This document shows, one piece after another, positions 1-32,000 of a stretch of 32,000 nucleotides of DNA. The number at the start of each line of letters is the position of its first letter. Within the stretch, counting starts at the first letter, position 1. A model generated the notes under the pieces. That model was not told the DNA's origin. It saw nothing but the letters and a program-made list of their open reading frames with translations, and did not search any database. Source of the DNA: Patescibacteria group bacterium (lineage in GTDB: Bacteria; Patescibacteriota; Patescibacteriia; UBA2591; UBA6264); contig JAQTOB010000003.1 in assembly GCA_028713575.1 (NCBI GenBank), positions 40,350-72,349 of the forward strand, given 5' to 3'. The position numbers and the translations under genes are program-made.

Positions 1-42
1 AAGCTAAGGGGCAAATGACTTTAGTTTCAAGTATTTTAATAA

Positions 43-114
43 TGCCTCTGAAGGGAATCGAACCCCTATTTACAGTTCCGAAGACTGTCGTGTTGTCCAT
101 TACACCACAGAGGC
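43..114 (-). tRNA. tRNA-Arg (anticodon TCG)
   Basis: Minus strand folds as a cloverleaf: GCCTCTG/CAGAGGC acceptor, GTGT/ACAC D stem, ACAGT-CTTCGGA-ACTGT anticodon arm, AGGGG-TTCGATT-CCCTT T arm. No encoded CCA. Confidence 0.85.
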
Positions 115-120
115 CCGACA

Positions 121-1167
121 TTATTCTTTTATTATTTCATCTGGGTAATTAGCGTAATTTAAAGCTGTTTTTAAGTCAATTTCGCCGAGATGATAGAGTT
201 TTTTAAGGTCTTGTTCTAATGTGGACATTCCATCCTGGCTACTAGTTTGTAAAACCGACCTAATTTGGGAGATTTTATTTTCTCTAATCAAATTAGCAAT
301 CGCTGGCGTATTAAAAAGAACTTCTCTGGCCGCCACCCTTCCGCTATTAATTTTAGGGAGTAAGTGTTGGGAAATAATACACTTAAGCGCCATAGATATT
401 TGTAATCTTATTTGTTTTTGTTGGTCAGTAGGAAAAATGTCAATAATTCGGTCAATGGTTTGCGGGGCATTTGGAGTATGAAGGGTGGCAAAAATTAGAT
501 GTCCGGTTTCAGCCAGAGTGACGGCCAAAGAAATGGTTTCTAAGTCCCTCATTTCACTAACCAAAATAATATCAGGGTCTTGGCGAACAATATGTTTAAG
601 GGCCGATTGGAAAGAATTCATATCTTTTCCTAATTCTCTTTGGGCGATAATGCTTTTTTGAGAAGAAAAAACATATTCAATAGGGTCTTCTAAGGTAATA
701 ATATGGCAAGACCTTTTTGTGTTAATATAATTAATTAAGGCTGCAAGGGTGGTTGATTTTCCACATCCAGTTGGTCCAGTAACTAGAACAAGCCCGTCTT
801 TAAGGTTAATTAATTTATAAATTGATTCAGGCATTTTGATTTCTTCCATAGAAGGAATGAGCGACGAGATTAAGCGGGCCGATAGGGCTATCTTACCTTT
901 TTCCCAAAAAACGCTTATTCTAAAACGAATACCGCTTTTAATTTGATAAGAAAATTCTAAAGTTTTTTCTTTAAAAAGAATTTCTTTTTGATTTTCATTA
1001 ATAATCGGTTCAATTAATTTTAGGATGTCCTCATGCTTTAAAACAGGCCAATTTTTAATTGGCTGAAGCAGTCCGTTGATTCTAAAGAAAACAGACAAAT
1101 CAGAGCTTAAATGGACATCAGAAGCATTTAAAGAAGTTGCGTTGCTAAATATTTCTTCAAGGCCCAT
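121..1167 (-). CDS. pilT: Type IV pilus retraction ATPase PilT (twitching motility protein)
   Basis: 348 aa. Walker A GPTGCGKSTT, then the Asp/His box region (ITLEDPIEY, VSEMRDLETI, ATLHT) typical of PilT/PilU secretion ATPases; size fits PilT. Confidence 0.85.
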   Translation of the reverse strand: MGLEEIFSNATSLNASDVHLSSDLSVFFRINGLLQPIKNWPVLKHEDILKLIEPIINENQKEILFKEKTLEFSYQIKSGIRFRISVFWEKGKIALSARLISSLIPSMEEIKMPESIYKLINLKDGLVLVTGPTGCGKSTTLAALINYINTKRSCHIITLEDPIEYVFSSQKSIIAQRELGKDMNSFQSALKHIVRQDPDIILVSEMRDLETISLAVTLAETGHLIFATLHTPNAPQTIDRIIDIFPTDQQKQIRLQISMALKCIISQHLLPKINSGRVAAREVLFNTPAIANLIRENKISQIRSVLQTSSQDGMSTLEQDLKKLYHLGEIDLKTALNYANYPDEIIKE

Positions 1168-1201
1168 ATTTTAAATATTAAATAAAATTTAACGCTTTTT
1201 G

Positions 1202-1759
1202 TTAAATTCTTTCAACATATCCTCCGGTTTCAGTGTTAATTTTTATTACATCTCCATTTTTTATAAAGATAGGAACATTGATTTTAGCGCCAGTTTCCAA
1301 GGTAACAATTTTGGTTGGCGAGGTGGCAGAGTCGCCTTTAATTCCAGGAGGGGCTTCAATCACTTTCAAGTCAATTTTTTTAGGCAAGTCAATATTAATT
1401 GGCTTCTTATTAAAAATAAGAACTTCAACAACCAGTCCTTCTTTTAAAAATTTTTCTTTTTCTTCCAAAAATGATTTTTTAAAAGAAAATTGTTCGTAAG
1501 TTTGGGTATCCATAAAAAATATTTCGTCTTTTTCTGCATATAAAAAACTGGCCTTTGATTTTTCAACGTCGGCCCCTTCTATTTTATCAGAAGCATTAAA
1601 TGTTTTTTCTAAAATTTGTCCATTGCTTAAATTTCTAAGTTTTGTTCTAACAAAAGCCCGCCTTTGGGCGGTCCGGGCATGTTGGGAAAAAATTACTTGA
1701 TAAGGCTCGTTATTAATAACAATAACCGAACCGATTTTTTTAAGGTCATTAACTTCCAT
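1202..1759 (-). CDS. efp: Translation elongation factor P
   Basis: 185 aa with the EF-P pattern (IVINNEPYQV..., HARTAQRRAFVRTKLRNL, three-domain length). Confidence 0.9.
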   Translation of the reverse strand: MEVNDLKKIGSVIVINNEPYQVIFSQHARTAQRRAFVRTKLRNLSNGQILEKTFNASDKIEGADVEKSKASFLYAEKDEIFFMDTQTYEQFSFKKSFLEEKEKFLKEGLVVEVLIFNKKPINIDLPKKIDLKVIEAPPGIKGDSATSPTKIVTLETGAKINVPIFIKNGDVIKINTETGGYVERI

Positions 1760-1761
1760 GT

Positions 1762-1971
1762 TTATTTTTTAACAAAAGAAATCAAAGACATAAAACGAGC
1801 TCTTTTAACGGCCGTTGCCAGCTTTCTCTGGTGTAAGGAGCAGGTCCCTCTTTTTCGACGGGGGAGTATCTTTTCATAACCAGAAGTAAATCGACGCAAA
1901 AGGTCGGCGTTTTTGTAATCAATTTCTTTAATGTTATTAACACAAAAATAACAGTGTTTTTGATTGTTCAT
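1762..1971 (-). CDS. rpsR: 30S ribosomal protein S18
   Basis: 69 aa. CYFC...IDYKN..LLRRF...ILPRRKRGTC..HQRKLATAVKRARFM is the S18 signature. Sits in an rpsF-ssb-rpsR arrangement. Confidence 0.9.
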   Translation of the reverse strand: MNNQKHCYFCVNNIKEIDYKNADLLRRFTSGYEKILPRRKRGTCSLHQRKLATAVKRARFMSLISFVKK

Positions 1972-2017
1972 AATCAGATGTTTAATTTAAATTATTTACA
2001 ATTAGCGGGATTATTTT

Positions 2018-2440
2018 TTAAAACGGAATTTCTTCAACATTAATTTCGTCTGTTGTAACATCTTCTTCTGATGAGCTTTCTCCAAAAGAAGAAACGTTTT
2101 CTTTAGCTTCCGGTCGAGGCCCTAATTGTAATTTTTCCGCAATAATTTCCGTTCGCGATCGTTTAGCTCCCTGTTGGTCTTGCCAGTTCCTTGTTTGAAG
2201 CCTTCCTTCAACATAAATAAGACCGCCCTTTTTCATAAAATTTTGGACGATTTCTCCTAATCGTCCCCAGGCGATTATATTATGATATTCGGCTTGTTTC
2301 TTTTTTTCGCCAGTTTCTTTGTCTGTCCAAAAACGATTAGTGGCGACACTAAAAGAGGTTACGTTTTGTCCAGAGGGAATGGTTCTCGTCTCCGGGTCCC
2401 GGGTTAAATTCCCCACGACAATTGCTTTATTTACATTCAT
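2018..2440 (-). CDS. ssb: Single-stranded DNA-binding protein
   Basis: 140 aa. N-terminal OB fold (MNVNKAIVVGNLTRDPETR...), acidic C-terminal tail ending EEIPF. Confidence 0.9.
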   Translation of the reverse strand: MNVNKAIVVGNLTRDPETRTIPSGQNVTSFSVATNRFWTDKETGEKKKQAEYHNIIAWGRLGEIVQNFMKKGGLIYVEGRLQTRNWQDQQGAKRSRTEIIAEKLQLGPRPEAKENVSSFGESSSEEDVTTDEINVEEIPF

Positions 2441-2565
2441 AGGTTTATTTTTATAATTATAATAATTTTAGAATCAGGCCAACCCACAAGGAAGGCCTTT
2501 TGGCGGGCCGCTACTCGCCCAAACCTTAGACGGGTTTGTAAAATTAATGATTTATATATTAAGAC

Positions 2566-2988
2566 TTATATCTTAAACAAGTCATCAATTTTTTCTCCCA
2601 GTTTTTCTAGGTCAATTTTTTCTTCCTTATTGGGGACTTCCTTTTTTGACTCATTGGGACTTTCTTCAATTTTATTCTTTATTTTTTTTGGTTCTTCTTT
2701 TCTTTCAATAATTTTAACAATCAGATGTCGCAAAATTTCGGACAACAATTTAAGTTCCTTGTTTAAGTTTTTTAGAAATTCGGTTTTTAAGTTAAAATTA
2801 ACCAAAAGATAAAAACCGCGATAAATTCCTTTTATTGGATACGCTAATTTTTTGTTTCCCAAATTATCTTCTTTAACAACATTTCCCCCAAATTTTTCAA
2901 TAAGATTTTTTACTTTTTTTGAAATTTCGGGCAAATCTTTTTCAGTTAAAGGACCGGGAACGATATACAATAATTCATACATAGACAT
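2566..2988 (-). CDS. rpsF: 30S ribosomal protein S6, with a Lys/Glu-rich C-terminal extension
   Basis: YELLYIV...KKLAYPIKG...GFYLL pattern of S6. The ORF track starts at TTG 2994; ATG at 2988 or 2982 is more likely. Confidence 0.85.
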   Translation of the reverse strand: MSMYELLYIVPGPLTEKDLPEISKKVKNLIEKFGGNVVKEDNLGNKKLAYPIKGIYRGFYLLVNFNLKTEFLKNLNKELKLLSEILRHLIVKIIERKEEPKKIKNKIEESPNESKKEVPNKEEKIDLEKLGEKIDDLFKI

Positions 2989-3022
2989 TGACAATTAGTT
3001 GGTTTTTAAAGACAATTATATT

Positions 3023-4258
3023 ATGACTTATTTTTTCATATTAGGCAATAATCCAACTTTGTCAATAGCGGAAATAATAAAAATAATAAAACCGAAAGAA
3101 AAAGACATTAAGGAGATAACGTCGGAGTTTTTAATATTGGAAGATGAAAAAATGGCCAAAGAGGGAGAATGGCAATCAAAATTAGGAGGGGCCGTAAAGA
3201 TTGGAAAAATAATAGAAAAAATAAAATTAGATGATTTTAAAAAAGGAATTTTAATAAATAAGATTATTGATGTTTTGATGTCTAAAAATCAAAAAAAAAT
3301 TAATTTTGGCTTTAGTTTTTATAATCAGGACACAAAAAACGAAACAATAAATAAAGAAAGAATGGCGTTGAGCATCAAAAGGGAGCTTAAGGGAAAAAAT
3401 ATTTTTTCGCGGTGGGTGGAATCTTCTGAGAAGACATTATCTTCAGTGGTTGTTGAAAAAAATATTTTAAATCAAGGACTTGAAATAGTTTTTTTGTTTA
3501 CTCAAAACGGCGTTTTTTTAGGACAAACATCAAGTTGCCAATTATTTAAAGAATACGGCGATCGCGATTTTAATAGACCAGTCAGGGTGATAAAGAAAGG
3601 AATGATTCCTCCGAAGTTAGCCAGAATTATGATTAATTTGGGGGGTAAAGACGAATTTTCAATAAGAAGAACATGTTTTTTAGATCCATTTTGCGGAACA
3701 GGAACAATTTTACAAGAAGCATTTTTAATGAATTTTGGTCAAATTATAGGAACGGATAAAAACAAAAGAATCATAATTGATGCTCAAAACAATTTGAAAT
3801 GGTTGATACAAAGGACCAAAAGGGAGTCAGGGGCAAAAAAGGTAAAAATTTTTTACAGCGATTCTAGAAAATTGGCGAATAAAATAAAACAAAAATCAGT
3901 CGGTTTAGTCGTAACAGAACCTTATTTGGGGCCAATGAAATTTAATTTGTCAGATAATCAATTTATTGTTAAAGAATTAGCCCGACTGTATTTTTTAACA
4001 TTTAGAGAGTTAAAAACGATTATAAAAGATGACGGTCGAGTAGTAATAGTTTTTCCTGTTTTTAAAATAAAAGGAAGAGAATATTATATTCAGATATTAG
4101 AACAACTAAAAAAAATTGGTTGGCAGACGGAATCCTCTTTGCCGAATTTTTTGTTAAAAAATAAAACAGTAAACATTACTAAGAGAAATTCAATAATATA
4201 CTCTCGGCCGGGTCAGACAATAATGAGGGAAATTTTAGTTTTTAAATTAAACCGCTGA
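3023..4258 (+). CDS. Putative SAM-dependent RNA/DNA methyltransferase (UPF0020/Trm11-like)
   Basis: Motif I LDPFCGTGTILQEA and motif IV-like VVTEPYLGP in the C-terminal half. First ATG at 3023 preferred over the track start at 2999. Ends with TGA. Confidence 0.6.
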   Translation: MTYFFILGNNPTLSIAEIIKIIKPKEKDIKEITSEFLILEDEKMAKEGEWQSKLGGAVKIGKIIEKIKLDDFKKGILINKIIDVLMSKNQKKINFGFSFYNQDTKNETINKERMALSIKRELKGKNIFSRWVESSEKTLSSVVVEKNILNQGLEIVFLFTQNGVFLGQTSSCQLFKEYGDRDFNRPVRVIKKGMIPPKLARIMINLGGKDEFSIRRTCFLDPFCGTGTILQEAFLMNFGQIIGTDKNKRIIIDAQNNLKWLIQRTKRESGAKKVKIFYSDSRKLANKIKQKSVGLVVTEPYLGPMKFNLSDNQFIVKELARLYFLTFRELKTIIKDDGRVVIVFPVFKIKGREYYIQILEQLKKIGWQTESSLPNFLLKNKTVNITKRNSIIYSRPGQTIMREILVFKLNR

Positions 4259-4485
4259 TTTTTTAAAAGAAAATAAATCAATTAAACGTGGACAAATAAT
4301 TTGATATTATTTATAATAAAAAAATAGTGATAAATGTTTTATATCTCTATTTTTTAAAATTTAAAATTTAAACATGCGGATAAGCATTGACGCTTGTCCC
4401 GACACTAAATCTACGGATTAGTGTGGAACTTCGCTGTTTTGGAAAGAACAAGGCCTTATGGCATAAATTTTTAATCTTAACAAAT

Positions 4486-5010
4486 ATGCGGATAGGTATT
4501 GACGCTCGCTTCTTAGGACTTAAGGTTGGAATTGGGCGTTACACGGAAAAATTAATAGAACACTTAGAAAAGAATGATAATCAGAATGATTATTTTATTT
4601 TTGTTAAAAAACAGAATTTCAACCTCTATTGTCCAACCAATAAGAGATTTCATAGAGTTTTGGCTGACGACCAATGGTATTCGTTCAGGGAACAAATATT
4701 TTTTCCCCACCGGCTTTATAAACAAAGACTGGACTTAGTGCATTTTCTTCATTTTAATGTTCCTTTACTGTATTTTGGAAAATTTATTATAACTATTCAC
4801 GATTTAACACAAAGAAATCTAACCAAAGAAGCAAGCAAACGGCCTTGGCTATTTTTTCTATTTAAAAAGGCGGCCTATCGGCTGATCATATGGAGCGCTT
4901 TAAGGAGGGCCGAAAAGATTATCACAGTATCCAATTTTACTAAACAACAAATAATTAAATATTATAACGTGAATCCCGAAAAAATATCAGTTGTTTATGA
5001 GTCCTGTTAA
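4486..5010 (+). CDS. Glycosyltransferase family 4, N-terminal domain fragment
   Basis: MRIGIDARFLG...GIGRYT...HFLHFNVP...ITIHDL...VSNFTKQQI...VVYE is a GT4 N-terminal Rossmann domain. It stops at TAA 5008-5010, where the interdomain linker should continue. The track extension 4387-4485 is not credible. Confidence 0.7.
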   Translation: MRIGIDARFLGLKVGIGRYTEKLIEHLEKNDNQNDYFIFVKKQNFNLYCPTNKRFHRVLADDQWYSFREQIFFPHRLYKQRLDLVHFLHFNVPLLYFGKFIITIHDLTQRNLTKEASKRPWLFFLFKKAAYRLIIWSALRRAEKIITVSNFTKQQIIKYYNVNPEKISVVYESC

Positions 5011-5077
5011 AAATTCCCTTTTAAGAGGTTTTTTATTAGGATTTAAAGAAAGATAATTTATTATAATTTCTAATAGG

Positions 5078-5632
5078 ATGAATCAGCATAAAAAAAACAA
5101 CCCTTACTTACTTTACGTGGGCAACTCCTGTCCCCATAAAAATCTTGAACGTTTACTTAGGGCTTTTAATGTTGTTTCAAAAGAAATTTCCGATTTGAAT
5201 TTGATTTTAGTGGGCAAAATAGATTATTTTTATAAAAGAACACAGAAACAGGCGGAAAAATTAAAATTAAGTAACAAGGTGATATTCGTCGGCGAATTGT
5301 CAGACGAAGAATTAAACAAGGCCTATCAGGACGGTTTGGCCTATGTTTTTCCTTCTTTGTCCGAGGGGTTTGGCCTACCTGGCTTGGAAGCAATGAAACA
5401 AGATTTACCAGTAATCAGTTCAAATAAAGAGCCTTTGCCTGAAATTTACGGTCAGGCGGCGATTTATTTTAATCCTGAAGATATCCAGGACATGGCTAAA
5501 AAAATTTTAGAAGTTGTTACCAATGGCCCTTTAAGAGAGAGGTTGAAGATTTTAGGAAAAAATCAGGTAAAAAAATATTCTTGGAACAAGTGCTCTAAGC
5601 AAATATTAGAAATTTACAAGCAGATTTTATAA
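5078..5632 (+). CDS. Glycosyltransferase family 4, C-terminal (Glycos_transf_1) domain fragment
   Basis: YLLYVG....KNLERLLRAF...LILVGK...FPSLSEGFGLPGLEAM is the GT4 C-terminal catalytic domain. It is in a different reading frame from the N-terminal fragment. Confidence 0.7.
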   Translation: MNQHKKNNPYLLYVGNSCPHKNLERLLRAFNVVSKEISDLNLILVGKIDYFYKRTQKQAEKLKLSNKVIFVGELSDEELNKAYQDGLAYVFPSLSEGFGLPGLEAMKQDLPVISSNKEPLPEIYGQAAIYFNPEDIQDMAKKILEVVTNGPLRERLKILGKNQVKKYSWNKCSKQILEIYKQIL

Positions 5633-5650
5633 TAATCTATTTTACGACAC

Positions 5651-5690
5651 AATAATCCTTTTTAAAGTGTGGATTATTTATTTTTTTAAA
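5651..5690. terminator. Candidate bidirectional terminator between convergent genes
   Basis: AATAATCC ... GGATTATT stem followed by a T-run on the plus strand. An A-run downstream of the stem gives a U-run when read on the minus strand. Confidence 0.4.
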
Positions 5691-5778
5691 AAATAAGAAA
5701 TATATTAAACAAAAATGATTCTTATCTAATATATCTAAGCATCCAAATGCCTTAATGATTAATGATTAATAAGTTCGG

Positions 5779-6267
5779 TTATAATTTTTCAGTCCCGATC
5801 ATTTTTGGCTCAAAATTTTCATGCGTTAATTTTGAAACGGGTTGGATTGATTTAGACAATTTTTCCACATAATGGTATTGCCATTTTTTTTCTTGTTTAA
5901 AAAATTCTTTTTTCCATTTATTAAACTGTTTCTCTTTTAACCCATATAAGCGACCATCAAGGGCCGGAATAATAATTTTTTTGATTACTTCTCTTTTTCG
6001 GACCAATAAAACAATTTGATGTCGTCGGATAGAAGTTTTTGTTTTATCTTGATATTCATATTCATAAATAGATTCTTTTAGGCCTAGACTATTTTTAAGG
6101 GCAAAAAGAAGCTTTTTATCATTATGGCGCATTCTAATTTGGAAAACGGCATTTTTTGAATTTTTATTACCATAAGTCCAGCTAAAATATCCATTTTCAC
6201 AAATTAGGCCGGCAATAAAATCAAAAGAAAGGTTTTTAACATTTGTAATATTGGGAATCTTTGACAT
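5779..6267 (-). CDS. Free-standing single-motif LAGLIDADG homing-endonuclease-like protein
   Basis: 162 aa. FDFIAGLICENGYF matches the LAGLIDADG helix. Downstream pattern (FQIRMRHNDKKLLFALKNSLGL...IIIPALDG..LYGLKEKQFNKW) is typical of the family. Confidence 0.75.
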   Translation of the reverse strand: MSKIPNITNVKNLSFDFIAGLICENGYFSWTYGNKNSKNAVFQIRMRHNDKKLLFALKNSLGLKESIYEYEYQDKTKTSIRRHQIVLLVRKREVIKKIIIPALDGRLYGLKEKQFNKWKKEFFKQEKKWQYHYVEKLSKSIQPVSKLTHENFEPKMIGTEKL

Positions 6268-6406
6268 AAGATATGTTTATTTAGGAATGTTCCTCGCGGA
6301 ACATTTCGTTATACAGTATAACAAAATTAAGAAATAAAGTAAATAGATAAATCAATAATATCCCTTTTTAATAATATATTATTAGCGTCGTAAATTATAA
6401 ATAATT

Positions 6407-6900
6407 AATGCGAATTATCTTTAAAAACCAATTTTACGAATGGTTTTTACATTATATAGGGGCACGAGTTTAATATAATGGTTATAATGTGAGCCTTTAA
6501 TTAAACCTATATTATATAAGCAGGCCAAAGCTCTCATGGGGCCAGTTCCCTAAAAGTAGTCAAAATAGTTCTAAATTTAAAAAATCCTTCTAAAACGCTT
6601 TACTGATAAGACTTTTAGAAGGGTATTTTGGGGGGACAGTCCCCTTTTTGAATAAATGCGAATTATCTTTAAAAACCAATTTTACGAATGGTTTTTACAT
6701 TATATAGGGGCACGAGTTTAATATAATGGTTATAATGTGAGCCTTTAATTAAACCTATATTATATAAGCAGGCCAAAGCTCTCATGGGGCCAGTTCCCTA
6801 AAAGTAGTCAAAATAGTTCTAAATTTAAAAAATCCTTCTAAAACGCTTTACTGATAAGACTTTTAGAAGGGTATTTTGGGGGGACAGTCCCCTTTTTGAA
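6407..6900. repeat. Perfect tandem direct duplication, 2 x 246 bp separated by 2 nt (period 248)
   Basis: 6407-6652 and 6655-6900 are identical by eye at every position. Confidence 0.95.
6630..6649 (+). terminator. Intrinsic-terminator-like hairpin at the end of repeat unit 1 (same element at 6878-6897)
   Basis: GGGGA-CAG-TCCCC stem-loop directly followed by TTTTT. Confidence 0.45.
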
Positions 6901-6948
6901 GAAAGTCTCTTTTTTAAAGAAGCCCCGAGCGAGGCGGCTGATTTAATA

Positions 6949-7223
6949 TGGTGGACTTAGGCAGAATTGAGCTGCCGTCTCCGCAACTCGCTCCGTTAGA
7001 AATTTAGTATGTGAATCACCGCGCCAAATTCTTAAATAGATAATTCCATTTTATTTTGAAAGCACTTACAATAATTAGAAGTATAGATTTAGTGTAGGAG
7101 TGGACTCGACGAGAATCGAACTCGTATTTCCGCAATGCGAATGCGGTGTACTGCCGTTGTACTACGAGCCCTAATTTTCTAACGGGGTGAAAATGCGGCG
7201 CACCACTGCTGTACTATAAGCCC
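6949..7223 (-). other. Interrupted tRNA-Ala-like gene: 5' half 7223->7187, 3' half 6986->6949 with encoded CCA, ~200-nt intervening segment
   Basis: The halves pair 7/7 in the acceptor stem (GGGCTTA/TAAGTCC, G3.U70) and 5/5 in the anticodon stem (CCGCA/TGCGG). T arm is GGCAG-CTCAATT-CTGCC. The intervening segment is bounded by inverted repeats at 6993-7007 and 7171-7185. Confidence 0.6.
7101..7171 (-). tRNA. tRNA-Ala (anticodon CGC)
   Basis: GGGCTCG/CGAGTCC acceptor with G3.U70, CCGCA-TTCGCAT-TGCGG anticodon arm, ACGAG-TTCGATT-CTCGT T arm, discriminator A. No encoded CCA. Confidence 0.85.
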
Positions 7224-7253
7224 ATTTGTCAAAATAAAATAAATTTTTATCAA

Positions 7254-7327
7254 TGCCCCCGGAAGGACTCGAACCCTCAGTCTTTCCCTTAGGACGGGAC
7301 CGCTCTAATCCATTGAGCTACGGGGGC
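7254..7327 (-). tRNA. tRNA-Arg (anticodon CCT)
   Basis: GCCCCCG/CGGGGGC acceptor, GCTC/GAGC D stem, loop GTCCTAA, GAGGG-TTCGAGT-CCTTC T arm. One G.A mismatch at the top of the anticodon stem. Confidence 0.75.
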
Positions 7328-7394
7328 TTAGTTCTTTTTCGTTTTGCATTGGAGCCCTGAGGGGACAAATAGCCAGCCCGGAATAATCAATTTA

Positions 7395-7541
7395 TTATTT
7401 TATAAACAACTCAGCTAAATTTAAAAGGAAGTCGGTTTGAGAATCAAATATAAACAAAACAATCAAGATAGTGAGCATAAGGGCCACAACAAAGAGAATT
7501 TTTTTAAATTCTTTTTTTACATTTTTTTGTTCATTTTCCAT
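7395..7541 (-). CDS. Possible 48-aa single-pass membrane peptide (hypothetical)
   Basis: ATG...TAA ORF, MENEQKNVKKEFKKILFVVALMLTILIVLFIF..., with one hydrophobic helix. Below the ORF-track size cutoff and no homology recognised. Confidence 0.3.
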   Translation of the reverse strand: MENEQKNVKKEFKKILFVVALMLTILIVLFIFDSQTDFLLNLAELFIK

Positions 7542-7848
7542 AGTGTTAATATTTTAATCTTTAAAACCCTTTTGTCAACCCTGTTAAAATCTTCCAAATA
7601 ATATTTTTAAACAAAAGACGAAAGTCGTTAGACAAAATCGCTTATCAAAAATATTTTTATAAAAAATCCGGCTGAATTTTCAGCGGGATTAATTCAATTT
7701 TAATTTTAATTATTTTTTAATATGTTTTTTTAAAATAAAATTAGTTATTGGCCAATTAAATAATCTAGGATTAAGGGGCGAATTGACCAAGTTTAGGTAA
7801 TTTGTTATAATATTAATATAATTTATTAATAAAATTAATTATTTGTTT

Positions 7849-8256
7849 ATGCTTGGTAAAGATTCAAAAATAAAATCCGAAGACGCGGAAACAATTATTG
7901 GTTCGGGCGTAAAAGTAGAAGGTTCTTTCAACGCTTTTGGAAACGTAATAGTAAAAGGACAATTAATCGGTTCCTTGGAGACCCAGAGTGACCTCTCTTT
8001 GAGAGATACGGGGGTAATTGAGGCCGACATTAAGGCCAAAAACGCCTTCATTGCGGGCGAAATTAAAGGAAACCTGGGAATAGAAGAAAAAATAGAATTG
8101 GCTTCAACGGCAAAGGTTTTTGGAGATATAAATTGTCGCGTCTTAACAATTGAAGAGGGGGCAATTCTTAATGGACGGTGTAAGGTGGGTGGCGAATTTT
8201 CAAATAATTCTCGGGAAAAGAAAAAATTAAAAGAAGAGCCGGCTGACCTGGATTAA
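7849..8256 (+). CDS. Bactofilin-family cytoskeletal protein (DUF583)
   Basis: Repetitive beta-helix pattern IIGSGVKVEGSF...GNVIVKGQLIGSL...IAGEIKGNL...VFGDINCRVLTIEEGAILNG, with a charged tail. ATG at 7849 preferred over TTG at 7843. Confidence 0.8.
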   Translation: MLGKDSKIKSEDAETIIGSGVKVEGSFNAFGNVIVKGQLIGSLETQSDLSLRDTGVIEADIKAKNAFIAGEIKGNLGIEEKIELASTAKVFGDINCRVLTIEEGAILNGRCKVGGEFSNNSREKKKLKEEPADLD

Positions 8257-8312
8257 AATTATTATAGGCTTTATTTTTGTAAGCGGATTATAAAAATATA
8301 ATCCATAAATAT

Positions 8313-9095
8313 ATGTATTTTTATATTTACGATTCTTTTTTAGCTGAAAAAAAATATCTTAGGATTCTTTCTAAAATAGAAACGAGATTGGCTAGTTTGG
8401 ACATTGCCGGGAAAAAATATCAACTTTCTATTTTAAGAAGTGTTAAAGAAATAGTGGACGAAATCCTTACAAAAGAATCGCCCACCATTATTGTTGTTGG
8501 CGGAGACCAAACTTTTTATCAAGCGGCCTTAGCCGCGGCCGGGACATCGGCGGTTTTGGGATTTATCCCCACAGAACAAGATTCTTTGGTCGCTGGAATT
8601 TTGGGCCTGCCGATTAATGAATGTTCTTGTGATATTATTTCCGCCCGACGAATAGAGGAAATTAACACGGGGAGAATCAACAACGAAAGATTTTTTTCCT
8701 CAATAATTTTTGAAGCGAATAAAACAACCATTAAGGCGGACGAAAAATACGAGATAGTTCCTCAAAAAATAAAATTAATTAAGGTTATCAATTTAGATAT
8801 GTTGTGTTTTGATAAAATTTTTTCCGAACCGGACTGGCCAAGATTGGCCAGTAATCCCAAAGATAACCAATTAGAAGTTTTAATGGGAACTCCAGAAAGA
8901 AAACTTTTATTTTTTAAAAAAAAGGAGAAAAGAGACAGCTTGTTTTTTGTTAAAAAATTAGAAATAAAATCTAAAAAACACGACCAAGAAATTTTAATTA
9001 AAGTTGATCGCCATCGAACAGTTAAAACGCCGGCGGTGGTAAAAACCGCCAAAGAAAAAATTAATTTAATTGTAGGAAAAGACAGAATTGTTTAA
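8313..9095 (+). CDS. Diacylglycerol-kinase catalytic domain (YegS/BmrU-like) lipid kinase family protein
   Basis: IIVVGGDQTFYQAA...LGFIPTEQDSLVAGILGLP resembles the DAGK_cat GGDGT / iP.GtgNd motifs, in degenerate form. Confidence 0.5.
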   Translation: MYFYIYDSFLAEKKYLRILSKIETRLASLDIAGKKYQLSILRSVKEIVDEILTKESPTIIVVGGDQTFYQAALAAAGTSAVLGFIPTEQDSLVAGILGLPINECSCDIISARRIEEINTGRINNERFFSSIIFEANKTTIKADEKYEIVPQKIKLIKVINLDMLCFDKIFSEPDWPRLASNPKDNQLEVLMGTPERKLLFFKKKEKRDSLFFVKKLEIKSKKHDQEILIKVDRHRTVKTPAVVKTAKEKINLIVGKDRIV

Positions 9096-9135
9096 TGTTT
9101 TAAAAAACAAAGAATTAAACAAATTAATAATTAAA

Positions 9136-10650
9136 ATGAAAATACTTTTTGTTGCTTCAGAAGTAAATCCAATTATAAAAGTGGGGGGGATTGCCGATGT
9201 TGTTGGCTCTTTAAGTAAAGAGATAAAAAAATTTGGTCAAGATGTAAGAATAGTTATTCCTTTTTATCGGATTTTAAGAGGAAGAAAATTTTTAAAAAAA
9301 GCTTTGTTTAAAATTCAAATTGACGGAAAGGGGGAAACCGTGGAAGTTTTTCAAACATTTTTGCCCCGCATTGGCGGCCGGTCAAAAATAAGCGTTTATT
9401 TGATAAAAAATAGCCATTATCTTATTGAAAAAGGGGTTTATTTAGACACGAGAAAATTTTTACATTTATCCAGATTTTTGTTTTTTTCCAAAGCGGTTAC
9501 AGAAATGTTTCCTGCCATTAATTGGACACCCGAAATTATTCATTGTCACGATTGGCACGCCGGAGCAATTCCTTTATTTTTAAAAGTTAATCAAAATCAA
9601 ATTCATTTAACGGGCAGAGGAAAATTGATTTTAAACAAAGAAGACCTTAAAATTAAAAAAATAAAAACTTTGTTTACCATTCACAATCTTTTAACCCAGG
9701 GCTATTGGAATCATTCGCGAGTCATAGAATTTTTAGGATTAAAAGGAGATGAAGCGCCTTCTTTATTTGAAAAATCATCAGGACCCTACGGAGACAATTT
9801 CAATGTTGTCCAACAGGCGATTCTTAATGCGGATTTAATCAATGCGGTCAGTCCGACTTATGCAAAAGAAATAAAAACAAATTCTTATTATGCCCGAGGA
9901 TTGGACCAAACAATAAAAAAAAGAAAAAAAGACATATTTGGCATTCTCAACGGAATTGAAATAAAGTTGTTTAATCCATCAACGGATAAATACATAAAGA
10001 AAAATTATTCTTTAAAAACAATAAATTTAAAAGAAATCAATAAAACAGAATTACAAAAAGAGGCGGGTTTGGAAAAAAATTTGAAAATTCCGTTATTGGC
10101 GGTGATTTCTCGTTTAGATGTTCAAAAGGGAATAGATTTAATTTATAAATCAGCCAATCAGATTCTTAAAAAAGGCGCGCAAATAGTTTTTTTAGGGCAA
10201 GGAGACAAAAAATATGAAGAAGCACTGTTAAAAATTGCCCGGAATTATCCCGGGCGGATGTCTGTTTACATTAAATTTGACGCCGAATTAGCTCAACGAA
10301 TTTATGCCGGCGCTGATATTTTTTTAATGCCCTCCCGCTTTGAACCATGCGGTTTAGTTCAGTTGATTGCCATGCGGTACGGAACCATTCCGGTGGTAAG
10401 AGAAACCGGGGGACTAAAAGACACAGTAGAAAAAGCAAAAGTAACCAAGGGAAAAATCGTCAGAGGAACAGGATTTGTTTTTAAAAAATATTCATCACAA
10501 GCATTTTTGAACAGTATTAATCAGGCCTTGAGTTTTTATAAACAACCGAACATTTGGCGACAGCTACAAAAAAATGCCATGAAAAGAGATTTTTCTTGGA
10601 AAAAATCAGCGGGAGAATATCTAAAAATATATAAGAAACTATTAAAATAA
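9136..10650 (+). CDS. glgA: Glycogen/starch synthase (GT5)
   Basis: MKILFVASEVNPIIKVGGIADVVGSL (the KVGGL motif), HCHDWHAG, C-terminal PSRFEPCGL..Q..AMRYGT.PVVR.TGGL.DTV. Confidence 0.9.
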   Translation: MKILFVASEVNPIIKVGGIADVVGSLSKEIKKFGQDVRIVIPFYRILRGRKFLKKALFKIQIDGKGETVEVFQTFLPRIGGRSKISVYLIKNSHYLIEKGVYLDTRKFLHLSRFLFFSKAVTEMFPAINWTPEIIHCHDWHAGAIPLFLKVNQNQIHLTGRGKLILNKEDLKIKKIKTLFTIHNLLTQGYWNHSRVIEFLGLKGDEAPSLFEKSSGPYGDNFNVVQQAILNADLINAVSPTYAKEIKTNSYYARGLDQTIKKRKKDIFGILNGIEIKLFNPSTDKYIKKNYSLKTINLKEINKTELQKEAGLEKNLKIPLLAVISRLDVQKGIDLIYKSANQILKKGAQIVFLGQGDKKYEEALLKIARNYPGRMSVYIKFDAELAQRIYAGADIFLMPSRFEPCGLVQLIAMRYGTIPVVRETGGLKDTVEKAKVTKGKIVRGTGFVFKKYSSQAFLNSINQALSFYKQPNIWRQLQKNAMKRDFSWKKSAGEYLKIYKKLLK

Positions 10651-10731
10651 ACATTAAAATTATTACAAATCTCATTAGAAATAGAGTTTCCAATGAGGTT
10701 GAAGGGATTAATTTATTTAATTTTTAACGGA

Positions 10732-11361
10732 ATGAAAATTACCTGGTACGGACAATCTTGTTTTAAATTACAAAACAATCAAGAAATTGTTATTATTGAT
10801 CCTCGGGGCCCAAAAAAAGTGGGACTGAAAGGACCAAGCCTAAAAGCAACAATTTTTATTTTAACTGACCCCGATGATAAAAAAGTTTTAGAAATAAAAG
10901 ACGGAATGATAATCAATTCCCCGGGGGAATATGAAGTAAAAGGGATTATGGTTTATGGAATAGATTGTTCAAGGAAAAATAAAAATTTAATAATTTATCA
11001 AGTTGAAATAGATAAAATTAAATATGGATTTTTAGGAGAAATAAATACCCAGCTTAAAAGCGAAGAATTAGAACACTTGGACGGAATAGATGTTTTATTT
11101 GTTCCTGTTGGAGGAAAAGATGCGCTTAATGCAGATAAGGCCGTAGAAATAATTAACTCTGTTGAGCCAAAAATTGTCATTCCTTGTTGTTATAAATCTG
11201 CCAGCTGGCAGACTAAAATTAAAACAAACATCGGAACATTGGACGAATTTTTAAAAGAAATGGGAGTTAAAAAGGTGGAAAAATTAGAAAAACTTTTATT
11301 GAATAAAAAGGATTTACCAACAGAAGAAACTAAGGTTATTATCTTGGAACCTAAAATTTAA
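10732..11361 (+). CDS. Metallo-beta-lactamase-fold hydrolase (UPF0173-like)
   Basis: MKITWYGQSCFKL... start and ~210 aa length are typical of the UPF0173 MBL-fold family. Confidence 0.6.
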   Translation: MKITWYGQSCFKLQNNQEIVIIDPRGPKKVGLKGPSLKATIFILTDPDDKKVLEIKDGMIINSPGEYEVKGIMVYGIDCSRKNKNLIIYQVEIDKIKYGFLGEINTQLKSEELEHLDGIDVLFVPVGGKDALNADKAVEIINSVEPKIVIPCCYKSASWQTKIKTNIGTLDEFLKEMGVKKVEKLEKLLLNKKDLPTEETKVIILEPKI

Positions 11362-11365
11362 AATT

Positions 11366-11638
11366 ATGTTGAAAGGAGCTCTAAATGTTATTGTAATTAT
11401 AATTTTTATCTTTATTTTTTTGGTTTGGTTTCTTGATTTAACCGCCTCTAACCAGACGGAAGGCAATTTAATTAAAATGCTTGAGGGGGCGGTAATTGAA
11501 GCGGGGAAATCTTTTAAAGAATTTAAAGATAACATAAACCTGTTTAGGGGCGAAAAATCTTTCGTGCCATTAAATGAAACAGAAATAGATATTTTAAAAG
11601 AAAAAATTTTACAGCATGAAGATGAAGAAAAAAAATAA
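11366..11638 (+). CDS. Small membrane-anchored hypothetical protein
   Basis: 90 aa with an N-terminal hydrophobic helix ([16 protein letters not shown]) and a charged tail. Overlaps the gyrA start by 23 nt. Confidence 0.4.
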
Positions 11639-14600
11639 AAAACCTGAAATTAATAAAAAAGAAAATTTGTTAAACGGGCCTTCTATAGAAATTAGAAAAG
11701 AAAAGATAGAGTTAGTTGACATGGAGCAAGAAGTCAGCCGCTGTTATATAGATTACGCCATGAGTGTTATTGTTTCTCGCGCTCTTCCTGACGTGCGTGA
11801 TGGTTTAAAGCCGGTTCATCGACGAATCCTCTATGCAATGTTTGAAATGGGCTTAAAACCCAATGTTAAATATAGAAAATCGGCAACAGTGGTAGGAGAA
11901 GTTTTGGGGAAATTTCATCCACATGGCGACGCCGCGGTTTATGACGCCATGGTAAGAATGGCTCAGGACTTTTCTTTACGTTATCCTTTAATTGATGGCC
12001 AAGGGAACTGGGGGTCTAATGAAGATGAGGCGGCCCATATGAGATACTGTATTGGCGGAAATTCATTGGTTATTACTAATAGATGTTTAGAGAGGATAGA
12101 GAACATCTCAAAGAAAGAGAATATAAACATCAAAGTACTTTCCTTTGACAATAAAATAAACAGGGCGTCAAAATGGTTTGATTCGGGACTCCACCCCACT
12201 TTAACCGTTAGGACGTTCAGGGGGATGACTCTTTGTGGAAGCTTTAACCATCCCATTTTGACCTGGGATTTAAACGGAGAAAAGCCGGGATTCAAGTGGA
12301 AGTTGTTGGAAAATTTGGAGAAAAACGATTACGCGGTGATTTCCAGGAGCGATCCGCTTTGGTCCGGGAAAGACCCTCTTTTGAAAAAATTCCATCAAAT
12401 CCCCGTAAACAAAAGGACGAAAGTTCACGTTTTGCCCAAGAAAATGACACCGGAATTGGCTTTTATTCTCGGAGCGATAATCGCCGAAGGATATACGGCT
12501 AAGGGATATCGCAATTCGGGGAGCAAAAAATGGCAGCCGCCGTATATCGGATTTTGTAACAGTAATGAAGAATTTATAGAAAAATTCAAGCAGAATTTCA
12601 AAAAAACATTTCCAGACTGCCGTTTACATGAATTTAAACGCCGGTCGCAGGGGCGGACCAGAAAAAAATACGTTTTGGAAGTCCGCTCAAAACACGTAGT
12701 CGATTTTTTAATAAACCTCGGTTTGAAACATTGTCGGGCCGGAGACAAAACTGTTCCTCCGGCGTTGTTCCACGCTTCTCCCAAAACGATAACCACTTTT
12801 CTTAGGGCCTATGCGGAGGGCGAAGGCAGCGTTTATGAGAGCGTGAATAAAAAAAGAAAAAGCGTTTATTCAACCGTCGTTTTGGCTTCCAAGGGAAAAC
12901 GATTATTGGAAGAGATTCAAATTATTCTGTTAAGATTAGGGATAGTCTCTTCCTTCAGGAACAAAAAACAGAGAAATACACACAGATTATTTATCTTTGG
13001 TTACGATAATCTGAATCTGTTTCGGCAACATATCAATTTTGTTTCTCACGACAAAATTAGTCGTCTTCTGAAATCCATACAGAATAACGGGGGAGATAAA
13101 GCCATATCCAAAGCGGATTATATCCCTTTCATGACAGAGTATATAAGAGATAAATACAAGAAAAAGCGGTCCGTGATTCACGAGGACCAAAAGTGGATAG
13201 AAAAGCACAATTTTGATAGATTGCCGAAAATAAAAAATTACTGGGACAAAATCAAATCCATTCTCGATGAAGGCGATGTAAAATTACTCAATAGTCTAAT
13301 AAAAAATAATTATTTATTTGACAAAATTGTTTCAATCAGAAAGAGCGGTTTTCAAAAAGTCTATTCTCTAAAAGTAGAAAGCGATTGTCATTCTTTTATT
13401 TCCAATGGTTTTATCAGCCACAACACCGAGTGTCGTCTGGCGCCCATTGCCGAAGAGGTTTTGGCTGACATTGACAAAAAAACAGTTGACCTAATTTCCA
13501 ACTATGATGGAACATTAAAAGAGCCCGTTGTTCTTCCAACAAAAATTCCCACTTTAATTCTCAATGGTTCAATGGGAATCGCCGTAGGGATGGCCACTAA
13601 TATTCCCCCTCACAATCTAACGGAAGTTTGCAACGCCCTAAATTATTTAATTGACCATCCTGAGGCAGAAATAGAAGAAATTTTTAAATTTATTAATGGG
13701 CCCGATTTTCCAACGGGCGGCATTATTTTTAATTCTGATCAGATAAAACAAGTTTACGCCATTGGTAAGGGCCCGATTTTAATGAGAGCTAAAACAGAAA
13801 TTATTGAAAAAAATCTTAGTAGTTTTTGCATCATTATCAACGAACTTCCTTATCAAGTTAATAAAGCCGTTCTTTTACAAAAAATTGCCGAGTTAGTAAA
13901 AGACAAAAGAATTGAGGATATTAAGGATATTCGCGACGAGTCAGACAGAGAGGGAATCAGAATTGTTATTGAGCTTAAAAAGGGAGCATATCCTCAAAAG
14001 GTTTTAAACAAACTTTTTAAGCTTACTGATTTACAAATGACTTTTCATGTTAATATGGTTTCTTTAATTAATGGAATCCAGCCAAGAGTTATGGGATTAA
14101 AGGGGGTTTTAGAAGAGTATATTCAACACCGTCAAATTATTGTTAGACGAAGAAGTGAGTATGATTTGGAAAAAACAAACGAAAGAATTCACATTTTAAA
14201 AGGGTTGCAAACGGCATTGGACCATTTAGACGAGATTATAAAAATAATCAGACATTCTCAGGACAGAGAAACTGCTAAAAATAATTTAATAAAAAAATAT
14301 AGATTAACCGAGGTTCAGGCTCAGGCAATATTAGAGACAAAACTTCATCAATTAGCTAACTTAGAAAGACAAAAAATTAAAGAGGAATTAAAAGAAAAAA
14401 TTCAAAAAGCCAAAGAATTAGAAACATTACTCGCTCAACCCAAAATGATTTTAGACATTATAAAGAAAGAAACCAAAGAATTAAAAGAAAAATATGGGGA
14501 CGAAAGAAGGACCCAGGTGGTTTCTCAAGGGGTGGAAAATTTTAAGGAAGAAGATTTAGTCCCCAATGAGCCGGCGATTATTATTATTACTCAAGACGGT

Positions 14601-15524
14601 TATATAAAAAGAATTTCTCCAGAAAATTTTAAAATTCAGGCGAGAGGAGGAAAGGGGGTGACGGGATTAGAAATCAAAGAAGAAGATAGAGTTCAACATT
14701 TAATTGCTACAACCACTCATGCTAATGTTTTGTTTTTTACCACAAAAGGAAAAGTTTTTCAATTAAAAACCTATGACGTTCCTCAGGCACAACGGGCCGC
14801 CAAAGGACAGGCGTTAGTTAATTTTTTAGAAACAGGACCACAAGAAAAAATATCTTCAATTTTGCCGATTTCAGATTTGAAAAATTATAAAAATTTAGTG
14901 ATGGTTACGCGACAAGGGGTTATTAAAAAAGTTTCCATTAATGATTTTATTAACGTTAGAAGGTCGGGGTTGATTGCCATTAAATTAAAAGACAATGATG
15001 TTTTAAGGTGGGTGAAGCCCACAACAGGCAATGATGAAATAGTTTTGATTTCGGCCCTAGGACAGGCTATTAAATTTAAAGAAAAAGATTTAAGACCAAT
15101 GGGGCGGGGAGCCACAGGCGTGAGGGGGATGAGAATAAAAAATCAGGATTTTATTGTTGGGATGGATGTTTATCAGGCCGGAAAAACAAATATTAATAAC
15201 AAATTATTAGTAATTACTGAAAATGGCTTTGGAAAAATGACATTAATAAAAGATTATCGTTTTCAGCATCGGGGAGGGTCCGGCACTAAAACCGCTAAAA
15301 TTACAGATAAAACAGGGAAAATTGTTGATGCTAGACTAATTAATGAAAAAGATTTGCCCAATCACATAAAAGGAGATTTATTACTTATTTCTCAGCAGGG
15401 GCAGACCATCCGCTTGCCGATTAAAAGCATTCCCACCATGAGCCGGTCAACCCAGGGAGTGAGATTAATGCGCTTTTCAGCCAAAAACGGGAAGGACCAA
15501 GTAAGCTCTTCAACCTTAATTTAA
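11616..15524 (+). CDS. gyrA: DNA gyrase subunit A, interrupted by an intein
   Basis: Exteins carry canonical GyrA blocks: [35 protein letters not shown]|...|TECRL, and C-terminal beta-pinwheel repeats. Confidence 0.95.
12048..13424 (+). mobile_element. GyrA intein (459 aa) with LAGLIDADG homing-endonuclease domain
   Basis: Starts at Cys ([10 protein letters not shown]) right after the active-site MRY. Ends ...NGFISHN followed by Thr (TECRL). Block B is NHPILT. LAGLIDADG motifs are [14 protein letters not shown] and [13 protein letters not shown]. Confidence 0.9.
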
Positions 15525-15531
15525 TTAATAT

Positions 15532-16164
15532 ATGGAAAATTTAAACCAAAAACTTATCAATTTGGGTTATTTAAAAAGCCCTCAAATTATTCATGCTTTT
15601 GAAAAAATAAAGAGACGAGATTTTGTTATTCAGGAATTATTTTATCAAGCAGAAGAAAATGTTCCTTTGTCTATCGGACACGGGCAAACGATTTCTCAGC
15701 CACTAACGGTCGCTTTTATGTTAGAACTTTTAGACCCGCAGCCGGGACAAAAAATTTTAGACATTGGGTCCGGTTCTGGTTGGACAGCCGCCCTTTTGGC
15801 GGAGATAGTTGGGGAAAAAGGAAAGATTTTTGCCATTGAAAGAATTGAAGTGTTAAAAATTTTTGGAGAAAAAAATGTTGATAAATATGGCTTTGTTAAA
15901 TCAAAAAGAGTTGTTTTTAAAACGGGAAACGGGATTAAGGGCTTAATTAAAGAATCGCCATTTGATCGGATTCATGTTGGCGCGGCCGCCAATAAAATTC
16001 CCGAAGATTTGTTAAAACAATTAGCAATTGGGGGCAAAATGGTGATTCCTCAGGGAATTAATTTTCAAGATATAGTTTTAATAGAAAAAAGAGGAAAAAA
16101 CCAATATCAGCAGAAAAATTATCCCGGTTTTGCTTTTGTTCCGTTGATTGAAGAAAAAAAATAA
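15532..16164 (+). CDS. pcm: Protein-L-isoaspartate O-methyltransferase
   Basis: GHGQTISQP, LDIGSGSGW (SAM motif I), 210 aa. Confidence 0.85.
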   Translation: MENLNQKLINLGYLKSPQIIHAFEKIKRRDFVIQELFYQAEENVPLSIGHGQTISQPLTVAFMLELLDPQPGQKILDIGSGSGWTAALLAEIVGEKGKIFAIERIEVLKIFGEKNVDKYGFVKSKRVVFKTGNGIKGLIKESPFDRIHVGAAANKIPEDLLKQLAIGGKMVIPQGINFQDIVLIEKRGKNQYQQKNYPGFAFVPLIEEKK

Positions 16165-16169
16165 TTACA

Positions 16170-18398
16170 ATGTTTGCCAAAAAAAATAAAAATTTAATTT
16201 TTATTTGTTTATTAGTATTCCAAATAATAAACCCTTTTAATTTTATAGAAAAAACAAAAGCCCTTGAACGGGATTCAGGGTCTGTCCCCGGCGAACTTTT
16301 AATAAAATTAAAAGGAAATTCTAAAATTTATAAAGTAAAAATCACAGACAATTTAATGGAAAGACAAAGGGTTGTTTTGGATATGCCGGAAGTGGAATGG
16401 GCGGAGCCCAATTATTTGTTTAAAATGAGTTATTTGCCCAATGATTTGTATTATCATGAACAATGGTATTTTAATAAAATAAAAACTCCGCAAGCTTGGG
16501 ACCTAATAAAGGGCGGAGACGGCGATATTATAATTGCTGTTTTAGACACAGGGGTGGACATTGACCATCCGGACATTAAAAAGAATGTATGGATCAATCA
16601 AAATGAGGTTTCCAATGACGGAAAAGACAATGATAACAACGGTTATATAGACGACTTAAATGGCTGGGATTTTATTAGAAATAATCCTAATCCCCGGCCA
16701 AAATTTGATGAATTATATACTGAAGGAGGAATCCATCACGGAACCTTGGTAGCCGGGATTGCTGCTGCCAGTGGAGACAATAACGAGGGGGTTTTAGGAA
16801 TTGCCTGGCAGAGTAAAATAATGCCCTTAAGAGTGTTAAACAGCGAGGGGGTTGGCAGTGTAGACCACGTTATTCAAGCAATTAATTATGCGGTCAACAA
16901 CGGAGCTAATGTTATAAATTTAAGTTTTGTTGGAACGAGTAAAAGTTATTTTTTGGCCGAAGCGCTAAAGTCCGCTTGGCACAAGGGTTTGATTATCGTT
17001 GCCGCGGCTGGGAATGAAACAACCGATCAACCGGTTAATTTAAATCAAAGTCCGAATTATCCGATTTGTCTTGATGAAAAAGATGAAAATTTTATTATTG
17101 GCGTGGCGGCCGTGGATAATACTGATCGCAAGGCCCTTTTTTCCGATTATGGATCAAATTGCGTTGACATTTCTGCTCCGGGCACGAGAATTTATGGCCT
17201 TTTGTCTTACAATCAAAATTATGATGGCTTTAAAGAATATTACGGCGGTTATTGGTCTGGCACCTCACTTGCCGCTCCCATGGTTTCTGGTTTGGCCGCT
17301 TTAGTTTGGTCTGTTAATCCCCTTTTTAGCAATAAACAGGTCCAAAATTTTATTTTATCAAAAGCAGATGGGATTAATTTAATCAATCCTAATTATAAAA
17401 ATCAGTTAGGGACGGGGAGAATAAATGCTTATCAGGCGGTAGAATATGCTTATAATCAACTAAGCGGATTGCCGCAATCTCATTATATTGTTACCGGCGC
17501 GGGCGCCAGCGGCGGACCTCATATTAGGGCTTTTGACTCTTCGGGTTTATTGATTAGTAATTTTTTCGCTTTTCATGAAAGTTTTAGGGGCGGTGTAAAT
17601 GTGGCGGCCGGAGATGTTGATGGCGACGGCCGGGACGAAATTATTGCCGGCGCGGGCGCCAGCGGCGGACCCCATATCAGAGTTTTTGATTTATATGGAC
17701 AACCGAAAGGAGGATTTTTCGCTTTTCATGAAAGTTTTAGGGGCGGTGTAAATGTGGCGGCCGGAGATGTTGATGGCGACGGCCGGGACGAGATTATTAC
17801 TGGAATAGGGAAAGGAGGGCTTCCTCAGGTTAAAATTTTTGATTTAACGGGTAATTTAAAAAAAGAAATAATGGCCTTTCATGAAAGTTTTAGGGGCGGT
17901 GTAAATGTGGCGGCCGGAGATGTTGATGGCGACGGTCGGGACGAGATTATTGCCGGCGCGGGCGCCAGTGGCGGACCCCATATCAGAGTTTTTGATAAAG
18001 ACGGCAATTTAAAATTTCATTTTTTTGCCTTTCATGAAAGTTTTAGGGGCGGTGTAAATGTGGCGGCCGGAGATGTTGATGGCGATATGAGAGATGAAAT
18101 TATTGTTAGCGTTGCTTCCGGCGCTTCGTCTTATGTTAGAATTTTTAGCCCAGAACTTCTTTTACTAAGATATCAATTTTTGGCCCATTCAAAGGATTTT
18201 TATAACGGGGTCAGAATTGCAACCGCTGACTTTGACAATAATCAACAAGCGGAGATTATCACTTCTTCCGGTCCGATTATAGAACCGCAAGTGCAAGTTT
18301 TTGATTCATTGGGCGGACAATTGTCACAATTTTACGCCTATAATCGTTATTTTAGAGGCGGCGTAAATGTGGCAACAATAAGAACTCAAGGATATTAA
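16170..18398 (+). CDS. Secreted subtilisin-like (S8) serine protease with a C-terminal FG-GAP repeat beta-propeller
   Basis: Signal-like N-terminus. Catalytic D (VLDTGVD), H (HHGTLVAG), S (SGTSLAAPMVSG). Then FAFHESFRGGVNVAAGDVDGDGRDEII repeated about 6 times. Confidence 0.85.
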   Translation: MFAKKNKNLIFICLLVFQIINPFNFIEKTKALERDSGSVPGELLIKLKGNSKIYKVKITDNLMERQRVVLDMPEVEWAEPNYLFKMSYLPNDLYYHEQWYFNKIKTPQAWDLIKGGDGDIIIAVLDTGVDIDHPDIKKNVWINQNEVSNDGKDNDNNGYIDDLNGWDFIRNNPNPRPKFDELYTEGGIHHGTLVAGIAAASGDNNEGVLGIAWQSKIMPLRVLNSEGVGSVDHVIQAINYAVNNGANVINLSFVGTSKSYFLAEALKSAWHKGLIIVAAAGNETTDQPVNLNQSPNYPICLDEKDENFIIGVAAVDNTDRKALFSDYGSNCVDISAPGTRIYGLLSYNQNYDGFKEYYGGYWSGTSLAAPMVSGLAALVWSVNPLFSNKQVQNFILSKADGINLINPNYKNQLGTGRINAYQAVEYAYNQLSGLPQSHYIVTGAGASGGPHIRAFDSSGLLISNFFAFHESFRGGVNVAAGDVDGDGRDEIIAGAGASGGPHIRVFDLYGQPKGGFFAFHESFRGGVNVAAGDVDGDGRDEIITGIGKGGLPQVKIFDLTGNLKKEIMAFHESFRGGVNVAAGDVDGDGRDEIIAGAGASGGPHIRVFDKDGNLKFHFFAFHESFRGGVNVAAGDVDGDMRDEIIVSVASGASSYVRIFSPELLLLRYQFLAHSKDFYNGVRIATADFDNNQQAEIITSSGPIIEPQVQVFDSLGGQLSQFYAYNRYFRGGVNVATIRTQGY
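17470..18398 (+). repeat. In-frame 153-nt (51-aa) FG-GAP tandem repeats; four copies nearly identical at the DNA level
   Basis: The TTTCATGAAAGTTTTAGGGGCGGTGTAAATGTGGC core recurs with its ATG at 17575, 17728, 17881 and 18034 (exact 153-nt period). Degenerate copies follow near 18187 and 18340. Confidence 0.9.
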
Positions 18399-18420
18399 TA
18401 TATAAATAAAAAATTATAAA

Positions 18421-19362
18421 ATGAATAGCTCAAAACAAATTTCGGAAATTAGAAAAGATTATTTTTTAAATAGATATGTAATTATCACGCCGACAAGAAG
18501 CAAACGTCCAAGAGAGACTAAAATAATTCCCGCTTTTGAAAACAAAAAAATAAAAGATTGCCCCCTCTGTCCCGGACAAATAAAAAAAAATCTTATAATT
18601 AAAAGTTATCCTTCTTTTAAAAAACAACCCTGGTCAGTGATGGTTATAAAAAATAAATATCCAATCGTTTCTTTAACAAATCAAAAATCATATGGTCAAC
18701 ATGAAGTGGTTATAGAAACACCTGACCACAGCAAAGAACTTTCCCGTCTTAGTTTGAAAGAAATAATAAACCTTTTGAATGTATATCAAGATAGGACAAA
18801 AGAATTAAGTAAAATTAAAAAAATCAACTATATTTTAATTTTTAAAAACTATGGAGGAAAAGCCGGAGCGTCTTTAACTCACGCTCATTCCCAAATTTTT
18901 TGTTCAGAAGTTTTGCCGCCTGATTTAAGGGAAGAGTTTCAATTCATGCGTCAATATCAAAAGAAACACAAAACTTGCCCCTATTGTGATATTATTAGAA
19001 AAGAGGAAAAGGGCCCGCGAAAAATTTACAGCAACAAAGAAATGATTGCTATTGCTCCTTATTCTTCGGCTTATCATTATGAAACATGGATTTTCCCTCG
19101 CCGACATTTAGACAATATTGTTGATTTGAATAAAAAAGAAATAATTTCTTTAGCCATTTTTTTGAAAAAAATATTGACTAAATTGTTTAAAATAAATATT
19201 CCATATAATTTTTTTCTTCACCAGGTTATTTCTGAAAAAAATCAACATTTTTATTTAAAAATTCAACCCCGTGAATCAATTTGGGGAGGATTGGAATTGG
19301 GGTCAGGCCTGGTGGTCAATTCTTTGTCTCCAGAGAAGGCGGCAAGCTTTTTAAGAAAATAA
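18421..19362 (+). CDS. galT: Galactose-1-phosphate uridylyltransferase-like (GalT/HIT superfamily) nucleotidyltransferase
   Basis: CPLCPG zinc motif near the N-terminus, active-site HAHSQI (HxHxQ), second half-domain. 313 aa. Confidence 0.65.
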   Translation: MNSSKQISEIRKDYFLNRYVIITPTRSKRPRETKIIPAFENKKIKDCPLCPGQIKKNLIIKSYPSFKKQPWSVMVIKNKYPIVSLTNQKSYGQHEVVIETPDHSKELSRLSLKEIINLLNVYQDRTKELSKIKKINYILIFKNYGGKAGASLTHAHSQIFCSEVLPPDLREEFQFMRQYQKKHKTCPYCDIIRKEEKGPRKIYSNKEMIAIAPYSSAYHYETWIFPRRHLDNIVDLNKKEIISLAIFLKKILTKLFKINIPYNFFLHQVISEKNQHFYLKIQPRESIWGGLELGSGLVVNSLSPEKAASFLRK

Positions 19363-19372
19363 TTTATTAATT

Positions 19373-19876
19373 ATGGCAAATAAATTTTGGTCAAAAATAA
19401 CGGGTCTAAAAAACGACATTTTGGAAAAAGACGGAGAAGAGGTGATGGTTTTTTATCAAGAAAAAAAGAAAAAACAATCTTTTAAAAAAGAGTTTCCTAA
19501 ACAAAAAAGGGAGGAAAAAATGTTTCAAGAAGAGTGGTTGCCTGATTCGGCCCAGGGACAATTAGTGATTGATCTTTATGAAAGGACGGACGTCTTGGTG
19601 ATTAAATCGGCCATTGCCGGAGCAAAAACTAAGGATATTGATATTACGGTTGAACCAGATTTAGTGGTGGTCAAGGGGGAAAAGTTGAAAGACGAGGATA
19701 GTGGGGCGGGAAAATATTATTATCAAGAATGTTTTTGGGGAAAATTTTCCCGGACAATTATTCTTCCCTGTCCGATAAAACCAGAACAAGTAAGGGCTAA
19801 TTTCAAAAATGGAATTTTAACAATTATTTTGCCTAAAGCAGAAGAAAGGGAGAAGAGAGTGGAAATCAAAGAATAA
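19373..19876 (+). CDS. Small heat-shock protein (Hsp20/alpha-crystallin family)
   Basis: Alpha-crystallin domain: VIDLYERTDVLVIKSAIAG...DIDITVEPDLVVVKGEK...GKFSRTIILP...NGILTIILPK. Confidence 0.85.
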   Translation: MANKFWSKITGLKNDILEKDGEEVMVFYQEKKKKQSFKKEFPKQKREEKMFQEEWLPDSAQGQLVIDLYERTDVLVIKSAIAGAKTKDIDITVEPDLVVVKGEKLKDEDSGAGKYYYQECFWGKFSRTIILPCPIKPEQVRANFKNGILTIILPKAEEREKRVEIKE

Positions 19877-19886
19877 ATTCTAAAAG

Positions 19887-21755
19887 ATGAGGAAAAAGAA
19901 AACCCTAAAATATAGGTTTAGAATAATCATTTATTTAACAATAATTATTTTTTTGACGTATTATTTTGTTTTTCAAAAATTTTATGAATCAAAAGTTTTC
20001 CCCAGGACATATTGCGCTCAGGCCATAAAATTAAGCGGGATGAATTTTGAAGAAACAGAATTTTTAATAAAATCATTAACTGAAAGAATGGAAAAACAGG
20101 GATTTTCTTTCTCCGTTGAAACGGAATTGGGAGCAAAAAAAACCGTTATCAAACCGCAATTAATAAGTTTAACTGACCCAGATTTAAGTCGCCAATTAAT
20201 TCAATTTAACATCCAAGAAACATTAGATAAAATATTTGAGCCAAATCATCAAAGGGTCAAAAAAATAATCAATCCCTTTTTAAGCTTGGTCAGAAGCCGT
20301 CATGTAGATTTGGTTTTTAAAATGAATGAAGAGGAAATAAAAAGGATATTAGAAAATGAATTTAATGAATTTCAACATCCGGCTAAAAACGCTTTTTTCG
20401 TTGTTGAGTCGGGGATAATAAATTTAAAAGATGAACAGCCGGGATTTATTTTTGATTATCAAGAGGCAATTGGGGAATTAAAGAATAATTTGAAAAATTT
20501 TGAGAATCAAGAAATAAAAATAACAGTTATTCAAAAAGAGCCGGAAATAAAAGTTAAAGACGTGAATAAAGCATTTTTTCTGGCTCAAGAAATTTTTAAT
20601 TCAGCTCCTTATTATTTGTTTTATCAGGGGAAAAAATGGACAATTTTACAAGCAATAATTGGCGATTGGTTAAAGTTGGATGTTAATGAAATTGACGACA
20701 CAATAGGGGTTGATTTTGATCAAGAAAAAATAATAAATTTTTTTCAACCAATCGCCGAGGAAATCAACATCACACCCATTAATCAAAAGCTGGAAATAAA
20801 AGACGGGAAAGTGACGGAATTTCAGGTGGGTCGGTCAGGGTATGTTCTTAATCCAGTGGTTAATGCGGAAAAGATTACCCGGGAAATATTGGACGGAAAA
20901 AAGGAAATTAGTTTGCAAGTTGATGAAATAGGGCCGACGCCCTTATCAGATGATATTAACACCCTGGGGATTAAAGAATTGGTCGGCGAAGGAAGTTCTA
21001 ATTTTGCCGGTAGCCCCAAAAATCGCCGAATTAACATTAAATTAGGAGCGGAAAAATTACATGGATTATTAATTAAGCCGGACCAAGAATTTTCTTTAAT
21101 TGAAGCAATCGGTCCAGTAGACGAGGCGTCCGGGTTTTTGCCGGAATTGGTCATTAAGGGCGATCGAACCGTTGCCGAATATGGCGGTGGATTATGTCAG
21201 ATAGGAACAACTATGTTTCGTTTGGCCATTAATGCCGGACTCCCAATTACTGAAAGGTCTCCGCATTCTTATCGGGTTGTTTATTATGAACCGGCCGGCA
21301 TGGACGCTACCATTTATAATCCTCATCCTGATTTACGATTTATAAACGATACGGGCCATTATTTGCTTTTACAAACAGAAATAAAAGGAGATGACTTAAT
21401 TTTTAAATTTTTTGGCACATCTGATAACCGACAAGTTGAAACAACTAAACCGATAATTTCTAACATTACTTCTCCCGGTCCAGCTCAATATATTGAAACC
21501 ACGGAATTATTACCCGGGGAAAAAAGGAGAATAGAGTCGTCTCATTTTGGAGCTGACGCAGAATTTAAAAATATTATTACTTTTCCCAACGGGATTGTTC
21601 GGGAAGAAAACTGGAAAAGCCGTTATCGCCCTTGGCCCGAAGTTTGGTTGGTGGGCAAAAAAATAGAAGAGGAAGCGAGACCAGTTGAAACCGAGTCGGC
21701 CGTGATACCAGACCGGGAACAGGAAACGCTTGACGAAGTCGCACCTCATCAATAA
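19887..21755 (+). CDS. VanW-family membrane-anchored protein
   Basis: N-terminal TM helix. C-terminal VanW-like core GGGLCQIGTTMFRLAINAGLPITERSPHSYRVVYYEPAGMDATIY. Confidence 0.7.
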   Translation: MRKKKTLKYRFRIIIYLTIIIFLTYYFVFQKFYESKVFPRTYCAQAIKLSGMNFEETEFLIKSLTERMEKQGFSFSVETELGAKKTVIKPQLISLTDPDLSRQLIQFNIQETLDKIFEPNHQRVKKIINPFLSLVRSRHVDLVFKMNEEEIKRILENEFNEFQHPAKNAFFVVESGIINLKDEQPGFIFDYQEAIGELKNNLKNFENQEIKITVIQKEPEIKVKDVNKAFFLAQEIFNSAPYYLFYQGKKWTILQAIIGDWLKLDVNEIDDTIGVDFDQEKIINFFQPIAEEINITPINQKLEIKDGKVTEFQVGRSGYVLNPVVNAEKITREILDGKKEISLQVDEIGPTPLSDDINTLGIKELVGEGSSNFAGSPKNRRINIKLGAEKLHGLLIKPDQEFSLIEAIGPVDEASGFLPELVIKGDRTVAEYGGGLCQIGTTMFRLAINAGLPITERSPHSYRVVYYEPAGMDATIYNPHPDLRFINDTGHYLLLQTEIKGDDLIFKFFGTSDNRQVETTKPIISNITSPGPAQYIETTELLPGEKRRIESSHFGADAEFKNIITFPNGIVREENWKSRYRPWPEVWLVGKKIEEEARPVETESAVIPDREQETLDEVAPHQ

Positions 21756-21895
21756 GTAAAATAATTTTAATATTTTAAATCATCATTTTGATATTCGCAT
21801 TTTAAATTTTTATTATGAACCCCATTAGAATTTCTTGAATATAGGTTTTCTAACGGGAATATAAAAAAGAGCTAATCCATCTAATTTTTAACAGG

Positions 21896-23923
21896 ATGAA
21901 TATTACAGAATTAGCCAGAAGGCTAAAAATTACGCCCAATGAACTTAAAGAGGCTTTGCCCAAGCTGGGGTTTCATATCGGCCCTAGAGCCATTCAAATT
22001 CCAGACAAACAGGCATTGGCTGTAATGGAGATGTGGCAAAGAGAAAAAGAAAAAGAAAAAACTCTGGCTAAAATTAAAGAAAAAATATCTCAGGACTCAG
22101 GAGAAGACAAAAAACAAGATTTTCCGACGGTCACGGTTGAAATACCGGACAAGATACAGGTTTATCATCTGGCGGAAAAAATAAATTTACCTCTCCTTAA
22201 AGTGATGAACGAGCTGATGAAAAATGGGATTTTGGCCAGCGTCAACGAAAATTTGGACTATGAAATTGCTTCTATTATTGCAGAAAACCTTGGCGTGAAG
22301 GTGAGTCGAGGGGGAGAAAAAAAACAAACATCGGAAAGCTCAGTTAAAGATAGGGTAAAAAATGTTCTAAATCAGGAAGAAAAAAAAGATTTAGTTCAAC
22401 GGCCGCCGATCGTAGTGGTGATGGGGCATGTGGATCACGGCAAAAGTTCAATTCTTGACGCGATTAGAAAAACCAAAATGGTTGACCAGGAAAAAGGCGG
22501 CATTACCCAGCACATCGGCGCTTATCAAGTGGAAAAAAATAGCCGTTTTATCACTTTTATTGACACTCCCGGGCATGAGGCATTTAAGGCCATGAGAACT
22601 CGTGGTGGCGGGATGGCTGATATTGCCATTTTGGTAATTGCGGCCGATGATAAGTTACAGCCCCAGACCATGGAATCAATAAAAATTATTCAACAAGAAA
22701 AAATACCATTTATTGTTGCAATTAATAAAATAGATAGGCCGGAAGCGGACGCGGAGAGGATAAAAAAAGAATTGAGCCAAATTAATTTAATGGTTGAAGA
22801 TTGGGGAGGAAAGATCCCGTGCGTTTCTGTTTCTGCTAAGACTAAGCAAGGAATTGAAGAATTGTTGGAAACAATTATTCTGGTGGCAGAAATGGAAAAA
22901 GACAAATTAATCACAAATCCCCAGGGAATGCTGGCAGGAGTGGTGATTGAATCTCACATTGACAGAGGTTTTGGCCCGGTCGCCAGCATTATTGTTTATA
23001 ACGGAACCATGAAAAAGGGAGACAAGGTTGTTATTGGCCAGTCCTGCGGTTGTCTGAAATCCATTAAAGATCAGTATGGCAATCCGGTTTTTCAAACGAC
23101 TGCCGGTCAGCCGGTCCAAATTTATGGGTTGAAAGGTCTGCCACAAACCGGAGATTTAATTGAAGTGATTAATGATGACCATGAGTTTAAGAAAAAAATA
23201 AAACAAAGAGAAATTTCTTCTTTTAAAGAAAATGCCGCCGGCTGTTTTTGCGCAGAAGAAGATTCCTCGTCTGAGAATCAAAAGACAAAGTCCATAAATT
23301 TTATTATTCGGGCTGACGTTCTTGGTTCTTTAGAGGCCATTGTTCAATCTTTGGAGCAATTAGAGCATCCAGAGATAAAAATAAATATTTTAAAAAAAGA
23401 ATTAGGAAATTTAACAGAAACGGACGTAGATTTAGCCAAGGCTCCACAGGCCTGGCTGGTCGGGTTCAATGTGAATGTCAGTAATAGCGCTCGGCAACTG
23501 GCCGATGAATTCGGGCTGAGAGTAGATATTTATCGCGTTATTTATGATTTGATTGAAAACGTCAAGCAGGAGATGAATAAACTTTTATCCGTAGAAATTA
23601 TTGAGGAAAAAATCGGCGAAATTGAGGTTTTAAAGGTTTTTCAGCAAAAGGGCAAGGAAACCATTTTAGGCGGCCGACTCAAAGAAGGTAAGGCGATTAA
23701 GGATGCCATCATTAGAGTTTGGACCAAAACAACAGAACAGGATATGCAAAGAACAGAACTGAAAGGAGAGGGAAAGATTGTCCAGCTTCAAATTAATAAG
23801 AAAGATGTTAATGAAATTAAAACCGGCCCTGAATTTGGTTTAAAGTTTTTAGGCAAACCAAAAATTGAAGAAGGAGACAAGATGGAAGTGTATCAGGAAA
23901 TCAGAAAACAGAAGAAGATATAG
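21896..23923 (+). CDS. infB: Translation initiation factor IF-2
   Basis: G domain VVVMGHVDHGKSSILD, DTPGHEAF, NKID, plus conserved C-terminal domains. Confidence 0.95.
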   Translation: MNITELARRLKITPNELKEALPKLGFHIGPRAIQIPDKQALAVMEMWQREKEKEKTLAKIKEKISQDSGEDKKQDFPTVTVEIPDKIQVYHLAEKINLPLLKVMNELMKNGILASVNENLDYEIASIIAENLGVKVSRGGEKKQTSESSVKDRVKNVLNQEEKKDLVQRPPIVVVMGHVDHGKSSILDAIRKTKMVDQEKGGITQHIGAYQVEKNSRFITFIDTPGHEAFKAMRTRGGGMADIAILVIAADDKLQPQTMESIKIIQQEKIPFIVAINKIDRPEADAERIKKELSQINLMVEDWGGKIPCVSVSAKTKQGIEELLETIILVAEMEKDKLITNPQGMLAGVVIESHIDRGFGPVASIIVYNGTMKKGDKVVIGQSCGCLKSIKDQYGNPVFQTTAGQPVQIYGLKGLPQTGDLIEVINDDHEFKKKIKQREISSFKENAAGCFCAEEDSSSENQKTKSINFIIRADVLGSLEAIVQSLEQLEHPEIKINILKKELGNLTETDVDLAKAPQAWLVGFNVNVSNSARQLADEFGLRVDIYRVIYDLIENVKQEMNKLLSVEIIEEKIGEIEVLKVFQQKGKETILGGRLKEGKAIKDAIIRVWTKTTEQDMQRTELKGEGKIVQLQINKKDVNEIKTGPEFGLKFLGKPKIEEGDKMEVYQEIRKQKKI

Positions 23924-24019
23924 AAAAAACAATTATTTGAAAAACAAGAGTTGAAAAACTTTTGTTTTTCCTTGTGTTTGATATAATAAAATCAGAGATA
24001 AAATTTTTAAGGGGAAAAT

Positions 24020-24532
24020 ATGCGCAAAAAAATATTTATTCTAATCATTCTTCTTTTTCTGCCCTTGATTGTTCAGGCCCAGACGTCCGATTTATCTATT
24101 AGAACGATTAAGTGGCGGGAGTCGTTTGGGAAGAGGGATATTGAAAAAATAATTCTGAATAAGGAATACTTTTTTCTAAACGAGTCAGAGGCCAATTATC
24201 TATTTAAAAGCGAAATTGAAAAATTTAAAAATTCGTTGGTTAAAAATTCCAGAATCGTCTTTACGGACGGATTTTTTCATTTTCAAACGATTTTCACCAG
24301 GACTTTAAAAGGGAAAATATATGTTTTTGCCCGGCCATTGGAACATAAAATAGGAATAGATGTTTTACGGGCAGAATATTACGGCTTTAAAATTCCGGCC
24401 AGATGGGCAGAAAAAATAATCAATAATGAATTGGATAAATACTTTTCTTTTCTTTATCAGGCGAAAAATTATCAGTCAGCCAGATTAGTTGTTAAAGACA
24501 AGGCTGCCAGATTGGTCATAGAGTTTAAGTAA
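24020..24532 (+). CDS. Secreted hypothetical protein
   Basis: 170 aa with signal-peptide-like MRKKIFILIILLFLPLIVQAQ. No recognised domain. Confidence 0.5.
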   Translation: MRKKIFILIILLFLPLIVQAQTSDLSIRTIKWRESFGKRDIEKIILNKEYFFLNESEANYLFKSEIEKFKNSLVKNSRIVFTDGFFHFQTIFTRTLKGKIYVFARPLEHKIGIDVLRAEYYGFKIPARWAEKIINNELDKYFSFLYQAKNYQSARLVVKDKAARLVIEFK

Positions 24533-24570
24533 AAAATATATAAAAGAGACAACAAAATAAACGGGAAATT

Positions 24571-25176
24571 ATGAAAAAAACAGAAAAAATAATTATTATC
24601 GTTATTGTGACGGTTATTCTACTTGTCGTTGTTTTGTTTTTAGCGAAAAAACAAAAAAGCCCTTTTTCTATGGAGGAAAATAATTCGTCCGCGACCTTGA
24701 ATCAGGAATTGCAAGATAGGGATTTTTTGGGAGACGGATTCAGCGTTAAAATACCCAAAGGATGGAAGGAACAAGTTGCGCCGACTGGCGTTTCCCTGAT
24801 GACGGTTGACGTGACCAGCCTGGTTAATGATCAAAGAGCCAAACAGATAAATTTTCATCCCTATTACACAGTGGTTCTTGATTCTTTGGTTAACACCACC
24901 AGGGAGGAATACATAGCTAATATCAAAAGGGACATTGCCTTGGTCGCCCCGGGCATTGTTTTTAGTAATGAGAACGACTTGGAAATCAATGCCAATGAAG
25001 CCTGGGCCATGGAAGGAAATGTGACTCAGAAAGAGATAGAATTTAAGCTTTTGATGGTTTTTATTAAAGGCGGAGACAACGACCTCTGGGTACTTTCCTT
25101 TAACACCACTAAGGCGGACTGGGATAGGGACAGCGATGTATTTACTGAAATAGCGCAGAGTTTTTTAGTGAGATAA
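24571..25176 (+). CDS. Membrane-anchored hypothetical protein
   Basis: 201 aa with an N-terminal TM helix and a mixed alpha/beta-looking ectodomain. No recognised motif. Confidence 0.5.
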   Translation: MKKTEKIIIIVIVTVILLVVVLFLAKKQKSPFSMEENNSSATLNQELQDRDFLGDGFSVKIPKGWKEQVAPTGVSLMTVDVTSLVNDQRAKQINFHPYYTVVLDSLVNTTREEYIANIKRDIALVAPGIVFSNENDLEINANEAWAMEGNVTQKEIEFKLLMVFIKGGDNDLWVLSFNTTKADWDRDSDVFTEIAQSFLVR

Positions 25177-25617
25177 AAAGGGAAAAAGTCTAGAAACCCG
25201 GCGCGACCTGATTATTAGTTTGAATAAGTAAACTTTAGGTGATGGAGGGGTTCAATCCCTCCAGGACTTTTTATTCACCCCATTTACCTTACCCCGACCG
25301 ATGATTTTATCATCAACGGCAAAGTAATAGACGTGCTAAGCGTCTGAGGAACAATTTTTCTTTAAAGGAGTTATCCATAAGAAGATGATGTTTTGTTGAT
25401 ATCAACAAAACATCAATATATAATTTTCCAGGGCAATTTCTTGCAGGTCTGACCTGCAAGAGGCATTATAAGAAGTATTCATTAAAATCGCACCAAATTT
25501 GAATTTTGCTTCTAAAACGCTTTATTAATCAGTATTTTAGAGGCATGGTTTATGGGGTCAGACCCCAAGTCGATAATTATTGTAATCAGGGGCCGGAAAA
25601 GAAAATAATAATTTATT

Positions 25618-26469
25618 ATGATTTTTGAACATCAGTCAAAAAATAAGGAGATATTACTTTTTATATCCCTCATTGTTTTAATATTGGGTATTTTTGCATT
25701 TTTTTATTCACCAATCATTTTTCAAGAAGGCAATCCCTGGCCACAAATAAAAGGAATAGCCCAGTTAAGTTTTGGCAATAAAGATGTTGTAAAATTAGAT
25801 ATTGGGGAAAATAAATATATTACCAAAAGCAATAATTCAGAGATAATTAAGTCTTTTATGAAGGACAAGGGCTACGATTTTACGGAACAAATGGGCTCGG
25901 GCTATCTTTTTAAATCAAGCGCCGGAGCGAACGCCGTTGCTATTCATAGATATTATAGCCGTTATTATTCGCTTTGGAGTATTACTGAAAGTTTAAATAT
26001 TAACGAAATAAATAATAATTTATGGACAACAACTACCAATAACGATGGAATAACATTTCAATATCCAAAAGAATTATTGGCCAAATATATTAGTGTTGTT
26101 AAATGGCCGCCAACAGTCAAGATAGAGTCGGGCAGTTTTTCCTGCGTGGAAGTTCCGCAAGAAATAAGCAGTGTGTTTGAAATAACCAGTCAGAGAACAG
26201 TTGATAGCAGAATTTACTGTGTTAATGTTAAAAATGAGGGAGCGGCCGGAAGCGTTTATTTTTCTTACTTTTACACGACTTTTAGTGGAGGAAAATTGGT
26301 TTCAGTTAGTTTTGTTTTGCGTTATCCGAATTGTACTAATTACGGAGAAGAACAAAGCCAGGCCTGTACAAATGAACGAGAAGCCTTTGATCTTGACGCC
26401 GTGGTGGATCGCATAGTTCAAACCGTAAAATGGGATCCGGCTTTAAGTGAAGATATTTTAACTAACTAA
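25618..26469 (+). CDS. Membrane-anchored hypothetical protein
   Basis: 283 aa with an N-terminal TM helix (ILLFISLIVLILGIFAFF) and a Cys-containing ectodomain. No recognised motif. Confidence 0.5.
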   Translation: MIFEHQSKNKEILLFISLIVLILGIFAFFYSPIIFQEGNPWPQIKGIAQLSFGNKDVVKLDIGENKYITKSNNSEIIKSFMKDKGYDFTEQMGSGYLFKSSAGANAVAIHRYYSRYYSLWSITESLNINEINNNLWTTTTNNDGITFQYPKELLAKYISVVKWPPTVKIESGSFSCVEVPQEISSVFEITSQRTVDSRIYCVNVKNEGAAGSVYFSYFYTTFSGGKLVSVSFVLRYPNCTNYGEEQSQACTNEREAFDLDAVVDRIVQTVKWDPALSEDILTN

Positions 26470-26682
26470 ATATCTGAATGTTTGGCATTAAATTATCCAA
26501 GAGATAAGAGAAGACACAATAAGCCCTTAAAGCAGATAATTGATTTTAATTCCTGCGTCATGGCAAGATTTTCATATTAAAATTTAATTTAGGCCAGTGC
26601 CAAGCCAGAGGTCATGGGCAACCTCTTGCAATTCTGACCCGCAAGAACTGCAAGAAAATTATAAGAAGATAACATAGATATT

Positions 26683-26946
26683 ATGGAAAATAATATTCTC
26701 TTTACTCCTCAAAATTATGTTTTAGTGATTATTTTGATGTTGGCTTTAATCTGGTTTGTTTTGATTTTAGGAAGAAAGAAGATAGGAAAACCTCTTTCCA
26801 GACTAGCCATCTTCGCTTTTTTATTTGTTCTTGCCGGAATTATTCTGAATAATTATAAGCTAATTAGTTATTTTTTATCTGGTATCGGCGGGATTTTGGC
26901 GCTTATTGATATAAGAATAGAACAAAAAAAGAGATTAAAGCACTAA
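26683..26946 (+). CDS. Small two-helix membrane protein (hypothetical)
   Basis: 87 aa with two or three hydrophobic segments. Confidence 0.4.
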   Translation: MENNILFTPQNYVLVIILMLALIWFVLILGRKKIGKPLSRLAIFAFLFVLAGIILNNYKLISYFLSGIGGILALIDIRIEQKKRLKH

Positions 26947-27166
26947 AAAATACAATTTTGATATGAGCCGATGTAGAGGTGGGGCTGATACAGGGGTTGA
27001 ACCTCTACAAACAAAATGTTCGGCAGAAGGTGGACTTCTTGTAGGTCTGACCTGCAAGAAGTTTCTGTAAGAAGTTCTGCAAGAAGTTGTAATGGTCGCT
27101 TTTTTTGTTTTTGGTGGTATAATAAACGACAATAACAAATAAACTGCGGATTGAAATTATACAAAC

Positions 27167-28015
27167 ATGGATAAATTAGAAATGAAAAAAATAAAAAAAT
27201 TGCTGTTGAGTTTTATTATTGCTTTGGGCACTATTCTTGGCGTTATCGCCCTGATGGAATCCACTAACAGCAGTCTGTTAAAAAAGATTCTCGGCGGGTT
27301 GCTCATCGCGGTGGTTGCTTTGTTTGGAATTATTGGTTTAAATGAATCCGGTCCGGTTTCGGAAGATACAGCCGTTGTTGAGGTGGGGTCAGGCATTTCA
27401 GTCGTTACGGTTACTGGCGTTATTGATGGGGACACCATAGAAGTTGACGATGGGGTAGTTGTCCGCCTTATTGGTATTGACGCGCCGGAACAAGGAGAGT
27501 GCTATTATCGGGAGGCAAAAGAAATGATGAAAGAATTGGTTTTAGGAAAAGAAATAAGGTTAGAAAAAGATATTTCCGGGACGGATAATTTGGACCGGTT
27601 GCTTCGCTATGTGGTTTTACCCAGCGGAAACCAGTTGGCAGATGATACTTTTGTAAATAATTATATGGTTAGATACGGTTATGCGAGATTAATGACCATG
27701 GCACCGGACCATAAGTATCTTTCTCTATTGACCGCTTCCCGAGAACAGGCGATAAGCAATAAAGAAGGGATGTGGACGGATTGTCTTGACGAAATGCACA
27801 ATACGGAACTTGGAGAAATGGGCGACCAACCCCTTAACCCAAATTGTTTAATTAAAGGCAATATATCTTTGAAGGCCTATGGTAAAACGTATTTTACGCC
27901 AGATTGCTACAACTATAACCAAGTAAAAATAAAGTTTGACGAGGGAGAAAAATATTTTTGCACAGAACAGGAAGCATTAGAGGCGGGTTTTAGAAAATCA
28001 GACACCTGTCCTTAG
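27167..28015 (+). CDS. Membrane-anchored thermonuclease (SNase/micrococcal-nuclease family) with a Cys-rich C-terminal domain
   Basis: VIDGDTIEV...VRLIGIDAPE...RLLRYV is the SNase signature. N-terminal TM helices. C-terminal CLIKGNIS...YFTPDC..Y......FCTEQEALEAGFRKS module. Confidence 0.8.
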   Translation: MDKLEMKKIKKLLLSFIIALGTILGVIALMESTNSSLLKKILGGLLIAVVALFGIIGLNESGPVSEDTAVVEVGSGISVVTVTGVIDGDTIEVDDGVVVRLIGIDAPEQGECYYREAKEMMKELVLGKEIRLEKDISGTDNLDRLLRYVVLPSGNQLADDTFVNNYMVRYGYARLMTMAPDHKYLSLLTASREQAISNKEGMWTDCLDEMHNTELGEMGDQPLNPNCLIKGNISLKAYGKTYFTPDCYNYNQVKIKFDEGEKYFCTEQEALEAGFRKSDTCP

Positions 28016-28029
28016 GACGGATAATCGCC

Positions 28030-28057
28030 TTGCCTTTTAAAAAGACTGTGTTATAAT
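28030..28057 (+). promoter_or_regulatory. Candidate sigma70 promoter for rpsP
   Basis: TTGCCT, 16-nt spacer, TGtTATAAT (extended -10), ~36 nt upstream of the start codon. Confidence 0.45.
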
Positions 28058-28093
28058 ATTAAAATCACGTAATCTTTTAATAGTCATCAATTT

Positions 28094-28534
28094 ATGTTAA
28101 CGATTAAATTAAGTAGAAAAGGTAAAAAAAATCAGCCGTTTTTTAGGGTGATTCTTTTAGAAAATCATAAAGACCCCTGGGGTAATTTTTTGGAAGATTT
28201 GGGATTTTTTAATCCCCTGACAAAAAAAATATCCTTAAAAGCGGAGCGAATTAAGTATTGGATTAGTCAGGGGGCACAACCGAGCGGGACAGTCCATAAT
28301 TTATTAGTTAACCAGGGAATTATTAAAGGAAAGAAGGTCAAGGTTACCAGTCTTTCCAACAAAAGAAAACAGACGGCGAAAAAAGTCGTCCCGCCTCGCC
28401 CTTCCGACGGGCAAGCGGTAACTCTTAATGAGGGCGGGGAGAAGCAAAAAAAAGAAAATCTAGTTGTAACAGAAAAACAGGAAACGCCGGCGGGACCGGA
28501 GCAAACAGCGCCGGAAGTACCAACAGAAAAATAA
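28094..28534 (+). CDS. rpsP: 30S ribosomal protein S16, with a ~60-aa low-complexity C-terminal extension
   Basis: MLTIKLSRKGKKNQPFFRVILLE...GFFNP......ERIKYWISQGAQPS.TV..LL. Confidence 0.9.
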   Translation: MLTIKLSRKGKKNQPFFRVILLENHKDPWGNFLEDLGFFNPLTKKISLKAERIKYWISQGAQPSGTVHNLLVNQGIIKGKKVKVTSLSNKRKQTAKKVVPPRPSDGQAVTLNEGGEKQKKENLVVTEKQETPAGPEQTAPEVPTEK

Positions 28535-28539
28535 AAGCC

Positions 28540-28567
28540 TTGACAGGGCAAAAAATTTCATTACAAT
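28540..28567 (+). promoter_or_regulatory. Candidate internal sigma70 promoter
   Basis: TTGACA, 16-nt spacer, TACAAT, immediately after the rpsP stop. Confidence 0.4.
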
Positions 28568-28702
28568 AATTTTACAGATACAATTGCCAGTCTTAAGGAG
28601 AGGCCGTTATTAATTTCGGTTTCCGAAAAGGTCGTCGGACTGGGAGAATTCATTCAACGTATTGGTTCTTTAGTTAATATAATAAAATTTTAGATTAAAC
28701 GT

Positions 28703-29008
28703 ATGGCAGAAAAACACAAAGACCAAGAATTTTTGGAAGTTCTTATTAAATCACTCGTAACTCATCCAGAAGACGTCAAAGTTACTCGTGAGGTTGATGA
28801 AATGGGAGTTCTTCTTTCATTAAGAATCAACCCAGAAGACATGGGTCAAATTATTGGTCGTCAGGGTTCAACCGCACGGTCAATTAGAAGTCTTTTAAGA
28901 ATTGTCGGCTTGAGAAACAACGCAAGAGTTAATCTTAAAATAGAAGAACCCGAAGGCTCAACAAGAAGAGCTCCCCGGGTTAATGCCGACGAAGAGTTAA
29001 AATTATAA
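28703..29008 (+). CDS. khpA: KH-domain RNA-binding protein (YlqC/KhpA-like)
   Basis: LV.HPEDVKV........V.L.L.....DMGQIIGRQGSTARSIRSLL pattern. Position between rpsP and trmD matches the conserved operon. Confidence 0.75.
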   Translation: MAEKHKDQEFLEVLIKSLVTHPEDVKVTREVDEMGVLLSLRINPEDMGQIIGRQGSTARSIRSLLRIVGLRNNARVNLKIEEPEGSTRRAPRVNADEELKL

Positions 29009-29078
29009 ATTAACCCAAAAGGGTGGTAAAAGTCGTTGTCCATTTGGGCGCGATTTTTACTTTTTAAGTAAAACAAAA

Positions 29079-29822
29079 ATGATTAATTTTGAAATAATTT
29101 CAATTTTTCCTAAAATTTTTGATTCATATTTTAATACTTCAATTATTAATCGGGCTCAAAAGAAAAAATTGATTAAAATTAAAATTCACGATTTAAGAAA
29201 ATGGACCGAAGATAAACATAAAACAGTAGACGATCGGCCCTATGGCGGCGGGCCGGGCATGCTACTTAAACCTTTGCCTATTTATAAGGCAATAAGATGT
29301 TTAAGCAAATGCAAAAATCAAAAATCAAAATGCAAAATTAAGGAAAAGATTATTTTATTAACTCCCGACGGGAAGCAATTTAATCAAAAAATGGCCCATC
29401 AATATGCGAAATTGGACCACATTATTTTTGTTTGCGGTCACTATGAGGGATTTGATGCCAGAATAGAAAAATTTGTCGATGAAAAAATTTCCACTGGACC
29501 ATATATTTTAACTGGTGGTGAAATACCGGCGATGGCGATCGTTGACGCAGTGACACGATTAATTCCCGGCGTAATTAAATCAGAATCTTTACAAGAAGAA
29601 ACATTCAGTTTTAGAGATGTTAAAAACATTCAGAATTCGTCCGAATTGGTAATTCATAGAGAAACAGGCAAAGTCCTTGGAGAATACCCGCAGTACACCA
29701 GACCAGAAATATTGATTATTAAAAATAAAAAAGGAACAAATAAAAAATTAAATGTTCCAAAAATTCTTTTAACCGGCAATCATAAAAAAATTGAGGAGTG
29801 GAAATTAAGTCACTTAAAATGA
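29079..29822 (+). CDS. trmD: tRNA (guanine37-N1)-methyltransferase
   Basis: FEIISIFPKIF......SII.RA...........DLR.W..DKHKTVDDRPYGGGPGM, GHYEGFD.R, LTGGE.PAM. Ends with TGA. Confidence 0.9.
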   Translation: MINFEIISIFPKIFDSYFNTSIINRAQKKKLIKIKIHDLRKWTEDKHKTVDDRPYGGGPGMLLKPLPIYKAIRCLSKCKNQKSKCKIKEKIILLTPDGKQFNQKMAHQYAKLDHIIFVCGHYEGFDARIEKFVDEKISTGPYILTGGEIPAMAIVDAVTRLIPGVIKSESLQEETFSFRDVKNIQNSSELVIHRETGKVLGEYPQYTRPEILIIKNKKGTNKKLNVPKILLTGNHKKIEEWKLSHLK

Positions 29823-29849
29823 CAATTATTAATTGTCCACAATTAGGCA

Positions 29850-29878
29850 TTGACAATTATTTGAGGGTTATTTATAAT
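29850..29878 (+). promoter_or_regulatory. rRNA operon promoter
   Basis: Consensus TTGACA (29850-29855), 17-nt spacer, TATAAT (29873-29878), ~180 nt upstream of the 16S. Confidence 0.6.
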
Positions 29879-30004
29879 AGTTATAATTAAATTGTTAATA
29901 CTTTAATAATGTAATTTAGTTAGTCAATAATCTATCTATATTTATATTTTATATAAGAATAGCGGGGTTATTGACCTCGCTATTTTAACAAGTTCTTTAC
30001 ATAA

Positions 30005-30028
30005 CCTATTAAACACAGAGAATCAACC
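30005..30028 (+). promoter_or_regulatory. 16S precursor processing stem, 5' strand (pairs with 31653-31676)
   Basis: CCTATTAAACACAGAGAATCAACC is the exact reverse complement of GGTTGATTCTCTGTGTTTGATAGG, which lies downstream of the 16S. This is the classic RNase III-type stem. Confidence 0.8.
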
Positions 30029-30057
30029 AGTCTATTCAATTAATTATTACAAACTCT

Positions 30058-31574
<1,517 letters not shown>

Positions 31575-31852
31575 TAGAGAAACCAACCCTTGCCTTTTTA
31601 AGGCAAGAGGTATGGTCGACTTTATTTAAGTTTATTTTAACTTAAATAAAAAGGTTGATTCTCTGTGTTTGATAGGTTTTTTTATTTTTATATAAAAATT
31701 ACGTTTCTTGATAAATTAATAGAAATTGTTATGCTTTAAAAAGCAAAAGAATAAAAACACAAAAAATGTTGTGCTTTATTTATTGGTTAAAATAATTTAT
31801 TTTAGTGAGCAAATATTGACGAATAGAAATAATTCATTAAAATAATTGTTAT

Positions 31853-31931
31853 GAGCGCGTAGCTCAGTTGGTTAGACCTGCCTACTCTGCCTACCGGCAG
31901 ACAGGCGGCAGGCAGGGCGCGTCTCTGATAG
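31853..31931 (+). other. tRNA-Ile(GAT)-like 5' half (acceptor 5' strand to anticodon loop) with a 40-nt GC-rich insertion in the D stem; no matching 3' half in the window
   Basis: GAGCGCG-TA-GCTC-AGTTGGTTA-GA[40 nt, 31877-31916]GC-G-CGTCT-CTGATAG. The expected AGACG strand does not follow. Confidence 0.5.
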
Positions 31932-31976
31932 CAATGATTTTTTTCTTTTAAAAGTTTCAAGTGGGCGTTTATAAGG

Positions 31977-32000
31977 GGGCGCGTAGCTCAGTTGGTTAGA
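31977..32000 (+). tRNA. 5' end of a spacer tRNA, truncated by the window edge; identity undetermined (Ile or Ala expected)
   Basis: GGGCGCG-TA-GCTC-AGTTGGTTAGA matches a standard acceptor and D arm. It differs from the upstream fragment at position 2 only. Confidence 0.6.

Follow-up and report, generated by a model that had tools for sequence, protein, structure and literature searches.

Intervening sequences (IVSs) are found in bacterial 23S and 16S rRNA genes, for example in those of Salmonella, Leptospira, and Coxiella. To our knowledge, bacterial tRNA genes are normally regarded as uninterrupted, rare group I introns excepted. Group I introns interrupt the anticodon loops of bacterial tRNAs (10.1101/2020.01.27.920355), and archaeal tRNA introns appear to move between tRNA genes (PMC10714607). 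Here we describe a bacterial locus in which an intact tRNA-Ala(CGC) gene, bounded by inverted-repeat arms, lies in the anticodon loop of a second tRNA-Ala(CGC) gene. The locus was found in a stretch of 32,000 nt of DNA (the whole of which is called the window) from an ultrasmall bacterium of the Patescibacteria; the window has a G+C content of approximately 33% and a 16S rRNA gene, and its proteins are entered in NCBI under "Patescibacteria group bacterium" MAGs; loci designated L046, L143, and so on are comparison loci from Patescibacteria-rich metagenomes. In full-text literature searches of incomplete coverage, we found no description of a bacterial tRNA gene nested within a tRNA gene, in agreement with an earlier sequence-only reading of the locus, which knew of none. 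Nests of this kind were recurrent across Patescibacteria and are apparently undescribed so far.

Organization of the nested locus

The nest lay on the minus strand, and its features, from 5' to 3' on that strand, were as follows.

7327–7254, minus strand: tRNA-Arg(CCT), directly upstream of the nest, used as synteny anchor (ARAGORN; Rfam, 58.8 bits)
7223–7194, minus strand: 5' half of the outer (resident) tRNA-Ala(CGC), consisting of the acceptor 5' strand, D arm, and anticodon-stem 5' strand (from the sequence)
7193–7171, minus strand: 5' junction TTT, followed by the 20-nt 5' cassette arm TCACCCCGTTAGAAAATTAG at 7190–7171 (inverted-repeat search)
7171–7101, minus strand: inner tRNA-Ala(CGC), intact, without encoded CCA (ARAGORN; Rfam tRNA, 65.2 bits, E = 3e-12)
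7100–7008, minus strand: internal cassette spacer of 93 nt (from the sequence)
7007–6988, minus strand: 3' cassette arm CTAAATTTCTAACGGAGCGA, which pairs with the 5' arm at 17 of 20 positions
6986/6985–6949, minus strand: 3' half of the outer tRNA-Ala(CGC), preceded by GT and ending in ACCA
6935–6916, minus strand: terminator-like hairpin with a T-rich tail, directly 3' of the outer tRNA and assigned to the resident gene

The two outer halves proposed in the sequence-only reading were present at 7223–7194, followed by the letters TTTTCAC, and at 6986/6985–6949, where T38, the anticodon-stem 3' strand, the variable loop, the T arm, and the acceptor 3' strand were followed by ACCA. On recounting, the halves paired as had been described, at 7/7 positions in the acceptor stem, including G3:U70, and at 5/5 in the anticodon stem. 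The inner tRNA-Ala(CGC) that had been placed at 7171–7101 was likewise recovered by ARAGORN and Rfam, CCA was encoded by the outer gene only, and the 5' arm abutted G1 of the inner tRNA. The inverted repeat itself was confirmed, but its extent had been underestimated at 15 nt; it covered 20 nt (6988–7007 and 7171–7190) with 85% complementarity. ARAGORN at default thresholds called the joined outer halves a tRNA over a range of junctions, and the inner tRNA-Ala(CGC) is presumed to be the working gene. The minimum free energy (MFE) fold of the 278-nt stretch, computed without constraints, contained both cloverleaves in nested form together with the inverted-repeat helix (z = −3.06; 0 of 200 shuffles was as good). 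Since the arrangement was base-for-base identical in independent JGI and Logan assemblies, it was not an assembly artifact.

The spacer of the window cassette contained a degenerate additional copy of the 3' arm (7075–7092) and a relic pair of element ends, TTTGGCGCGGTGA and TTCAC (7011–7028). The closest relative, L143, had no spacer, and only 5 nt separated its inner tRNA from the 3' arm. The order Arg(CCT)–Ala(CGC) was common to L046, L143, L150, L153, and L159, and tRNA-Arg(CCT) and the nest probably form one transcription unit. The terminator motif gcctcgctcggggcttc was also found 3' of tRNA-Ala(CGC) in a relative, L002. A promoter reading of TTCACC...TAGAAAAT was rejected; its hexamer-like elements were spaced by approximately 4 nt, not 17, and were absent from the listed sites. 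A perfect 248-nt tandem duplication was also observed near the nest.

Empty and filled sites in related loci

Syntenic loci were gathered by way of the neighboring bactofilin and LAGLIDADG genes. The shared neighborhood consisted of bactofilin, tRNA-Arg(CCT), a phosphoribosyltransferase gene, tRNA-Ala(CGC), LAGLIDADG, and a glycosyltransferase block; the phosphoribosyltransferase gene was usual in it and was missing in the window and in L143. The same nest, in a compact form, was found in L143, the closest relative of the window (bactofilin 87% identical) as far as host kinship can be judged by one or two proteins. An uninterrupted counterpart, for which the sequence-only reading had suggested a syntenic search, was present in two relatives: in L046 and L153, the outer-type gene was whole and canonical, with Rfam scores of 61 and 66 bits. 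In L150, the same resident gene was split by another inner tRNA-Ala(CGC) with other arms (CCCGCCTAAATTTTA and TAAAATTTTGGCGGG), and in L159 it was split by a third cassette, with the arms TCCTTCACTTAT and ATAAGTGAGGG. Only the resident 3' half was left in L148, downstream of another intact tRNA-Ala(CGC). L003, L020, and L070 had the inner-type tRNA of the window, a decayed arm, and a resident 3' half of a different type, with no 5' half.

In a matrix of identities, the 3' halves fell into two groups. Outer 3' halves matched the intact residents at 31–34 of 34 positions, and that of L143 was equal to L046 and that of L150 to L153; inner 3' halves matched the residents at 22–24 of 34. The outer 3' half of the window was identical to the intact L046 gene at 31/34 positions and to the 3' half of its own inner tRNA at only 22/34, and its outer 5' half was identical at 25/30 positions both to the intact L046 gene and to the L143 outer half. 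This grouping indicated that the outer gene is the resident and that the inner gene came in with the arms. Because outer and inner sequences fell into separate groups, they represent different lineages and not a local duplication. The compensatory differences at 6:67 and 7:66 between the outer and inner acceptor stems, pointed out in the sequence-only reading, were present; their interpretation there as a sign of selection on the outer gene did not hold up as well, a simpler one being that outer and inner genes belong to different tRNA-Ala(CGC) lineages.

The occurrence of empty and filled orthologous sites established that the nest originated by insertion, and cassettes have entered the resident gene at least three times within this small group of relatives of the window. 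The insertion points differed: they lay after position 30 in L150, after position 33 in the window, and after position 35 in L024, L025, L026, and L159, and nucleotides of the anticodon loop were lost to a varying extent among nests. The inner tRNAs of the window and L143 differed at 6 of 72 positions, 4 of which made up two compensatory pairs, 6:67 and 13:22, the pattern expected of a working gene.

Recurrence across loci and tRNA kinds

A search with a degenerate pattern of the 5' half yielded 64 metagenome loci, many of them from groundwater rich in Patescibacteria. Nested or relic architectures were found in approximately 18 of approximately 56 distinct tRNA-Ala(CGC) loci from Patescibacteria-rich metagenomes, as tallied by hand; the automatic detection of flanks by their similarity to the inner tRNA was conservative and misses diverged layers. 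Three-level nests were found in L016/L047/L064 and in L024, and in these, decay was visibly further advanced in the outermost layers than in those within, which is what one would expect if new layers arise from the inside. An extra orphan 3' half was present in L063. Nests were also found for tRNAs other than tRNA-Ala, namely Val(CAC) in L008, Pro(UGG) in L013/L044/L049, and Lys(CUU) in L152, each within halves of its own kind. These nests in other isoacceptors, together with the independent cassettes in one resident gene, established that the event is recurrent. Flank-to-flank duplexes of nested tRNAs had predicted energies between −25 and −35 kcal/mol, compared with a median of −12.6 kcal/mol for 110 tRNAs.

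The arms belonged to at least five sequence families, and each paired with its own partner at 11–12 of 12 positions, compared with a mean of 6.4 of 12 for pairing with arms of other families; these pairs were counted by script, the registers having been shifted in a MAFFT alignment of arm pairs. Junction motifs were common to many nests, TT(C/T)ACCCC(G/C) on the 5' side and CGGGG(C/T)GA(G/A) on the 3' side. The former was present at the 5' junction in L008, L014, L016, L017, L026, L035, L050, L054, and L063. The pentamer at the 3' junction differed by locus (CGAGT, CGAAT, CACGT, CGGGT, or CAAGT). The possible anticodons also varied between nests; no particular anticodon is being maintained.

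Compact cassettes of only approximately 105 nt were found in L017, L054, and L143. Arm sequences also occurred without a tRNA. A 20-nt hairpin flanked by a TCCA direct repeat was present at the 3' end of the L148 relic, and L150 contained an inverted-repeat element with a flanking direct repeat of 9–10 nt, GGCCTGTAG. In L057, hairpins of arm sequence (TTCACCCCGTTAGA...) surrounded a GIY-YIG ORF and four-helix-bundle ORFs, one of which, a small ORF, presumably resembles the four-helix-bundle "23S rRNA IVS protein" type, its motifs having been judged by eye. A scan of viral contigs with ACCCCG-N(6–24)-GGGCTNNTAGTA gave 66 stretches, all of them chance matches in coding sequence, and no nested tRNA.

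Decay of the split outer copies

The split copies in the window, L143, L150, L159, L020, L070, and L025 carried lesions that working tRNAs would not be expected to tolerate. Relative to the intact orthologs, the D loop of the outer copy in the window was changed from AGTGGTA to AGCAGTG, with loss of G18 (G18 to A), and the T loop from TCCGATT to CTCAATT; the changes of G18 to A and C55 to U could be a compensating tertiary pair. In the outer copy of L143, a change of G10 to A breaks a D-stem pair, and CCA was lost. The outer copy of L150 had lost the anticodon loop and the fifth stem pair and contained an additional inverted-repeat element inside its 5' half. In that of L159, G2 was changed to A, the anticodon 3' strand was mutated, and the T loop had acquired an insertion of 66 nt. 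The 5' half was deleted in L020 and L070, and a deletion extended from C36 to the T loop in L025, the orthologs of which (L010, L030, L033, L037, L057, and L069) were intact and had the same upstream flank. For L016/L047, L026, L035, and L014, there was no 3' half within 0.4–3 kb. The outer copies of L050 and L054 were flawless except for the loop, and their CCA was kept. We regard the decay of the outer copies as established.

Alternative explanations of the nest

The sequence-only reading had considered that the outer gene might be an intron-containing tRNA gene, or a split tRNA gene released by RNase P and RNase Z cleavage of the inner tRNA. In its strict form, this explanation says that the arms juxtapose the halves and that an endonuclease and a ligase excise the insert, giving an outer tRNA that decodes. 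The position of the insert in the anticodon loop and the juxtaposition of the halves by the arm helix are in its favor, and for the nested tRNA-Val of L008 one choice of junction would give the loop TTCACAT, that is, Val(CAC). However, a cmscan of 6300–7450, the Infernal scan that had been proposed, detected no group I or group II intron and no ribozyme family even at E ≤ 10. A group I intron was rejected on this lack of a catalytic core and because removal of the insert restored no identity-consistent 7-nt anticodon loop. Junctions were inspected in 10 loci for a bulge-helix-bulge (BHB) motif, and none had two 3-nt bulges with a 4-bp helix; in the window, the anticodon stem was followed by an internal loop of approximately 6 × 5 nt (UUUUCA/CGAGU) and then by the helix, which was 10–20 bp among the nests. 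When 480 combinations of junctions were passed through ARAGORN, the anticodons obtained were CGA, UGA, UUA, and UUC only, on an Ala-identity acceptor and varying by locus. This agreed with the earlier statement that no splice choice yields UGC or GGC, and spoke against both the intron-containing reading and the split tRNA as a decoder, since no junction gave an Ala anticodon. ARAGORN in intron mode on the native sequence, with introns of up to 3 kb, did not recover the outer gene, and a relaxed threshold gave spurious Leu and Pyl calls only. With the decay of the outer copies in relatives as well, we consider excision to a decoding outer tRNA extremely improbable. A standard or two-piece tmRNA was also rejected, because ARAGORN -m was negative and the only Rfam match was a partial beta_tmRNA of 9.2 bits against a gathering score of 84. 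Local tandem duplication of one tRNA-Ala gene followed by partial deletion, without any mobile cassette, would account for the halves and the intact gene being paralogs, for the runs of 5' or 3' halves in L016 and L063, and for the perfect 248-nt tandem duplication near the nest. It is nevertheless very improbable in our judgment, as the outer and inner genes were of different lineages in every nest examined, the same resident was interrupted in close relatives by three inner tRNAs with different arms, and the inverted-repeat arms would be left unexplained.

A further explanation accepts the insertion origin and holds that the outer halves and the arms now form a functional RNA, clamped together after release of the inner tRNA by RNase P and RNase Z, RNase III possibly taking part as it does in rRNA IVSs, and serving as a scaffold for folding or processing or as a non-decoding, alanine-accepting tRNA-like molecule (G3:U70, CCA). 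The conservation of the outer halves argues for it. Between the window and L143, four-fold degenerate sites were 42% identical, that is, saturated, whereas the outer halves were identical at 56 of 64 positions and the arms at approximately 84%; a neutral relic inherited from a common ancestor should have decayed much more. The 8 outer substitutions were all confined to the D arm and the T loop, and the acceptor, anticodon, and T stems were free of them; with an even spread of substitutions, the chance of this is (26/64)^8, or approximately 7e-4 as worked by hand. The arms showed one compensatory double change, from C-G to T-A, and arm pairing covaried across the sequence families, at least five in number. 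The nested structure was kept in the MFE fold, and CCA was retained in the window, L050, and L054. Such conservation has to be explained by selection acting on the helices or by horizontal spread in recent times, both of them compatible with an insertion origin. Selection on the helices has a plausible reason, since the outer 5' strand was able to pair at 6 of 7 positions with the 3' acceptor strand of the inner tRNA, so that each outer half must be kept base-paired to the other. Alternatively, residents that were still functional may have received related cassettes in recent, independent events, which would explain the conservation equally well. Against a functional outer RNA, one half was lost in many lineages (the 3' half in L014, L016, L026, and L035, and the 5' half in L020, L070, and L148) and gross lesions were present in L159 and L025, which argues that the outer RNA is dispensable. 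On balance, we consider a functional outer RNA unlikely. Quite unlikely, too, is a broader proposal, in which the nested units are functional composite RNA genes and not scars: besides the inner tRNA released by RNase P and RNase Z, each would yield a tRNA-Ala-like RNA of two pieces clamped by the helix, with G3:U70, CCA, and a lengthened "anticodon" helix. In the same proposal, selection would maintain this RNA, either as a scaffold indispensable for folding or as a regulator or an alanine donor outside the ribosome, and the cassettes would be "replacement" elements of a new class, propagating themselves by homing into the anticodon loop of the cognate tRNA gene.

Discussion

We class the phenomenon described here as one of mobile insertion into a tRNA gene, the function of which is replaced; it is recurrent, layered, and cognate-specific. 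For the window, the probable explanation is that a cassette carrying a replacement tRNA inactivated the resident tRNA-Ala(CGC) gene, and that the outer halves are a relic that is not rejoined to decode. Among the readings offered from the sequence, that of a gene killed by a tRNA-carrying mini-element bounded by inverted repeats was thus the one supported, by the uninterrupted genes of L046 and L153, by the three different cassettes (window/L143, L150, and L159), and by the lesions in every split copy. According to this explanation, a cassette of approximately 200 bp, armed with inverted repeats and containing a complete tRNA-Ala(CGC) of a different sequence lineage, would have entered the anticodon loop of the resident. 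Transcription of the whole unit would probably begin at the promoter of the resident gene, upstream of tRNA-Arg(CCT), and end at its terminator (6935–6916). The inner tRNA, by now serving as the working tRNA-Ala(CGC), would be freed from the transcript by RNase P and RNase Z, and the outer halves would not be rejoined, the relic being kept in the nested fold by its own stems and the arm helix. The arm helix and the outer stems may be retained because they prevent the outer halves, which are paralogs of the inner tRNA, from pairing wrongly with it.

With respect to the spread of the cassettes, we favor a "homing-like" process, in which a donor that is already nested would recombine with its target by way of homology in the outer halves, since every nest was of a cognate tRNA within a cognate tRNA. 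A break at the palindromic anticodon stem-loop would possibly aid this recombination, and the differing insertion points and the variable loss of loop nucleotides were more like break repair than precise transposition. MITE-like transposition would be an alternative route. In the window cassette, no mobilizing enzyme, target-site duplication, or excision product was identified; the only ORF of at least 25 aa in the 200-bp insert was a 39-aa frame overlapping the tRNA, and direct-repeat att sites were absent. A single-motif LAGLIDADG ORF was present at 5779–6267, 0.7 kb downstream of the nest, with a Pfam score of 22.9 bits against a cut-off of 23.1. Its homologs were found near tRNA-Ala(CGC) in three types of neighborhood, and in the group of the window they were syntenic with the same glycosyltransferase block and adjoined filled and empty sites alike. 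The GIY-YIG endonuclease was rejected as a mobilizer, the arm-flanked gene having been found in L057 only among all the loci collected.

These loci present a tRNA gene that has been repeatedly overwritten from inside, in up to three layers, by small cassettes bringing the same tRNA. If general, this would be a hitherto unrecognized way in which tRNA genes are turned over and exchanged horizontally in Patescibacteria, and a source of tRNA-half relics that are missed or miscalled by annotation pipelines. The nests also offer a natural system for the study of how a tRNA embedded within a paralogous tRNA is processed. As the counterpart, in bacteria, of the tRNAs that are split or contain introns in ultrasmall archaea, they bear on the long-running debate over how tRNA introns and split tRNAs arose.

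Comparison with known systems

The group I introns of bacterial tRNA genes resemble the present insert in interrupting a bacterial tRNA gene at the anticodon loop, but the insert described here consists of a tRNA and two arms without a catalytic core, and its compact forms are only approximately 105 nt long. The BHB introns of archaea, including the mobile ones of Thermoproteales, and the split tRNAs of Nanoarchaeum share with it the anticodon-loop position and the complementary flanks that join the halves. Unlike them, the nest has a bacterial host, lacks BHB geometry, gives no sensible anticodon after removal of the insert, and shows decay of the outer gene. Integrative elements and islands that target tRNA genes are alike in their target, including the anticodon-loop sublocation, in that the incoming sequence preserves function, and in the persistence of displaced resident fragments as relics. 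Those elements, however, measure kilobases, encode an integrase, and carry only the 3' part of the tRNA, whereas here 100–200 bp without a recombinase gene bring a whole tRNA with inverted-repeat arms and displace both halves; the insert in the window had neither an integrase of its own nor att sites duplicating part of the tRNA. MITEs and small palindromic repeats are similarly short, non-coding, and bounded by terminal inverted repeats, and the arms occurred at many loci, with hairpin-only copies in L148 and L150. The cassettes differ from MITEs in their functional tRNA cargo, in their location in the anticodon loop of a cognate tRNA, and in that no target-site duplication was seen: direct repeats did not flank the window cassette, whereas they were present at the hairpin elements of L148 (TCCA) and L150 (GGCCTGTAG). 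No transposase was identified.

With rRNA IVSs, the nests share a short insert whose bounding inverted repeats extend the host helix and which occupies the apical loop of that helix in the gene for a structural RNA. In the window, 17 of 20 arm positions were paired and the helix was formed in the MFE fold, and the arms of other loci paired at 11–12 of 12 positions. The sporadic distribution among close relatives is also alike, and the arm motif TTCACCCCGTTAGA... flanks small ORFs in L057 as well. The two differ in the fate of the host and in the cargo. The host rRNA of an IVS works as fragments, whereas the nest destroys the anticodon loop, on which the function of the host tRNA centers, and the decay of the outer copies in relatives argues against host function having been kept as in IVSs; the cargo of the present cassettes is a complete replacement tRNA.

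Nested tRNAs of other isoacceptors and of three levels

Nests, in which an intact inner tRNA lies within a split, paralogous outer tRNA gene, were present for isoacceptors other than tRNA-Ala(CGC) among the metagenome loci (L-numbers) compared with the window. Coordinates given after an L-number are those of the locus itself.

L008 6000-6290: nested tRNA-Val(CAC), inside the anticodon loop of a Val-like paralog
L013 3640-3880, L044 3575-3810 and L049 6480-6740: nested tRNA-Pro(UGG), between Pro-like halves
L152 540-760, minus strand: nested tRNA-Lys(CUU), hosted by a second tRNA-like gene

The tRNA-Val(CAC) nest was bounded by the arms CACCCCGTTAAAT and ATTTAACAGGGTG, its outer gene carried an additional insertion of approximately 105 nt in the D loop, and a nested tRNA-Ala(CGC) was located approximately 40 nt upstream. 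The three loci with tRNA-Pro(UGG) nests, which come from nearly identical genomes, had the same inner tRNA and the same 3' half, and two wholly different 5' halves were found among them. In L152, from the same source metagenome as the window's genome, the outer gene retained a 7/7 acceptor stem and an intact T arm, and the tRNA-Lys(CUU) was flanked by a direct repeat of approximately 33 nt, not an inverted repeat, which spanned the segment from the D loop to the anticodon loop. In L016/L047/L064 and L024, nesting was three levels deep: the intact tRNA-Ala(CGC) was preceded by a pair of 5' halves, one after the other, both of which had the junction motif of nested tRNAs at their end, and degeneracy was highest in the outermost layer.

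Runs of N lay directly beside tRNA-Ala(CGC) genes in two of the loci, L003 (4868-4962) and L152 (approximately 372-381); the masked region of L003 was read from the unmasked copies L020 and L070.

Arm motifs and hairpin elements apart from nested tRNAs

L057 9137-9470: arm motif TTCACCCCGTTAGA / TCTAACGGGGT(G/A)A as a stand-alone hairpin
L148 1190-1260: 20-nt hairpin CCCCGTTAGAAGTAACGGGG inserted in a tRNA relic, with the direct repeat TCCA on both sides
L150 1395-1510: inverted-repeat element of approximately 85 nt inserted in a tRNA relic, with the direct repeat GGCCTGTAG on both sides

The arm motif of L057 was also found at the 3' ends of two ORFs, closing both. From motifs read by eye, one of these ORFs probably encodes a GIY-YIG nuclease and the other a four-helix-bundle protein resembling rRNA-IVS proteins. 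Immediately downstream of the two was an ORF of 1838 aa with an intein/Hint C-terminal motif at its start.

Neighborhood of the split tRNA-Ala gene

Window 5779-6267, minus strand: single-motif LAGLIDADG ORF, 162 aa, Pfam score just under the cut-off
Window 4387-5010 and 5078-5632: glycosyltransferase divided between two neighboring ORFs, one for the N-terminal half (GT4) and one for the C-terminal half (GT1)

Homologs of the LAGLIDADG ORF, with 41-70% identity, were located 0.7-3 kb from tRNA-Ala(CGC) in three types of gene neighborhood, represented by the W group (the window and its syntenic relatives), by L012/L036/L062 and by L038. In the W group, the constant neighbor block of the gene consisted of the glycosyltransferase, a methylase, S6, SSB, S18 and EF-P, and its adjacency to the glycosyltransferase block was the same with a split or an unsplit tRNA. 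The division of the glycosyltransferase into two ORFs was also found in the relatives.

Between the LAGLIDADG gene and the 3' end of the outer tRNA, a 248-nt unit was repeated in perfect tandem (6403-6650 and 6651-6898, 100% identical). The near-identical JGI contig L072 contained one full and one partial copy of this unit, and several other assemblies broke at the duplication site.

Features of intact tRNA-Ala(CGC)

L046 3744-3817, with L010 and L051 as further cases: free-standing, intact tRNA-Ala(CGC) from this clade

The D stem of these intact genes was palindromic (GUAC/GUAC). In the window's outer copy, a change of C55 to U was found together with a change of G18 to A. The T loop of the intact genes was UCCGAUU or UCCAAUU, placing C at position 55, which in tRNAs is almost universally U (pseudouridine 55).

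Follow-up and report, generated by a model that had tools for sequence, protein, structure and literature searches.

A two-hairpin module upstream of a membrane protein gene in Patescibacteria is one of several copies of a dispersed intergenic repeat

Introduction

REP elements, GC-rich imperfect palindromes of 20–40 nt which have a conserved 5' tetranucleotide and occur in hundreds of copies, act as terminators or mRNA stabilisers, and a RAYT gene is encoded somewhere in the same genome. Tandemly duplicated genes for small RNAs (sRNAs), arranged in pairs or arrays, are found in other bacteria. Small dispersed repeats of the ERIC/IRU, RUP, BOX and bcr1 type measure approximately 100–170 bp (reviewed in PMC3184786 and PMC2759123). 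The subject of this study is a discrete, structured unit of approximately 106–110 nt from a member of the Patescibacteria, of which one copy lies upstream of a gene for a membrane protein (gene 25618) and two more are part of a tandem array. A preliminary description of the window, i.e. the whole stretch of 32,000 nt analysed here, considered that this module could be a cis-regulatory or riboswitch-like RNA or a mobile RNA module. We report that the leader element is one copy of a repeat scattered over intergenic regions, which makes a spreading, terminator-like repeat the most likely explanation, and not a riboswitch of gene 25618.

Results

The window belongs to a genome of the Patescibacteria (CPR) with a G+C content of 36%. 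It encodes several housekeeping proteins (efp, ssb, rpsF, gyrA with an intein, infB, rpsP and trmD), three tRNAs and one 16S rRNA (30058–31575). Gene 25618 (25618–26469, plus strand) encodes a membrane protein of 283 amino acids, annotated as "hypothetical protein", which belongs to a family widespread in Patescibacteria with hundreds of homologues there; a Pfam search with this protein returned zero domains above the cut-off. Upstream of the gene, a consensus scan predicts a promoter-like site on the plus strand (TTGATA-17-TATAAT, 25396–25424, 11 of 12 positions). The hairpin at 25243–25263, which had been considered as a tRNA fragment marking an att site, is an ordinary terminator belonging to the operon upstream, and in the sister strain it shows a compensatory change. 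Palindromes of a second local family are located at 25440 and 27038, and a separate local repeat, ATTATAAGAAG, follows the palindrome at 25440 and recurs at 26660. A permuted tmRNA at 6918–6976, close to the tandem array, was rejected, as ARAGORN remained silent and the match to the Rfam beta_tmRNA family reached 9 bits; this stretch is more aptly read as a 3' half resembling that of a tRNA-Ala.

The tandem array (approximately 6403–6904) is composed of 2.0 copies of a 248-nt unit (99% in TRF; repeat family D2, 100% identical), each with one module behind 142 nt of unique sequence. The similarity between this unit and the leader of gene 25618, first seen by eye, was recovered by a repeat finder, which grouped 6562–6644, 6810–6892 and 25484–25566 into one ungapped family of 83 nt with 72% identity (D4). 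The count of 38 identities in 50 positions for the central block AAATTT...TTTTAGA(A/G)G was exact (6573–6622 versus 25495–25544). A local alignment of 6551–6656 with 25468–25577 scored 56, while 300 shuffles gave a mean of 15.7 (sd 2.5) and a maximum of 25, so that the similarity is far beyond chance. Within the window, the 16-mer CTTCTAAAACGCTTTA is found only at the three D4 places. The two segments that alternate between strains upstream of the leader module showed no homology to each other or to the 142 nt of the 248-nt unit that lie outside the module.

A covariance model (R1) was built from seven copies. In the window's own strain it found three copies in 32 kb, all on the plus strand, namely the two modules of the array (6546–6655, 117.8 bits, E 1e-23; 6794–6903, 116.9 bits) and the leader module (25468–25577, 110 bits). 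For the latter, homology is secure from approximately 25474–25484; the bases before this point, counted into the module from 25466 onwards in the preliminary description, belong to the local repeat that follows the palindrome at 25440. A JGI contig of 517,351 nt carries a near-identical version of the window, and the approximately 59 kb sampled from it contained, according to R1, five full copies spread over four loci: L021 10784–10893, 10904–11013 and 12323–12432 on the minus strand at ~230 kb of the contig, L027 8821–8930 at ~423 kb and L001 9814–9923 at ~441 kb. For the window's species, this amounts to at least five to six full copies at four loci in approximately 60 kb sampled, a share of approximately 12% of the genome, so any copy number per genome is an extrapolation. 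Three copies, one T-type and two tandem L-type (see below), were found by BLAST in L011. The Adk of L011 is 100% identical to that encoded on the 517,351-nt contig, and since the latter also carries the version of the window, L011 represents another locus of the same species, approximately 190 kb away. The copies at 6551–6656 of the window and 1539–1644 of L011 share 94% identity over 106 nt; the similarity ends at both sides, and the flanks are unrelated. With the T-type, the leader copy shares 72% identity, and with the two L-type copies found between adk and map, 73–77%.

Both hairpins described earlier for the repeat unit and the leader were reproduced by RNAfold. Hairpin 1 is longer than proposed, with the upstream A-tract pairing with the downstream U-tract to give approximately 17 pairs. 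In this extended form it spans 6578–6630 (again 6826–6878) in the array, where it was predicted on both strands, and 25500–25552 in the leader. In the repeat unit, it is composed of an A-tract, a 10–12-bp stem (CCTTCTAAAA / TTTTAGAAGG), a 17-nt loop (CGCTTTACTGATAAGAC) and a T-tract, and on the minus strand it is followed by ATTTTTTAAATTT. The substitutions reported for it are all present: the repeat unit has a C-G outer pair where the leader has G25508-C25544, and one U-A pair is replaced by U.G. Hairpin 2, a six-pair GC stem, reads GGGGGAC-A-GTCCCCT in the array and is followed by TTTTT (6631–6649, again 6879–6897). It resembles an intrinsic terminator, as had been stated, and is listed by a terminator scan (6630–6645 and 6878–6892). 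The corresponding hairpin of the leader (TGGGGTC-A-GACCCCA, 25553–25567) ends 51 nt before the ATG at 25618 and lacks the T-run; the swap within its stem (GGGGA-CAG-TCCCC in the repeat unit versus GGGGT-CAG-ACCCC in the leader) was likewise correctly read. The minimum free energy was −25.5 kcal/mol for the repeat unit (z −2.7) and −27.1 kcal/mol for the leader (z −3.3), and the fold z-scores of three copies were unremarkable (−0.7 to −1.0).

For a structure test, ten sequences were aligned to the model. Standard pairs were found in 86.4% of 220 pair cells, compared to 81.0% with shuffled columns (0 of 500 shuffles reached the observed value), and dropped to 35–65% when the partners were slid by one to three columns. 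Changes on both sides were observed at five pairs. The hairpin 2 pairs 86–100 and 91–95 covary between two subtypes of the module, and RNAalifold also arrived at both hairpins, its covariation term being small (−1.44 kcal/mol). The compensatory changes, statistically weightless when two sequences are compared, thus hold with ten. Since these ten sequences represent approximately three lineages and two subtypes, they show that the potential to form hairpins is kept, but not that selection acted on an RNA. The earlier argument that covariation favours an RNA over a DNA-binding site is not borne out either, because a dimer-binding DNA site, a hairpin of single-stranded DNA and an RNA hairpin are equally compatible with a conserved palindrome. 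The bias of G.U pairs towards the strand of the module (10:5), seen also in copies placed antisense to the adjacent genes, is a weak hint of an RNA.

The two subtypes differ in the sequences that follow the hairpins. The T-type comprises the tandem array, the copy after ORF104 and a copy in a related species (L013), and has three to five U in the 8 nt after hairpin 2 and, on the opposite strand, seven to eight U in the 10 nt after hairpin 1. The L-type comprises the gene 25618 leader, both adk–map copies and the copy of a further species (species C); here, zero to three U follow hairpin 2 and four U follow hairpin 1 on the opposite strand. With hairpin 2 on the plus strand and hairpin 1 on the minus strand, T-type copies have the predicted features of intrinsic terminators, which L-type copies lack, and the scan additionally lists a T-type copy in L021 (12347–12333). 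The U-tracts on both strands make the T-type look like a bidirectional terminator, while the L-type resembles a terminator in neither direction. All L-type copies are located between co-directional genes.

All copies lie between called genes, in changing surroundings. The array is located between the genes for tRNA-Arg/tRNA-Ala and a LAGLIDADG-like ORF; these genes are all encoded on the minus strand, and the modules of the array lie on the plus strand. The leader copy lies upstream of gene 25618 in sense orientation. Two copies are placed antisense between adk and map. Another antisense copy follows ORF104 (104 amino acids) and precedes ORF143, and its reverse-strand hairpin with the U-tract begins 14 nt after the ORF104 stop codon. 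Hence, three of this species' four loci have the module in antisense orientation relative to the adjacent genes. The neighbouring genes are unrelated across the copies (tRNAs and the LAGLIDADG ORF; adk and map; ORF104 and ORF143; a PsbP-like protein and Lactamase_B in species C). No reading frame is open in all copies, so the module is not coding. An uORF at 25545, considered as a small protein, is frame-shifted in the sister strain by 37 nt of repeats. Neither a cognate autonomous transposon nor a transposase was found in approximately 60 kb of the 517-kb contig.

These surroundings bear directly on the proposal that the module is a cis-regulatory leader RNA (riboswitch or attenuator) of gene 25618, with the copies of the repeat unit combining a sensor with a terminator. 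The leader copy is placed in sense between a near-consensus promoter-like site and the ATG, its hairpins are conserved with compensatory changes, the T-type joins a conserved hairpin to a terminator in a riboswitch-like layout, and the 3' arm of leader hairpin 2 could alternatively pair with the GGGG at 25593–25596, as read from the sequence. If the promoter predicted at 25396–25424 is used, the module would be contained in a 5' UTR of approximately 185 nt, so that its earlier assignment to the 5' UTR appears reasonable; a dedicated regulatory role, on the other hand, found no support. T-type copies have no downstream gene in sense orientation (antisense tRNAs in the window, convergent genes in L021). 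The only copies upstream of a gene in sense are the leader and that of species C, and each precedes a different gene, although the latter copy is found on the same side. Five loci encoding homologues of the gene 25618 protein (73–79% identity) all lack the module; the neighbouring genes differ in all five, and the upstream spacer is mostly near zero. Rfam 15, searched with the whole window at gathering thresholds and with both loci at E ≤ 10, returned only tRNAs, the 16S rRNA and noise, with no family for the module and no meaningful match at either locus. Furthermore, the leader copy has diverged more quickly than the DNA next to it: two strains share 94.6% identity in this copy (5 of 93 positions changed) and 98.3% in the adjacent intergenic DNA (3 of 172). 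One of the changes in the copy turns a central C-G pair of leader hairpin 1 into C.C, and 37 nt of repeats were inserted behind hairpin 2. A riboswitch-like leader is therefore considered highly improbable.

Single copies were found in two related species. One is that of L013 (83% identity; from a sample shared with L025), the other the diverged copy of species C (L032–L034; 54.8 bits with R1), located 42 nt after the gene for the PsbP-like protein, on the side on which it lies in the window, and followed by a gene for Lactamase_B and not by a homologue of gene 25618. The sister species represented by L025 is 76–79% identical at the nucleotide level and has kept the gene order from rplD to a tyrosine recombinase gene, and two sites that are filled here (adk/map and map/ORF143) are empty in it. 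There, adk and map overlap by 11 nt, whereas in the window's species an insert of approximately 500 nt carries two modules and rewrites the C-terminus of Adk. The gap between map and ORF142 measures 60 nt in L025; here it contains an insert of 587 nt comprising its own terminator, an extended −10 promoter, ORF104 and one module. Both sites are likewise empty in L026. R1 found zero copies on L025 and L026 and zero on approximately 100 kb of more distant Patescibacteria. With sites compared at 76–79% identity and inserts of this complexity, a loss in the sister lineage instead of a gain here is still conceivable. A scan of JGI metagenome contigs (241 million records) with the pattern TCTAAAACGNTTTANNNATNAGNNTTTTA gave two true matches (L011 and L013) and one chance match. 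A slightly looser pattern gave only four chance matches in 185,579 species genomes (Bacteroidota and Gammaproteobacteria), which have no flanks in common. Three patterns searched in viral contigs returned nothing or a single 18-nt chance match in an ORF of 1050 amino acids, and BLAST against phages and plasmids gave no match. With only two further true copies in the metagenome records and species genomes taken together, the family appears rare and narrow.

The copies vary even between strains whose flanks are 99.2–99.6% identical. One strain has the array of 2 × 248 nt, while its sister strain (L027) has one full unit, a partial repeat of 64 nt and, at the same 3' end, repeats of 17–20 nt (GTCCCCCTTTTGAAG). 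In the leader of the sister strain, GACCCCAAGTCGATAA is repeated three times directly after hairpin 2 (the 37 nt of inserted repeats mentioned above), and one of the copies between adk and map is followed by two repeats of GACCCCAGGCCCCGGAATA. All of these local duplications start at the 3' arm of hairpin 2, a pattern that could arise if a stable hairpin causes slippage or if a nick is made at a specific site. Just 5' of the leader module, the segment 25349–25483 (135 nt), which holds the predicted promoter and two palindromes, is exchanged for 141 nt of unrelated sequence in strains L001 and L003. Several short-read contigs end inside copies (L009, L010, L023, L029 and L030), L009 and L010 both stopping 34 nt into the 248-nt unit; breaks of independent short-read assemblies inside copies are expected of a multi-copy repeat.

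The common starting point of the duplications would be best explained if the module acted as a site at the DNA level, i.e. as palindromes bound by a recombinase, by a hairpin-binding transposase of the IS200/IS605-RAYT type or by a nucleoid or regulatory protein, with the repeats marking hot spots at which cassettes with ORF104, the LAGLIDADG ORF or gene 25618 entered. In line with such a site, copies are found at the edges of lineage-specific insertions, the strain-specific replacement lies directly at the 5' edge of the module, and compensatory changes preserve a palindrome as readily as an RNA stem. The 9-bp core of hairpin 2 of the L-type (GGTCAGACC) is, moreover, the reverse complement of the core of the palindromes at 25440 and 27038. 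However, no recombinase or transposase gene adjoins any of the copies, and the XerC/D-like tyrosine recombinase encoded in L021 is also kept in the sister species, whose syntenic locus of approximately 16 kb (L025) is free of copies. IS200/IS605 derivatives have paired ends, which the mutually unlike hairpins 1 and 2 do not resemble. Inspected by eye, the stem arms of hairpin 1 (TTCTAAAA / TTTTAGAA) do not fit the core-site consensus of integron attC sites (RYYYAAC / GTTRRRY), and no integron integrase gene is adjacent. Slippage at a stable hairpin could yield the duplications without any protein, and we regard a protein-bound DNA site as improbable.

The subtypes are otherwise 72% identical, but both have kept the 17-nt loop of hairpin 1 together with a 5' TCAAAAT motif, and this conservation is explained neither by a selfish repeat nor by a plain terminator. 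The conserved loop would be best accounted for by a family of sRNA genes, in which the T-type would encode a trans-acting sRNA of approximately 75–100 nt composed of an unstructured, A-rich 5' part, the long hairpin with a functional or seed region in its loop and a rho-independent terminator. The 248-nt units would be duplicated sRNA genes and the L-type copies would be embedded in longer transcripts. The T-type ends in a GC hairpin with U5, the loop (C(G)CTTTAYTRRT) and the TCAAAAT motif recur in both subtypes, the strand bias of the G.U pairs has the appropriate direction, and the family persists in three species. In species C, TTGACG-16-TAAAAT (10 of 12 positions) could serve as promoter, with the conserved TTAAAAT as −10 box. 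Outside species C, however, the copies share no conserved promoter at a fixed distance and their upstream sequences are unrelated, and L-type copies have no terminator. The indels between strains, the disrupted stem pair, the assembly breaks at copies and the empty sites in the sister species also fit such genes poorly, and an sRNA gene family is rather unlikely. A related reading, that of a lineage-specific functional RNA of a Patescibacteria genus which binds a protein or a target RNA through the loop and TCAAAAT, either as a free sRNA of approximately 80 nt (T-type) or embedded in mRNAs (L-type), and which was copied around the genome, is judged to be distinctly unlikely.

Discussion

Taken together, the copies at unlinked loci, their intergenic contexts, the empty sites in the sister species, the conserved hairpins and the differences between strains point, with moderate likelihood, to a new family of structured dispersed intergenic repeats, which would spread as DNA and whose hairpins would secondarily serve as bidirectional terminators (T-type) or as read-through segments (L-type). 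The "mobile RNA module" considered in the preliminary description comes close to this picture of a discrete unit at unlinked loci with empty sites in a sister species.

According to this preferred reading of a dispersed repeat, the module would move as DNA through insertion or duplication and would tend to be duplicated locally, in tandem, at the 3' arm of the GC hairpin. Effects at the insertion site may be a by-product of the two hairpins. The T-type, with the GC hairpin and U5 on one strand and the long, A/U-flanked hairpin with a U-rich tract on the other, would probably stop transcription in both directions, for example that of the tRNA-Arg/tRNA-Ala transcript before it reaches the LAGLIDADG ORF. 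The L-type appears to have lost the U-tracts on both strands, and transcription would probably read through it, leaving a structured 5'-UTR or intercistronic segment which may affect mRNA stability or processing. A loss of the U-tracts where read-through is needed would be consistent with selection on an inserted repeat.

Genomes of Patescibacteria (CPR) are tiny and are usually called poor in repeats and in known regulatory RNAs; against this background, a structured repeat of approximately 108 nt that multiplies would matter in three ways. It would indicate ongoing small-scale plasticity in reduced genomes, as it splits conserved gene pairs such as adk and map, is duplicated in tandem and differs among strains. 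It is a practical source of assembly breaks in metagenome-assembled genomes. It is also a warning for the discovery of RNA motifs, since two copies of a palindromic repeat that differ by compensatory changes mimic the covariation of a riboswitch, and this does not by itself show regulation. If the difference between T-type and L-type reflects selection for termination and for read-through, respectively, the family would offer a natural experiment on the domestication of inserted repeats. Should the functional-RNA reading turn out to be true, the module would be a mobile regulatory RNA in a group with almost no known regulatory RNAs.

Readings as CRISPR, tracrRNA, omega-RNA, TIGR or retron elements were rejected, since neither an array nor any cas, tnpB, iscB, tas or reverse transcriptase gene was found in the window or at the loci. 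Tandem sRNA genes resemble the module in that each unit of the array ends in a terminator and the loop sequence is conserved; unlike them, the module has no conserved promoter and is also found antisense inside operons. With bidirectional intrinsic terminators, the T-type shares a hairpin followed by U's on both strands. Ordinary terminators, however, would not be expected to show 94% identity at unlinked loci, a conserved 17-nt loop and a conserved 5' extension of approximately 35 nt, and the L-type differs from them by the absence of U-tracts. Like REP elements and BIMEs, the module contains a GC-rich intergenic palindrome and forms tandem clusters whose copy number varies between strains; it differs in its length of approximately 108 nt, in the additional long, A/U-rich hairpin, which makes its two hairpins unlike, and in its low known copy number.

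Miniature inverted-repeat elements (MITEs) such as Correia/NEMIS of Neisseria are also short, discrete units with unrelated flanks, unlinked loci and empty sites, and may carry terminator- or promoter-like signals acting on neighbouring genes. Their defining terminal inverted repeats and target-site duplications were looked for in the module and not found, and no parent transposon was found in the approximately 60 kb sampled. In eight copies, the best end-to-end inverted matches were 4–7 nt long; the score was reached by 20–168 of 200 shuffles in seven copies and by 17 of 200 in the eighth (L011_rep). No direct repeat was found at the ends of the 94%-identical pair, and the view given by the empty sites is limited by 76–79% identity and complex inserts. 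With terminal inverted repeats no better than chance and no target duplication visible, the module is not a classic MITE.

As a dispersed repeat, the module would be of the same kind as the small REP/ERIC/RUP/Correia-type repeats of other bacteria. Its sequence is unrelated to the ERIC/RUP class, the host is a CPR bacterium with a genome of approximately 0.5 Mb, the known copy number is low, and two different hairpins take the place of one long imperfect palindrome; most families of the class, moreover, have terminal inverted repeats, which are missing here. Apart from these differences, the module has the properties of small dispersed intergenic repeats, being multi-copy at unlinked loci, non-coding and intergenic, and polymorphic for presence and absence. 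As in the ERIC/RUP class, the unit is approximately 100 nt long and non-coding, is restricted to intergenic regions, occurs in several copies in either orientation, would form stable hairpins if transcribed, and differs in presence and absence between close relatives.

Protein-coding genes

An ORF of 1302 aa (11616-15524, plus strand) encodes GyrA split by an intein carrying a LAGLIDADG_3 homing-endonuclease domain, an assignment taken from the Pfam list for the identical gene in L027 and L028. A free-standing LAGLIDADG-like ORF of 162 aa (5779-6267, minus strand; 22.9 bits versus a cut-off of 23.1) is directly adjoined by the tandem array (6403-6903) and is kept in the sister strain. Nothing evident around this ORF points to an intron or an intein.

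A GT4 glycosyltransferase is encoded as separate N-domain and C-domain ORFs (4387-5010 and 5078-5632, plus strand), a split also present in two same-species assemblies (L009 and L027). Within the gene for a 742-aa S8 peptidase, an in-frame 153-nt tandem repeat (17560-18085, plus strand; 3.4 copies, 79% identity) codes for FG-GAP-like repeats.

RNA genes and their surroundings

Downstream of tRNA-Ala(CGC), at a distance of 115 nt, a tRNA 3' half with encoded CCA (6939-6985, minus strand) is located inside an inverted repeat (approximately 6921-6996). Aligned without gaps, it agrees with the 3' half of tRNA-Ala(CGC) at 23 of 36 positions, and every change in its T stem is compensated (ACGAG/CTCGT to GGCAG/CTGCC). 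The element, called neither by ARAGORN nor by Rfam, could be a scar left by an ancient integration or could have a role in processing.

Ahead of the 16S rRNA gene lies a TTGACA-17-TATAAT promoter (29840-29879), similar to the one at 4279-4318. The two arms of a 37-nt inverted repeat (30003-30039 and 31642-31678, 86% complementarity) enclose the gene and probably form a processing stem. Since no 23S gene was found within the next ~4 kb after the 16S rRNA gene in the sister-strain contig L001, it seems that the 16S and 23S genes are not linked.

Intergenic elements

A promoter-like site close to the consensus lies upstream of gene 25618 (25396-25424). A 28-nt perfect palindrome, GATGTTTTGTTGATATCAACAAAACATC (25386-25415), overlaps its -35 box and, because of this overlap, looks like an operator. 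In the sister strains (L001 and L003), an unrelated 141 nt takes the place of the entire 135-nt segment comprising both (25349-25483).

Copies of a second local palindrome family, CTTGCAGGTCTGACCTGCAAG, lie on either side of gene 25618 and of the small ORF that follows it (25440-25460, 26625-26645 and 27038-27058). The family has the core GGTCTGACC, the reverse complement of the L-type hairpin 2 core, and was not found in the other same-species loci fetched. The last of the three copies continues into a tandem repeat with a 12-nt unit (CTGCAAGAAGTT x3, 27052-27088).

In the third species, species C, three independent assemblies (L032, L033 and L034) all stop just upstream of the PsbP-like gene (first 130-280 nt), which suggests another repeat or variable region at this position.

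A cassette consisting of a terminator tail and an extended -10 promoter, GTCGCTTTTTTT(G/A)TTTTTGGTG(G/C)TATAAT, is found upstream of two genes, the SNase-like gene in the window (27094-27125) and ORF104 at another same-species locus (L021, 11958-11990). Intergenic signals appear to be modular and re-used in this genome.

Follow-up and report, generated by a model that had tools for sequence, protein, structure and literature searches.

A tRNA-Ile gene nested within a split second copy in a Patescibacteria genome, and a family of GC-rich palindromes in tRNA genes

The window, the 32,000-nucleotide stretch of Patescibacteria DNA that was analysed, ends within a tRNA-Ile(GAT) gene that lies between the two parts of a second, outer tRNA-Ile copy. 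On a cautious reading, the outer pieces are probably the remains of a resident tRNA-Ile(GAT) gene broken by small selfish or insertional DNA, with the inner tRNA-Ile as the working gene. One of the insertions belongs to a family of GC-rich palindromes, and the findings point to a candidate kind of selfish DNA that colonises tRNA genes and has not previously been described. tRNA genes are classic landing sites for mobile DNA and, to our knowledge, the bacterial record at these genes has so far consisted of kilobase-scale integrase islands and group I introns. New here are a complete tRNA nested in the wreck of its twin, on a smaller scale and in reduced Patescibacteria genomes, exact hairpin insertions at recurring tRNA positions, and a palindrome family common to unrelated bacteria and phage-like contigs.

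The tRNA-Ile locus and its outer copy

The host is bacterial, a member of the Patescibacteria with a tiny, reduced genome, and has 35% G+C. The locus past position 32000 was read in two near-identical assemblies, a JGI contig (L091, 99.8% identical to the window) and an NCBI contig (L093), which were located through exact-protein look-ups of members of the TrmD cluster; a TrmD-based scan of genome contigs had yielded no relative above 61% identity. Related contigs derive from JGI 3300037067, SRR22315509 and SRR18595300. The portion of the host genome read, the window together with L091, comes to about 40 kb. The features of the locus are as follows.

30058 to 31575, forward strand: 16S rRNA gene, upstream of the tRNA-Ile locus (Rfam RF00177, 1460.6 bits)
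31816 to 31843, forward strand: promoter-like site TTGACG-16 nt-TAAAAT, a consensus match only, 10/12 (12738-12765 in L091)
31853 to 31876, forward strand: positions 1-23 of the outer tRNA-Ile, comprising GAGCGCG as the 5' acceptor strand, the D loop, and the D stem with its 5' strand and the GA of its 3' strand
31877 to 31916, unstranded: 40-nt GC-rich palindromic insertion of the CCTGCC...GGCAGG family, between D stem positions 23 and 24
31917 to 31930, forward strand: outer tRNA-Ile fragment, positions 24-37 (D stem GC, G26, anticodon stem 5' strand CGTCT and loop CTGATA)
31931 to 31976, forward strand: left flank of the anticodon-loop insert, which is also the 5' leader of the inner tRNA, with segments complementary to sequence 3' of the inner tRNA
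31977 to 32000, forward strand: first 24 nt of the inner tRNA-Ile(GAT), a partial Rfam match cut by the window end
12973 to 13925 of L091: tandem units of spacer and orphan 3' half, followed by tRNA-Val(GAC) and protein genes

The order of genes after the 16S is tRNA-Ile, tRNA-Val and the gene of the CCA-adding enzyme (cca). An earlier note on this DNA had placed the locus in a 16S-23S spacer, which did not hold, as no 23S was found within 8 kb downstream of the locus in L091 and the 16S has no linked 23S. The promoter-like site ends 9 nt upstream of the +1 of the outer tRNA fragment.

The same note had read the 5' part of a tRNA-Ile(GAT) here, and both its coordinates and its sequences stand, with positions 1-37 at 31853-31930. 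The stretch 31853-31876 (GAGCGCGTAGCTCAGTTGGTTAGA) is a 100% match to positions 3-24 of the inner tRNA (blastn-short E = 6e-9) and 31917-31930 (GCGCGTCTCTGATA) to positions 25-38, also at 100% (blastn-short E = 4e-4); position 2 is A in the outer fragment and G in the inner tRNA. The 5' fragment and its hairpin agree base for base in the window, L091 and L093, save for one T in a T-run. The sequence 5' of the outer fragment is unrelated to that 5' of the inner tRNA, which argues against a simple tandem duplication.

The inner tRNA, which was said to begin at 31977 and predicted to be a complete gene, is indeed complete in L091 at 12899-12972/3 (74.8 bits). Downstream of it come AGACG, a T arm and the 3' strand of an acceptor stem, which make up an orphan 3' half (positions 33-76). 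These elements had been predicted, as had an acceptor strand CGCGCTC; the strand found is CGCGCCC, giving an A2·C71 mismatch in the outer acceptor stem. Had only ordinary tRNA genes followed, the 5' fragment was to be read as a decayed partial duplication; both L091 and L093 contain the orphan 3' half. The outer gene exists in two parts, positions 1-37 on the 5' side and positions 33-76 on the 3' side, and its loops are altered to CTGATAG and GTTATAA. Three exact insertions interrupt it, one between D stem positions 23 and 24, one within the anticodon loop and one at 56/57 of the T loop. The anticodon-loop insert, of about 220 nt, holds the full tRNA-Ile copy between partly complementary flanks, while the T-loop inserts at 56/57 are hairpins of AT-rich plus GC-rich sequence. 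When the three insertions are removed in silico, ARAGORN calls the outer copy as tRNA-Ile(GAT), and the whole Ile region folds far better than shuffled sequences (z = -6.9). Exact insertions and near-perfect outer exons would be equally expected of a spliced gene.

In the left flank, the segments CAATGATT (31932-31939), TTTTAA (31946-31951) and GTTTCAAG (31954-31961) have their complements, in order, as the pairs CAATGATT/AATCATTG, TTTTAA/TTAAAA and GTTTCAAG/CTTGAAAC. A segment complementary to 31932-31976 had been predicted, and the paired segments are present just 3' of the inner tRNA; the complementarity is modest and alone not significant (z = -1.6, 7 of 100 shuffles being as good).

The orphan 3' half recurs in at least five tandem units of 168 or 189 nt, each consisting of spacer and 3' half, the copy number being uncertain owing to N gaps in both L091 and L093. 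The T loop of each orphan 3' half holds an insertion of 50-71 nt, and the units vary solely in the length of the GC hairpin, 13 nt as against 34 nt. Positions 36-57 and 58-75 of the inner tRNA are thus repeated downstream, as a direct repeat running to the gene end. The gaps between the intact gene and the fragments are 46 nt on the 5' side and about 100 nt on the 3' side, with no ORF in the ~100-nt spacer. No transposase, integrase or homing-endonuclease gene was found at or near the locus, and integrase is absent from the window and L091 as a whole; neither EndA nor a joining ligase was seen in the ~40 kb read. Taken overall, the nested model of the earlier note survives in its layout and its orphan 3' half, and is weakened by the acceptor mismatch, the tandem 3' halves, the weak flanks and the missing 23S.

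A family of GC-rich palindromes

The 40-nt block precisely separates GA from GC in the 3' strand of the D stem, with no tRNA base lost or duplicated. Its hairpin has a folding energy of -20.5 kcal/mol (z = -2.7), in keeping with the description in the earlier note of a self-complementary, GC-rich 40-nt element that interrupts the outer D stem, and it holds internal direct repeats (CTGCCTAC twice). The window has one copy, where 0 are expected by chance, and a search for further copies in the 40 kb read gave the palindrome once, plus one related T-loop hairpin. A single copy in 40 kb counts against claiming mobility within the host genome.

The identical 40-mer is found in another organism (L087), at the same D-stem position of a different tRNA. 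The palindrome in L087 is either 20 nt or 40 nt long, the short form having z = -4.1, and this contig also carries a tandem array of 5' halves. A hairpin of this kind also occupies the GA|GC position in L032, where it encloses the inner tRNA. Scanning metagenome contigs with the hairpin core did not reach the source locus but revealed a wider family, with the 26-mer in seven distinct contexts. The family has 11 sites in 1.06 Mb of Patescibacteria loci, compared with 0.25 in shuffles. The 20-nt core has 43 copies, spread over 35 loci of 31 viral contigs, and in three of these (L103, L126 and L133) it lies inside tRNA genes. This palindrome thus occurs in dozens of unrelated contigs of 38-68% G+C. 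The same-position 40-mer in L087, the hairpin in L032, the excess of sites over shuffles and the viral copies are evidence, at the level of sequence, that the family may be mobile.

The positions at which tRNAs carry inserts recur, being 21/22 or 23/24, the variable loop, the anticodon loop and the T loop. In the phage-like tRNA-Met of L126, the 20-nt palindrome lies in the variable loop and the gene is otherwise intact, suggesting that some hairpin-bearing tRNAs may be tolerated. In a scan for D-arm insertions each hairpin-bearing copy adjoined an intact copy. No target-site duplication was found at the D stem, variable loop or T loop insertions, and no transposase was seen at the loci read. 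That the palindrome is a library adapter or an assembly artefact was considered and rejected, since it is present in the assemblies of many projects, as diverged length variants and at exact tRNA positions.

Rickettsia palindromic elements and REP/REPIN are among the short palindromic elements already described. Selfish elements of this type in A+T-rich genomes include the GC clusters of yeast mitochondria (PMC4478555), and repetitive hairpin-forming elements are found in sponge and fungal mitochondria (PMC2800124). Like these, the elements here are G+C-rich imperfect palindromes of 20-40 nt that insert into genes, including RNA genes, and occur as length variants at unrelated sites. Unlike them, there is one copy in 40 kb, the core spans genomes including phage-like contigs of 60-68% G+C, and defined tRNA positions (21/22, 23/24 and the variable loop) are preferred. 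In contrast to REP/REPIN, neither target duplication nor a cognate transposase such as RAYT was seen at the loci read.

Nested tRNAs in the window and in relatives

The window contains a second nested tRNA, and its feature line is as follows.

6949 to 7223, reverse strand: nested Ala locus (minimum-free-energy fold z = -3.2; custom cloverleaf scan)

The earlier note had likened this locus to the tRNA-Ile locus in layout, and a nested cloverleaf was confirmed here by the fold and the scan. An outer Ala-like tRNA, split in the anticodon loop, has exons at 7223-7192 and 6986-6949 with CCA at its end. The insert is bounded by a 17-nt inverted repeat (7187-7171 and 7007-6991) and holds an intact tRNA-Ala(CGC) at 7171-7101. 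All four stems of the outer copy are kept through compensatory differences from the inner copy, and its CCA is encoded. A tmRNA-like identity for the Ala locus was unsupported, ARAGORN and Rfam finding none in the window; a 10-bit match to a tmRNA fragment belongs to L078, which is another locus.

ARAGORN in its -i and -io modes calls no outer tRNA, and custom cloverleaf scans were written. None of the outer copies is detected by standard tRNA finders, which may leave tRNA censuses of such genomes incomplete. Among the 134 ARAGORN tRNAs in 1.2 Mb, five are nested in a split outer copy, namely the Ala and Ile loci of the window, L032 Thr, L034 Lys and L057 Ile. A further seven are flanked, on one side or on both, by a partial copy of themselves (L011 Glu, L034 Met, L036 Cys, L051 Ile, L053 Pro, L073 Pro and L091 Leu), as is L096 Ile, which was fetched after the 1.2-Mb scan. 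It had been argued that two loci of this architecture speak against chance, and the same layout does recur in other Patescibacteria.

In each of the five nested loci the fragments meet at one tRNA position, which lies in the D stem in L032 and in the D loop in L034. Fragments that reach the gene end comprise Ile 33-76, Leu(GAG) ~53-76 plus CCA, Pro 54-76 and Met 57-76. The states of preservation differ. With its inserts removed, the outer copy of L032 is called by ARAGORN as tRNA-Thr(TGT), while the outer copy of L057, homologous to the outer tRNA-Ile of the window, has lost 3 nt, bears substitutions and fails to be called even after removal of the insert. The outer copy of L034 has decayed, L051 and L096 have the 5' fragment only, without a 3' half, and the close relatives L100 and L094 have a plain tRNA-Ile. 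Spacers of L051, L073 and L053 were aligned for a presence/absence comparison, and their sequences are highly diverged. The inner and outer copies of L032, like those of the Ala locus, clearly represent different genes.

Inverted repeats flank the inner tRNA in L057 (z = -8), L034 (z = -3.7) and L032 (z = -3.0). Complementary flanks are not general to the tRNAs of the group (median z = -0.2), being found at few loci, mostly nested ones. The flank repeats of the five nested loci are unrelated in sequence, differing even between the two loci of the window, which hints at selection for pairing in RNA or single-stranded DNA and not at a common transposase site.

Endonuclease genes are another feature of tRNA loci in this group. 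Genes of the GIY-YIG, HNH and LAGLIDADG types lie beside or inside tRNA genes in L133, L094, L073 and the window (5779-6267), and of six distinct GIY-YIG ORFs five are no more than 120 nt away from a tRNA gene. L133 has a GIY-YIG gene between an orphan 5' fragment and a full tRNA copy, which itself has a group I intron with an HNH gene. A LAGLIDADG-like ORF adjoins the Ala locus. The idea, suggested by L133, that the 46-nt spacer of the Ile locus is a GIY-YIG remnant was dropped, as its alignment was no better than those of shuffles or A+T-rich spacers. In phage T4, segB is a free-standing homing endonuclease gene in a tRNA gene cluster, and group I introns occur in the anticodon loops of bacterial tRNAs. 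Related contigs such as L133 resemble these systems in having endonuclease genes at tRNAs; the Ile locus, unlike them, has neither an endonuclease gene nor a ribozyme. The introns reported in 2022 in Patescibacteria rRNA genes are likewise from the same bacterial group, interrupt a stable-RNA gene and have helices that close extra sequence. Those introns are of group I or group II, some with homing endonucleases, whereas the present case concerns a tRNA gene that is interrupted by tiny hairpins and a second tRNA and has a replacement copy.

Origin of the outer copies

The outer copy looks like a relic and not like a spliced gene, as judged by the A2·C71 mismatch, the amplified 3' half, the lack of a bulge-helix-bulge (BHB) or group I signature, and the decayed outer copies in relatives. 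Transcription would start from the promoter-like site of the old gene, or would read through from the 16S, and the inner tRNA would be excised by RNase P and 3'-end processing enzymes, leaving the outer halves as by-products that are not joined. The insertion that destroyed the outer gene would have been rescued by the inner copy or have come with it. Gene conversion between the close direct repeats may keep the outer and inner copies near-identical, and the array could have arisen by unequal exchange of an orphan 3' half with the 3' part of the inner copy.

It is possible, although we regard it as doubtful, that the CCTGCC/GGCAGG palindromes and the inverted-repeat-flanked tRNA cassettes together form a new class of non-autonomous mobile element that targets tRNA genes and brings a replacement tRNA. 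The outer and inner Ile copies are near-identical within a lineage and differ between lineages, a pattern that local duplication or concerted evolution explains no worse than an incoming cargo tRNA does. Should the elements be mobile, they would represent a new way for selfish DNA to hold an essential gene, by carrying or provoking a spare copy.

It would seem unlikely that the fragments are scars of integration, in which elements attaching at tRNA-Ile rebuilt the gene and displaced the old 3' part and, separately, the old 5' part. Such elements would later have been deleted to about 50-100 nt, or would have been very small circles integrating in tandem, and the nesting would be a coincidence of two events at a favoured crossover site. 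The boundaries in the anticodon and T loops are at the usual crossovers of tyrosine integrases, the fragments reach the gene end, and the array of spacer and 3' half resembles tandem integration. Displaced tRNA fragments at the attachment sites of islands and prophages are known from Islander, where a regenerated tRNA with a displaced fragment is the standard signature of a genomic island (PMC4383910), and from the tRNA-Thr fragment of Caldiarchaeum, an archaeal precedent with the 5' fragment 1.8 kb upstream by way of a recombinase-bearing element (PMC3293823). The loci here share with these an intact tRNA and a nearby partial direct copy that runs from an anticodon-loop or T-loop boundary to the gene end. 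They differ in that just 46 nt and ~100 nt lie between the fragments and the intact gene, intervals that contain neither an integrase nor an island, and in that the 5' and 3' fragments make exactly one gene, carry hairpins and have the 3' part amplified. Neither tRNA-Ile half matched any viral contig as a phage attachment site. Two independent integrations would not predict the inverted repeats around the inner tRNA, nor are the exact D stem and T loop hairpin insertions explained by them; moreover, the junction position shared within all five nested loci falls at non-classic sites in L032 (D stem) and L034 (D loop).

Local duplication or slippage without mobile DNA is a still less likely origin. 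The heavily transcribed, hairpin-rich tRNA region would yield partial copies by template switching or unequal exchange, and the GC hairpins would have grown by slippage at their tips. The near-identity of outer and inner copies within each lineage is consistent with this, as are the tandem arrays of 3' halves in the window lineage and of 5' halves in L087, whose units differ by growth of the hairpin tip (13 versus 34 nt and 20 versus 40 nt, respectively), and the repeats within the 40-mer. Growth in place, however, cannot give an identical 40-mer at the same position of a different tRNA in a different organism (L087), or one 20-nt palindrome in dozens of unrelated contigs ranging from 38 to 68% G+C, and at the Ala locus and in L032 the inner and outer genes are clearly different.

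That the outer gene is instead a functional gene in pieces is improbable. One precursor would give two tRNA-Ile molecules, the inner cut out by RNase P and RNase Z and the outer halves joined, with their own stems and the flanking helix holding them while the inserts are removed; in a variant, the outer halves would act as a tRNA in several pieces or with extra arms. Bacteria would then have a counterpart to the archaeal multi-intron and split tRNAs. Archaeal disrupted tRNA genes have multiple non-canonical introns or are split or permuted, and their introns are thought to be mobile between tRNA genes (PMC4390854, PMC4033280, PMC3218864). The resemblance lies in interruptions of the D arm, anticodon loop and T loop, in inserts closed by helices and in the restoration of a tRNA on their removal; the differences are the bacterial host, the lack of a BHB, the whole tRNA in one insert and the decay of the outer copies. 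Exact inserts whose removal restores tRNA-Ile(GAT), and likewise the outer tRNA-Thr of L032, are in line with splicing, as are their recurring structural positions (21/22 or 23/24, anticodon loop and T loop), the helix that closes each insert within regions that fold well (z = -6.9, and -3.2 at the Ala locus), the four stems and encoded CCA of the outer Ala-like copy, and the tRNA-Met of L126, otherwise intact around its variable-loop palindrome. A joined product would start GAGCGCG (A2), where the inner type has GGGCGCG, and run ...GGTTAGA-GCGCGTCTCTGATAAAGACG...TTCGACTCC.

Inspection of the folds gave no 3-4-3 BHB at any junction, the junctions being continuous helices with 1x1 mismatches at the Ala locus and asymmetric loops at the Ile locus. 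A group I intron was also rejected, with no Rfam RF00028 match at the Ile or Ala loci (E <= 1-10), although the same model detects group I introns in L032 (74.6 bits) and L133 (86 bits). Group I splice features are absent at the Ile insert, where A or T precedes the 3' exon and no guide sequence for ...TGAT occurs close to the start. L078 does have such a feature, in which a U paired in P1 precedes the 5' splice site and the intron ends in G. The host is bacterial, and we know of no protein-dependent tRNA splicing, and of no tRNA splicing endonuclease, in bacteria. The outer product would also be redundant with the inner tRNA and have a poorer acceptor stem (A2·C71), its 3' half is amplified at least five times, and outer copies have decayed in L057 and L034 and lack 3' halves in L051 and L096. 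The broader proposal that Patescibacteria and some of their phages make tRNAs from genes in pieces, with hairpin inserts at fixed positions (D stem 23/24, anticodon loop and T loop) removed or tolerated in the RNA, is equally hard to credit. Since an insert may hold an entire second tRNA, a single precursor would then give two, and Bacteria would have protein-dependent or structural tRNA splicing. Bacterial tRNA splicing would need rethinking if the outer genes were expressed.

An assembly artefact, through mis-joined reads or collapsed or expanded repeats in short-read metagenome assemblies, is the least credible explanation: the arrays of L091 and L093 do contain N gaps, the array units are 100% identical repeats longer than a read, and two Logan contigs break at the 16S, but three independent assemblies show the same sequence from the 5' fragment through hairpin and spacer to where the inner tRNA starts, the insertions are at exact tRNA positions, and analogous loci are found in many MAGs from different projects.

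The tRNA-Ile locus and its continuation past the window

The G+C content of the window is 35.5% and its TrmD has its nearest proteins in MAGs of Patescibacteria (Candidate Phyla Radiation). ARAGORN and Rfam together call only three tRNAs in the whole window, and none within 31853-32000 except a truncated tRNA start at 31977. The two features that frame the locus, the second on the retrieved contig L091 (L-numbers denote retrieved contigs throughout), are:

30058-31575, bacterial 16S rRNA gene (Rfam, 1460 bits)
L091 12899-12972, complete inner tRNA-Ile(GAT) (74.8 bits)

The sequence reads as the earlier note had it, with GAGCGCGTAGCTCAGTTGGTTAGA, the 40-nt block CCTGCCTACTCTGCCTACCGGCAGACAGGCGGCAGGCAGG, GCGCGTCTCTGATAG and, 45 nt further on, GGGCGCGTAGCTCAGTTGGTTAGA at 31977. 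The GC-rich 40-mer occurs once in the window, where no copy is expected, and its predicted hairpin has an energy of -20.5 kcal/mol (z = -2.7). Folded alone, the 148-nt stretch is ordinary in energy (z = -0.4), so the case rests on tRNA homology and not on folding energy. A promoter-like TTGACG-16 nt-TAAAAT, a consensus match only, ends 9 nt upstream of position +1 of the outer copy, which fits an old gene whose promoter would now drive the inner tRNA.

Two contigs that extend the locus were obtained through exact look-ups within the TrmD 90%-identity cluster, L091 (a 517-kb JGI contig with 99.8% identity to the final 3 kb of the window) and L093 (NCBI assembly GCA_028711035.1, 99.9% identity). 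The complete inner tRNA and the downstream orphan 3′ half that had been predicted are both present in L091. The 3′ half recurs in a tandem array whose 168- or 189-nt units each consist of a spacer of ~100 nt, ...GTTATAAAGACGAGGTCGGAGGTTC, an insert and GACTCCTCCCGCGCCCA; every unit is thus an orphan 3′ half (positions 33-76) in which the T loop is split at 56/57. In the insert an A+T-rich hairpin precedes a G+C-rich one, the latter being 13 nt or 34 nt long, which is the sole difference between the two unit types. There are at least five units plus a truncated sixth, the count being uncertain owing to N gaps in L091 and L093. Together the 5′ fragment (positions 1-37) and the 3′ halves make up one tRNA-Ile gene, and deletion of the three inserts in silico gives an ARAGORN call of tRNA-Ile(GAT). 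After the array come tRNA-Val(GAC) and then a gene for the CCA-adding enzyme; since no 23S gene lies within 8 kb downstream in L091, the earlier description of the region as a 16S-23S spacer is wrong.

Related loci and the palindrome family

For each of the 134 ARAGORN tRNAs in 1.2 Mb, nearly all of it from Patescibacteria loci, the tRNA was compared with its own flanks; in these heuristic scans a partial self-copy was seen to adjoin many of them. L057 is a full analogue, with a 16S, an outer tRNA-Ile 5′ part bearing an 88-nt D-loop insert, an inner tRNA-Ile between the arms of an inverted repeat of ~30 bp (z = -8) and an outer 3′ part with a repeat-bearing insert of ~170 nt in the T loop; its outer exons show substitutions and a 3-nt deletion, and do not yield a tRNA call. 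Only the 5′ fragment is present in L051 and L096, where a G+C-rich hairpin lies between the D loop and the 3′ strand of the D stem, and the close relatives L100 and L094 have a plain tRNA-Ile gene. Such fragments are found at 4 of the 14 tRNA-Ile genes adjoining a 16S. In L032 the outer tRNA-Thr(TGT), otherwise intact, has its D stem split between GA and GC, the same position as at the Ile locus, by a hairpin CCTGCCCGCC...GGCAGGCGGG that holds the whole inner tRNA-Thr in its loop, while in L034 an inner tRNA-Lys with 18-bp inverted-repeat flanks sits inside the D loop of a decayed outer tRNA-Lys. Of the 131 tRNAs tested, it is the tRNA-Met(CAT) of L051 (7340-7650) whose flanks pair most strongly, as an A+T-rich inverted repeat of ~70 bp (duplex z = -9.5); the sequence around it shows no pieces of an outer tRNA.

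Further copies of the 40-mer, for which the earlier note proposed a genome search, were not seen in the ~40 kb of readable host genome, where it is single, but a related hairpin is there in the T loop, sharing the motif GGCNGACAGGC. The 26-nt core occurs in seven distinct intergenic contexts on JGI metagenome contigs of 36-43% G+C. One of these contexts is in L087, where the identical 40-mer occupies the same D-stem position in a tRNA-like 5′ half of another kind (anticodon TAT), and a second, tandem 5′ half carries a 20-nt version of the palindrome. These two halves (2380-2639; anticodon loop CTTATAG or TTTATAG), the first with an extra hairpin CTCCCC...CGGGG in its D loop, mirror the 3′-half array at the Ile locus; the contig ends before any visible inner tRNA. 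In L078 (3244-3300) the palindrome family is lengthened by tandem GGTAGGCAG units (CCTGCCTGCCGCCTGCCTGCCGGTAGGCAGGGTAGGCAGGGTAGGCAGG...), which suggests that the hairpins grow by slippage of 9-nt units.

Palindromes of the form CCTGCC...GGCAGG occupy 11 sites in 1.06 Mb of Patescibacteria loci, compared with 0.25 in shuffles. The perfect 20-mer CCTGCCTGCCGGCAGGCAGG was found in 43 copies (35 loci, 31 putative viral contigs of IMG/VR, 38-68% G+C), with up to six per putative viral contig. Three of the 43 lie inside tRNA genes (L126, L103 and L133); like the D-stem insertions of the 40-mer, they show no target duplication. On the putative viral contigs L126 (2239-2330) and L103 (about 8570-8660), both of 64-68% G+C, the insertion is in the variable loop of tRNA-Met(CAT), between AGG and TC; the L126 gene is otherwise intact and is called by ARAGORN as a 92-nt tRNA, and that of L103 has lost part of the T arm. 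The L133 copy (480-1470; IMG/VR contig 3300035537_000177) lies at 21/22 of an orphan tRNA 5′ fragment, directly 3′ of which are an 88-aa GIY-YIG gene (Pfam E = 3e-15) and then a full tRNA copy (Asn GTT by exon joining) with a group I intron (86 bits) encoding an HNH-like ORF, giving three kinds of selfish element in a single tRNA locus. Five of the six distinct GIY-YIG ORFs in the data set are within 120 nt of a tRNA gene. Small ones between or beside tRNA genes are:

L073 359-1017, GIY-YIG ORF
L094 8528-8719, GIY-YIG ORF
L032 11605-11874, GIY-YIG ORF

That of L094, which contains an internal stop codon, lies just upstream of the plain tRNA-Ile. The 46-nt spacer of the Ile locus was considered as a GIY-YIG gene remnant and rejected, its similarity being no better than chance.

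Origin of the outer tRNA pieces

The best-supported reading, which we judge somewhat probable, is that a resident tRNA-Ile gene was disrupted by the insertion of DNA, probably of a selfish kind. Function would then be carried by the intact inner tRNA-Ile and the outer pieces would be relics, kept similar to the inner copy by gene conversion and amplified by unequal exchange. At each of the five nested loci the outer 5′ and 3′ fragments share a single meeting point in the tRNA, which one insertion would explain more simply than two independent events.

Integration scars are an unlikely source of the pieces. The tRNA-Leu(GAG) of L091, and tRNA-Pro and tRNA-Met elsewhere, have only a displaced 3′ end, which starts in the T arm and adjoins a G+C hairpin, and this matches the classic integrase attachment-site layout of a regenerated tRNA with a displaced 3′ end (PMC4383910), but ~85-270 nt stand where an island would be expected. 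Slippage or duplication without mobility appears less likely still as the origin of the fragments. We give little credence to a gene truly spliced from its pieces. The complementary flanks expected of the nested model are borne out in so far as three short segments of the left spacer are complementary, in order, to the sequence just after the inner tRNA, pairings that are contained in predicted folds of the whole region (z = -6 to -7), but at the Ile locus this complementarity is not significant alone (z = -1.6), and an A2·C71 mismatch in the outer acceptor stem and the amplified 3′ half also count against the model. Neither a bulge-helix-bulge motif nor a group I signature is present at the locus, while Rfam detects genuine group I introns in related contigs. 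An assembly artefact is very improbable, the 5′ fragment, hairpin and spacer agreeing among all three assemblies.

Archaeal disrupted tRNAs, islands at tRNA genes, organellar hairpin elements and CPR rRNA introns are described in the literature; our literature searches brought up no account of Patescibacteria tRNA genes that are nested or invaded by hairpins.

The sister tRNA-Ala locus and other interrupted genes

The nested arrangement noted earlier at the Ala locus (7223-6949, minus strand) is upheld by a predicted cloverleaf-within-cloverleaf that forms spontaneously (z = -3.2), and the locus was also recovered by a custom cloverleaf scan. The outer tRNA has an acceptor stem GGGCTTA/TAAGTCC with ACCA, a D arm, an anticodon stem CCGCA/TGCGG and a T arm, and a 15-bp helix encloses the intact tRNA-Ala(CGC). 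CCA is encoded by the outer 3′ end and absent from the inner copy, resembling tRNA-Leu(GAG) in L091 (17449-17638), which has no encoded CCA and is followed ~80 nt downstream, past two G+C hairpins, by a CCA-ended copy of its last ~22 nt (17614-17638). The minus strand downstream of the Ala locus holds two tandem copies, 99% identical, of a 248-nt unit (6403-6904), and then a 162-aa ORF (6267-5779) whose LAGLIDADG_1 match is borderline (E = 1.7e-4; 22.9 bits, just short of the 23.1-bit cutoff) and which may be a free-standing homing endonuclease beside the nested tRNA-Ala.

Elsewhere in the window, the GyrA gene (11616-15524, plus strand) is interrupted by an intein with Intein_splicing and LAGLIDADG_3 matches at residues about 154-603. 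The tRNA-Thr(GGU) of L078 (5427-5698, minus strand) has an insert of ~204 nt at positions 36/37 with group I hallmarks, namely a 5′ exon ATGGT pairing with intron GCCAT and a terminal G; it gives no Rfam group I match at E ≤ 1 and no ARAGORN tRNA call. A family 4 glycosyltransferase is spread over two adjacent window ORFs, one with its N-terminal and one with its C-terminal half (4387-5010 and 5078-5632, together 4387-5632, plus strand), and may be a split or frameshifted gene.
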